NCBI RefSeq assembly: GCF_963921235.1
Contig: NC_086097.1
Span: 109,370,001 to 109,434,000 of the forward strand
Direction of reading: 5' to 3'
Length of the DNA: 64,000 nt
Source of the DNA: Mobula hypostoma
Lineage: Eukaryota
Shown here: positions 1 through 64,000 of the stretch, piece after piece
How the letters are laid out: each line of letters starts with the position of its first letter
How positions within the stretch are numbered: the first letter of the stretch is position 1
Made by a program: the position numbers and the translations under genes
The notes under the pieces: model-generated
Database searches by the model: none
Seen by the model: only the letters and a program-made list of their open reading frames with translations
What the model was told of the DNA's origin: nothing

Positions 1-721
1 CTTGTCTTGCCCTTGCCTCTGTGGGATAAGTCAGGCTGTTCTACTGTTGCCCTGCAGGGGGTCTTGTCTTGTCTTGTCCTTGCCTCTGTTGAGTAAGTCT
101 GGCCGTTCTGCCGTTACCTGATGGAGGGACCTGTCCCACCTTGGTATAGAGATGAAGTTGAGTCCCGGCTTGTCTTAGGATAAGTCCTGGCTCAATGTCA
201 ATCTTCTGTCCTGTCTCATGTTAGCGTTGTGTTAAAGATGAGTCCGGGCTTGTCAAAGGATAAGTCCTGGCTCTATGTTAATGTTCAATTCCCAGTCTCT
301 CTGTGAGCTCCAAGAGCCCAAGCCCCGAGGATCCCGCAGCTAGGCTGCAGCCAGGCCCTCGCCCCGAGGCCCCAGGCTGCAGCTAAGTTCAAGAGCCAGG
401 ACCCCAGCCTGCCTCCAAGCTCAGGCCTCTAGGACCCTGCCCCGTCCTGTCTGGAAGCCATGTCATGTCCTTGCCTGATTTTGGGTTCCGAGGCAAGACC
501 CAGGTTCTGGGTTCTTGTTCAGTCTCGGGCTCGGAGTCCAAGCCTTGTCTCCTCGTCCATGGTTCCTAGTCCTGGTCTCGCTTTCCCTAGCCCAATTCTG
601 CATTCTTGTCCCTGCTCCTTGCCTGTACCCTGTCACGTCCCTACTCTCGTCAAGTCCTGTTCCTTGTACTTCAGTGTCTGTGTCTTGCATTTGGGTCCAT
701 TCCCAATGCCCCATTGTGACA
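1..721 (+). mobile_element. LTR-like sequence (probably Gypsy-type) with internal tandem subrepeats, truncated by window edge
   Basis: Duplicated units (cttgtcttgcccttgcctctgt...taagtc; gatgagtcc.ggcttgtc...ggataagtcctggctc.atgt.aat) and an LTR-like end gcatttgggtcc...ttgtgaca ending in CA at 721. Confidence 0.5.
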
Positions 722-1335
722 CTTTCCACTTTGCCTATCACACACATACCTACAGGGGTTTCTTCTGCTTCAGCTTACCCTCTCTTCCATCCCTCCCATG
801 GTTCCATCTGCCCATCATCACTAATTTAATTTCACATCAACTTCCAGCCTCCCTCCCATCCCCACCTGTCCTGTGATTATTATTTTCTCTTACCTATCAC
901 TCACCAGCCTCTGTCTCCAAATTCCCTTGTTGCTCTTTCCCATCTTCCTGCTTTCACCTACTCATGATCTCCCAGCTCCCTGGTTCCAGCCCTAGCCTCA
1001 CCCCTTCATACCAGATCTCTTGCGTCTCCACTTTCAGCCCTGATGGCATGGGCTGAAATGTTAATAACCCTTTGCCTCCACAAATGCTGTTTGATCTGCT
1101 GAGTACTTCCAGCTGTTTTTTCTTATTTGCTCCCATACTATACTTAATGTCTTCATGAATATATTTAATGTTTTGGTCTCAACTGTCTTCCAGACCCAGC
1201 TGTATTTGGTTTCTTCCCCCTTCCTTTGCAGTCCTGATGAAGGATCTTGGCTCAAAACATCAACTCTTTATTCCTTTCCATGGATGCTGCCTGACCTGCT
1301 GAATTCCTCCAACATTTTGTGTGTGTTGTTCTGAT
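722..1335 (+). mobile_element. Two old PLE terminal-repeat remnants with decayed hammerhead motifs
   Basis: Pyrimidine-rich tract, then cagccctgatgg...ctgaaatgtt (1035-1062) and cagtcctgatgaaggatcttggctcaaaacatcaact...gatgctgcctgacctgctga (1229-1302), homologous to the PLE 3' end at 45721-45852. Confidence 0.7.
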
Positions 1336-1339
1336 TTTT

Positions 1340-2500
1340 ATTTTGTCTTTCAATAAATCTCACACCTAGCCTTGGCATCTATTTAAAACAAAAGTAACAC
1401 TTGCTGTTTGTTCACTGTTATCAAATCACTCAGCTAGAATCTGTCTGATGTGATTGACCCTGACACATCTGGAACTTGCTTGATATAATTTAATCAGATC
1501 CAGGTGTTAATTTTCTCTTATTACTGAAAGTGTGACAATTGATGTTATTCTGTACATTATTAATAAATTTCACAGCTGGGATTTGATCATTCTTGATAAA
1601 GCACAAATTGGAGAATTGTTGAATGTTAATAAAACACACAAGTTTGGAATTTATCTTACCTTAGTGAATATAACACATGGTACATATCCAGAAACACTTT
1701 TCACTCTAAACTTTGCATATTCAGTTTTCTCCACTGCTAATAAATCTCATATGTGGAATTTGCACGCTGTTAGAAAATCTCAAACCTAGTCCTTTTTTAA
1801 TTGATACTCACACATTGGAGATTTGTTCAGTGTTATTACCCTGCACATCTGGAAGTCATCTGACCTTAATAAATATAATGCATGTTCAGATACATTTGCT
1901 CACTATCAAGAAACCCCACAGATTCAAATATTCAGTGTTAGTAAATCTCAAACCTATATCTGTAACATCTTTATTGTTAATAAAGTTCACACCCTTGATT
2001 TAAATGGTGGTGAATTTAAAAAATACAGTTGGTTCACTGTTAGACATATAATCTTACACTTCTGTACTTTGTAAATAACTTTGACAAAAATGATTTGTTA
2101 CATATTACTAATTCCTATTTCTGGGATTTATTAACTATTGTCAAACTTTCTTCTTGGACTTGTCACCTGTTAATAAATCACATTTTTGAGATTTACCTAC
2201 TTCTATTAAATTTCACATCAGGGATTTGTTTTCATTGTGAGGTAGGTACATACAGTACCTCACACATTCAGTTTGTTCCCTGCTGATAGATCTCAAAGAT
2301 GTGATTTGTTCACTGTTAGTAAATTTCACATCTGGAGTTTTCATACCATTAACAAATCTCACCCCTGGGAATTTTTCATCATTGAAAAATCTCACACCAA
2401 TGATAGTTCATTGCAAGAAACACCTCAAGCCTTCAAGTGGATTGCCATAAAGCTCACATCTTTGATTTATTCTATGTTGAAAATTTAATCAACTGTGATT
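1340..2500. repeat. Degenerate ~33-bp tandem repeat (old minisatellite); resumes at ~5976-6300
   Basis: Recurrent variants of TGTTCACTGTTAATAAATCTCACACCTGGGATT, e.g. 1731-1790, 1932-1960, 2307-2398 and 6066-6100. Confidence 0.7.
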
Positions 2501-2502
2501 TG

Positions 2503-5500
2503 TAACATAGAAACATACAAAACTGACTGCACAATACAGGCCCTTTGGCCCATAATGCTGTGCCAAATATGTACTTACTTTAGAAATAACCTAGAATTAC
2601 ACATAGCCCTCTATTTTTCTAAGCTCCATGGATTTGTCCAGGAGTCTTTTAAAAGACCCTATCGTATCTGCCTCCATGACCATCACCGGCAGCTCATTCC
2701 ATGCACTCACCACTCTGTGTAAAAAAAAAAAAAAAAAAACTTACCCCTGTTCCTACTTCCAAGCATCTTAAAACTGTTCCCACTCATGTTAGCCATTTCT
2801 GCCCCAGGAAAAAGCCTCTGACTATCCACATGATCAATTCCTCTCATCATCTTATACACCTCTATCAGGTCACCTCTCATCCTCTGTTGCTCCAAGGAGA
2901 AAAGGCCAAGTTCAATCAACCTATTCTCATAAGGCATGCTCCCCAATCCAGGCAACATCCTTATAAATCTCTTCTGCACCCTTTCTATAGTTTACACATC
3001 CTTCCTGTAGTGAGATGACCAGAACTGACCACAGTACTCTAAGTGCAGTCTGACCAAGGTCTTGTATAGCTGTAATATTACCTCTCGGCTCTTGAACTCA
3101 ATCCCATGGTTGATGAAGGCCAATGCATCGTATGCCTTCTTAATCACACAGTCAAACTGCGTAGCAGCTTTGAGTGTCGTATGGACACGGACCCCAAGAT
3201 CCCTCTGATCCTCCACAATGCCAAGAGTCTTATCGTTAATACTATATTCTGCCATCATATTTGACCTACTAAAATGAACCACCTCACACTTATCTGGGTT
3301 GAACTCCATCTGCCACTTCTCAGACCAGTTTTGCATCCTATCGATGTCCTGCTGTAAACTCTGACAGCCCTCCACACTATCCACAACACCTCCAACCTTT
3401 GTGTCATCAGCAAATTTACTAACCCATCCCTCCATTTCCTCATTCAGGTCATTTATAAAATCATGAAGAGAAACGGTCCCAGAACAGATCCATGAGGCAC
3501 ACCACTGGTCAGCAACCTCCATGTAGAATATGACCTGTCTACAGCCACTCTTTGCCTTCTATGGGCAAGCCAATTTTGGATCCACAAAGCAAAGTCCCCT
3601 TGGATCCCATGCCTCCTTACTTTCTCAATAAGCCTTGCATGGCGTACCTTATCAAGTGCCTTGCTGAAATCTATATACTGTACACTACATCTACTGCTCT
3701 ACCTTCATCAATGTGTTTAGTCACATCCTCAAAAAATTCAAACAGGCATAAGGCATAACCTACCTTTGACAAAGCCATGCTGACTATTCCTAATCATATT
3801 ATGCCTCTTCAAATGTTCATAAATCCTGCCTCTCAGAATCTTCTCCATCAACTTACCAACCACTGAATTATTGGTCTATAATTTCCTGGGCTATCTCTAC
3901 TCCCTTTCTTGAATAAGGGAACAACATCTGCAACCTTCAAGTCCTCTGAAACCTCTCCTGTCCCCATTGATGATGCAAAGATCATCGCCAGAGGCTCAGC
4001 AACCTCCTTCCTCGCATCCCACAGTAGCCTGGGGTATAGCTCATCCGGTTCTGGTGACTTATCCAATTTGATGCTTTCCAAAAGCTCCAGCACAACCTCT
4101 TTCTTAATGTCTACATGCTCAAGCTTTTCAGCCTGCTGTAAGTCATCCCCACAACTGCCAAGGTCCTTTTCTGTAGTGAATACTGAAGCAAAGTATTCAT
4201 TAAGTACCTCTCCTATCTCCTCCGGTTCCATACACACTTTTCCACTGTCACACTTGATTGGTCCTATTCTCTCACATCTTATCCTCTTGTTCTTCACATA
4301 CTTATAGAATGTCTTGGGGTTTTCCTTAATCCTGCTCACCAAGGCCTTCTCATGGCCCCTTCTGGCTCTCCTAATTTCACTCTTAAGCTTCTTCCTGCTA
4401 GCCTTATAATCTTCTTGATCTCTATTATTACCTAGTTTTTTGAACCTTTAGTGAGTTTTTCTTTTCTTCTTGACTAGATTTTCAACAGCCTTTGTATACT
4501 ATCGTTCCTGTACCCTACTATCCTTTCCCTGTCTCATTGGAACATACTTACTCAGAACGGCACACAAATATCCCCTGAACATTTGCCACATCTCTGCCGT
4601 ACATTTCCCTGAGAACATCTGTTCCCAATTTATCTTCCAAGTTCCCGCCAGATAGTATTATATTTCCCCTACTCCAATTAACCGCTTTCCTAACTTGGCT
4701 GTTCCTATCCCTCTCCAATTCTATGGTAAAGGAGAATTGTGATCACAATCTCCAAAATGCTCTCCCACTGAGAGACCTGACACCTGACCAGGTTCATTTC
4801 CCATTAGCAGATCAAGTACAGCCTCTCCTCCTGTAGGCGTATCTACATACTGTGTCAGGAATACACCTAACTGAACGCACCTAACAAACTCCACCCCATC
4901 TAAACCCCTTGCTCTAGGGAACATTGGGGAAATTAAAATCTTCCACAACGACAACCCTGTTATTATTACACCGTTCCAGAATCTCTCTCCCTATCTGCTC
5001 CACGATGTCCCTGTTACTATTGAGTGGTCTATAAAAAACACCCAGTAGAGTTATTGACCCCTTCCTGTTTCTAACTTCCACCCACAGAGACTCAGTAGAC
5101 AATTCCTCCATGACTTCCTCCTTTTCTGCAGTCGTGACACTATCTCTGATCAACAGTGCCACACCCCCACCACTTTTGCCTCTCTCCCTGTCCTTTCTGA
5201 AACATCTAAAGCCTGGCACTCTAAGTCACCATTCCTGCCCCTGAGCCATCTGTCTCTGTAATGGCCACAACATCATAGCTCCAAGTACTGATCCATGCTC
5301 TCGGCTTATCCACTTTGTTCATGATGATTCTTGCATTAAAATAGACACATCTCAAACCATCAGTCTGAGCACATCCCTTCTCTATCACCTACCTATCCTC
5401 CCTCTCGCACTGTCTAGAAGCTTTCACGATTTTTGAGCTAACTTCCCCTTCCTCTGTCTCTTCAGTTCAGTTCCCACCCCCAAGCAATTCTAGTTTAAAC

Positions 5501-5975
5501 CCTTCCCAGTAGCCTTAGCAACCCTTCCCGCCAGGATATTGGTCCCCCTCAGATTCAAGTGCAACCCGTCCTTTTTGCACAGGTCACACCTGCCCCAAAA
5601 GAGGTCCCAATGATGCAGAAATCTGAATCCCTGCCCCTGCCCCAAACCCTCAGCCACGAATTTATCCTCCACCTCACTCTATTCCTATAATCACTGTCAC
5701 GTGGCACATGCAGTAATCCCGAGATTACTACCTTTGAGGTCCTGCTTCTTAACTTCCTTCCTAACTCCCTGCAGTCTGTTTTCAGGACCTCCTCCCTTTT
5801 CCTACCTATGTCGTTGGCACCAATATGTACCATGACCTCTGGCTGTCCCCCTTCCCACTTCAGCATATCATGGATGCGATCAGAAACATTCTGGACCCTG
5901 GCACCTGGGAGGCAAACTACCATCCGTGTTTCTTTCCTGTGTCCACAGAATCGCCTTTCTGACCCCCTAACTATT
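2503..5975 (-). mobile_element. CR1-type LINE, decayed: esterase ORF1, APE endonuclease, RT and 3' tail
   Basis: SGNH-esterase-like piece (VVCLPGARV...VHIGANDIG, 5555-6001), endonuclease (GGGVALLIRD, LLGVFYRP, VLDLLMGNEP), RT (VVPLFKKGSRDSPGNYRP, SKFADDTK, WQMEFNPDKC) and a tail complementary to aacatagaaacata at 2503. Many frameshifts. Confidence 0.93.
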
Positions 5976-6784
5976 ACGACTGTACTATTAGTAATTATCA
6001 TCCCAAATATAATTTAACAGATTTATGTTTATAAGAAATAATGTTAATATATCTCACTTCAATGTTTGTCCATTGTTAATAAATTATGCATCTGACATTT
6101 GTCACTGTCATTAAGTATCACCTCCCATATTTTGTGCATTTCCCATACCAGAGGTTTTGCTCCCTCCAACCCGTACGTAAAGATTACAGATGGGATTTGT
6201 TTACTGTTAATAAATATCAAGGAAATAAATGTAATATACATTCAGTGTGATTAATTTTCATAACTAGTTTTGTTCACAGGAGATTTATCCTCTGGTCAAA
6301 TAAATAGGAAACTAGAATGCTTTTCAAATGTTGAGTGATCGAGGTGTTGTTCAAGAGAATCTGGATATCACTGTACATGAATCACCAAAAATAAACAGAT
6401 AGCTCCATTTGGCAACAGGAAAGGAAAACAAGATAAGAATAATGGAAGGATGTGAAATACTTCCAACAATTAAGAGACAATTGTCTTACTAACTTCAAGA
6501 TATCATCAGTTATCAGAATGAAGTATGATTGACTTGTCATACCTCCTTTATGAATGGCAATTAATACTTCCATTATGAATGGCAATTGATCTTGCAAGTA
6601 AGGAATTCAAGCATATATAATTTTCCAGATGGTCAATATTCATAACTGATAAGCCAATTCTGTATAAAAATAGCAGTTTTCTGCCCTGGCTTCAGAACCA
6701 GGGATGCAGTGCTAGCCGGAGCACACCGGAGTGCGTCCGGCACATCCTTACGAAAAAAGCCGAAATAAACAAGCTAATTAATTT

Positions 6785-6960
6785 GGTGCCACTCAGAGTG
6801 ATTTGAGTATCTCAGAAACTGTTGATCTCCTGTGATTTTTATGCACAACAGACTCTGGAATTTGCAAAGAATGGTGCCAAAAACAAAAAATACATCCAGC
6901 GAGTGGATTTAACAAAATCCACAGAACAGCTACTCGCTGGATATTTTGTTTTTGGCAAGC
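6785..6960 (+). mobile_element. Tc1 transposase fragment with a small local inverted duplication
   Basis: ggtgcc...gagtatctcagaaactgttgatctcc matches the Tc1 element at 18146; 6877-6905 is inverted at 6932-6956. Confidence 0.55.
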
Positions 6961-8045
6961 TTGAGAGGTTTCACCTAAAGTGATTATTTCTTTATGACAT
7001 GGAAAGTAGCTACTGAGTCAAATTCTTGAGCCATCTCAAGAATTCTTTCACTCAGGTTCCTGTAATATGTTCTCCCAAACACAGGCCCATTTGCACCACC
7101 CTCATTCTCCTACTGGCTATCAACATTGGGAGGATCAGGACATTTTAGGAATATGGGAAAGATTAGATTAGATTAGATTATGAGGACACTCAGTCCTCGT
7201 TTATTATTATTTAGTAATGCATGCATTAAGAAATGATACAATGTTCCTCCAGTATGATATCACAGAAACACAAGACAAACCAAAACTAAAACTGACAAAA
7301 ACCACATAATTATAACATATAGTTACAACAGTGCAAAGCAATACCGTAATTTGATAAGAGCAGACCATGGGCACGGTAAAAAAACCTGGAGGGCCTAGGA
7401 GAAGCACACGGGGACATGTGCAGACTCCACATAGACAACAATATCTAACTGGCAGCTGCACTGCCTGCAGTGTGACTGTGCTACCCTACAGCCTCTTTCT
7501 GTTGTGCTACCTCACTATTTTTTCTTTTAATTTTTTTTGCTTTCTTTTTGCACTACTTATTTAATGATATATGTTTTTCATGATAATTTATGCAATTTAT
7601 AGTTTTTTAAAATTATTATGTATTGTAATGTACTGCTGCCACAAAATAACAAATTTTGCAACATATTGAACTTGATACTGATTCTGATAAGATTCTGTAT
7701 TCATTAGATGTAATGTTCTGGAATCTGAGATGATCAAGAATGGAGAGCTTGTGGAAGGAAAGTATTTGTTCTAATTACTGTTATTTACTCATGGATTGGC
7801 AGCACTGGCTTAATGCTCTTACCTGCTCGGTCACTGTCATCTCCCAAACCAATCCAAACTTCCCCAAAGTGACAATTGAGTTGCAAGAGGACAATAATCC
7901 AGATAACATGGCTCTGACGGATTTGTTGGAAATTGAGGAATACATGCACAATTTGTTTGTAAGAATATTTGGTCAGTAATATTCCCTCAATTTCCTTCAG
8001 TAATGAAAATAGCGGTGTTACCAGATACTGCGATTCAAAATGTAC

Positions 8046-8081
8046 CTGGGATAACAGGAGGGATATTTTGAGCGATTGTTT
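8046..8081 (-). CDS. Candidate 36-nt phase 1-1 micro-exon, (E)TIAQNIPPVIP(G), resembling the end of the G-substrate repeat
   Basis: ccctgccag|AAACAATCGCTCAAAATATCCCTCCTGTTATCCCAG|gtacat; QNIPPVIPG parallels QYVPPLIPG of the 8607-8768 exon. The polypyrimidine tract is weak. Confidence 0.3.
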
Positions 8082-8606
8082 CTGGCAGGGTACTTTCTTA
8101 CTTGACTGAATTGTGACCATGTTATTTGTTGGGAGTTACAGATTCTAGTCACAGTCAGTTTCTAACAATTTTAACAGAGTATAAAGTATATGATTCCATT
8201 ATAAAAATTGGAAAAAAGTTGTTAATACACTAGGAGAAATTAAAGTAGAAAATGAAAAAATAATGATTTACAAAGTCTACAAATCAATGCTAATGTGCAT
8301 CTTCAATACACATTAACACCTATTTTATTACTGACAAATTATTGTACCCTGGCCTTACTGACAGCATCAGATGCAGGTCTGTAAACATACACTCGAGAAC
8401 ATAAGAAAACTGACATAATACTGGCAAAAATTGATAGCACATTTGTGCACTGAAGAATCCAGTTTAATTTTGCCAGGAAGAACAGAATATTTTGAATAGA
8501 GCATAATTTCTGCACTCTAAAATTACACTCAGATAGCTGCATTAGAGTCAAAGTACAGTTCTGAAGCTGATTAGACTGAACGCCAATAACTCAAGAGCCA
8601 TGGTAC

Positions 8607-8768
8607 CTGGGATGAGAGGTGGGACATATTGCACTGGGGTGTCCTTTCTCCTTGGCTTTTTCTGCTCAAGCTCAATATCCTTTGACTCGTCTTCAGATGT
8701 ATCTTTTTCAATTCCCTCATTTATTTCACAGGTTTTTACTAGCTGCTCTGAAAGGTTTGAAAAATCAT
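8607..8768 (-). CDS. PPP1R17: Internal coding exon of protein phosphatase 1 regulatory subunit 17 (G-substrate)
   Basis: Acceptor tttcttcccgacag|, donor CCAG|gtacca, 162 nt, phase 1-1. Translates (D)DFSNLSEQLVKTCEINEGIEKDTSEDESKDIELEQKKPRRKDTPVQYVPPLIP(G), containing the G-substrate QKKPRRKDTP PKG-phosphorylation repeat and the PPxIPG exon end. Confidence 0.88.
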
Positions 8769-9199
8769 CTGTCGGGAAGAAATGCGCAGAAATATATTTA
8801 CATGAATGGTTCAGGTGATAATCATCAAAAGCACAAGTTAAAAACAAGCTTAAAAGAAGTTAATGACAATCTTATTCACAGTAAAAGAAGAATTACTTTT
8901 ACAGCAGCAAACAATTCTGGTGTTTGAGAACAAGTCCACTGAAAATTTTGATTTGCAAGTGGGAGAAGGCACCATTATCTTTGAAATATTCCAGCATAAA
9001 TGGGGTTTGCATAGTTTCAATTCCTTCTGGTCCTTGATTATATGTGTTTGTTGTTCAGCTTCCAAAATCTATGACACTGCTGTATTAAAATCTCCCATTT
9101 GCGGTTTGGGACCTTGCCTGTACTTCATGGCACTTCATCAACATGTCATATCCCCAAACCAGCACCAAAAACAATATGGAAGCCAATGGGAGTTCAGTT

Positions 9200-9640
9200 T
9201 ATTGCCATAGGCAAATGTATTCACAGAAACGGCGAGAAACTTAAGTTGTAGCAGCATCACAGGTACATAGCATCAGTTAAGCAGCATTCACAGGAAAAAA
9301 CATAAATTATGAAACAATTTTTACAAGGAAGAACAGAATTGGAACTAAAGATAATTCTGCCAGAAAATGGCAAGGCCCATATGGAGGTGATTTTTGATGT
9401 TAGACATTGGCCCCTTGAGATAGCAGATACTAGCGTCAGTGGGGAGGGATGTCCCCATGAGGGACAGGGCTGAGTCCATTACTCTCTGAAGCTCCTCGTC
9501 TTCCAGTGCATTCAAACTGCCACAACAGACCATGGTGCAACCAGTCAGGATACGTTCTGTGATACATCTGCAGAAGTCTGTTAGTGTGTTTGGTGACATG
9601 TTGATCTTCCTTAACCTTCTAAGGAAGATCACTTTCCTAT
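9200..9640 (-). mobile_element. Rex1/Babar-type LINE 3' fragment
   Basis: ORF 9345-9632 FLRRLRKINMSPNTLTDFCRCITERILTGCTMVCCG is the Rex1-type C-terminal domain. Confidence 0.75.
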
Positions 9641-10169
9641 TCTTGCATAATTCTGGGTATCTCTTCCCTATTTCTTTCTCTCGACTTTAATGATATTGCT
9701 CATTCTGTACCGTTTCCACTCGTTCCAAATGCAGGACAAATGGTTGGGTTTACTTATATTTCTCATTCTCACTAACATACCTGCCTCCTGCCATCATCAC
9801 AATTCTACTTTGATAACCCTGCTCTCTACTTTCTGAACACATGATCACTACCCAGCTAAATCCTCAAGTAGCAATATTTCAAACACAGCCTATTTGTAGG
9901 TTCAGAGTTAGTCCTGATGGAGGGTCTCAGCTCAAAACATCAACTGTACCTTTTCCTATAGATGCTGCCTGGCCTGCTGAGTTCACCAGCATTTTTTGTG
10001 TGTGCTATTTGTAGGTTCTTTTATTTTGCTTCTTGCAACAAAGGCATGCTTATCAACAATGTATCTGAGTCATGCTTCCTGCTTCACTCAGTTCTGAAAT
10101 CTACCCATATACTTATGTACACAGTACTGCAGAATAAAAAGGCTTATAGTAGCTTCCAGAAGACTCCCT

Positions 10170-10560
10170 GAAGCACTGGAGAATGAGAGGATATTAGAGA
10201 GAGAGATACAAAATTATGAGGGGTATAGATAGGGTAAATGCAAACAGGTTTTCCGCTGAGGTTGATTAAGACCAGAACTAGAGATCATGGGTTAAAGGTG
10301 AAGGGTGAAATGTTTAAGGAGGAACTTCTTCACTCAGAAGGCTGTGAGAATATGGAACGAGCAGCCAGCAGAAGTGGTGGATGCGGGTTCGATTTCAACA
10401 ATTGAGAGAAATTTAGATTGGTATGTGGATAGGGAGGGGCGTGGAGGGCTATGGTCTGGAAGGGACTGGGCAGTTTAATAGATTGGCATGGACGACTGGT
10501 GCTGAAGAGCCTGTTCCCGTGCTGTGGTGGTGCTGTAATATTCTACCACTCCATGGCTCA
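10170..10560 (+). mobile_element. CR1 3' fragment
   Basis: tacaaaattatgaggggtatagatagggt...aacttcttcactcaga...gaagagcctgttcccgtgctgt, as in the other CR1 3' ends in the window. Confidence 0.8.
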
Positions 10561-10709
10561 CCAATCTCTCATATACAGTTTGTAATAATGAGATTTAAAT
10601 GACAAGGAAATGAGAGATTGACAATTTTAAACTATCCAATTGCTTTGCACAACAATTTCCCATTAACACTTCTGACATATCTGCAATTACACATGGAAAC
10701 AACAATACC

Positions 10710-11232
10710 CTTGAATGGAATATCCTCCAAAAAGTTGTGGGTATGACTCAGTCCCTCCTGGGTAAAGCCCTCCCCACCAATCGGCACATCTACATGGAGT
10801 ACTGTCACAGGAGTGCATCATCAGGAACCCCATCACACAGGTTAAGCTCTCTTCTCGCTGGAAGTAGGAACAGGAACCTCAGGACGCACACCACCATGTT
10901 CAGAAACAGTTATTACTCCTCAACCATCAGGCTCTTGAACCAGAGAGGATAACTTCACTCACCACAACACTCAACTGTTCCCACAACCTTTTGGCTCATT
11001 TTCACGGACTTTTCATCTCATGTTCTCAATATTTATTGCTTATTTATTTATGAATATTATTTCTTCCTTTTTACAGTTTGATGTCTTTTGCACATTGGTT
11101 GTTGTTCCCACTGGATGCGGTCTTCCATTAATTCTGTTATGGTTATTGGATTTACTATCGCTGCAAGAACAAGTTTCAGGGTTGTGTATAGTGAACACAT
11201 GCACTTTGATAATAAACTTGCTTTGAACTTTG
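10710..11232 (+). mobile_element. Rex1/Babar-type LINE 3' end
   Basis: RTHTTMFRNSYYSSTIRLLN C-terminus, then a 3' UTR ending aataaacttgctttgaactttga. Confidence 0.75.
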
Positions 11233-12541
11233 AAATAGTACAGATGATAAATGAAGTGTGGCCCTCTTGTAGCCAACCTGCTTTGGCCAACTTGCTCCCT
11301 ATCAGCTGCTAAGGATCTTATTTGCCATCTTATTATATCCTGCAAGAAAATAAGATGCATATCAAAGTTCGAACAATAAGTAATTTTACAGTTGCGCATG
11401 TTATTGTAGAGTAGTGTTACTGATGTCAGATGTTCAAGTTCAAGTTTATTGTCATGTGATTCTACTTAAATACAACCAAACAAAACAATGTTCTTCCAGA
11501 CCATGATCCACCCAGAAAGCATATCACACACACAGAAAATAAACTAAAATATTACCACAAATAAATTCACAAAATATAACTCCAAATGCTTGCAGTGTCC
11601 AGCAGAGGTAAACAGCAAACAGCTCATTGTCCTAGTGACAAGACCTCGGTGATGGCAGGGTATTCATTAGTTTCCCAGCCTGAGGGAAGAAGCTGTTACC
11701 CAGTCTGGCAGTCCTAGTCCTGAGGCTCCTGTGCCTCCTTCCTGACTGTAGAGGGACAAAGAGATTGACGGATAGGTGGTCAACACTGCTTTGGGCCCTT
11801 CGTATGCAATGCTCCTGGTAATTGTCACAAATGGGGAGGGAGGCCCCGGTGATTCTCTGGGTGGTTTTTCCTATCCTCTGTAGGGTCTTGCAGTCTGCTC
11901 CTTTGCAGCTTCAGTATCACACAATGATGCAGTCAGACAGGGCACTCTCGATTGTTCTCCTGTAGAAAGTTGTTAGATTGGGGTGGGAGAGTCTTGCACA
12001 TCTCAGTCTCCTCAGATAGTGTAGATGCTGCTGTGTTTTCTTGACTACTGAGGAGGTGCTGTAGAGTCCAGGCTAGATCATCTGTTATGTGCAATTCACT
12101 CAATCCACAGCAGAGCCATCGATGTGCAATGGAGATTGTCAACCTGTGCCTTCCAGAAGTCCACAATCCTCTCTTTTGTCTTGTCCATGATGAGACTCAG
12201 ATTGCTGTTCTTGCACCAGTAGACAAGCCTCTCTACCTCCACTTGTATACCGACTCATTGTTGTTTCAGGTAAGGCTGACGTATCATTGACGTATCATTA
12301 GCGAACATGATTATCCGGTTTGAGCTGGATCTGGCAGTGCAGTCGTGAGTCAGCGATGTGAACAGCAGCAGGCTGAGCATGCAGCCCTGGAGAAGGGGTA
12401 CGAGTGCTCAGCATGATGGAGCTAGAGATGTTGCTGCCAACTCAAACTGACTAGGGTCTTTCTGTCAGGAAGGCCAAGATAGAGTTCCAGAGAGGGTACT
12501 GACTCCCAACCAAAACGGCTTACCCACTAGCCTGTGAGGGA

Positions 12542-14623
12542 CGAGGGAGATGTCCTCCTTTTTTAAAGAGAGGGGCTTCCCTTCCTCCACTATCAATTCT
12601 GCTCTCAAACGCATCTCCCCCATTTCACGTACATCTGCTCTAGCTCCATCCTCCCGCCACCCCACTAGGAATAGGGTTCCCCTGGTCCTCACCTACCACC
12701 CCACCAGCCTCCAGGTCCAACATATTATTCTCCGTAACTTCCGCCACCTCCAACGGGATCCCACCACTAAGCAGATCTTTCCCTCCCCCCCCCCCGCTTT
12801 CCGCAGGGATCACTCCCTACACGACTCCCTTGTCCATTCGTCCCCCCCATCCCTCCCCACTGATCTCCCTTCTGGCACTTATCCTTGTAAGTGGAACAAG
12901 TGCTACACATGCCCTTACACTTCCTCCCTTACCACCATTCAGGGCCCCAAACAGTCCTTCCAGGTGAGGTGACACTTCACCGGTGAGTCGACTGTGGTGA
13001 TATACTGCGTCCGGTGCTCCCGATGTGGACTTCTATATATTGGCGAGACCCAACGCAGACTGGGAGACCGCTTTGCTGAACACCTACGCTCTGTCTGCCA
13101 GAGAAAGCAGGATCTCCCAGTGGCCACACATTTTAATTCCACATCCCATTCCCATTCTGATATGTCTATCCACGGCCTCCTCTACTGTAAAGATGAAGCC
13201 ACACTCAGGTTGGAGGAACAACACCTTATATTCCGTCTGGGTAGCCTCTAACCTGATGGCATGAACATCGACTTCTCTAACTACCGCTAGTGCCCCACCT
13301 CCCCCTCGTACCCCATCTGTTATTTATTTTTATACACACATTCTTTCTCTCGCTCTCCTTTTTCTCCCTCTGTCCCTTTGGCTGTGCCTATTGCCCATCC
13401 TCTGGGTTCCCACCCCACCTTGTCTTTCTCCCTGGGCCTCCTGTCCCATGATCCTCTCGTGCCCCCTTTGCTGGTCATCTGTCCAGCTCTTGGCTCCATC
13501 TCTCCCCCTCCTGTCTTCTCCTGTCATTTTGTATCTCCTCCTCCTCCTCCCACTTTCAGGTCTCTTGCTGGCTCTTCCTTCAGTTGGTCCTGACGAAGGG
13601 TTTCGGCCTGAGGCGTCGGCTGTGCCTCTTCCTGGAGATGCTGCCTGGCCTGCTGCGTTTCCAGCATCTGCAGAATTCCTGTTGTTTGAAATCTGTGGAT
13701 GCTGGAGTTTCGGGCAGCACACATGAAGGTTGCTGGTGAGCACAGCGGGCTGGGCTGTGTCTCTGGGAGGGGGTGGAGTTGACGTTTTGGGCCGAGACCC
13801 TTTGTTGGGACTGGCTGGGGGGGGGAGAGCTGGTGGGAGGTTTGGGGGTGGGAGGGGGAGGGGGAGATCTGAACTGGTGGGGGAAGCGGGAGGGGGAGGG
13901 ATGGGGCCGGGAGCTGGACGGTTGATTGGCGGGGGGGGGGATGTGGGGGGGATCATGGGACGGGAGGCCTAGGGAGGGGGAAGAGGGGGAGAAGGGGATA
14001 AGCCCGGGGGATGGGTGGGGGGTGTGGTGGGAGGGACGGAGGGAGAGAGAGAGAAAAAAATGTGTGTATATAAATAAATAATGGATGGGGTACTTCCACG
14101 TCCCATTCCCATTCTGATATGTCTATCCACGGCCTCCTCTACTGTCAAGTTGAAGGAACAGCACCTTATATTCCGTCTGGGTAGCCTCCAACCTGATGGC
14201 ATGAACATCGACTTCTCTAACTTCCGCTAATGCCCCACCTCCCCCTCGTACCTCATCCGTTGTTTAGTTTTATGCACACATTCTTTTTTCTCTCTCTCTC
14301 CTTTTTCTCTCTCTGTCCCTCTCACTATACCCCTTGCCCATCTTCTGGTTTCCCCCCCCACCTTTTCTTTCTCCCTGGGTCTCCTGTCCCATGATCCTCT
14401 CGTATCCCTTTTGCCTATCACCTGTCCAGCTCTTGGCTTCATCCCTCCCCCTCCTGTCTTCTCCTATCATTTTGCATCTCCCCCTCCCCCTCCCACTTTT
14501 AAATCCCTTACTCACTCTTCCTTCAGTTAGTCCTGACGAGGGGTCTCGGCCTGAAACGTCGACTGCACCTCTTCCTAGAGATGCTGCCTGGCCTGCTGCA
14601 TTCACCAGCAACTTTGATGTGTG
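12542..14623 (+). mobile_element. Neptune-like PLE, 5'-truncated composite: forward 12542-13688, inverted 13689-14093, forward 14094-14623
   Basis: Cys-rich linker CKWNKCYTCPY and GIY-YIG nuclease VIYCVRCSRCGLLYIGETQRRLGDRFAEHLRSV, with two premature stops. Flanked by TSD tagcctgtgaggga (12528-12541 and 14624-14637). Confidence 0.92.
14529..14565 (+). ncRNA. Minimal type I hammerhead ribozyme in PLE terminal repeat
   Basis: agtc-CTGACGA-ggggtctcggcct-GAAA-c-GTC-gact: stem I agtc/gact, intact core, ACGT palindrome at stem III. Confidence 0.8.
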
Positions 14624-14927
14624 TAGCCTGTGAGGGATGATCGTTTAAATGCTGAGCTGAAGTTGATGAACAACATCCTGGCGTATGAGGCATTGTTTCC
14701 TCGGTGGGACAGGATGGAGTGGAGGGCTGAAGCTATGGCATCATCAGTGGACCTGTTTGAGTGGTAGGTGAAATGGAAAGAGTCCAATGTGGCTGGAAGG
14801 TGGCATTTTATATGATTCATTACCAGCTGCTCAAAGCACTTCATGATTGATGAGCTCAGTGCCACTGGGTGGTAATTGTTTAGGCCAGTTACTGTCAGTC
14901 CCTTGGGCACTGGAATGACGGTGGCTA

Positions 14928-15773
14928 CATAGAGAACATAGAATAGTACAGCACATTACAGGCCCTTCGACCCACAATGTTGTGCCGACCCTCAAACCCT
15001 GCCTCCCATATAACCCCCCACCTTAAATTCCTCCATATAACTGTCTAGTAGTCACTTAAATTTCACTAGTGTATCTGCTTCCACCACTGACTCAGGCAGT
15101 GTATTCCACGCACCAACCACTCTCTGAGTAAAAAACCTTCCTCTAATATCCCCCTTGAACTTTCCACCCCTTACCTTAAAGCCATGTCTTCTTGTATTGA
15201 GCAGTGGTGCCCTGGGGAAGGGGCACTGGCTATCCACTCTATCTGTTCCTCTTATTATCTTGTTACCTCTATCATGTCTCCTCTCATCCTCCTTCTCTCC
15301 AAAGAGTAAAGCCCTAGCTTCCTTCATCTCTGATCATAATGCATACTCTCGAAACCAGGCAGCATCCTGGTAAATCTCCTCTATACCCTTTCCAATGCTT
15401 CCACATAGTGAGGTGATCAGAACTGGACACAATACTCCAAGTGTGGCCTAACCAGAGTTTTATAGAGCTGCATCATTACATCACGACTCTTAAACTCTAT
15501 CCCTCAACTTATGAAAGCTAACACCCCATAAGCTTTCTTAACTACCCTATCTACCTGTGAGGCAACTTTCAGGGATCTGTGGACATGTACCTCCAGATCC
15601 CTCTGCTCCTCCACACTATCAAGTATCCTGCCATTTACTTTGTACTCTGCCTTGGAGTTCGTCCTTCCAAAGTGTACCACCTCACACTTCTCCGGGTTGA
15701 ACTCCATCTGCCACTTCTCAGCCCACTTCTGCATCCTATCAATGTCTCTCTGCAATCTTCGACAATCCTCTAC
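14928..15773 (-). mobile_element. CR1 3' fragment nested in the Rex1 element
   Basis: LQRDIDRMQKWAEKWQMEFNPEKC and RGRFFTQRVVGAWN; tail complementary to catagagaacatagaa. Confidence 0.9.
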
Positions 15774-17309
15774 CTCAAAGCCTGCAGGGTCAGTGGACTG
15801 CTTGCAGTGCAAAGAGACACTGAAGATACCTGTTAGGACCTCTGTTAGCTGGGCTGCACAGTCCCTCAGCACCTGACCGGTATGTTACGTGACCCCATAG
15901 CTTTACGTGGGTTTACCGTGGCGAGGGTCCTCCTCACCCCGGCTGTGGCCTGAGGTGCCTGTTGCTCAGGAAGAGAGGGGGCTTTCCGCAATGTCACATC
16001 ACTCATTGTGCCAATTGTGCATAGAAGGCATTCAGCCTATTAGGAAGGGAGGCATCACTGTCGCCGGGTGGACTTGTAATTGGTTATGGTTTGTATACCT
16101 TGCCACATGTGCCGCATGTCCCCAGCGTCACAAAGACATCTGTGAATTTCCTGTGAATACACTTGCTTTGCTTTCCTGATGGCATGGGAGAGCTCTTGCT
16201 GACCTTAGACTTGTCCTGTCCCCTGATCTGAAGGCAGTGCCCCAAACCCTGAGCAGTTAGCCATGGTTTCTGGTTTGCCTTGACAGTGTAATATTTAATC
16301 ACTGTAACATCCTCAATGCCAGTCCTACATAGCCAGTCACTGATCCAGCATATTCATCAATGTTGATGTGATGATCGTTGCAGTGGGCCATTGCTACTGA
16401 GGCATTCACACGCCAGTTCTTATTGACGTAGACACACAGACCTCCTGCTCGGGTCTTACCGGAGGTTGCAGCATTTCTGTTCGCCCGCAAGGAGTTTAAA
16501 CCTTCCAGCTGGATAGCTGAGCCTGGAATGGTGTCCTTAAGCCAAGTTTCTGTCAGGACGAGTTGGCAGCAGTCCCTCATCTCCCACTGTTTTAAATGCA
16601 GATGCAGGTAATCCAGTTTATTTAATCAGTTGTTAGCGAGCAGAATCGTCGGGGTGCAGGCCTGCAGGGATCACTTTAAGTCTCGCTCAAATACCAGCGA
16701 GCTTACTGCGCACTTGTGTCCCCGCACTCCGCTCCTGACGCCTGCTTCCTTAAGCAGCTGGAGTAGGGCGTGGGGCAGAGCGAGGGCCTGCTCCACACAC
16801 TTGGCAGTAACTGTGAGGTGAGAAAAGGCTGAGATCTATGATTGGAAGAAGTAGGTAGAGCAGGAGCGAGTAAATGATACTTGAATGATTCAGGCAGTGT
16901 GCTGGAGGAAGGAATTGCAATCAGAGAATTACAAAGCACAGAAACCACATCCAAACTCATCACAAAGTGCTTATCTATACAATTCCCATGGACTGTCAGT
17001 TGCTCTACAGCCTTCCATGCCTCAGTAATTCAAGTGTTCATCTAGATATTTTTAAACCCCCACCACCCCCTCAGATAGTGGCTCCAGAATCCAACCAGGC
17101 TCCAAGTGAATAGGTTCTTCCTACAATTGCAGGTATGAGAAGCAAATCATCAGATAAATCCGTGTGGGTGAACTAAAGAGCACAACGAAAGGGGCAAGTA
17201 TTCTGATGGCACGCTACCTCCAAAAAATAGGAAATAGAAGAGCAAGTTTCTGACAACTGCATAAAGACGTGGGTGTTATAAGTAGGAGATTTCAGTGGCA
17301 CTGATGTTT

Positions 17310-17602
17310 GGGCAGCACAGTAGTGTACTAGTTAGCACAACACTTAGAATACAGGCAACTTGGGTTCAATTCCCGTCGCTGCCTGTGAAGAGTTTATATG
17401 TTCTCCCCGTGACAACGTGGAGTTCCTCTAGGTACTCCGGTTTCGTCCCACAGTCCAAAGATATACCAGTTGGTAGATTAATTGGTCATTGTAAATTGTT
17501 CTGTGATTAGACGGGTTAAATCGGGGGATTGTTGGATAGTGGGGCTCAAAGTGCTGGAAGGGCATATTCCACACTGTATCTCAATATATAAGATAAATAA
17601 AT
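17310..17602 (+). mobile_element. tRNA-derived V-SINE (HE1-like)
   Basis: B-box gggttcaattccc, V-domain-like tccggtttcgtcccacagtccaaaga, CR1-like tail gaagggcatattccacactgtatctc and A-rich end. Confidence 0.75.
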
Positions 17603-18145
17603 GGGATACGAAGTACAGAGCATTCAGGAAATTTTTCTTAACTGGTCAATGGTCATTAGAAAAAATGTTCAAAACTGTTACTAAACACGTGATAACAGGG
17701 CAGTGCAAAAATTCATGGTAATCAAGTAACCAGCATTTTAGCAGAAAAAATGAAAAGCATATTATCCAAATGGTGAAAGATTGTGGAGTTCTGAGATGCA
17801 GAGGAGACTGGGTGTCTAGGTCATGAAATGCAAAAGGCTGATACACATGTAATAATAAGGAAAGCTGATAGTACGGAATTGATTATTGCTGGGAGAAATG
17901 AAGGAAAAGGTACAGAGATTGAGCTTTAGTTGCATTGGACATTCATGCGTCCACATCTGGAGTACTGTGTACTGAACTGGTCTCCTGATTTAAGGAATGA
18001 TGTTAATACACTGGGGGCAATTCAGAGTAGGCTTATGAACAGATAGAAGGAATGGGTTGCATTGTGAGGAAAGGTTGGACAGAGCTAACTTGTATCTGCT
18101 CAGGTTTTAGAAGAGTGAAGGTTGAGTTGATTGGAAGATTAAATA

Positions 18146-18721
18146 TGCTCAGTGGCCACTTTATTAGGTACACCTGCTCATTAATGCAAATATCTAATCA
18201 GCCAATCATGTGGCAGCAACTCAACGCATAGAAGTATGCAGACATGGTCAAGAGGATTAATTTGTGGTACAGACCAAACATCAGAATGGGGAAGAAATGT
18301 GATAGAGGAGACTCTGAATGTGGAATGATTGTCGGTGCCAGATGAGGTGATTTAGTAACTCAGAAACTGTTCATGTCCTACCTAGGATTTTCACACACAG
18401 CAGTCTCTAGGTTTTACAAAGGATGGCGCAAAAAAGCAAAAAAAAATCTAGTGAGTGGTAGTTCTGTGGGCAAAAGCACCTTGTTAATGAGAAACGTCAG
18501 GGGAGAATGGCCGAACTGGTTCAAGCTGACAGGAAGGTGACAGTAACTCAAATAACGACATGTAACAGCACTGGTGTGCAGAAGAGCATCTCTGAACGTA
18601 CAACACATTGAACCTTCAAGCAGATGGGCTACAGTGGCAGAAGACCACGAATGTACACTGAGTGGCCACTTTGTTGGTTACAAGAGTTACTGATAGTACA
18701 TAATAAAGTGGCCACTGAGTT
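18146..18721 (+). mobile_element. Internally deleted Tc1-like transposon (non-autonomous)
   Basis: TIR ctcagtggccactttattaggtac / taataaagtggccactgag; decayed transposase N-terminus (MGKKCD...GMIVGAR...RMAELVQADRK...MGYSGRRP); extra TIR copy at ~18656. Confidence 0.85.
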
Positions 18722-19184
18722 CATTGAAGATACATATGAGACATAACAGTGTGGATGCTGAGAGGATGCTTCAACTTATTGAAGAATGTGTAACTAAAGG
18801 GTCACTGTTTAAAATTAAGTTGTTGGTTGTTTAGGCCAGAGACGAGGAGAAGTATTTCCTCTCTGAGGGTGGTGAATCTTTGGATTTCCTTACCTCAAAG
18901 AGCAGTGACAGCAGAGCCTTTGAATATTCTTAAGCAGGAGTAGCCAGATTTTTGACAAGCAAACGAGAGAATGGTTACTGGAGTTAGGAAAGGAATTTGT
19001 GTTGTGATACAGGCTGATAGGCCATGATTTTATCTAAGGCTCAAGGAGTTGCTCCGAATTCACGTGTCCATCTGTTTGCAACTAACATTTGTGAGGCCAT
19101 GTCGATCTATAAGGAAGGATGTCATTAAGCCCAGGAGAGCAGAAAAAAAACATTCACAAGGCTGCTTCTCGAGCAGGAGAGCTC

Positions 19185-19735
19185 ATGTTTTGTGCAATTT
19201 TGGGCTCCTTATCTAAGAAAGGATGTGCTGACATTGGAGAGGATTCAAAGGAGATTCATGAAAATGCTTCCAGGATTGAACGGCTTCTCAGATGAGGAAC
19301 ATTTGATTGCTCTGGGTCTGTACTCACTGGAATTGAGAAGAATGAGGGGTAGCCTCATTGAAACCTATCAAATGTTGAAAGGCCTCGATAGAGTGGATAT
19401 GCAGAAGGTGTTTTCTACGGTGGGGAAGTCTAAGACCAGAGGACACAGCCTCAGAATAGTGGCATATCCTTTTAGAATGGAGATGAGGAAGAATTTCTTT
19501 AGCTAGAGAGTGGCGAATCTTTGGAATTCTTTGCCACAGGCAGCTGTGGGGTCCAAGTCTTTGCATGTATTTAAGGGAGAGGTTGATAGTTTCTTGATTA
19601 GTCAGGGCATGAAGGGATACGGGGAGAAGGCAGGAGATTGGGGCTGAGAGGGAAAAAAGATCAGCCATGATGAAATTGCAGGGCAGACTTTGAAGTGCCA
19701 AATGACCTAGTTCTGTTCCTATACCTTATGGCCTT
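19185..19735 (+). mobile_element. CR1 3' fragment
   Basis: QFWAPYLRKDVLTLERIQRRFMKMLPG...MRKNFFS followed by 3' UTR. Confidence 0.88.
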
Positions 19736-20209
19736 GTGTTGTAAGGAGAGACTGAGGAGTCTGGGGCTTTTTCCCCTGGAATATAGGAGACTAGGCAGTA
19801 GAGGTATTCAAAATCAAGACACTTTTTACAGGTACATGGATAGAAAATGTTTCGAGGGATTGGGTCGAAACATGGTTAAGTGGATGACTTGGATGGGCAT
19901 GGACCAGTTGGCCTGTTTCTGTGTTCACGGACCTTCAAGGCAAATAATAAGCAGCAGGTTCTAGATTTAGTTTTAGGAAATAATACTAGTAGGTGGAAAG
20001 ATATCCAACAGAGATAATGGTTGTATTGTGATAATAATTCATAGATATAAATTGTAGGGAATGAGAATATACCTTGTGTTGGGGTAACACATTGTATTGG
20101 GCTGTTATCTGAGAAGCAGTTTAGCAAAATGAACTGAATTCAGCTGCTTAAAAGTAAACACATGAAATTCTGAGGATGCTGGAAATCCAGAGCAACACAC
20201 ATAAAATGC

Positions 20210-20670
20210 CGAAGATGTTGCTGGGACTGAAGTACTTGAGGTATGAGGAAAGATTGAATAAGTTGGGATTTTGTTCCTTCAAACATAGAAGATTGAGGGG
20301 AGATTTGATAAACAACATTATGAGAGCTATAGATAGGGTGAATGTAAGTAGGCATTTCCCACTGAAGTTGGGTGGGACTATAGCTAGAGGTCATGGCTTA
20401 AGGGTGAAAGTTGAAAAGTTTCAGGGGAACACGAGGGGAAACTTTTTCACTCAGAGGGTCGTAAGAGTGTGGAACGAGCTGCCAGTGCAAGTGGGTCACA
20501 CGAGCTTGATTTCAATGCTTAAGAGAAGTTTGGATAGGTACATGGATGGTATGCATCTAGAGGGCTATGGTCCTGGTGCATGTTGATGGGAGTAGGCAGT
20601 TTAAATGGTTCTGCATAGACTAAATTGGCCGAAAGGCCTGTTTCTATGCTGTACTTATGATTCTCTGACA
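20210..20670 (+). mobile_element. CR1 3' fragment
   Basis: YEERLNKLG...RRLRGDLI...NFFTQRVVRVWNELP; 3' UTR gaaaggcctgtttctatgctgta. Confidence 0.88.
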
Positions 20671-20932
20671 CTAGGTACCTATAGGGGCATACCATTGCTG
20701 TTTGCCAGATGAAAGGATATCACCAAGAACCTTCTCAACTGTCTCTTTCCAGTGGCTGAAGCAATGTTCTTTGAATCAGAGCATGGAGTCCATCCATCCA
20801 GGTGAAAAACATCTTATTCATGCAATCTTACCTCAAACCTATCCCCTCTAGTTTCAAGGTCCCATAGCCTGGGAAAATAAATGTGACTGTCCACCCTAAC
20901 TATTGTCCTAATTATTTAATAAACCTCTTTAA

Positions 20933-21013
20933 CAGGGGTTCCCAACCTGCGGTCCACAGACCCCTTGGTTAATGGTGGGAATCCATGGCATAAAAAAAAG
21001 TTAGGAACCCCTT
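20933..21013. mobile_element. hAT (Charlie-like) MITE, ~80 bp; related copies at 34836-34916 and 56818-56872
   Basis: TIR caggggttcccaac / ttaggaacccc. The 56818 copy has a perfect 8-bp TSD ctctagag (56810-56817 and 56873-56880). Confidence 0.75.
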
Positions 21014-21590
21014 CTCTATAGGGCTTCTCCATCAACTTCCTCAACTTCTTGGAAAACTGTCCAAATCTAATCTGTGTAGTCCTGATGCAAGGTTTTGACC
21101 CGAATCAGAAAATTCCTTTTCCTCCACAGATGTTGCCTGACCTGTTGAGTTCTTCCAGCAGATTGCTTGTTGCTACAATCTAAACTGTCTTGCCTTATAA
21201 CTCAAGGCTTCCAGTCCCAACAACATCCTTGTGAATTTTTTCTGCATCTTCTCCAGCTTAATCGCACCCTTCCTGTAGTCTGATGACCAGAATGGAATCT
21301 CAGCTTCTCTACGCAGTGTCCCAGAGATGAATACAAGCACTTCAAGCACCATCTGCACCATCTTCACCATTCTGTCCACCTTTGTCACCACTTTCAGGGA
21401 TGTACTTTCACCCATTGTATGCTATGTCCCTCTTTGCAACAACACTGCCCAGGTCCCTGCCATTCACTATGCAAGTCCTGCCCTGAATTAACTACCCAAA
21501 TGTATCACTTTGTACTTGTTCAAGTTAAATTTCATCTGCCAGTCCTTTTCCAACTTTCCCAGTTGATCTAGATTATGCTGTAGCATTAGA

Positions 21591-24500
21591 GTTACAAAAT
21601 ACACGTGGACTAAGATATTAACTGTCCTGTGCTATCACCAGTGGGATCATCAGTTGATCTGCCCCCTGTCTTCAGGAGTTTCAGCCCACTTATGATCAAG
21701 ACTCCCTTGAGGTGGTGGGCCAGCAGTGCTAAAGCACCACCTCCCACTGGTGAGCTTAAAAACTTGGCATCTGCCTCTATCAGAGTTGTTGCTCGCTTCC
21801 ATCCAACAGACAGTCTGCTCTTCAGGTGTCTATGCAACTACTGAAGGGTTTGCAAGATATGTATACACTGTCTGACTATCTGCCCCTCTGGACATACTTG
21901 GTCCACACCCATGCTGATCCTTTCTCTGCTGCCTCAGCTACAGCCCTGCTGATTGACTGATCACTCTTCTAGTGAAGCCAAGGTCACGCAGCCACTTCTG
22001 GAGGGTGAACGCAATAAACCCATGGCAGCCTACTTCGAATGGATAGCATGAGACCTTCCACCCTCTGTCTCTGCACTCTGATCTTAATTCTGCATACTTG
22101 GTTAACTTGTGCTCATGGGCTTCATCGATGTTGTCTTCCCAGGGGACTGTGAGTTCACCAATAACCACTTCTCTACTGGTGTCAGACCATACGATTATAT
22201 CTGGACACAATGTTGTGAAAGCTATTTGCTCCGGGAAACTGCCTTTCCCGTCCAGGTCGGCCTTGACACACCAATCATTGGCTGAAGAAAGCATGCTTGA
22301 TCGTGAGCCTGTGCTGTACGCCCTTGACTTGGAGCCTTCTTTCACAAATGATATGCGATGTTCTGTGCAGCATGGGGCATGAGATAAGTTCCGCTCAACC
22401 GCTTCTGTTACAACTTTGAGAACGTTGTTATGTCTCCAAGTGTACAGGCCACTGGAAAGATTGACTCTGCATGCACTCAAGATATGTTGAAGTGTTCCCT
22501 TCTCGCCACAAGCAGCACACCTGTCTGTCTTATCTTCATACCAGCTGCTGAGGTTGGCAGGTGTTGGGAGCAGATCGTACGCTGCTCTGCATAGAAAAGA
22601 AATGCGAAGCGGTTCCATCTGCCACAGAACATTCCAAGATAGATGTCATTGTTCAACACCTTCCCACCAGGTCCAAGCCCCTTGTTTGGCCAGGCCAGCT
22701 ATTTTAGTTAACCTCTTCTCCTCTTCTACCTCTCGTATTTCTTGTGTTACAAGCTCACGGCACTCCTTACCTGTAGAAGATGACCACCACTTGTGGGTTG
22801 TCCATCCAAGTCCCTGGTGGCCTAGCTGGATGGCCCCAACCGTCTCCTTGTGCTTCGATCTAGACTCTGCCTCATCAACTGCTACACGGGCTGACCACTT
22901 CCTGCCTGATCGCACATCCAGCTGGGTGTTCTTAATGACAGGGTCTTTTGAGTCTCGAAGCTTCAAGAATGATCTTAGCTTGGCTATCTTGACCTCCTCA
23001 ACAAGGGATTGCAGTGGGATGGTAAGCTTTGTCTGGCTACTGTGGATTGCAACATTGGTGAGGCTGCTCGGTACTCCAAGCCACTTCTTCACATACTTGT
23101 TGATCTTCTGTTCCATCGCCTCAACGTGGGACATTGCCGCTTCATAGACAGTTAATGGCCACATTATCCGTGGCATCAGTCAGTACTGCAAGCACCACAA
23201 CTTCAACTTGCCAGGCAAGCTACACTTGTCAACAGACATCGGAGCTCTGCTGATCTGTTCTCCTGTCTCTTGAACCCTCTTGGTGTCTCTCAGCTCCTCT
23301 GTGTATCATCGCCCGAGGCTCTTAACTGGTTGGTCCTGAATGGATGGAATCTCCTCTCCACAAAGGGTGAAATGAAAGTCAACCAGCTTTCCTCTCCTAA
23401 GAACAAGGCTCCTTGACTTCCTGGTCTTGAACTTCATTCTTCCCCAATCCATTAGCTCCTTGAGTCTAGATAGTACATTTTCCACTGCCTCCATGCTGGG
23501 ACCCAAAAGGGTAGGATCATCCATGAATGCTCGTATTGGTGGTAACTCCTCTCCGTCATCAAGTGCGACACCTGGTCCCACTGATTCTGCAGCCCTCACA
23601 ATAACGTCCATGACTAACACAAAAAGGATGGGTGAAATCGCACATCCCATTGGGATTCCAACATCCAAGCTCTGCCACCTAGTTGAAAACTGCTGAGTGG
23701 AAAACCTCATCCGGAAATCGTTGTCATACTGCATAACAAAGTTCCTCACCTTAGCAGGAATCCATAGGATTTCCATCGCAAACTCAACCAGGACATGGGG
23801 AACAGAACCATACGCATTTGCCAGATCAAGCCAAACTACAGCCAGATTTCTTCTCAACCTTTTTGACTCCTGGATGGTATGCCATATCATACTAGAATGT
23901 GCAAGGCATCCTGGGAAGCCTGGTACTCCTGCCTTCTGCACAGATGTATTTATTAATCCATTCTCTATCACAAATGAAGATATTCTTTCTGCCAGAATGC
24001 CAAACATAATCTTCCCCTTTACATTCAGGAGTGAAATTGGTCGGAACTGATTCAATGTAGAAGAATTCTCTTCCTTCGGGATGTATACTCCTTCAGCCTC
24101 ACTCCATGACAAAGGAACACCACCTTGTCTCCACACCACCTTTAACAATCTCCACAAGTGTTTCCTCAGCTATTCACACTTCTTGAACACCTTATACGGC
24201 ACTCCATTAGGTCCTGGCACTGAGCCTGACCTTGCGTTTCTGATGAACTGTTCGAATTCTGCCAATTTGGGTTCTGACAGATTGAACTTCACTCCTGGCT
24301 TGGTAGGCTTCACAAGCCCTGAAATGTCAAGCAAAGGAGCCTCCCGCTGTTCGTTAGAGTAAGTGCTTGCCAGGTGATCCTCAAGTTCTTGTTGAGAGAT
24401 GTTAAGCTGCCCACTCTTACCTTGTTCAAACAGTTTCTTTGTGAACTCGTGAGGGTTCTCAAAGAATGACTTTCTTGCCTTCTCTCTCTTCTTTCTCTTT

Positions 24501-25190
24501 TTACGTTGCGACTCTGATGCTAACTTTATTCGAAAATTCTCTCGGAGATCAGCAAGCCCTGGCTTGTCACCCTCACTTGCTACCTTTCACCTCTGTCTCA
24601 ACGATCTAAGCTCTCTCCTCAACCTACTAATCTCCTTCTGGCACCTGCTTGGTTGCTTTGTAGGCTTTGCTTTCTTCAACTCAACCAAACCAAACCTGTA
24701 CTATCCAACATTGTAAATCATATCGCCCATCACTTCCAACTTTCTCTTTGATGTTCCCCTGAGAGTGTTCTCCAACATCATATTGATATCCTCATCAAAT
24801 ACACGCCAAGCCTTCTCATCTGCCATTGCTGGCCACTTGACCTTCCTCTTCTTCTCTACCTCCTCACCACCGCCATCATGCGAAGGATCTACCTGGGTAC
24901 TGTGGTCTGAAACCTGACCTGGGTTATCTCTCGTCTGACCTGGAGTATGATGACTCTCTCCAGAGCGAATCGCTGTGGCTTGTGAATCAGTGGTTGAAAA
25001 GACCACATCATCTGTGCTTGGTGAAGTAATCTCATCTTCATCCACTGGGATAGAATAGCACTTCAACTTTGCTCAGTGGACTCGTAAACCTTTAATGCTG
25101 GAAAAAGCTCTTCCACACCAACATACCTCTGTATGTAGATAATCTTCTTCAGGAATCCGGAACTGCCCCAGGATGGAAGTACCATAGATA
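21591..25190 (-). mobile_element. HERO-like (R2-group) non-LTR retrotransposon with RT and restriction-like endonuclease, decayed
   Basis: N-terminal Zn finger CWCGRAFSSIKGLRVH; RT FRPISLLNV, QKAGVPGFPGC, WLDLANAYGSVPH, GIPMGCAISP, AFMDD; CCHC knuckle CAACGEKGTLQHILSAC; RLE RHN...PDIIVWS...ELTVPWE...KLTKY...PFEVG. Several stops and frameshifts. Confidence 0.9.
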
Positions 25191-25504
25191 CTCCAAAGGA
25201 ACAATGCAAACACTAGAAAAATATTTTGCTCAGTTATGACACCATGGACGAGGTGGCTGTTATGAGATTTAGCATGTGAAAACAGTTCATGATACCATAA
25301 GCTTAAAAGAAGGCCAAACAGAAGTGAAAATTCCAGGGTACAGTTTACCTTGCAGGCAAAGTTCATAATAATTCTGCAGCCAGCTTGCCAGTAATCATGT
25401 ATTTTAAACATGAGGAGGTTGCAGACTGGGTGATCCTGGATATGACACTGTCACAGTCCTGGCACTTAACCTGGAGTAAAAATGTTGAGGGTCATGTAAC
25501 TTAA

Positions 25505-26460
25505 GACCAAAAGACAATAAGATTTAGGAGCAGAAGTAGGACATTCAGCCCATCAAGTCTGTTCCACCATTCAATCATGGGCTGATCCACTTTATCCAGT
25601 CATCCCCACTCCCCTACTTTCACCCCATACCTTTTGATGCCTTGGCTAATCGAGAACCTATCTATCTCTGCCTTAAATACGCCCAATGACTTGGCCTCCA
25701 CAGCCACTCATGGCAACAAATTCCACAGATTTACCACCCTCTAACTAAAGTAATTTCTCTGCAACTCAGTTCTAAAAGGACATCCTTCAATCCTGAAGTC
25801 GTGCCCTCTTGTCCTAGATTCCCCTACCATGGGAAATAACTTTGCCATATCTAATCTGTTCAGGCCTTTTAACATTTGGAATGTTTCGATGAGATCTCCC
25901 CTCATTCTCCTAAACTCCAGGGAATACAGCCCAAGAGCTGCCAGGCGTTCCTCATATGGTAACCCTTTCATTCCTGGAGTCATTCTCGTGAATCTTCTCT
26001 GAACCCTCTCCAATGTCAGTATATCCTTTCAAAAATAAGGAGCCCAAAACTGCACACAATACTCCAAGTGTGGTCTCACGAGTGCCTTATAGAGCCTCAT
26101 CACATCCCAGCTCTTACATTCTATACCTCCAGAAATGAATGCCAACATTGCATTTGCCTACTTCACAACCGACTCAACCTGCAGGTTAACCTTTAGACTC
26201 TTTGCATCTTTCTATTTTGAATTCTCTCTCCATCTAAATAGTAGTCTGCATGTTTATTTCTTCCACCAAAGTGCATTACCATACACTTTCCCACATTGTA
26301 TTTCATTTGCCACCTCTTTGCCCATTCCCCTTAACTATCTAAGTCTCTCTGCAGGCTCTCTGTTTCCTCATCACTACCCGCTCCTCCACCTATCTTTGTA
26401 TCATCGCCAAATTTAACAACAATTCCCCTAATACCGTAGTCCAAATCATTGACAATCAAC
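25505..26460 (-). mobile_element. CR1 3' fragment
   Basis: LERVQRRFTRMTPGMKGLPYEERL...TRGHDFRIEG; 3' UTR ending near 25505. Confidence 0.88.
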
Positions 26461-28789
26461 TTAATTCATGTGGCCTCGAGGTAATTGTTGTGGGTAATAT
26501 TTCCTGTGACCTCTACCATCTTGTGCTCTGCTCTCTATATGATTTTGAACTGTATGTTGGTGCTTGTGTTCAGCTTTTTGGTCCTTCCCCACGGTCCCCC
26601 GTAGAGCACCTGAGAGTCCACTCCACTAAATAAACACAAGAAATCCAGAGTAACACACACAAAATGCTGGCGGAACTCAGCAGCTCAGGCAGCATCTACA
26701 GAGAGGAATAAACAGTTCACATTTCAGGCCGATCTTTCATCTGGAGCTGTTGAGTTCCTCTAGTATTTTGTATGGGCAACACATTGAATCAACTTGCAGT
26801 GATTCAGAAAAGAATGTAAATTCTCAGCAGAAGTATTAGGATTTTTTTTTCCAAATGTAGGTGAGTGATAGCCAAGTGTTTATCAATGGTGAATGAACAA
26901 TGAGATGAAAAGGAAGAAACTGTGAAGTGAAGTAACAGAAGAAAGAAAACATATATTCTAGTAACTAGATGATGAAGTCTGGGTTCAGAAAGCAGGGGGT
27001 ACATTGATGCTGTCAGGTAACTTCAGTTTGCCAGTGAGAAAAATACTGCTTCAATGTCAGTCTTCAGCTCGTAGCATCATTTTCAGTGGTGTAGGCTCTC
27101 AATTGTGCACAGTTCTCAGAGTGAATTGTAGTCACAACAATTTTCATAATTTTCAGCAGTTACCTAGGGTCAAGGGTGATTTATGTCCACTTCAGCTATG
27201 AGTGTTCTCAGGGTGTCTAATGACACCAAAGTGGGACTCGGAGATCCTGCTTCAGATGTTTAGTGGGGCGAGCTGAGACTATGGTGATGCTTTGTCTGTT
27301 TTTTCACTGAACTTCTGAATATTCAATACAAAGTATTGTTCCCAAAGCTCATTTTACAATTTAGTGGTTAAAAGGTAACTATTTCAATACTGGAGATGTT
27401 GACCTGAAAGAGGACACTGTCTTTAGTTCATTTATCTTGCTAAAGGATTTGGAGGAAGCATGCCTTTGGTATCTCTCCAGTGGTGTTGTATAGACCGTGA
27501 TACTGTGTTTGAATTCTTAATCTTCAATGTTTATTCTCCGATGGCCAATTACATTAACTCTTTCATTCTCAGGATCCTTATTGAGATACGCTTCTGGACC
27601 CTCTCCAATGTTAGCACATCCTTTCTTAGATATGGTGCCCAAAACTGCTCACAATACTCCCAGTGCAGTCTGACTAATGCCTTATAAAGCTTCAGCATTG
27701 CATCCTGCGTGAGGACTCCCACATACCTTTGCACTTCTGATTTCTGAATTTATTCCCCATTTAGAAAACAAGCTACACCTTTATTCTATCAAAGTACATG
27801 CCCATATACTTCCTGACACTATATTCCATCTGCCTAATTCTTAGCCTGATCTTCTAATTTGTCTAAGTCCTTCTGCAGACTTCCTGTTCCTTCAACATTA
27901 TCCACCTCTCTTCTTGTCCTTGTATTATCAGTAAACGTGCTGCAAAGCCATCAATTTCATCATCCAAATCATTGACATACGGTATAATGTGAAAAGAAGC
28001 AGTCCCGACACCAATCCCTGTGGAACACCACGAGTCACTGGCAACCAATCAGAAAGGTCCCCTTTGTTTGCATACTTTGCCTCCTACCAGTCAAACAATC
28101 ATCAATCCATGCTAGTATCTTTCCTGTAATAACATGGGCTCTAATTTTGTTTTGCAGCCTCATCTGCAGTACCTTGTCAAAGGCCTTCTAAACATTCAAG
28201 TACTCAACAGCCACTGACTCGCCTTTCTCTATCCTGCCTGTTACTTCCGCAAAGAATTCCAACAAATTTGTTAGACAGGATTTCCCCTTAAGGAAACCAT
28301 TCTGACTTTAGCCTATTTTATCATGTACTTCCAAGTACTCTGAAACCTCATCCTTAATAACAGATTTCAACATCTTACCAGCCGCTAAGGTCAAGCTAAC
28401 TGGCATATAATTTCCTGTCTTTTGCCTCCCTCTCTCCCTGCTTAAAGGTGGAATGACATTTTCAAATTACTACCCTGAGGAACTATTCTAGAATCTAGTG
28501 ATTCTTGAAAGATCACTACTAATGACTCCACAGTCTCTTCGGCTACCTTCTTCAGTGTAGTTTATATGGTCCAGGTGACTTACAGTACCTACTTTCAGAA
28601 CTACACTCACTTCTGACCCAAACACTCCTGAATTTCTGGCATACTGCTGGTGTTTTCCACAGAGATGATTGAAGTAAAATAATAATTATTAAGTTTGTCT
28701 ACCATTTTCCTGTCCCCGATTACAACCTCACCAGCATCATTTCCAGCAGTCCAATATCCACTTTCACCTCTCTTTTACTCTTTATATAG

Positions 28790-30665
28790 TGTAGAGAAAG
28801 GAAGAGGAAGGCAGTAGTGATAGGGGACTCTATAGTTAGGGGATCAGACAGGCGATTCTGTGGACGCAGGAAAGAAACACAGATGGTAGTTTGCCTCCCA
28901 GGTGCCAGGTCCAGGATGTTCCTGCTCACATCTATGATATCTTGAAGTGGGAAGGAGAGCAGCCAGAGGTCGTGGTACATATTGGTACCAATGACATAGG
29001 TAGGAAAAGGGAGGAGGTCCTGAAAACAGACTACAGGGAGTTAGGAAGGAAGTTGAGAAGCAGGACCACAAAGGTAGTAATTTTGGGATTACTGCCTGTG
29101 CCATGTGACAGTGAGTATAGGAATAGAATGAGGTGGCGGATAAATGTGTGGCTGAGGGATTGGAACAGGGGGCAGGGATTCAGATTTCTGGATCATCGGG
29201 ACCTCTTTTGGGTCAGGTGTGACCTGTACAAAAAGGTTTCTTGACACAATAAGCCTGCAAGAGGAGAGACTGTACTTGATCTGGTATTGGGAAATAAACC
29301 TGGTCAGGTGTCAGATCTCTCAGTGGGAGAGCATTTTGGTAATAGTGATCACAATTCTATCTCCTTTAGAGGGATAGGAACAGACAAGTTAGGAAAACGT
29401 TTAATTAGAGTAGGGGGAAATATGAGGCTATCAGGCAGGAACTTGGAAGCATAAATTGGGAACAGATGTTCTCAGGGAATGTACAGAAGAAATGTGGCAA
29501 AAGTTCAGGGGATATTTGCATGGATATTTGCATAAGTATGTTCCCTTGAGACAGGGAAAGGATGGTAGGGTACAGGAACTGTGGTGTACAAAGGTTGTTG
29601 TAAATCTCATCAAGAAGAAAAGAAAAGCTTATGAAAGGTTCAAAAACTAGGTAATGATAGAGATCTAGAAGATTATAAGGCTAGCAGGAAGGATTTTAAG
29701 AATGAAATTAGGAGAGCCAGAAGGTGCCATAAGAAGGCCTTGGCGGACAGGATTAAGGAAAACTTCAAGGCATCCTACAAGTATGCGAAGAGCAATAGAA
29801 TAAGACGTGAGAGAATAGACCAATCAAGTCTGACAGCAGAAAAGTGTGTATGGAACCGGAGGAGACAGCAGAGGTTCTTAATGAATATTTTGCTTCAATA
29901 TTCACTACAGAAAAAGATCTTGGTGATTTTGGGGATGACTTACAGTGGACTGAAAAGCTTGAGCATGTAGATATTAAGAAAGAGGATGTGCTGGAGCTTT
30001 TGGAAAGCATCAAGTTGGATAACTTACCGGGACCAGACAAGATGTACCCCAGGCTACTGTCAGAGGCAAAGGAGGAAATTGCTGAGCCTCTGGCGATGAT
30101 CTTTGCATCATCAATGGTGATGGGAGAGGTTCCAGAGGATTGGAGGGTTGCGGATGTCATTCCCTTATTCAAGAAAAGGAATAGAGATAGCCCGGGAAAT
30201 TATAGTCTTACCTCAGTGGTTGGTAGGTTGATAGAGAAGATCCTGAGAGGCAGGATTTATGAACATTTGGAAAGACATAATATGATTCGGAATAGTCAGC
30301 ATGGCTTTGTCAAAGGCAGGTTGTGTCTTACGAGCCTGATTGAATTTCTTGAGGAGGTGACTAATCACATTGATGGAGGTAGAGCAGTAGATATTGTGTA
30401 TATGGATTTCAGCAAGGCATTTGATAAAGTACCCCATGCAAGGCTTACTGAGAAAGTAAGAAGGAATGGGATCCAAGGGGACATTGCTTTGTGGATCCAG
30501 AACTGGCTTGCCCACAGATGGCAAAGAGTGGTTGTAGACGGGTCATATTCTACATGGAGGTTGGTGACCAGTGGTGTGCCTCAGGGATCTGTTCTGGGAC
30601 CCTTACTCTTCGTGATTTTTATAAATGACCTGGTTGAGGAAGTGGAGGGATGGATTAGTAAATTG
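28790..30665 (+). mobile_element. CR1 (same family as 2503-5975) with esterase ORF1, internally deleted EN and RT
   Basis: AVVIGDSIVRG...VVVHIGTNDIG; RT SQHGFVKGRLCLTSLIEF, YMDFSKAFDKVPH, SGVPQGSVLGPLLFVIFINDL. Confidence 0.92.
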
Positions 30666-31059
30666 GTATCCTCTTTTAAATTATTTGCTAGCTTTCATTT
30701 ATACTTCATTTTTTTCTCTCCTTATGGTATCTTTAGCTGCTTTCTGTTCCTTTTTAAAAAGTGTTCCAATCTTTTTAACTTCTCACTATTTGTTGCTATA
30801 TTATATGCCTTCTCTTTTGCAATTATGCTGTCTTTGACTTTGCTTGTCAGCCATGGTTGCTTCATCCTCCCTTTAGAGTACATCTTCTTTGGGATGCACC
30901 TCCTGAATTGTTCCCAGAAACTCCAGCCTTTGCTATTGTTCCATCATCCCTGCTAGTGTCCCCTTCTAGTCAATTTTGGCCAGCTCCGCTCACATGCCTC
31001 TGTAGTTCCCTTTACTCCACTGTAATACTGGTACATCTGATTTTAGCTTCCTCCTCTCA

Positions 31060-31705
31060 AACCAGTTAACTTGCATTTATTTTGAGAGGATTAGAATATA
31101 AAAGCAGGGATGTAATGCTGAGTCTTTGTAAGGCATTGGTCAGACCACACTTGGAGTTTTGAGAGCAGTTCTGGACCCCTCATCAAAGAAAGCATGTGCT
31201 GGAAATGAAGAGGGTCCAGAGCCAGATCTTGGGAACGGTTCCAGGAATGGAAGGTTTAACTTATGAAGAGCGTTTCATGGCTCTAGGCCTGAACTCACCG
31301 GTTTATAAAAATATGAAAGTCAGATCTCATTGAAACATATTAAATATTGGAAGGCCTAGATAGAGTGGACGTGGAAAGGATGTTTCCTATAATGGGGAAT
31401 CTAAGTTTAGATTGCCACTGCCTCAGAATTGAAGGATGCCTATTTAAAACAGAGATGAAGATGAATTTCTTTAGCCAGAGGATAGTGAAGCTGTGGAATT
31501 CATTGTCACAGACGGCTGTGGAGACTAAGACATTGTGTATATGTAAAGTGAAGCTTGATGGGTTCTTGATTAGTAAGGGTGTCAAAGGTTACAGGGAGAA
31601 GGCAGGAGAATGGGGGTAAGAGGGACAATAAATCAGCCATGATGGAATGGCAGAACAGACAATGTGTTGAATGGCCTAATTCTAGTCCTATGTCTTACTG
31701 TCTAA
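31060..31705 (+). mobile_element. CR1 3' fragment
   Basis: GLDRVDVERMFP...NFFSQRIVKLWNSL followed by 3' UTR. Confidence 0.85.
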
Positions 31706-32559
31706 ACTACAGGGTGAATTCCATTGTATTATGAATAGTTGCTCCTAAGGGTTCCTTTACGTTAAGCTCCATAATCAAATCTGATTCATTACACAACACC
31801 CAATCCAATTTCTTACATAACACCTGATTTCTCTAGTACTCTCAACCGCAAGCTTCTCTAAAAATCGTCTTGTAGATATTCTACAAATTCCTTCTCTTGG
31901 GATAAAACACCAACCTGATTTTTTCATTCTACCTGCATGTTGAAATCCCCAATGACTATCATAACATTGCCATTTTTATATGAGTTTTCTGTCTCGTGTT
32001 GTAATTTGTATCCGACATCCTGGTTACTGTTCAGAGGCCTGCATACAGTATAACTCCATCAGGGTCTTTTTACCCTTGCAGTTTCTGAACTCTGCCCACG
32101 AGGATTCTACATCTTCTGATCCTATGTCAATTCTTTCTAAGGAATTGGTTGTATGTTTTACCGGAGCTACCCCACCCACTCTGCCTATCAGCCTGTCCTT
32201 TCAATACAATGTGTATTCTTGGATGTTAAGCTCCCAACTATGATCTTCCTTCAGCCATGACTCCGTGATGCCATAACATCATACCTGCCAATCTCAAACT
32301 GCCCTACAAGATCATCTACCTTTTACCGCTTAATGCATGCATTCAAATATAACACCTTCCATCCTATGTTCATCACCCTTTTTGATTTTGCACCCATATT
32401 ACCAGAGGTTAAATTCTTATTCTTTTCTCAACTTTTCACCTTTCTATTTATGTTGGACTCTTTTATAACCTCTTCTGCACTCTCCTTCCCAATTACTTTA
32501 TCCTCACTTTTCTAAACTGTTGAACTATTGAACCTACTATATAGTTTAAAGGCATACTT

Positions 32560-33445
32560 CAGCCCATCCTGTTGACTGCAGTTATGCCCTATCATCCATG
32601 CACCATAAAAAGGCTTTCTATCTGGATGCATAGTGTCTTGGCATTGTAACTGCTCTGACCCTGAACACAGGAAACTGCAGAGAGTTGTCAACACATCTTA
32701 GCACATCACAGTAACCAGCCTCCCCTCCATCAACTCTGTCCATACTTCTCCCTGCCTTAGTAAAGCACCCAACATAATCAAGGTCCTACCCACCTGTGTC
32801 ATACTCCCTTTTTCCCCCTTCTCCCCCCCACCCATTGGACAAAAGATGCAAAGCAACGCATACAAAATGCTGGAGGAATTCAGTATGTCAGGCAGCATCT
32901 ATGAAACACCCTTCTTCAGGACTGGAAAGGAAGGGGGAAGGTAGGGGGAAGGTGGGGGGAGGGGAAGGCAATAGGTGAAGCCAGGTGGATTGGAAAGGTA
33001 AAGGGCTGGAGAAGAAGGAATCTTGTAGGAGAGGAGAGCAGAGCATAGAAGAAAGGGAAGGAGGAGGGGACCCAGGGGGAGGTGATAGGCAGGCAAGGAG
33101 AAGTAAGAGGCCAGAGTGGGAACAGAAGAAGAGGGGAGGGGGAGGCTTGAAAGTACAATCATCAAGCTCAAGGAGAATTTCTACTCTTGCTGTTATAAGA
33201 CAAATGAACAGTTGCCCTGTACAATAAAATGGACTTTTAACGTCTCAATCTACCTCATTAGGACCTGCTACCTTATTGTCCATTGTACATGTGCTTCACT
33301 TTCTCTGTAGCTGTTACACTTTATTCTGCATTCTGTTATTGCTTTATCTTGTACTACAATACCTCACACACTATGATATGAATTGATCTTCATGAACAGT
33401 ATGCAAGACAAGCTTTTCACTGTACCTGAGTACATCTGTTAATAA
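32560..33445 (+). mobile_element. Rex1-type 3' fragment interrupted by a minus-strand PLE terminal-repeat remnant (~32855-33145)
   Basis: RKLQRVVNTS.HIT and KENFYSCCYK-like C-terminal pieces flank a purine-rich segment starting aaaatgctggaggaattcag...ttcaggactgg. Confidence 0.65.
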
Positions 33446-35789
33446 TAGACAAATTGCAATTCAAATTCCAATATCCTAGTTTCTTCTCTCCATCTCAGAC
33501 CCCCGACACAACTTTCTGATTGTACATTTCTGACACCACAGAGCCTTGCTCGAAACTTTTGACTGTGATGATGATTTCCGAGCCTCAGGATCATTCCAGG
33601 CAGTAGCTGGTAAATATCATAAGCCATGGCTAGCAGTGCACCACTGCACTCCCGATGTGACAGAAGCCCCCCACTCAATGATTTCCACTCCTGAAAGTGG
33701 ATTTGACCGGACTGTGTTTTTCCAGCTAATTCAATGTCACTGTCAGATTTGTGTGGACCCCAGCTTGTTCCAGTATTGAAAGGACGATCATGATGGGCAT
33801 TCGTTGAATGTACAAATAAAAAGGCACACTGCCAAGAAGCTCTTATTAAAGATGGATTTACTGTAAGCCTGATATTTCCTTTGGCTGTGACACCCAGAGC
33901 CTGAGGCAAGAATCTTAAGACAGTGGTCTATTAAACATTCTGTTGATTCTCTTTGGCACTCTCTTCAAGGTCTTCCTATCTTTGTACAGCACTCTGCCCA
34001 GAATTAGTCATAAAATTCTAGTTGCATTTGAAATTTTTTTCACGACTTCATCACGACATCTGTGCTCATGTATTCATAACCCCCCAAATATGCATGCTTT
34101 CTAAACTGCTCTTTTCAATGACTTATTCCAGTCTGACACAGCTCTCTATATTTGTGCATGTCTTTTAAAACAATGACTCTCCACATTCTTTCCACTGAAA
34201 TTTAATTCCTTTTTCTGATTTAATTTTCTGTCCCTCATATCTGTCCCTTACACCTGCCCGCATTGTTCACTTTTCTTTCAAGTTTCTTCTGAATTTATTT
34301 TAAAAATTCCAGCCATTTCCTATTTTCCTTCTACCTCAGTCCATGTCCCCCAGTATCACCAGTCTTGACTTTTGAGGATCTTCATGATTTCTCTACAGAT
34401 TTGCTCATCTGTATCTTTCCTATCAGTTGGCAGCATAGGGCTTTTAAGGGGGCTTAATTATGGCAGGACAGACACAATGAATAGTAGAACCATAGCAATT
34501 AATGAGGAAATGGGAGTTCCTTGGTGTCCAAGTGTTCCCCTAGTCTCTAGATAAGGTTGTGAAGAAGGGAAAAGGGGCACTGCATATTACTAGGGGTTTT
34601 CGTTTTGTTCTGAAGCTGCATTAGTCCAAGTAGGTTTTAAAATATTCTTCCAAGTATAGGTTAATAGTTCTCTTCAATGTTACTGGATCTCGTTCAGTAA
34701 ATACTGAGAATATTCTTCAGTGTTCAGGAGTACACTCATTCAAGCTATTGGACAGTGTTACTTGATACCATTGACTGTTGCCTTGTTCTTGGTGAAAAGG
34801 CTGGGGACTCAACAGAGAATATTCAGCCTCTAATGCAAGGGATCCCAGCTTTTTTTTATGCTATGGAACCTTACCATTAACTGAGGGTTCCGTGGCCCTT
34901 AGGTTAGGAACCCCTGCCTAATGTTTTTTGCAGCCATTTTAATTATGTTTAGCTATGAACTCTCAGCTTCTTATTTTACCTCCCTCCCCCAACCACCTGT
35001 CTTCACTTATTACCTTCCAGCTTGTACTCTACCCTCTCCCCATCCCATCTTCTTATTCTTGCTTCTTGTCCCTTCCTTTCCAGTCCTGATGAAGGTTATC
35101 GGCCCAAGATGTCGACTGTTCATTTCCATAGATGCTGCCTGACCTGCCGAGTTCCTCCAGCAATGCTTGTGTGCTGCTCTGGATTCCAGAATCTGTAGAG
35201 TCACTTGTGATTGTAATTATGTGTCTGGTCCAGGTAAACCTCAGATCAGTACTCAGACACAGATATTTATGGAGAGGCTTCAGTGAATGCAATGCACATT
35301 AATCCACTCTTGTTGGAGATTTTTAATACTTGTGTGCTACAAATGTTACTCCCAACTCATCTGCCCAACCCTGAAATTTTACCAGCTCTTGATTACCTTT
35401 TCTCTTTGCCTTGTTGATGATACAAGATTCTTCACTGGCAGCACAGAGTAATTAAATGGGCCTATTTAGCACGGCCAGAGATGGGTTCTTGCTATTCCCT
35501 GACATACCTATCCCTCCTAATCCCTTCTTTCTTTTCTCCTGTTGTACAGCTACACTTGATGGCTCTGCTCCTTTGCCATGAGACAGTGGGGGACTCAGCA
35601 AGTGACAGCAAGAAGAACTGCTCGACAAACCAGTGGAAAAGTAGGCATAACTGGGGCCCATAGCTACACCTTTGATTTGGTGGAAGTCCAAGGAGTGAAA
35701 GGAGAGAAGGCAGATGTTCCCTGAGCCAGTATCTTGTTTTTGCTCTGGATTCTAGCACCTGCAGTCTCTTCTGTCCCCCAAGCAATTTC

Positions 35790-37320
35790 TCTTTAGTCTC
35801 CTTCTACTTTCTGTAAACCAAAGGTGCAGCCATAGGCACTTGCATCAGCCTGAGTTACACTTGCCTTTTCTTGGCTATGTGGAACAATCCATGTTCCAAA
35901 CCTACTCAGACACTACTCCCGACTCGTTCTCTGCTACACTGAGGACTGCACTGATGCTGTTTCCGGCAACTGTGCAGAGCTCATCAATTTCATTACCTTC
36001 ACTATGAATACCCACCTCACCCTCAAATTCATCTGGTCCATTTCCAGCACCTCTCTCCCCTCTCTTCAGCTCCATTTCAGGGGTCAGATTATCTACCAAC
36101 ATCTACTACAAACTCTCTGATTTGCACAAGCCTAGACTATAGCTCTCTTGTGAATATCTTATATCGTAATAGCTTATATCTCACCGTCACTTGTAAAGAT
36201 CTTATACCTTTTTCTCAGTTACTCCACCTCCACGGCATCTGTTCTCATGATGAGACCTCCACTCCAGGACGTCCAAGATGTCTTCCTTTTTCAGAAAACA
36301 TGGCTCATACCCCCCCATGCTATTGATGGAGTTCTCAGTCGTATCTCATCTCCCACACTTGTGCCCTTACCCCATCAACACATAACCTCCGCCACCCAGA
36401 CAGAGCAGTGATGCAGTTCCCCCACACATCCAGTACCTCATTCTTCAGAGTTTCCACCAGCTACAACATGACCCTACCTCTCTGCACTCCTTTATACAGG
36501 GACCTCTCTTTCTGGGACTCCCTGGTCCTCTCAGCTTTCTCCACTCTTCCCAGGGACTTTCTCCTGTAGCTATAAGAGGTTTATTACCTGTCCCTACACC
36601 TCCTCCCTCTCTAACACCTAGGGCCCTAAATGAGACTCTAGATGAAGCAGATTGTTACATGTAAATCCTCCAGCCCGGTTATTTACATCTGATGCTCCCG
36701 ATGTGGCCTTTTCGGCATCGATGAAGTGAGGTGCAAACTGGACAATTGCTTCACGGCACTGGAGCTCAGTGCACTATGGCTATCTGGAGCTCCTGGCCAC
36801 CAGTCATTTCATTTCCTCTCCCCAGTCCCATTCCAAAATGTCTGTCCTCGGCCTCCCCCACTGCCAGGATGAGATAGAGTACAGACTAGTGGATCAGCAA
36901 ACCATATCCCACCAGGGGCCAGTCTACAACCCAACAGCATGGACATTGAGTTCCTCAACCTCCAGTAAATGCACCACCTCTGACTCTTTTCTCTGTCTTT
37001 ATCATCTACCTGGTTCTTCTTACGCTAACCTCAGTCCCCAAACCCTATTTCTTTCTCCTCCTCTATCTATTACATCTGCCCATCACCCACACACTCCTCC
37101 CCCACTGAATCCACCTGCCCTCCTCATCTTCCTTATATGGCTTCAAAATCCACCTTCCTCTCAAATCAGATTCCATAGTCTACTGTTTTTTGTTGGGTCC
37201 AATTATAACCTCCCAGCTTCTGTTGCTCATTCCACTTTCCTCATCCCCTCTCATTACTTGGATCCACTTACTAGTTTTGGCCCCTTCCCTTCACTTCATC
37301 TTTTCCCATCTAAATATAAA
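35790..37320 (+). mobile_element. Old Neptune-like PLE with decayed RT and GIY-YIG
   Basis: Remnants of KGxAMG..PSYACLF..YVEQSMF and an RYIDD-like motif, then tgctcccgatgtggcctt GIY-YIG region and pyrimidine-rich tail. A related minus fragment (QIKGVAMGPSYA) lies at 35400-35690. Confidence 0.75.
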
Positions 37321-38588
37321 TGGCTTTACTGTCAGAATACAAAGTCATATTTACAGATGCAGCAAATAACTGAGGATGATGGCAATCAACTGGAATGGGA
37401 CATTGATATTCTAACAAAACGGGCTGTCAAGTGACAGATGACACATTACAGTGATGTGTAAAGTGAAAGAGGCAAAAAGACTTAGTGACACAGTTGTAAA
37501 ATGTGTGCAGAATAAAGGGACTTCAGAATTCACATGGACTAATCTTTGAATGTGGCAGGACAGACCTTAGGCTTCATGGAATAGACATAGAACAGAAAAG
37601 CATGAAAGTTGCTTTGAATGTTTATAAATCTCTGGTTAGGCCACGACTAAAATACTACAACAAGTTTGACCAACGTACTTTTGGAAGGATATGAGTGACA
37701 TTAGAGGATGTAGGTGAGGTTTTCCAGAATACTTACAGAAATTATGCATTTTAGCTACAAGTTGAGAAAATATATTTAATACTGGACACAGCCCTCCATG
37801 AGAACATTTTTCATCTGCCATCAGTTTCATTCCTTGTATATGAATTTGCATATTATGTACATTTGCAACTAATCAAAATACATTGATAAATAGTCCATTA
37901 ATAGAATGCATATTATCTATTGCAAACTAAATAATCTGTATTTTGTGTCAAACATATTGACTTCTAGTACATGGACAATGAATACAATGTGTACTTTGAG
38001 CATTTGAAGAGATGCACCTTCCATCTGTGAATCCATCTGGCTGGTTTGCCAATCTCATACCCTGGAGCAAACATCACTCATGTTTCAAAGGAGCATCTTG
38101 CATGCTTTCAGCCTGAGTGATCAAACCTTTTTACATTGGTGTAATAAACTGTCATTGTGGACATCACACCAGATTAATTACCTAAGTGCTTGCCTAGCTG
38201 ATTGCTGCTGTCAGGCATATCATCTTGTGCTTCAGATGACCACACATACTCTGTTGTCATGGTGATTTAGATCCTTGTTTTAAACCTGTAATAGAGCAGA
38301 GTAAGAAACTGAGATTAAAATGGAAAATTCAATTCAGTTTTTAAGAAGAATGAAAATGTATTCACTTATTAAAATATTTTTCCAGTCCAGGAATTTTTAA
38401 ATGCGGGAAGCAATCAGTATTGTGTGCCACAGTAGGGTAGAGGTTAGCATGACGCTATTAAAATGTGGAGTTCAGTCCTGGTGTCATCTGTAAGGAGTCT
38501 GTAAGTCCTCCCCGTGGAATGCGTAGGTTTTCTCTGCATGCTCTGGTTTCCTCTCACACTGCAAAAGCAGACCAGGAGGTTGTAAGTT

Positions 38589-38755
38589 CCCACTTTCAAA
38601 TCTCTTACTAACTCTTCCTTCAGTTAGTCCTGACGAAGGGTCTCGGCCTGAAACGTCGACTGTACCTCTTCCTACAGATGCTGTCTGGCCTGCTGCGTTC
38701 ACCAGCAACTTTGATGTGTGTTGCTTGAATTTCCAGCATCTGCAGAATTCCTGTT
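38589..38755 (+). mobile_element. Short Neptune-like PLE 3' fragment
   Basis: Matches the PLE 3' end at ~45685-45850; TSD ggttgtaagtt at 38578-38588 and 38756-38766. Confidence 0.88.
38626..38662 (+). ncRNA. Minimal type I hammerhead ribozyme
   Basis: agtc-CTGACGA-agggtctcggcct-GAAA-c-GTC-gactg with intact core. Confidence 0.82.
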
Positions 38756-40779
38756 GGTTGTAAGTTGTCCTGTGATTAGGTTAGTGTTAAATCTAGGGCC
38801 GCTGGGCAGTGCAGGATAAAGGACGGGAAGGGCCTATTCTGCGTTGTATCTCAATAAAATAAAAATTTTAAAAATTCAAGAAAATTCCCAGATTTAATAC
38901 AGGTCACTGTCTGAAAGAGTGGTGGGGGCAGAAAGTCTTGCCATGGTGAAGAAGTGCCTGTGAAAACACTTGAAAAGCCATGGACTAAGAACAGGGCAGT
39001 GGAGCTAACTGGATAGCGAATCACCCACAGGTGAAACAGAAACAGAAACTGCTGGAAATATGCAACTTGTGAAGACAGAAACATGTTTAACATTTCTAAT
39101 CAACGATTTCTCACCAGAACTAAGAAGACGTTAGATAGCACAGGTTTTAAGTTGCAGCGAAGGGCGCCGGGTGGGGAAAATAAAGGAGCACATACAATGG
39201 GGAGGAAGTCAAAGGATGCTGTGGTGGAGCTGCCAGATGAATAAGGGTGCAGAGGCTTTTACCACCCTCTGTCACTCACTGCTCCCAAGGGAAGGTCCTT
39301 GCGTTTGAGTGATATCTCTCTCTCCCCCTCGGTGCTGTCGGCATATGGGGCTGGAACAAGGTTTAATTGACGCAGATTGTAGATTTGGACTCTAATTCAG
39401 TTTTTATGATGTGTTCTAGTTTCTAGTTCAAGCTTTGATCACTCCTTTTTTGTTACTACTTTTGAACGATCGGCTTGCAGAAAATGAATACTAAACTGAA
39501 CTGAAATTCCTTTTGATTTTGTGTATTTATCTCTTTTTGTTGCTGTTTGCATGATTTTATTTGCGAATGGGGCAGAGGGGTTTGAATGTGTTTGTTCTTT
39601 GTTTCGTGACTGTCTGCGGGAAGACAAATTTCAGGGATGTATACTGCACACATACTTTGCTAATAAATGTACTTTTGAAACTTTGAGCTGCAGGTCTATC
39701 GAGGAGAAATGTAAACCAGAGGTGAAGGAGGCCAGGGGAGAAATGTAAAAGCAGAGTGCTCAAAGTGTGAAACACAATTCACTGGAATTGCTGGAAATCT
39801 GAAATAAAGGAGAACACTGGAAATATCAAACCATGAATCTGTGGAGAGAGAGTAAGGGTTAAATGATATAGACTGAGAGACTGGAAAAAACTGTTTGTTC
39901 TGAAAATGATGAACCAGTATTGAGTCCTGAAGGATTAACACTGTGGTCGATTGACCATTTCCTGTGCTGTTGAATTCTAGGATTCTGTGCCTGTATCTGA
40001 TCGTTATATTCTTGGTTGGTGCAACTGTAATGAAACCAAATTTCCCTCGGGATCAAAAAAGTATGGATGCCATGCATCATTTTTACTCCTCATACTAGCG
40101 GACGGTCAGCTACAGCAGAATCAGAATCAGGTTTATTATCACCGGCATGTGACGTGAAATTTGTATTTAACAATTTGTAGACAACAATTTGTATTTATTA
40201 AGGATCGTTAATGTACCAATATATTTCAATGTACTTCAAAAGATTTTCGACTCTGAGCCACTCATTATGATTACTCAACAGAACTCAATGAACGGAAGTT
40301 TTAGGAATTATCATAAATGGGAAAATAAACAGTGAGGGACTTAAGCCAGGAACCATGGCTTGGACCATTCTAGATTAAGTCATGGCTACCACTTCAGGAG
40401 TGGTCAAAATCCATTATGCTGTCAGGCCTAAATTATCAGAATGCAAACCTCTTGGACATTGTAAAAACCTAGAGCAATTATACATTTAGTGAGAGGATTC
40501 GCAAAGAAGGTTTTAATACTATGGCATAAACAGGGAACAGAAATTTGGAGGATCTCAGATTTACAGAGAGGAATGGGTAGACCAAAATTGGACACTGATC
40601 GACAATCAAGTTCAAAGAGTAAAGTAACAGATGATCTGAGATAAAAGCACTGCTGGGCAATGTCATTATGGAAAAAGGCATTCTTAGTGGTATGATTGGA
40701 AACTAATCTCAAGGTGAAAAATGACACCAGGATTTCAAAGACACTGGTTAAACAGCCTAACTCAATACTACGAAGTCTG

Positions 40780-41310
40780 AGATTGTGAAACTTCAGACTT
40801 CCAAATCATTCATTTCAATACCTGTCTTTACCACTTATGGATTAGAATAAATTTACAAGTCCATGAGTCTAACATCAGTGGTAGGAAAGTAACTAGAGAA
40901 GATTCTGCGAGTCATATTTTTCTGCGTTTTAAAAGGCAAGAACCGATTAGGAACAGAGCATGGCTATATCCATGGGAAATCATCAAGTATTTGAGTTTTT
41001 TTAAAGGGGTGACTAAGCACTGAAGCTAAAGCAGTAAACCTTATCTACATTGCCTTTAGCAAGGCCTTTGACAAAGTCTTGCAGACTAGGCTGGAAGGAT
41101 GGATCACGTGAGATCCATGGTGAGGGAGCTAACTGGAGTTAGAGGGGTGACAGTGAAGGGATGTTTTTCAGACCGGGGGCCTACAAACAGTGGTGTTCCC
41201 CACATGTCAGTGCTGGGTCCCTGTTTGTCATATATATATTAACAATTTGGATGAGAATGTAGGTGGTCTGATCAGTAAGTTTACTGATAACAGCAAAATG
41301 GATACGGATA
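40780..41310 (+). mobile_element. Old CR1 RT fragment
   Basis: tttagcaaggcctttgacaaagtc (FSKAFDKV), SGVP, YINNLDENVGGLISKFTDNSK. Confidence 0.75.
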
Positions 41311-43628
41311 ATCCCTGGCCAAGATGGCACCGCGTACAGCAGCCACGTTGCGAGCTCTGTACCAACTTTACAGTGTACTGCTAAATTCTGCAATTTCCTT
41401 CACATTTCTTGTTCAAGAAGCTGATAGTCACATCAGATATGATTGTCTGACACTTTTGAACATGGGGAAGACGGCATTCACCTACAACATGCCGCCTTTC
41501 CTACACTGGGAACCCCTGCTTACACGAACCATAGGAGGCTCATTTACTACACTGTCACTACCTTGGAAGCCGCGCCATAGGCGAAGGAGAAGCACTGACG
41601 TCCCGGTGAGGATAAGACGTCGTGCTAATTGGCTGCTGCTCCCTAGCATTCTCTGGGTTGAAGTTCAGTCCCTAAGCAGCAAGCTGTGTGAACTGTTGTT
41701 TCCAGTGGGAAACAAAGGAATGTAATGTTTTGTGCTTTGTGGAGACCTGGTTGACGGAATAGATTCCAGATCACACCATCGAGCCCTCCGGATTCTCCCT
41801 GCTCTGCAGACAGGTCTAAAAACCTTTCTGGGAAGAGTAAAGGAGGTGGGGTATGCTTCATGGTCAATAATACTTTGGGACCCCTGGAATGTGCATACCC
41901 TCAAATCCTTTTGTTCCCCGGATCTGGAGTACCTGGTGCTGCTGTGTGGACCTTTCTGGCTGCCTAGGGAGTTCACGGCTTTTATTATCATCGCTGTGTA
42001 TATTCTGCTGCAGGCTGATACCGACCTGGCTCCCAAGGAACTGTAGGAGACCATCAGCACCCTGGAAACTGTACACCCGGACGCTGCTTTCATTGTTGCT
42101 GGAGACTTTAGTAGAGCGTCACTGTCTGAAGTCTCTCTGAAGTTTTGTCAAAACATGCTAACACTTGAGCACATGGAGAGATAGCACACCCGACCACTGC
42201 TATTCTCCCTTTCACAACGCTTACAAGGTGCTTCTCCATCCACCGTTTGGGAAGTCTGACCACTCCTCCATCCTGCTTCTGTCTGTGTACAGGCAGAAGC
42301 TAAACAAGAGGCGGCATTTGTTAAAACCGTCCATTGTTGGTCTGACCAAATCAGTCTCCATGTTACAGGACTGCTTTAGTGACGTCAGCTGCAATGTTTT
42401 TCATGATGAGGATGTCTCCAAGTTCACGAAAGGGGTCACAAGTTTCATCTGGAAGCGCATCGAGAACGTTGTCCCCCAAAAATCGGTCAGGGTCTATCCA
42501 AACCAGAAGCCCTGGATCAGCAGTTCCGAGCACGCTGCACCCACTGAGCGAGACAGAACTTTCACTGCTGGTAACCACCAAGAAACGCAGCTACAACCTA
42601 CGCAAAGTTGTCAAGGCAATGAAACGACAATACAGGGACAAGATCCAGACACAATTCCCCACCAACAACACGAGTAGCTTATAACAAGGTCTGCACACCA
42701 TCGCAGACTTCAAAGCTAAATGCAGTGGTGCTGCCAACATCACTGTCTCTCTCCCAGATGAGCTAATCTTTTTCATGCTCGGTTCAATGTCGCCAACACT
42801 GAGCCCCAGAGGAGAGTCGTTGATGTACCTGCACCTTGGTCATCTCTGAGGCTGAAGTATGCAAGTGTTTCCAACGAGTGGACAGTCACAAGGCTGTTGG
42901 ACTGGATGGCATCCCAGGGCGGGTACTTAGAGTGTGCACAGCACAACTGGCTGGTGTGTTTGCAGACATTTTTAATCTCTCCATCTCCTAGTGTAGAGTG
43001 CCCTCCTGCTTCTAAACATCCACCACTGTCCCTGTACCTAAAAAGACCGAGGTAACGTGTCTGAATGACTGGCGTCCTGTCGCACACACCTCAATAATTA
43101 GCAAATGTTTTGAGATGCTGGTCAAGGACTACATCTGCAGCATGTTACCACCCACACTGGACCCCCTACAATTCACCTACCAGCACAACCGATTGACAAA
43201 TGACTCAATAACCACTGCTCTACACACCGTCCTTACACCTCTAGAGAAGAAAGATGTTTATGTGAGAATGCTGTTCTTGGACTACAGTTCAGCATTCAAC
43301 ACCATAATTCCATCCAGGCTCGACAAGAAGCTCAGAGACCTCGGCCTTGACCCTGCCTTGTGCAGCTGTATCCTGGACTTCCTGTCAGATTGCTGGCAGG
43401 TGGTAAGAGTGGGCTCCCTCACCTCCAACCCTCTGACTCTCAACACAGGAGCCCCCCAGGGCTGTGTCCTAAGTCCCCTCCTTTACTCTCTGAACACCCA
43501 TAACTTGGTCGCCACCCACAACTCCAATCTGATAATTAAATTTGCAGTTGATACTACATTGATTGGCCTTATATCAAATAATAATGAGGCAGCCTACAGA
43601 GAAGAAGTCATCACCCTGACACAGTGTC
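41311..43628 (+). mobile_element. Rex1/Babar LINE from its 5' end through EN and RT, decayed and 3'-truncated
   Basis: 5' caagatggcac motif; EN (CSPDLEYL..CGPFWLPREF..IIIAVYI, FGKSDH); [44 protein letters not shown]. Confidence 0.9.
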
Positions 43629-43821
43629 TATACAGGTTTGCCTCCCTTGTCAGGAAAAATGTTATACCATAAGAATATTAAATTCTTCACAGTGATTAAA
43701 TCTTTAGGCCTGAGAATGGGACAATTTAATATTTAGTATGTTGTGTAAATATAGTAGTTGTATTATATTTCAAAGTTGCTGGTGAACGCAGCAGGCCAGG
43801 CAGCATCTATAGGAAGAAGCG

Positions 43822-43858
43822 CAGTCGACGTTTCAGGCCGAGACCCTTCGTCAGGACT
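43822..43858 (-). ncRNA. Minimal type I hammerhead ribozyme (inverted pLTR copy)
   Basis: Reverse complement reads agtc-CTGACGA-agggtctcggcct-GAAA-c-GTC-gactg. Confidence 0.82.
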
Positions 43859-44550
43859 AACTGAAGGAAGAGTGAGTAAGGGATTTGAAAGCTGGAGGGG
43901 GAGGGGGAGATGCAAAATGATAGGAGAAGACAGGAGGGGGAGGGATGGAGCCGAGAGCTGGACAGGTGATAGGCAGAAGGGGATACGAGAGGATCATGGG
44001 ACAGGAGGTCCGGGAAGAAAGACGGGGGGGGGGTGACCCAGAGGATGGGCAAGAGGTATATTCAGAGGGACAGAGGGAGAAAAAGGAGAGTGAGAGAAAG
44101 AATGTGTGCATTAAAAAGAGTAACAGATGGGGTACGAGGGGGAGGTGGGGCCTAGCGGAAGTTAGAGAAGTCAATGTTCATGCCATCAGGTTGGAGGCTA
44201 CCCATACGGAATATAAGGTGTTGTTCCTCCAACCTGAGTGTGGCTTCATCTTTACAGTAGAGGAGGCCGTGGATAGACATGTCAGAATGGGAATGGGATG
44301 TGGAATTAAAATGTGTGGCCACTGGGAGATCCTGCTTTCTCTGGCGGACAGAGCGTAGATGTTCAGCAAAGCGGTCTCCCAGTCTGCGTCGGGTCTCACC
44401 AATATATAAAAGGCCACATCGGGAGCACCGGACGCAGTATATCACCCCAGTCGACTCACAGGTGAAGTGATGCCTCACCTGGAAGGACTGTTTGGGGCCC
44501 TGAATGGTGGTAAGGGAGGAAGTGTAAGGGCATGTGTAGCACTTGTTCCG

Positions 44551-45428
44551 CTGACTCTCACAACTATCTGGACTATTCCTCCTCTCACCCTGTCTCTTGC
44601 AAAAACGCCATCCCCTTCTCGCAATTCCTCCGTCTCCGCCGCATCTGCTCTCAGGATGAGGCTTTTCATTCTAGGACGAGGGAGATGTCTTCATTTTTTA
44701 AAGAAAGGGGCTTCCCTTCCTCCACTATCAACTCTGCTCTTAAACGCATCTCCCCCATTTCACGTACATCTGCTCTCACTCCATCCTCCCACCACCCCAC
44801 TAGGAATAGGGTTCCCCTGGTCCTCACCTACCACCCCACCAGCCTCCGGGTCCAACATATTATTCTCCGTAACTTCCGCCACCTCCAACGGGATCCCACC
44901 ACTAAGCATATCTTTCCCTCCCCCCCTCTCTCTGCATTCCGCAGGGATCGCTCCCTACACAACTCCCTTGTCCATTCGTCCCCCCCATCCCTCCCCACTG
45001 ATCTCCCTCCTGGCACTTATCCGTGTAAGCGGAACAAGTGCTACACATGCCCTTATACTTCCTCCCTTACCACCATTCAGGGCACCAAACAGTCCTTCCA
45101 GGTGAGGCATCACTTCACCTGTGAGTCGACTGGGGTGATATACTGCGTCCGGTGCTCCCGATGTGGCCTTTTATATATTGGTGAGACCCGACGCAGACTG
45201 GGAGACCGCTTTGCTGAACATCTACGCTCTGTCCGCCAGAGAAAGCAGGATCTCCCAGTGGCCACACATTTTAATTCCACATCCCATTCCCATTCTGACA
45301 TGTCTATCCACGGCCTCCTCTACTGTAAAGATGAAGCCACACTCAGGTTGGAGGAACAACACCTTATATTCCGTATGGGTAGCCTCCAACCTGATGGCAT
45401 GAACATTGACTTCTCTAACTTCCGCTAG
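44551..45428 (+). CDS. 5'-truncated but uninterrupted PLE ORF: RT thumb, Cys-rich linker, GIY-YIG endonuclease
   Basis: YLDYSSSHPVSCKNAIPFSQFLRLRRICS; CKRNKCYTCPY; VIYCVRCSRCGLLYIGETRRRLGDRFAEH...PVATHFN...E...PDGMN. The predicted N-terminal MCSTCSA comes from the inverted arm and is not part of the native ORF. Confidence 0.85.
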
Positions 45429-45720
45429 GCCCCACCTCCCCCTCGTACCCCATCTGTTACTCTTTTTAATGCACACATTCTTTCTCTCACTCTCCTTTTT
45501 CTCCATTTGTCCCTCTGAATATACCTCTTGCCCATCCTCTGGGTCACCCCCCCCCGTCTTTCTTCCCGGACCTCCTGTCCCATGATCCTCTCGTATCCCC
45601 TTCTGCCTATCACCTGTCCAGCTCTCGGCTCCATCCCTCCCCCTCCTGTCTTCTCCTATCATTTTGCATCTCCCCCTCCCCCTCCAGCTTTCAAATCCCT
45701 TACTCACTCTTCCTTCAGTT

Positions 45721-45757
45721 AGTCCTGACGAAGGGTCTCGGCCTGAAACGTCGACTG
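45721..45757 (+). ncRNA. Minimal type I hammerhead ribozyme
   Basis: agtc-CTGACGA-agggtctcggcct-GAAA-c-GTC-gactg. Confidence 0.82.
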
Positions 45758-45944
45758 CTCTTCTTCCTATAGATGCTGCCTGGCCTGCTGCGTTCACCAG
45801 CAACTTTGATGTGTGTTGCTTGAATTTCCAGCATCTGCAGAATTCCTGTTGTTAGTTGTATTATATTGTATACTATGTATATATACACACACACACACAT
45901 GATGAGATGCATTCTATATAGATTTGGAGTTTATAGATAATGTG

Positions 45945-46370
45945 TTCCTTTGTCTTACCTTTCTTGAAAGCAACATTCAGCTCTTTTGTCTTATTGACGT
46001 TGAGTGCTAGGTTGTTGCAGTGACACCACTCCACCAGTTGGTATATCTCGCTCCTGTATGGCCTCTCACCTCCATCTGAGATTCTACCGACAATGGTCGT
46101 ATCATCACAAATTTTTAGATGGTATTTGAGCTATGCCTAGCCACACAGTCATGGGTATAGAGAGAGTAGAGAAGTGGGCTAAGCACACACCCCTGAGGTG
46201 CACCAGTATTGATCGTCAGCGAGGAGGATATGTTATCACCAATCCGCACAGACTGTGATCTTCCAGTTAGGAAGTTGAAGATTCAACTGCAGAGGGAGAT
46301 ACAGGGGTCCAGGTTCTGTAACTTATCAGTCAGGATTGTGGGAATGATGGTGTTACATGCTGAGCTATAA
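45945..46370 (-). mobile_element. Rex1/Babar RT fragment
   Basis: Reverse strand encodes [34 protein letters not shown]-like sequence. Confidence 0.82.
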
Positions 46371-46904
46371 GTTGATACAGGTTTTGTATAAAATCAAAAT
46401 ATTAAATAATTGGACAAGATATGATTAACATTGATGGATATGCTCCCAGTAAGGAATGCTAAACTACCCTCTACACTGGAGTGTCGACCTCTGCATCACC
46501 ATGCTGTTTAACTGTGCTTCCCTCATGGTTGGCACTTTGTGTTATAACAGCGTAAGACAGAGGAGCTGAATGATGTCATTCAGCCAGCTGAGTCTGCTCT
46601 GCCATCCAGTCTATATTGATGTATTTTCCCTCTCAATCTAAATTTCTCTCAATTGTTGAAATTGAACCTGCATCCACCATTTCTGCTGGCTACTCGTTCC
46701 ACATTCTCACAACCTTCTGAGTGAAGAAGTTCCTCCTTAAACATTTCACCCTTCACCCTTAACCCATGACCTCTAGTTCTGGTCTCACCCAACCTCAGTG
46801 GAAAACCTGCTTACATTTACCCTATCTATACCCCTCATAATTCTGTATCTCTCTCTCTCTAATATCCTCTCACTCCCCAATGCTCCAGGGAGTCTTTTGG
46901 AAGC

Positions 46905-47505
46905 CACTCATAAGCCTTTTCGTTCTGTCGCCACAAGAGGTCAACAGCAGATGCAATGTCAATGGCTCTTCACATGGCCTTAGACCACCTGGGCAATACA
47001 AACACCTATGTCAGGATGCTGCTCATCGACTATAGCTTAGCATTTAACACTATCATTCCCACAATCCTGGTTGGTAAGTTACAGAAACTGAACCTCTGTA
47101 ACTCCCTCTGCAGTTGGATCCTCGACTTCCTAAATGGAAGACCACAATTTGTGCGGATTGGTGATAATATCTCCTCCTCACTGACGATTAACACTGGTGC
47201 ACTTCAGGGGTGTGTGCTTAGCCCACTGTTCTACTCTCTCTATACCCATGACAGTGTGGTTAGGCATAGCTCAAATACCATCTATAAATTTGATGATGAT
47301 AGTAAAGTCTCAGATGGAGACAAGAAGCTATTTCCCTGTGTTCACACTACATGCATTTTAAATTATGTTTATTAACTTATTTGTGATAATGTTTTGTTTA
47401 ATGTGCTTTGTGTGATATATGCTATATGATTGCACTGTGTGCACTGTGGTCTGGAGGAACTTTGGTTGTATGTATGTACAGTCAGATGACAATAAACTTG
47501 AATTA
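46905..47505 (+). mobile_element. Rex1/Babar RT fragment joined to its 3' UTR
   Basis: [20 protein letters not shown]...[20 protein letters not shown]; ends gacaataaacttgaa. Confidence 0.85.
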
Positions 47506-47619
47506 CCTCAAAGGGCTGTGGATTGAAGTACCCTACTCTTTGAATGCTTTCTTTAGTTCTCTGTGCAACTACTAATGAATTATGTGTACAATGTGTATGT
47601 AATACTTCAGTAGTAATTG

Positions 47620-48012
47620 ATCAAATCTTTCAGCCTAAATGAGACAATTTGATATTTACTATGCTGTGGATGTCTGTATATAAAGGCTATATTATATAAT
47701 ACACTCTGTATATAGTTGCGGTGCATTTCCTATTGAATTGGACTTTATTACTAAGCACGGAGGAGTATTGTGTATTTAATATTTAAGTAAAATTTGAGTA
47801 ATCTTGTATATTTCTTGGTTGATTAACCATTCTGGTTTGTTTAAATAATTCATTACACATTATAGGTAAAAATATGTTAATTGCATACGTCATGATGCTA
47901 CCATTTCATACATGTGCGCCTCACTTAAAGTAAACTCGAAGTTACACCTGCATTTCGACTCCTGTATCTTCCATTGAATTAATTTAAAGTTTTGAAGTTA
48001 CAAAACATAGCA
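47620..48012 (+). mobile_element. Gypsy 3' UTR, PPT and LTR (LTR ~47766-48012)
   Basis: PPT aagcacggaggag, then tattgtgtatttaat...gttacaaaacatagca; homologous to the LTR at 57988-58211. Confidence 0.72.
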
Positions 48013-48861
48013 CGATGCTCTTCAGAATCATTTGCTTTGTGTAAAGCTGTTTACCTTCATCCCAATGTTGCATACTGTCTGACACCCCAAGAATACTACT
48101 GACCGTACACAAAACAAATCCATTTACCAAATGGTTGGTTAGTGGTCAGTGTGGCTTGGTGGGTCAAAGTTCCCGTTTCCATATTTTATTTCTCTTTGCC
48201 TGCCTCACATAGGAAGTGAATAATTTACATGACACTTTATATAGCCCCATGTTGATGGTGAAGCCCCTTTCGGCTAATGCTTGAGCTGCCCTTTTCTTTT
48301 TTCTCTGCCAGAGATGGGTATGAAGCATGTTTACAGTTTACATGAAGTGTGACTCACAGTTTACAGACAAACAATGCCTTCCTTTAAATTAACCTTTAAA
48401 AGTACCATTAAAGACAGCTTCTATTGCGTCCAGAGAGAGCCATGGATGTTTTGCAGAGTTCCATGAGGTACAAGCTCCTGCTCTGACGGCACTGGAAAGG
48501 CAGTAACAACTTTTCCCCAATTACATAACTGAAGACGATCCCTGGCACCAGGTTGATGTATTGGGCTGGTCCTTCAATTATACTGGGTATGCTGGTAGGT
48601 TCAAAAAAAAAATTTATTGACAGGAGCTTAAAACAAGAATATATGCTTTTTCAAGAAATAATAGCAAGGAACTCTAATAGGTTGGGGCTATTATATATTT
48701 TATATGCATGATGACATCATTAAGTCCTGAACCCACATGACTCATTTCCATAAATCATCACTAGGTACCAAGCAACAAAACAAGTAAGCAACTGGCCAAA
48801 AATGAGGTGACAGAGGTTACCCTAAAGAAGAGAAAGGAACTTAGGGAGGAACTTCCACAAC

Positions 48862-49417
48862 ATACACTGTAATTCGATACCTCCTGTACCTAATAAAGTG
48901 GGCACTCAGTTTATGTTCGTGGTCTTCTCTGCTGTAGCCTATCCACTCCAAGGTTTGATGTGTTGTGCATTCAGAGATGCTCTTCTGCACATCACTGTTG
49001 TAACACATGGTTATTTGAGTTACTATTGCCTTCCCTGTCAGCTTGAACCAGTCTGGCCATTCTCCTCTCTCATTAACAAGGCAACTTTGCTCACACAAAT
49101 GCCATTTGCGGAATGTTTATTTTTGTTTTTCGCAACATTCTCTGCAATCTCTAGAGACCTGCACGTGAAAATGCCAGACAATCTGTAGTTTCTGAGATAC
49201 TCAAACCACTCTATCTGGCATCAACAATAAATCTACAGTCAAAGTCACTTAGATCACATTTCTTCCCCATTCCGATGTTTGGTCTGAACAACATCTGAAC
49301 CTTTTGACCATTCTGTGTGCTATTATACAATGAGCTGCTGCCACGTGATTGGCTGTTTAGATATTTGCATTAAAAAAGAGGCGTATAGCTGCACCTAATA
49401 AAGTGACCAGTGCGTGT
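48862..49417 (-). mobile_element. Internally deleted Tc1-like transposon, same family as 18146-18721
   Basis: VTQITMCYNSDVQKSISECTTHQTLEWIGYS transposase piece; TIR cctaataaagtgaccag. Confidence 0.82.
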
Positions 49418-49439
49418 ATGTGCACAACAGATAGCGCAG

Positions 49440-49982
49440 ATGTGTTAGCATTGGAGAGGGTCTAGAGGAGGTTTACGAGAATGGTTTATGAGCTGTGTCA
49501 CCAACATGCTGGTATTAGAGAGGAGGCCGACAAGAAAGATAAGGGAGGAGCGTTTGATGGCTCTGGTACTGTACTTGCTGGAATTTAGAAGAATGTGGGA
49601 GGATCTAATTGAAACCAACTGAATATTGAATGGCTGAGGTAGAATAGATGTGGAGTGAATGTTTCCTATAGTGGAAGAGTCTCGAACCAGAGAACACAGC
49701 TTCAGAATAAAAGAATATCTTTCTAAAGTAGAGATGAGGAGGAACTTCTTTTGTCAGATGTTGGTAAGCCAGTGGAATTTATTTTCACAGAGTGCTCTAA
49801 AGGCTGAATCTTTGAGTATATTTAAAATGGAGGTTGACAGGTTCTTCACTTGTTTGGGTGTCGAACGTTATGGGGAGAAGGCAGGAGAACAGGGTTCTGA
49901 GGGAAAATACATGAGTGTAGATTGACTGGCAGAGTGGACTCACTTGGCCAGATGACGTCATTCAGCTCCTCTGTCTTATGGT
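49440..49982 (+). mobile_element. CR1 3' fragment
   Basis: MFPIVEESRTREHSFRI...MRRNFF followed by 3' UTR. Confidence 0.8.
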
Positions 49983-50044
49983 TTTATAAAACAAAGTGCC
50001 AACGACGAGGGAAGCACAGTAAAACAGAGGGTCGCATGGTGATG

Positions 50045-50362
50045 TAGAGGGTAGTGTAGCATAGCAGTTAACATAACACTTTCAAATACAATAGCTAGCA
50101 ATCGCAGATCAGGGTTCAATTCCCTGCTTTGCCTGTAAGGAGTTTGTACATTCTCGACTTGATCGCTTGAATTTCCTCCAGGTGCTCCAGCGTCCTCCCA
50201 CATTCCAAGACATATGGTTGGGGTTATTGATGTCATGTTGGTACCAGAAGCATGGCAACACTTGTGGGCTGCCCATCACGATCCTTGCTTATTTGATTTG
50301 ATGCAAAACAACACATTTCACTGTTTGTTTTAATGTGCATGTGATAAATAAAGCTAATCTTT
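50045..50362 (+). mobile_element. V-SINE variant with a Rex1/L2-like tail
   Basis: B-box gggttcaattccc, ctcccacattccaagac V-domain, tail catttcactgt...atgtgataaataaagctaatctt. Confidence 0.65.
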
Positions 50363-50376
50363 AGTTGCTAGAGATA

Positions 50377-50617
50377 ACAAATAAACTCTTCTCAGGCTTC
50401 CAGCTGGATACAGGTATCAATTTTATCCGATGTTTCGATGACAAATTCTGCCATTTTAATCAGGGATGACGCCTGGCATCAACGCTGCCAGGATCATCCC
50501 AGATGAAGATGGCAGAGTTTGTCATTTGAAATGTCGGTTAAAATCAATACCTGTACCAGGCTGAAAACCCAAGGAGAACCTATTCATCATATACGTTGGG
50601 AAAACACTTGATCCTCT
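50377..50617. mobile_element. ~240-bp palindromic mini-insertion made of two head-to-head Poseidon-like PLE terminal repeats
   Basis: 50378-50480 is the reverse complement of ~50484-50585; both match the ends of the 59311-61242 element; TSD ttgctagagata (50365-50376 and 50618-50629). Confidence 0.82.
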
Positions 50618-50639
50618 TTGCTAGAGATAGTTTGAAAAA

Positions 50640-53545
50640 AATTAAAAGTCTACATTCATTCTATAGGCAGTGAATTACAGGAATTAAAAATGCAAATCAA
50701 GGAGGTGGTATATGAATGAAACAAGTAAATTTTATTGTTTTTCACTGACGGATGCATCTCACCAGGAATAGCTATAAGTCAGGAACTGGAAGAGAAGGAG
50801 ATGCTCAGGAAAATGGCAGTCACTTGAGCAAATTGTCAGAGCTGTAGGTTGACAAAACTATCTGTCATGATTTCTTAAAGAGATCTGAAGATGAAGCTAC
50901 AGCTAGTGAGATAGTTGATGTATTGATTTAATTTACCAAACTTCTATAGACCTGGGGAAAGTTTGGTGTTACATATTGGAAAATAACAGAAGTGGCTTCT
51001 AGATTCAAACAAGGATGGAGCTATAAAGTAGGAAACCACAGCCAGTTAGTTTAAAGTCTGTCATGAGGAAAATATTAAAATGTGTTGGTAGAGATGATAT
51101 AGCTAGACTCTTGGAAACATTCAAGGTAACGAGACAAAGCTAGTATGGTTTTGTAAATGAGAAGTGGCATTTATCCATGTTGTTGGAGATCGTTGAAGAG
51201 GTAATGTACTGTACTGGGGTCTTCATGATACACAGATTTCCACGTGTGGCGGGGTAGAGCTTTTCTCTCTACCAAAGGAGGTGTAAGATGCACCTTCCCT
51301 CCACTAGCCTGTAGGTCACCTTTGGGCAAGGTGTAGAAAGTATGTGCTTAGAATCCACCCCCGGATCAGGATCATGTGAAGCCATGGGAGCAGGTGGTTG
51401 ACGGTGCATATCACAATTCCTGTTTATGTGACGGGCACGGGTGAGTCCTGGGCTGCATGTCCTGCTCACTTAAGGAAGGTGAAGCATTTTCCATAGCCTC
51501 TCCTTTCCAGGTGTAGTGACCGCCACAGGACAACGGTTTGGCTTGCCATGCAGGAGATCACTTGCATACAGCCTCTCCTACACTACTGTGTCCATAGAAA
51601 CGCCTTCAAGTGCTGTCCCTGTTCTTACTGAGTTTGCTGTGTCATGGCACGACCGAGTGTCCAGTGGAATAACTGGGCAGGCAGGCTGTGCTCATCAGCC
51701 TTTGTTGGCAGACAGTCTAGGAGAAAGACAACTCTGATTCCAAACCTGGGTAGATGGGACTCGTTAGCTTTGTCAGGCAGTCTGTCTAGAAGAAGGAAAA
51801 CTCCGATACTCAACCTACAGTCTAGCGGTTGCTGCAGCCATCACTGCTCATTGTGCCATTGTGGAACGTCCCCCGGCCTATAGAGTGGAATCAGACCATG
51901 CACACCGATCCTCACAGTGCAGGCAGGAGGATGATCGTGCTGTCGCTCCTGAGGACTCTTCTCCTCTCAAGCGAAGAACCAGTCACCACCACCATATGTT
52001 TATGCAGCCACTGACATCAGGCAGACAATGTCTGAAGAGCATTGATAATGGCTGGGGCTCACCCAGCTTGTAAAGACACTTGCCCAGAAGGCAGCAATAG
52101 CAAACCACCTCTGCAGAAAAATTTGCCAAGAACAATCATGGTCATGGAGTCAGACCATGATCGCCCATGTCACATAATGATGATGATCTTGCCAGAGGGT
52201 GGTTTCTCCGAGCTCTTTGCAAAAACAGCTTACTTTCTTCCTCTCAATGTCTCTTTTTTTCCTTTCAAGGTGGATGGGGTTCTGTTGGAGTCTGTGATCT
52301 ACAGTCACACTTAAATTGTGACTCTTTATGGCAATGGGAGGGGAGAGGGTTGATGCTTTGCTGCTGCTTGTGCATGGGAGGGAGAGAGGGGGCTTTGGGG
52401 TCCTAACATTTTACTCTCATTTATTTTTTCGGGTATTGTTTTGCATGGATATCTGTGAAGAGCAAGAATTTCAGGTTTCATACTGTATAGATTACAGATA
52501 TTAAATGGAACCTTGAACCATTGATGAGATTTCCACAAGGCATTTGGTAAGGTGCACATTAGGGGTTAAGATTAAAGCTGGTGGTATAGGATATAGAATA
52601 TAATCTCAGTTGAAGAAATAGAGAGAAAACTAACTAGCTCTTTTTTCTGGTTAGCAAAATGCAATATGTAGCGTGGCTTGGACTGAAACTTCTTAATATT
52701 CATATAAATGGCTTTGATGAAAATGTCAAAAGTAAAGTTTCTATATTTGCAAAGTCACAAAAGACTGGTAGGAAAGTAGGAGGACATAAGAAATTTGCAG
52801 AGGTATATGTAAGTGAATGGCCAAAGATATGCAAACTAAAATATAATGTAGGAAAGCGTAAAAGTGACAGGCTGAGGGATTTTATAGCTCTGACGGTGAT
52901 CAGAATGTCCATGATTAGCAAGAGGCCAATTTTCAGGCATGGCAAACAATTAGGAAAGCAACAGAAGACTATTGTCTATAACTATGGGAATTGAATGCAA
53001 AGTTAGGAAAGTTATGCTTCAGTTACATAAGGCAACTGGAGTGTCAGGTACAGAATTTGGTAGCTATAGTTAACATGAACAAACTGGAGGCAATTTACAG
53101 AAGGTTTACCATCTCCATACCTAGAATGGACAGGTTGTCTCATGAGGTAAGTTTGGATGAATAGAGTCTGTATCTCCTCAAGCTGAAAGAGTCAGTGGGG
53201 TCTTGACTGAAGCATACTAAATCCCAAGAGAACTTGAGAGGGTGAATAGGGAGAGGAGGTTCCTTCTTGAACTAGGGATCACAGCTTAAAACTAACAGGT
53301 CATCTATACAAAACCAGCATGAAACAGAACATTTTCTCTCAGAAAGTCATGAATTTTTAGAATGTCCTTCACTTCAGCGGAAAACTTTCAGGACAGAAGT
53401 GGATGAAATATTGATAAATAACAAGTTAATATGGGTAGACTAATGTGAGAATGCAGAGTTAGAGTTACAGTTAGAACAGCTATGAACTAATGAAATGGCA
53501 GAACAGACTCGAGGCCAAATGGTCTGCCATTATTCCTCATATTCA
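50640..53545 (+). mobile_element. Very old CR1, interrupted at ~51250-52520 by non-autonomous elements
   Basis: ggaaaccacagccagttagtttaa (GNYRPVSL-like), IHINGFDENVKSKVSIFA, 3' UTR atggcagaacagactcgagg. Confidence 0.6.
51250..52190 (+). mobile_element. RTE-related non-autonomous/SINE-like elements, nested
   Basis: RTE/BovB-like tail gaaggcagcaatagcaaaccacctctg...ttgccaagaacaatcatgg ending in (tga)n; internal RTE 5'-like motif gtctagaagaaggaaaactccgat. Confidence 0.5.
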
Positions 53546-54000
53546 TAAATTACCACAATTACTGAGGCACAGTGAAAAGCCTGCCGTGCATATTGTTACA
53601 TGGTGCATTGAGATAGGGCAGAATGCTGAATGAAGTGTAACAGCTAAAGAGAAAGTTTGGTGTAGGTATTGACAAGGTGTAAGTTAACAAAACAAACTCA
53701 AGCACAGGAATAATGTTCACTAGTAATTTTACAACACAGCATTTCCCAAGAACTGATGAACTTCAGCAGCAAATTTTGATATTCACTAACTATCTTTCAA
53801 AAGTATCTCACCCAGCTGCAGTTAACCCCACCATGACCACATTGCCCCACCCCTCTGCAGACGATCAGTTACCCCTCAAATCCTGCTGATCATGATTCCC
53901 ATAGCCGTGTGAATTAGCATCTTCCCTCCTAGCCATGCAGTCTCCACTAATCCTTATTACAAACTGCATGGCATTGTAAAAACAGCAATGGTTTAACTCA

Positions 54001-54141
54001 CACACGAGGAGATCTGCAGATGCTGGAAATTCAAGCAACACACACAAAAAATGCTGGTGAACACAGCAGGCCAGGCAGCATCTATAGGAAGAGGTACAGT
54101 CGACGTTTCGGGCCGAGACCCTTCGTCAGGACTTTGTCAGG
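54001..54141 (-). mobile_element. Short Neptune-like PLE 3' fragment truncated at the hammerhead
   Basis: TSD atggtttaactca / atggtttagctca (53988-54000 and 54142-54154). Confidence 0.85.
54097..54133 (-). ncRNA. Minimal type I hammerhead ribozyme
   Basis: Reverse complement agtc-CTGACGA-a-gggt-ctcg-gccc-GAAA-c-GTC-gactg. Confidence 0.82.
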
Positions 54142-57100
54142 ATGGTTTAGCTCATTCATACTGTGGTACCTCATTAACCACTAGTTAGTTCAGTTCCCCT
54201 TCACAAAATTCTAGCAAAGGCAATCATTTGCACAGCCATAATAGGTTTATCCAAAGTCATAAGCATAATATTGGGAATCTAATGTAGGCATGTGAATAAT
54301 ATGGAATAATATTTGATTCCTAAATATTACACTGCCACATTTTTTCCTTCTACTCTCCTCTAATATCATAGGGCATTTCAAATATTGCAGAAAAATATAT
54401 TGTTGGCCAGTGAAAGAAAAACTGTAATCGATCACAAATAGAAACAAAGTTTCTCACCAGTAAAGTTTGCAGCTTCAAAAGAAATATCTGATAGATAACT
54501 CTTCGTTCCTCTGTCAATTTCACGTACAGCTTTTTGTTAGACATTGTAGATAATACAACTATAGCCCCATCAAATCATAGTGCATCGGAAGGAAGTATTG
54601 GTTCGCCACACAATCTGCTTACAATCTATTCCTCTTACCCTCGGATTTTGGATAAACAATGAAACATGAATTTATGGCAAAGTATACATGGTAATGCAAA
54701 ACTGACTTTTTAGAAATAAAGCCCATGCTTCTGAATCCACAATTTTATGCAAAGCCTTATCAAGATCATATTTACCCTATCTTGACAAACGGTTTAGTAA
54801 TAAATATGTTTAATATTCTAGTATTAAAATATCAATAGCTTAGTTTTCATATTTTAGTGGTACAATGAAAAGCAGACACGGATTCAGCAATATAGAACTT
54901 CTCACCAACAGAAAGCTGACAGCTGTCTTCAGTGAAGGACAATCTAGATGCTCTACTGCTCAGAGCCTCACCTCAGGCTTATCTACCCTACAACAGTTGT
55001 TGTCATGGTAATACTGTGTTTCCATGGCTTTTCCTCACTTCCAATTAATCTCTTTCAAAACATTAATTATGGCCTGAAGATTTTCTTAAGAGTCTGGAAG
55101 CTATGGGATAGCATGTACCAAACACTGTGGCAGAAGTATATGTTAAGACAATTTGTAATGTCTGGCAAATTCAAGGACTCCTTTGAAAATCAATTAGTAG
55201 TATATTTTAAAAGAACTCTTGAATAATTCAATAATTAATTATCAGCAGCAAGTCCATCAATTGGAATTATTCCTTCATAGGAAGCTGTAATCATGATTCA
55301 TACATACTTCTAAAGAATGTTCCAGAAATCTGAACAGATTTGCAAATAGTTTTAAGTTGCTTTTGACCCCCAGATTGTCCATTTAATGAAGAACAATGGT
55401 CAAATGTTTTAAAGATTACCCAAAGAAATAAGTTCAATTAAAATCATAACCCTTGAATTAATCCACTTTCACATTTGACTCTGTATTTGTTGCTCACTTG
55501 CAGTGACAACACATTTGTAACGTACCCTTGGATTAAAAATTCACTCATTCAGTCTCCCAGAAAGGTGACATGCTGTTGAAAATCGGAATAGAGCAATTGA
55601 TGCACATTTATCACTCACTGGCAATTTTTAGGCCAGTTTTCAGCAGAATTTTTCTTTTACCCACCATGTTTCTTCCGATACCAAACATGGCCAAGTGATA
55701 TCAACTGCACTTTTAGTGCAAAGCGATGAAAATTAATTTAATTTATTCACAGCACAATCGGGTTTTATCAGCCGCAAATATAAACAGAACTAACACACCA
55801 ACATGTGAGTTAGGAGCAGGAGGTGCTCACAGCTGATTTGCCATTCAATAACTTAATGGCTAATTTGTCTGTAACCTCAACCGTGCCTTCCCCACCTATC
55901 CCCCTAACCTTTCAATTGCTACTTTCCTGCTGCTTTATACTTCCAGACTTTCCCCCCAACCTTTGGTATGATTTCCACTGGCAATTGGAAATAATATATT
56001 CCATTTAAGAGAACAGTAAAATAAAAGATGTTTTAAATCTTAAAAAAACCGGAAAATACTAAAAATATTTCTACTGGGAAGTCAACTCTTGTTCTCATAC
56101 AAGTACTGATTACAAACACAAATAGTTATAAAAAAATGTGACTTACCCCTTTTTTTACTTTTCTTCCTCCTGGATATAATATCTCCATTAAAATGTGTGA
56201 ACAGGTCTAAACGGGCACAGGATCCATCGGTGAATGCAAACCCGCATCTCAGCTCTGGATTCCATGTGGATGGGGGTAGAGTTAGATGCAGCAGCAGGAA
56301 CCTGTCAGCTGTTCCAGCACTTCTATCATCAGATATGCATCTGTCAAGTCTTGAACTTGCTGGTATTTATGTTCAAACGGTAGTAGTTCTGGATGAAATT
56401 GTTTCTCCCAAAACATAGAAGAATCTGTATCAATGTCATTTTTATGCATGTTATTAATTTGATGTTTGATTCAGGGAGCACTTTTTCCCATGAGGGAAGG
56501 CCTGAACTTTACTTACTATGTGATGACCTGTGCATGTCAAGGGGCACTCTCCATTGAGAGCATTGTCTCTTCCTTCATGGTTTGAGGTTTTAAAGTCAAG
56601 ACAACAGATGGTATACGGCAATAAGAATTCTCTGAGTTTCTATGTGTAGGAGATGGTTCTCTGGGAATTAACTGTTCATCATTTGCAGTAAAATGTCAGC
56701 CACTTTCCTAGTAAAAATGTTGCATCCAGCATGCTTCCTGGAATTTCCACCCATAGTCCCTGCGGTCCCACATGCAGCTAGTCTTGAAGCAAAGGCCCAA
56801 TGTCAGACCCTCTAGAGCAGGGTTTTATGCCTTAGACTCTTACCATTAGTCAACTCCAAGTTGGAGACCCTGCTCTAGAGCTAGGTTTGGAGAGGTCAGG
56901 CATAGTGAGGACTACAGCACTGACTTAGCCTCAGGTAAATACCTTGCTCCCGGATTGCCCTAACAGCCCATGGAAGAAAGCAAGCTGGGGTGGGGGGGGG
57001 TGGGGGAACCTTGCCTACTGTCAAAACTGTGAGGATTTTATTTTAATATCTTTAAATATCTCTTACATTCAGTTACATTAATTATTCCATAAATACACAC

Positions 57101-57987
57101 TTTAAAATAAGAAAAGTTAAAAACTTTACAGTAAATGTATTTTCCTTTAAAAAAAAATCACTGACCCTTCCCATTCTCCAGGCTGAGAGTCCCATTGAAA
57201 ATGAGAGGAGTATTGGCCCCATTCTATATTTGATGGGTGAAGGACTGGAGAGGCGGTGACCCAAGCAAAGTAGACCCAAATCCCAGCAAGGGCCTGAGCT
57301 CTGCCATCAAGCTCCAGGCCATGGCATCCATCACTCAGTAAGTCCCCCCTACTGTTCCCAACGATTTAATTATAGGAAGGCAGATAATGATCAGATCAGA
57401 ATCACTTATTTCTTAGTTTTTCTCCATTACTATGTTGGAGCACTTTAATGGCCTGGGAGTGTATCCATCCGTGTTTATCATATCTTGTCTAATTATTTAA
57501 TAATTTGATTTTATAAACAACCTTAATTCGGCTTTTAAAATAATGTTCACATAGAACAACTCCATAAATGCAGAATCTGGTTCAGAGTGAAGCTATTTTC
57601 TTAAAAGTCCCAAAATTAAGGCAAGGATACAATAGCCAGAGTCTGCATGAAGTTTTAAGGATGCCCAGGAATCTGTCCTCCAAAAGGGAATGTGAATTAC
57701 TGAGCATCACTCTGAGGGGGCAATGACGGCTCGGGAGAGCAAACCCTTCAGCACGACATTACCGCCACTCATGTGAGATGGAATTCTTTGAGGCCAGGTC
57801 ATCTGGGCTTAGAGTTACTGAAAGTGATTATTCATATCCATTTGCAGCCTCAGACACTGAAGCTGTGCATCCTCGATTAGCAAGCCACTAGGGACACACA
57901 GCATGGAAGTACGAGGCAGACCAAAGCAATGGAAGACAGAGACTAAAGTATCCACAACATAATTAATTGAATCTATAAACATGTATC

Positions 57988-58760
57988 TGTTATGCCTTGT
58001 AACTCCAGAAACTAATTAAAAGAAAAACACAGGAGCCTGGGGGTAGATGTGTCTACTTCATTTAGTTTTAGAGAGGTGTGCACTTGTGACATGGTAGCAT
58101 AATGACGTATGCCATTCATGTACTTTTACCTATAACCCATGATGAATTATTTAAACAAAGAGTGCTTAATCAATATATTTACAATCTTACTGAAATATTA
58201 AATACACAACACTCCTCTCTGCTTATCAATAAACTCCAAACCAATATAGAATGCATCTCATCATATATACACACTATACAATATAATACAACTATTATAT
58301 ATACACAACAACATACCAAACATTAAATTGTCTCATTCAGGCCTAAACATTTAATCACTGTGGAGGATTTATTACTCTTGTGGTATTGCATCTTTCCTGA
58401 CAAGGGGTGTCACTCTGCTTGGCAGGTGAGACTTGTGGCTGTGAAACAATCTGAGGTCAGGTTCTGTGTCCTCCTTCGTGGTGTTTGTAGGAGTTGACAG
58501 TGGTCTACAGGAAATGGTTCTGACAGCTCTGGACACCTCCCTTCTCTAGCAGTTGACTCTGCTCTCCTCAACTGATCTTCACCAGATGACTTCAGTTACA
58601 ATTTCCAGTTCTGTCATTAATCTGTAGTCCCTCACCAGAACTGCTTGTCCAGGAGTGAAACATCAAACCTCCTTGTATAAGGAGCCTTCAATTTGTCTCA
58701 GCAGCTTGTCCTGCATATATCTTCTGAGATCGGGTTTGAGGAGATCCAAGCATGAGCAGA
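57988..58760 (-). mobile_element. Gypsy LTR retrotransposon 3' remnant: integrase C-terminus, PPT, 3' LTR (57988-58211)
   Basis: LDLLKPDLRRYMQDK...FTPGQAVLVRDYR; PPT aagcagagaggag; LTR tgttgtg...cataaca (TG...CA). Confidence 0.8.
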
Positions 58761-59119
58761 AGAGATATATATCTGTATATATGTCCTTGATGGCAGGTAG
58801 GCTAGTGCCAGTGATGTGTTGTAGAGCTTTCCTGTCTGCACTGAAGGTTCTGTATCACACAGTGATGCAGCATGCTGGGATGTCTCTACTGTGCAGCTGT
58901 AAGAGATCATTAGTATTGATATGCATTGTCCAGCTCTCCCCAGCTACCTGAGAAAATAGAGGCATCAGTGAGCTTCTCGATTCTGGATGATGTGTTTTGG
59001 GACCACGAGATGTGGTCTGAGATGTGCACTCCCAGAAGTTTGAAATTTCTTGCAGTTCCACTATTACATTATGCAAATCCAGTGTGTGGCAGTCCTGTGG
59101 GCAAGAACACCTTGGTAAT

Positions 59120-61278
59120 GAGAGATGACAGGAGAAAATAGCCAGACTGGTTTTCAAGCTTCCAGGAACACAAATAACCATGCATTATAACAGTGATGTG
59201 CTGAAGAGCATCTCTGAATGCAAAACAAGTTGAACCTTGAAGTGGATGGGCTACAGCAGCAGAAGATCACAAATAAACACCCACTGCCACTTTATCAGGT
59301 ACAGGAGGTAAAAAAAAGGATTGAGTGCTTTCCCGGCAAATATGATGAATAAATTCTTCTTGAGCTACCAGATTGGTACAGGTATCAATTTTTACTGACA
59401 TTCCGATGACAACCTCTGCCATCTTCATCAGAGATGATGCCTAGGTATGTCTGGTCCTGTGGTATATTTACACAACTCCCATCATCCGTCCCTTCCTTCC
59501 TTCCTGATTGGTTCGTCGTCAGTCAATCAGGTTTCCACTGTTTCACCTTGTTTAAATTGAATTCCCATCGTTACTTAGTGTGAGGCATTCATCATTGTGA
59601 AAATTATTTTCTTCTAGGTTTATTTCAATGGCTTCTTTCACCAGGAGGTCCCAAAACCCAATAGTTTTGTGTTGTCGAAGTCAATCCTATGGTCATTGTG
59701 AATGCAGTGTTCTGCTACCACCGATTTCTCCGGGTATCCCAAATGGATACACCTCTGGCACTCCTTGATGCGGGTTTCCGCTTTGCGTCCTGTCTGGCCG
59801 ATACACTCTGTTTCCCATTCACAGGGAATCTTGCAAACACCAGCCGTCCTGAATCTCAGGTCATCTTTGACCCATATAAGCTGGGATTTGAGCTTCCTTA
59901 AGGGTTTGTGAATGATATAAATCTGGTATTTCTTCAGGATCCCGGCAATCCTTCCAGAAACCGTGGAAATATAGGGACAACAGGTGGTAGTGACAGGTTC
60001 CTCTTCATTGTTAGGTTCCCTGGTTTTCCTGCTGGCCCCTTTCAGGCCCGTTTTTTAAGGGCCTGATTGATTTCCTTCACCTTGCAGCTACTTAGTAGGA
60101 AGTCATGCATCTTATTTCCTCATGGAGACACGCAAGGTCCGAAATAGTTTCGCACGGTTAATCAAAGTAGAAAGCTGCATATTGGGAGGCGTGATGGTGC
60201 CTATTATTGTTGAGGTACGAGTTCGTGTGAGTGGGTTTCTGACAGACACCATGCCCGGCTACTGTTGGATTTCCGTCATATTAGAATATTCAGGAACAAG
60301 AGGCAACTGTTCTTCTCTATCTCCATCGTAAACTAAATGTTTGGATGTGTGCTATTCAGATGATCATGGAACTGTTGGAGTGCCTGGAGTCCATGAGGCC
60401 ACACTACGAAGGTGTCATCAACATATATGAATAAGCACTTGGGGCCTAAGGGTGATGATTAACCGTGCAAAAACTAATTTTGGAACTGAAGAGTCTCCAT
60501 GGGGAAATAAGAATATTACACTCAACGTTCCCACAGAATGGCTATATGGCAAAAGAAATTATCGGGCCTTTAAAAGGAAACTTGATGGGAAAACCAGGAA
60601 ACCAAACAACAAGGAGGAACCTGTCGCTGCCACCTGTTGTCCCTATATTTCCACAGTTTCTGGAAGGATTGCCGGGATCCTGGAGAAATACAGGATTAAT
60701 ACCATTCACAAACCCATAAGGAAGCTCAAATCCCAGCTTATGTGGGTCAAAGATGACCTGGGACTCAGGCCGCCTGGCGTTTATGGAATTCTCTGTGAAG
60801 GTGAAGCAGCGTATATCAGCCAGAGAGGATGCACGGTGGAAACCCTCATCAAGGGGCACAGGAGGTGCATCTGTTTGGGTTACCTGGAGAAATCGGCGTT
60901 AGCAGAACACTGCATTCACAATGGCCATAGGATTAACTTCGATGGCACAAAACTTCTGTGTCACGCCAATGGCTTTTGGGACTGCCATTGAAATAAAACC
61001 AGTGGAAGAATTCTAACAAAGATGAAAGTAAGAACTGGAATTCGATTGTAAGTAAGGTGGGACAGTAGAAACCTGATTACTTGAGGACTAACCAATCAAG
61101 AGGGATGGACGAGAGGGGTGTATATACCACTGGAGTAGATGTACCTGGACATCATCCCAGATGAAGATGGCAGAGTTTGTCACTGAAACTTCAGTTAAAA
61201 TTGATACCTGTACTCTGCTGGTAGCCCAGGAAGAGTTTATTTGTACAGGAGGTACTTAATAAAGTGGCCACTGAATGC
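59120..61278 (+). mobile_element. Tc1-like MITE 3' part (59120-59310 and 61243-61278) split by a PLE insertion
   Basis: gaagagcatctctgaatg...ggatgggctacagcagcagaaga and terminal taataaagtggccactga. Confidence 0.75.
59311..61242 (-). mobile_element. Poseidon/Penelope-type PLE, decayed, with inverted 5' segment (60453-61242)
   Basis: PYISTVSGRIAGILEKYRINTIHKP..KDD..GVYGILC...YISQ...KSALAEHC GIY-YIG; RT YVDD remnant near 60410-60430; 12-bp TSD gtacaggaggta (59299-59310 and 61243-61254). Confidence 0.85.
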
Positions 61279-63509
61279 ACGTTCTGCTTCTACCTCTACA
61301 GGCGCAACTTGAACACCATATTCCGTGTTTATTTTATGAAGGTTTATTAAAACTTACTTATCCTTTAACTCCACATCCAAATCTCAGCATCCCATACTCT
61401 TTTTAAACTGTATTCTCTAACTACCATGTCACTTTCAGCAGTTTATGTGTATATTCCGATCTCTCTGCTCCTGCATCATTTAAAAAATTTGTGCCATGTA
61501 GTTGCTTCTTCTGAATTTTAACACCTGACTTCTTCTTGTAAAATACCATCTGCTTCATGACCACCTACAGTATTTTACTAACCTATCTTCTGCTAGTCTT
61601 TAATCCTCTCCACATATTATTTTTGTATGTCCTAACCAATCTATTCTAGTTGCCAAATTACTTTTTAAAGTAATTTGTCATGCTCCCTAGAAGAGTTTCA
61701 GACCTTTAGCTAGTCTTCAAGGTGTAAATGAGTCTGGATGAAGTCCAATCATTATCACCTTTGAATCATTTGGTTATTAAAAACCCAGGATACATTTAAG
61801 AGACAAGCAAGTGCAACAACACTTGAATTTTAACATGATTCCAGATGAATGAATTAAAAATTGCATAATGGCCTTTCTCATCAGCTTTTTGTATGTTCAT
61901 AAAAGATCAGTCAATGAACAGAATCTGTGTCTGCACCTCACGTGGACCAGCCTTTCCCAGTTTCAAAATGTACTCAGGAAACCAAGTCCAGATTCAAAAA
62001 TCACTCATTTGCAATGTAATATTCTTGTAATTGATTCCCCCCCCCCCGCCCCGCCGCCGCCAAAATGGGCTTCACAATGTTTACGAATGTTGATGAGTGA
62101 GGGGATATACTATAACCATCTCAGGGTATGGAACTCTCCTCACGGTAGAGGGTTTGGGATTTATTATGTAGAAAATCAATTTGGATGCTTCATGCCCAGA
62201 TGTTGATGTAAAATGATACCAGTGGAAACCTGAGACTTTAGATTTGTTCCAGTTGAGCTACGGAACTGAACCTGGAATAACCAGCCTGAGCACTATTCTT
62301 TAGGCCGGTAGTAAGGTCAAACTCTGTGTCTCTCTATATTCTGAAAAGGTCGAAGAAATGTATCTATTTACTAATTACATCATTTTCCCTTTGTTGCTGA
62401 CTAACTGTGGATGATTTGTAAGTATATTATCAACGATGCTCTTATCATTGTTCTAATGCATACACTTTTCATAGACTCCAAACAGCAGTAATTGATATAC
62501 ATTATACCCCAGCAATCATTTGTGCAAATGCTCCTCCATGTTGCTGCTATAACTACTGAGATTATGCTAGTGAAAAATTGTTCAGTTAATTATTTTGTAT
62601 GCTTGAAGTTGCTTTGTTCTTTTCAATCTCAGTATCAACCACAGTATTTTTCTATAATTCAGGGTGACATGCACGCATTTTGCAGATTGTTTTGTTTTTC
62701 CTGATATAGATTTCAGATTTATATGCAGTAATATTCTGGCATTCTTTTTAAATCAAAAATAGAGAAGGTTGCAAAATACAGGCCCTGCACTACTCACTCC
62801 TGCCTCTAAGGGAGAATCTGCTTCAAGAACTCTCTTGCTTAAAGCAGACTCTTTGAATATTTTTGAAGCAGAGGTAATAATTAATTGGCAAAAGAATGAA
62901 AGTTTACTGCGGGTAGACAGGAAAGTAGAGTTGAGATTACAGAAAGATTAGCCATGATCTAATAAAATGGCAGAACATGCTTGAGGAACCCAATGGCCTA
63001 TTCCTGTTCCTAATTTACATTTTTTATGTTCTGAATATTTTAAACAAGATTTGTGTGTTTGATCTGATGTGATCATAGTTAAGCTTACTGCAAAAATTGA
63101 ATGCATAAATAAAGGTTTAAGCTTTTCCATAAACCACCATTACTGTGCTGTGTATTAGTCTGATTATATTTCTTTTCAATAATTTAGCGTAGGGGTAGCA
63201 CAATACTTTACTGTACAGAAGAACCTACTCTGCATCTCAATAAATTAAAAAAAATAAGTGTTCTTCCAGGAATATAACAATACCTTCAAGATTTTTTTAA
63301 GAATTAAAATCTCTTGTGTCTCCAATTTGAAAGTGAAGTTTTATTAATTCAGCTGAAAATGATCTTAGCACAAAACCAAATACAAATGTCCAGTCCTTCA
63401 ACTACACCTACTCTGAACTTTGAAAATGACTTTGATTAAACTATGCTGAACCTTCTGGTAGTTGGAATCAGAATCAGACTTATTATCACTGATAGGAGAC
63501 CTGTTTTGC

Positions 63510-64000
63510 TTCCTTAAGGTCATTATAGCCTGGAGTGGTAATGGGATAAGCTCCCTCCACCTGTCGAATGCTCCCAAATGCGTGCATCTCAAAAAGCCTC
63601 TGACAACCAAGGCCAGCTCCTAGCCTTTATGTGTGGCTTAGCTACTAAGCTCGATGGAACTGTTTCTACTGACAGGAAAGGGGGCAAAGGCTGGTTACTG
63701 GTGTCTTAAAACCAGTTGCTTTGAGGAGATGGGGCTCATCAGCTGTGGTTAGCAGTGGCTCATCCAGGAGAAAAAAAACTCTGATCTCAAACCTCCACTG
63801 TCCTGTGGCTACACCCACTCATGAGGAAGACTTCAGGAGTAAACCCGGAAGAAAAATCCGGAGCTGGAGTCTCCAGGGCAGTCCTACATTGAGTTCAACA
63901 CTAACTGGCATCTCCTGCGATGCTGCTGGTGCCAAACTATATCAGTTTCTGCTGTTCCTTTAGATTCATCAGCTGTGTGGAGAGGGGTAGCCTGCTGCTT
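63510..64000 (+). mobile_element. RTE-like 5' region / non-autonomous element, truncated by window edge
   Basis: atggggctcatcagc...ggagaaaaaaaactctgatctcaaacct motif shared with 51684-51818. Confidence 0.45.

What the first reader, a model, noticed from the sequence alone, without database searches (positions are those of the whole stretch)
13350..14045. Possible genomic fossil of an ADAR hyper-edited Penelope fold-back RNA: both hairpin arms are A-to-G mutated on the same strand
Seen: inside one TSD-flanked insertion the PLE tail (~13308-13688) is followed directly by its reverse complement (13689-14093), making a ~370-bp hairpin with a tiny loop. Against sister copies in this window, both arms carry dense A-to-G changes on the + strand. 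In 13549-13640 versus 38589-38680 (one variable site read from the 14571-14580 copy) I count 11 of 20 A changed to G and 1 C-to-T. By 5' neighbour the edited fractions are T 5/5, A 5/6, C 0/3, G 1/6. The right arm is more extreme (gaacgcagcaggccagg becomes gagcacagcgggctggg; actaactgaaggaagag becomes actggctgggggggggagag), with many CA-to-TG changes that fit CA>CG followed by CpG decay. The ORF before and the third copy after (14094-14623) are unmutated. Established: ADAR edits both strands of an intramolecular dsRNA, prefers 5' U/A over C/G, and RT reads inosine as G; APOBEC-type editing gives G-to-A instead. Inference: a + strand fold-back transcript was hyper-edited, then reverse transcribed and integrated in the germ line. 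Caveats: some non-CpG C-to-T changes occur, and the A-rich base of the stem (14045-14093) is unedited.
Basis: partly seen in the sequence, partly recalled or inferred. Interest (0 to 1): 0.85.

Follow-up and report, generated by a model that had tools for sequence, protein, structure and literature searches.

The report
RNA-edited Penelope retroelement hairpin fossil
Two inverted ends of a Penelope-like jumping gene in a ray genome both carry dense A-to-G changes on one DNA strand, the mark left when double-stranded RNA is edited by an ADAR-type enzyme and then copied back into germ-line DNA.

Summary
Inside one insertion flanked by a 14-bp target-site duplication, a Penelope-like element (PLE) 3' region (LEFT, 13308-13688) abuts its reverse complement (RIGHT, 13689-14093). 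On the + strand LEFT has 18 A>G among 49 A. RIGHT has 65 A>G among 143 A against an unedited copy with the same architecture (L011), with only 3 G>A. The ORF before (A>G 3/155) and the third copy after (6/85) are ordinary. The arms pair with 96 G.T and 8 A.C positions. Edits avoid a 5' G.

Best reading (about 0.78): an ADAR-type enzyme deaminated an RNA duplex made of LEFT and RIGHT, and the PLE reverse transcriptase fixed it in the germ line.

No parent locus with the LEFT|RIGHT junction exists in the assembly, and the arms carry different subfamily markers.

New here: five other loci carry the same hyperediting, always on the purine-rich antisense arm. In the three loci with an adjacent cis arm, that arm is untouched. 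Two of them have near-identical unedited paralogs (64 of 65 and 52 of 53 arm differences are the edit type).

The kind is known; this case is a new variant.

The parts
12529..12542 (.). Left copy of the 14-bp target-site duplication TAGCCTGTGAGGGA
   Evidence: Exact 14-nt match with 14625-14638. Family homology begins at about 12540 (loose ends).
12543..13307 (+). Copy 1: 5'-truncated PLE ORF remnant with the GIY-YIG endonuclease domain; not edited
   Evidence: Pfam GIY-YIG PF01541 on 12973-13248, E 6.2e-5, 23.7 bits against a cut-off of 22.6. In-frame stop at 12970-12972. Against 9 family copies: A>G 3/155, 27 changes in 756 sites.
13308..13688 (+). LEFT arm: sense 3' terminal region (pLTR-like) of copy 1, ending in the long form of the 3' end (...CTGCAGAATTCCTGTTGTTTG). 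A>G edits at 13381-13634.
   Evidence: A>G 18/49 against 60 ordinary copies. By 5' neighbour: T 9/15, A 5/7, C 3/18, G 1/9. 10 A at 13310-13340 and 6 A at 13636-13675 are unedited.
13677..13688 (+). Turn of the hairpin: about 12 nt of LEFT's 3' end with no partner in RIGHT
   Evidence: Read from the sequence and from the alignment of both arm ends.
13689..14093 (-). RIGHT arm: inverted (antisense on +) 3' terminal region, running from the 3' end to element position about 155 (GTACCCC). A>G edits on the + strand at 13697-14053.
   Evidence: 65 A>G of 143 A against L011, with 3 G>A. T>C 59/128 in element sense against 60 copies. By 5' neighbour: A 24/49, C 15/21, T 10/18, G 16/55; G against the rest p = 0.002.
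14046..14093 (+). AT-rich base of the stem, almost unedited
   Evidence: 4/27 A changed in 14038-14087 and 1/9 in 14088-14137. The same part is spared in L003, L002 and L034.
14094..14623 (+). Copy 3: ORF end plus 3' region in sense, ending at the short form of the 3' end (GATGTGTGT). Not edited. Carries a private 17-nt deletion.
   Evidence: Against L011: A>G 6/85, T>C 12, C>T 9. Against 60 copies: A>G 4/50. Deletion seen in the alignment.
14625..14638 (.). Right copy of the target-site duplication

Best explanation
What it is. A 2.08-kb composite of three pieces of a Penelope-like retroelement was inserted here in one event. The pieces are a 5'-truncated copy ending in LEFT, an inverted 3' region (RIGHT), and a partial copy 3.

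How it arose.
- Before or during that event, the sense 3' region (LEFT) and the antisense 3' region (RIGHT) were paired as RNA over about 330 bp.
- An ADAR-type adenosine deaminase converted about 37% of LEFT's and 45% of RIGHT's adenosines to inosine.
- It preferred A after U or A and avoided A after G.
- The PLE reverse transcriptase read inosine as G, so both arms now show A>G on the + strand.
- Later, CpGs created by the edits partly decayed to TG.

What is shown:
- the anatomy of the insertion;
- the one-directional spectrum;
- its limits within the pairable region;
- the neighbour bias;
- the retro-insertion hallmarks;
- recurrence at other loci.

What is inferred: the enzyme, the RNA stage, and the timing.

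Form of the duplex, as shares of the whole:
- About 0.5: one fold-back transcript of a three-part parent locus. LEFT is transcribed first, so RIGHT pairs with it at once and copy 3 stays single-stranded.
- About 0.28: two RNAs. One carries RIGHT and copy 3; the other is an ordinary PLE RNA. The reverse transcriptase, on reaching the 5' end of the first RNA, jumped to the 3' end of its paired partner.
For: Spectrum.
- RIGHT against L011: 65 A>G, 3 G>A, among 84 substitutions. Copy 3 next to it: 6/85 A>G.
- LEFT: 18/49 A>G, against 0-6 in 60 ordinary copies.
- ORF: 3/155.

Same strand in both arms.
- 96 G.T against 8 A.C positions in the hairpin. Six of the seven unedited control inverted pairs are roughly balanced; L021 shows 25 against 16.
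- The + strand RNA folds to -597 kcal/mol with 90 G-U pairs. The - strand folds to -386 with 3.

Neighbour bias.
- Pooled over six antisense arms, edited fraction by 5' neighbour is U 0.85, A 0.80, C 0.51, G 0.34; chi-square p = 6e-23.
- LEFT alone: T 9/15, A 5/7, C 3/18, G 1/9.
- G depleted upstream is the published ADAR motif (PMC4365171, passages).

RNA stage and retro-insertion.
- 14-bp TSD around the whole composite.
- Two cleaner cases elsewhere, each against a near-identical unedited paralog.
- L031: 64 T>C of 114 T, with 1 other change, in one 340-nt arm. Its cis arm has 8 changes in 343 nt. Its upstream part has 15 changes in 1375 nt. The copy ends at a PLE 3' end and has a 15-nt flanking repeat.
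- L035: 52 A>G of 95 A, with 1 other change, in the arm. There are 2 changes in 501 nt of flank and 9 in 365 nt of the cis arm.
- In both, the edited strand is the strand of the RNA that a PLE 3' end would prime.

Age. 5 of 15 edit-made CpGs are now TG.

Enzyme present. A_deamin (PF02137) exons at 7 or more loci of this genome.

Among 21 tail-to-tail PLE junction loci sampled, only the window shows the skew: 86 G.T against 4 A.C.
Against: - No inosine, RNA or enzyme was observed; everything is read from DNA.
- No parent locus with the LEFT|RIGHT junction is in the assembly.
- LEFT, RIGHT and copy 3 come from different subfamily sources.
- At L003, L031 and L035 the antisense arm is edited but the adjacent cis-complementary sense arm is not: A>G 1/50, 1/39 and 1/46.
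- At L031, 5 edits lie in 41 nt that have no cis complement. Antisense arms can therefore be edited with some partner other than the neighbour, and RIGHT's edits do not by themselves need LEFT.
- About 40 AT-rich base pairs at the foot of the stem are unedited although their neighbours are favourable.
- The 3' neighbour pattern (A 0.65, G 0.56, U 0.45, C 0.40) matches the published downstream G enrichment only loosely.
- L011 shares the junction with the window but is no closer to RIGHT by substitutions than other copies: 25 differences in 245 non-T columns.
- Read support is limited to two short contigs, possibly from the assembled sample.
Confidence: 0.78

Rival explanations
1. Two separate events. 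RIGHT was already hyperedited when the inverted-plus-direct pair (RIGHT plus copy 3) inserted here with its TSD, as at the other lone-arm loci. Later, a second, independently edited PLE RNA (copy 1 with LEFT) inserted exactly at RIGHT's outer end, because the PLE endonuclease recognises PLE tails.
For: - Lone edited antisense arms with unedited partners exist.
- Tail-to-tail PLE junctions are common: 112 forward and 118 reverse pattern matches.
- The LEFT|RIGHT junction is unique to this locus.
- The tail sequence is reported as needed for endonuclease recognition (PMC11167929, passages).
Against: - No other sense-strand A>G-edited copy was seen: 0 of 60 ordinary copies exceed 6 A>G, and 40 hits to LEFT all lie at 88-89% identity with no outlier.
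- A rare sense-edited copy landing by chance beside a rare antisense-edited arm is unlikely.
- The edited zones of both arms coincide along the stem.
Confidence: 0.04
2. Deamination in an RNA:DNA hybrid or in DNA, not in double-stranded RNA. Either ADAR acted on the purine-rich nascent RNA held in an R-loop, or on the cDNA strand of a reverse-transcription intermediate. Or an in-place DNA process acted on the extruded hairpin.
For: - ADAR2 deaminates A in either strand of a hybrid about 20 times more slowly than in dsRNA, and not in dsDNA (PMC5389660, section 12).
- The lone edited arms are always the purine-rich strand, which makes the most stable RNA:DNA hybrids (the stability ranking is recalled).
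- Their cis partners are unedited.
- The AT-rich part is spared.
Against: - LEFT is pyrimidine-rich and is edited too.
- For L031 and L035 the edited strand is the RNA-sense strand of a retrocopy. Editing of the cDNA strand would give the opposite polarity.
- Edit limits follow complementarity to the PLE 3' region, not purine content.
- No vertebrate DNA adenine deaminase is known (recalled).
Confidence: 0.07
3. Error-prone reverse transcription or a nucleotide-pool imbalance produced the changes during copying.
For: Retroelement copying is error-prone. A single pass of + strand synthesis that puts G opposite T would give A>G on the + strand in both arms. This is inference only.
Against: - The changes stop sharply at the arm ends within single retrocopies of 2-3 kb: 15 changes in 1375 nt beside 65 in 340 nt at L031; 2 in 501 nt beside 53 in 288 nt at L035.
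- In the window, the ORF part and copy 3 are ordinary.
- The neighbour rule matches ADAR.
Confidence: 0.02
4. The G-rich arm is an inherited sequence variant (a small subfamily), not a set of independent editing events.
For: - Edited sites are shared far above chance: RIGHT and L003 share 46 against 31.5 expected; RIGHT and L002 share 36 against 21.8.
- RIGHT and L002 share a 3-nt length change in a C run.
Against: - Each edited arm has a different nearest unedited relative and a different junction.
- L031 and L035 each have their own near-identical unedited paralog.
- Only 2 of the 39 hits other than the window itself stood out when searching with RIGHT.
- Site sharing is expected from the strong neighbour rule.
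- The shared length change lies in a homopolymer made by the edits.
Confidence: 0.03
5. Assembly or base-calling artefact at an inverted repeat.
For: Long inverted repeats and G runs are hard to sequence. Independent read support here is thin.
Against: - Two short contigs from public runs match the edited arms exactly, and no alternative letters are listed there.
- The same pattern occurs at five other loci on other contigs.
- Edit-made CpGs have decayed.
- The neighbour rule is biological.
Confidence: 0.02

Closest known systems
ADAR hyperediting of retroviral RNA fixed in proviral DNA (RAV-1, Felder et al. 1994; avian leukosis virus, Hajjar and Linial 1995)
   Same: Clustered A>G attributed to ADAR acting on a retroelement's RNA and made permanent by reverse transcription. 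I saw a passage in PMC8586724 that names both reports. That the ALV case involved an inverted duplication is recalled, not seen.
   Different: Those were exogenous retroviruses in culture or in infected birds. Here the element is a Penelope-like element in the germ line of a cartilaginous fish, preserved as an old insertion with both strands of the duplex and a TSD. The original papers were not held.
[quoted passage not shown]
   Same: By its title, this is the same idea: edited retrotransposon RNA re-enters the genome.
   Different: I saw only the title, in a reference list; the paper is not held, so its content is recalled at best. A 2016 review still states that a role of ADAR editing in Alu evolution 'has not yet been determined' (PMC4982230, passage). 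No report for PLEs or for fishes turned up in my searches.
Hyperedited inverted-repeat transcripts (inverted Alu pairs and the like)
   Same: Long intramolecular dsRNA, many A>G on both arms of one transcript, G depleted upstream (PMC4365171, passages).
   Different: Those edits are seen in RNA only. Here they are in DNA. Also, at the related loci only one arm is edited.
Inverted-pLTR (head-to-head) insertions of endonuclease-bearing Penelope-like elements
   Same: - GIY-YIG ORF end, terminal repeats in direct and inverted order within one TSD.
- An optional 30-40-nt 'tail' at the 3' end.
- Preference for AT-rich simple targets (PMC3846280, passages).
- Both target strands are cleaved and extended, and there are two RT start sites (PMC11167929, abstract and passages).
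- Earlier notes of this scan file such pairs in this genome as ordinary.
   Different: The window adds a tail-to-tail arm pair, which that paper treats as the rarer form, and hyperediting. Neither paper mentions editing in the passages I read.

Membership tests
ADAR-type A-to-I hyperediting footprint | Clustered, one-directional A>G on one strand, far above other changes | tested here: met
   RIGHT: 65 A>G against 3 G>A. LEFT: 18/49 against 0-6 in 60 copies. L031: 64 of 65 arm differences. L035: 52 of 53.
ADAR-type A-to-I hyperediting footprint | Confined to sequence that can form a long duplex | tested here: met
   Edits span 13381-13634 and 13697-14053 only. ORF 3/155, copy 3 6/85. At L031 and L035 the flanks of the same retrocopy are clean.
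ADAR-type A-to-I hyperediting footprint | Both strands of the duplex edited, so both arms of a hairpin show A>G on the same DNA strand | tested here: met
   Window: 96 G.T against 8 A.C. Not met at L003, L031 and L035, where the cis arm is unedited.
ADAR-type A-to-I hyperediting footprint | 5' neighbour preference U, A over C over G | tested here: met
   U 0.85, A 0.80, C 0.51, G 0.34; p = 6e-23. LEFT and RIGHT taken singly also fit. Published motif seen in PMC4365171.
ADAR-type A-to-I hyperediting footprint | G enriched at the 3' neighbour | tested here: inconclusive
   G 0.56, A 0.65, U 0.45, C 0.40. G is above the pyrimidines but not above A.
ADAR-type A-to-I hyperediting footprint | Inosine in RNA, and dependence on an ADAR enzyme | not testable with these tools
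   Only the presence of A_deamin exons at 7 or more loci was shown.
Penelope-like element (endonuclease-bearing) | C-terminal GIY-YIG endonuclease domain | tested here: met
   PF01541, E 6.2e-5, above the cut-off, on 12973-13248.
Penelope-like element (endonuclease-bearing) | Terminal repeats in direct and inverted order within one TSD, with an optional 30-40-nt tail | tested here: met
   Two 3' end forms are seen: GATGTGTGT, and about 40 nt longer. Feature as described in PMC3846280 and PMC11167929.
Penelope-like element (endonuclease-bearing) | Reverse transcriptase domain of the PLE type | not tested
   Copy 1 is truncated within the ORF end. The 144-aa stretch upstream gave no Pfam hit.
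Penelope-like element (endonuclease-bearing) | Hammerhead ribozyme motif in the terminal repeat | tested here: inconclusive
   Rfam gave no hammerhead at E up to 1. CTGACGA...GAAAC is readable at 14533-14557, and earlier notes of this scan call it a minimal hammerhead. In LEFT the GAAAC reads GAGGC (13610-13614).

The most novel reading that the evidence does not exclude
These fossils may record RNA pairing in the germ line that is otherwise invisible. Antisense copies of the PLE terminal repeat, carried in read-through RNAs that end in a sense PLE 3' end, would be hyperedited while paired with something other than their own downstream complement. That partner would be free sense PLE RNA, or the DNA template in an R-loop.

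The window would then be the one case in which the reverse transcriptase, on reaching the end of the duplex, jumped onto the partner strand and wrote both strands of an intermolecular edited duplex into DNA.

This would also show directly that RNAs containing antisense pLTR sequence serve as PLE templates. That point was left open in the PLE literature (PMC3846280, discussion passage).
Probability: 0.25. Interest if true: 0.8.

Novelty: new variant of a known kind. Interest (0 to 1): 0.66.

Why it matters
ADAR editing is nearly always studied in RNA. Permanent DNA copies of hyperedited molecules are rare, and I found none reported for Penelope-like elements or cartilaginous fishes.

- This locus keeps both strands of an edited duplex.
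- The related loci come with unedited paralogs, so each edit can be read without a consensus.
- Together they give a natural record of ADAR site choice in a ray germ line.
- They show that editing can abruptly diversify and disable retroelement ends. LEFT's hammerhead core GAAAC became GAGGC.
- They show that composite RNAs holding an antisense terminal repeat are reverse transcribed by PLEs.
- The unedited cis arms are unexpected. They make the question of what pairs with what, and when, testable.

Tried and rejected
No genome-wide tabulation of all copies was possible. Searches score only 40 candidates each, so frequencies are unknown and the sample of edited arms is biased towards the query type.
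- Reads: contigs of X1, X2, X5 and X8 were swamped by the family. No empty site, no expression and no orthologue could be read from them. No RNA holder is listed.
- Hammerhead as the cause of the recurrent inner end at element position about 155 (RIGHT, L011, L003, L034): Rfam found none. Dropped.
- Snap-back copying of one arm from the other: rejected. The arms carry different subfamily markers and a roughly 30-nt length difference.
- L011 as the direct parent of RIGHT plus copy 3: not supported by distance. I use it only as an unedited copy with the same junction.
- Search for a parent with the LEFT|RIGHT junction: only the window matched.
- Search with LEFT for other sense-edited copies: none stood out among 40 hits. 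This search is weak, because only about 18 sites would differ.
- TSDs at L003 and L035: none evident by eye.
- Papers not held: Knisbacher and Levanon 2015; Hajjar and Linial 1995.
Full report
**What is at the coordinates**

The window lies in a 3.48-Gb genome (G000:C1:109370001-109434000). Earlier notes of this scan say it belongs to a ray that is very rich in Penelope-like elements.

Between two exact copies of TAGCCTGTGAGGGA (12529-12542 and 14625-14638) lies a 2.08-kb composite in three parts:
- Copy 1 is a 5'-truncated ORF remnant. Its 92-aa stretch at 12973-13248 hits the GIY-YIG domain (PF01541, E 6.2e-5, above the cut-off). Its 3' terminal region follows (LEFT, 13308-13688).
- RIGHT (13689-14093) is the reverse complement of that region and follows LEFT directly.
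- Copy 3 (14094-14623) is a third, partial copy in sense.

LEFT ends in the long form of the family's 3' end (...CTGCAGAATTCCTGTTGTTTG). Copy 3 ends in the short form (GATGTGTGT). These match the two reverse-transcription start sites and the optional 30-40-nt tail described for PLEs (PMC11167929, abstract and passages; PMC3846280, passages).

I aligned LEFT, the reverse complement of RIGHT, copy 3 and family copies fetched from the same genome. I counted changes against the majority state of 60 ordinary copies.
- LEFT: A>G 18 of 49 A, T>C 5 of 131 T, C>T 12.
- RIGHT in element sense: T>C 59 of 128 T, which is A>G on the + strand. A>G 0 of 50.
- Ordinary copies: A>G 0-6 (median 1), T>C 0-10.

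A better reference turned up. L011 (G000:C40, reverse strand) holds an unedited inverted arm joined to a direct copy at exactly the same inner junction as RIGHT and copy 3, within its own 13-bp TSD.
- Against L011, RIGHT differs by 65 A>G of 143 A, 3 G>A, 8 C>T and 8 other substitutions.
- The adjoining 534 nt of copy 3 differ by 6 A>G of 85 A, 12 T>C and 9 C>T.
- Fisher test for the A>G rate, RIGHT against copy 3: p = 1.7e-10.

Further checks:
- The ORF part has A>G 3 of 155.
- Edits lie at 13381-13634 and 13697-14053.
- About 40 AT-rich base pairs at the foot of the stem are spared (4 of 27 A in 14038-14087).
- The arms pair with 248 Watson-Crick, 96 G.T, 8 A.C and 18 transversion-type positions. 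Of the seven unedited inverted pairs used as controls, six are roughly balanced; the seventh, L021, whose inverted arm has a moderately raised T>C count, shows 25 G.T against 16 A.C.
- The + strand RNA folds to -597 kcal/mol with 90 G-U pairs. The - strand folds to -386 with 3.
- Of 15 CA dinucleotides turned into CG by an edit, 5 now read TG. C>T at other C is 3 of 33. The edits are therefore old germ-line changes.

Read support is thin. Logan contigs were swamped by the family. One 151-letter contig covers 13876-14023 and one 79-letter contig covers 13361-13439, both without any difference. No alternative letters are listed between 13335 and 14208. Those runs may be from the assembled sample.

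**Signature of the enzyme**

Edited fraction by 5' neighbour on the edited strand:
- LEFT: T 9/15, A 5/7, C 3/18, G 1/9.
- RIGHT against L011: T 10/18, A 24/49, C 15/21, G 16/55. G against the rest gives p = 0.002.
- Pooled over six antisense arms: U 0.85, A 0.80, C 0.51, G 0.34; chi-square p = 6e-23.

Depletion of G upstream is the published ADAR motif (PMC4365171, passages). The 3' neighbour effect is weaker and fits only loosely: A 0.65, G 0.56, U 0.45, C 0.40. The genome has adenosine-deaminase (A_deamin) exons at 7 or more loci.

**It is not a one-off, and the other cases change the picture**

Searching the genome with RIGHT and then with one of its hits found five more arms with the same hypermutation, all in the antisense (purine-rich) polarity:

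| Arm | T>C in element sense |
|---|---|
| L003 | 69/127 |
| L002 | 47/130 |
| L031 | 68/117 |
| L034 | 68/126 |
| L035 | 45/78 |

A>G in sense is 0-1 in each of these arms. This sample is biased by the query. A search with LEFT found no other sense-edited copy among 40 hits, but that search is weak.

At L003, L031 and L035 the edited arm sits head to head with an ordinary arm that is not edited: A>G 1/50, 1/39 and 1/46.

Two loci have near-identical unedited paralogs.
- L031 (contig C68) against a copy on C66. The arm has 64 T>C of 114 T and one other change. The cis arm has 8 changes in 343 nt. The part beyond has 15 changes in 1375 nt. Homology ends at the PLE 3' end on one side and 2.97 kb away on the other. 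A 15-nt repeat flanks the C68 copy.
- L035 (C80) against a copy on C36. The arm has 52 A>G of 95 A and one other change. The flank has 2 changes in 501 nt. The cis arm has 9 changes in 365 nt.

In both, the edited strand is that of an RNA running from upstream sequence, through the antisense arm, into a sense arm whose 3' end would prime reverse transcription. This supports editing at the RNA stage of a retrocopy. It argues against copying errors, which would not stop at the arm ends.

It also shows that the antisense arm was edited while paired with something other than its neighbour. At L031, five edits lie in 41 nt that have no cis complement.

Edited sites are shared above chance between arms (46 against 31.5 expected for RIGHT and L003). 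However, each arm has a different nearest unedited relative and a different junction. I therefore read the sharing as hot spots, not descent.

**How the window's hairpin most likely arose**

LEFT is the only sense arm I found with the edit pattern, and it sits against an edited antisense arm. The edited zones of the two arms coincide. I conclude that LEFT and RIGHT were the two strands of one edited RNA duplex and that the whole composite was integrated in one event (confidence about 0.78).

- For: the single TSD fits it.
- For: LEFT would be transcribed first, so RIGHT pairs with it at once, which explains why copy 3 is spared.
- For: tail-to-tail PLE junctions are frequent, with 112 forward and 118 reverse pattern matches.
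- Against: no other locus has this junction.
- Against: the three parts carry different subfamily markers.
- Against: LEFT lacks about 30 nt near the turn that RIGHT has.
- Against: among 21 sampled tail-to-tail loci, only the window is edited.

*Two-RNA version (about 0.28).*
- An RNA carrying RIGHT and copy 3 paired in trans with an ordinary PLE RNA.
- The reverse transcriptase jumped from the 5' end of the first onto the 3' end of the second.
- This would explain the end-to-end junction at a canonical 3' end.
- It would also put the window in line with the lone-arm loci.

I cannot decide between the two from sequence.

**Rivals**

| Rival | Confidence |
|---|---|
| Two independent events at one site | 0.04 |
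| Editing in an RNA:DNA hybrid or in DNA | 0.07 |
| Copying errors | 0.02 |
| Inherited G-rich subfamily | 0.03 |
| Assembly artefact | 0.02 |

On the hybrid rival: ADAR2 acts on both strands of hybrids about 20-fold more slowly than on dsRNA (PMC5389660, section 12). But LEFT is pyrimidine-rich, and the polarity at L031 and L035 fits RNA, not cDNA.

**Comparison with what is known**

ADAR-linked A>G hyperediting fixed by reverse transcription is on record for avian retroviruses (passage in PMC8586724; originals not held). By title, it is also on record for mammalian retrotransposons (Knisbacher and Levanon 2015, seen only in a reference list).

Inverted terminal repeats within one TSD are the ordinary PLE insertion form (PMC3846280). 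A PLE protein cleaves and extends both target strands in vitro (PMC11167929).

What differs here:
- the element class and the host;
- both duplex strands preserved in one insertion;
- unedited paralogs available for related cases;
- the one-sided editing of antisense arms.

PMC3846280 (discussion passage) left open whether an antisense template is used by PLEs. These loci show at least that RNAs containing antisense terminal-repeat sequence were reverse transcribed.

**Verdict**

This is a new variant of a known kind. Interest 0.66.

Noticed in passing
L031 (G000:C68:36715632-36718942), positions 1479-1818, against G000:C66:52315900-52320050 (L078-L080): A roughly 2.97-kb retrocopy differs from its paralog by 64 T>C in one 340-nt inverted PLE arm. 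Elsewhere the two differ by about 1-2%. The adjacent cis arm is unedited, and 5 edits lie where no cis complement exists.
   Followed up: yes
L035 (G000:C80:32625010-32628225), positions 1446-1733, against G000:C36:112764200-112765800 (L082): A second clean pair. There are 52 A>G of 95 A in the antisense arm only, 2 changes in 501 nt of flank, and 9 in 365 nt of the cis arm.
   Followed up: yes
L003 (G000:C21:176646548-176649918) 1501-1874; L002 (G000:C2:49430088-49433450) 1500-1866; L034 (G000:C21:100193930-100197290) 1520-1861: Three more antisense-polarity hyperedited arms. L003's head-to-head partner is unedited. The surroundings of L002 and L034 were not worked out. The inner ends of RIGHT, L011, L003 and L034 all fall at element position about 155 (GTACCCC).
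   Followed up: partly
window 43770-44135 (-) and 45445-45815 (+): An inverted pair of the same PLE 3' region. Its arms are about 97% alike (361 matches, 5 G.T, 6 transversions), although each differs from the family majority by 37-40 sites. They share a common template or a recent inverted duplication. They are not hyperedited.
   Followed up: partly
window 13590-13614 and 14533-14557: The CTGACGA...GAAAC motif of the family (called a minimal hammerhead in earlier notes) is intact in copy 3. In LEFT it reads ...GAGGC, so editing hit its conserved core. Rfam reports no hammerhead here.
   Followed up: partly
genome-wide: The tail-to-tail pattern TCCRGCRTCTGCRG, then 0-60 nt, then CTGYRGRTGCTGGR matches 112 times forward and 118 times reverse (0 in the reversed control). 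Several junction forms recur at many loci, so some tail-to-tail composites are themselves dispersed.
   Followed up: partly
L021 (G000:C40:79523250-79526658) 531-915: An inverted arm with a moderately raised T>C count (16 of 54 changes). It may be a weakly edited or older case.
   Followed up: no
L011 (G000:C40:74693354-74696766), reverse strand 1493-2464: An unedited inverted-plus-direct PLE pair with the same inner junction as window 14093/14094, flanked by its own 13-bp TSD TTTCAATCCATGA. By substitutions it is no closer to the window copy than other family members.
   Followed up: yes
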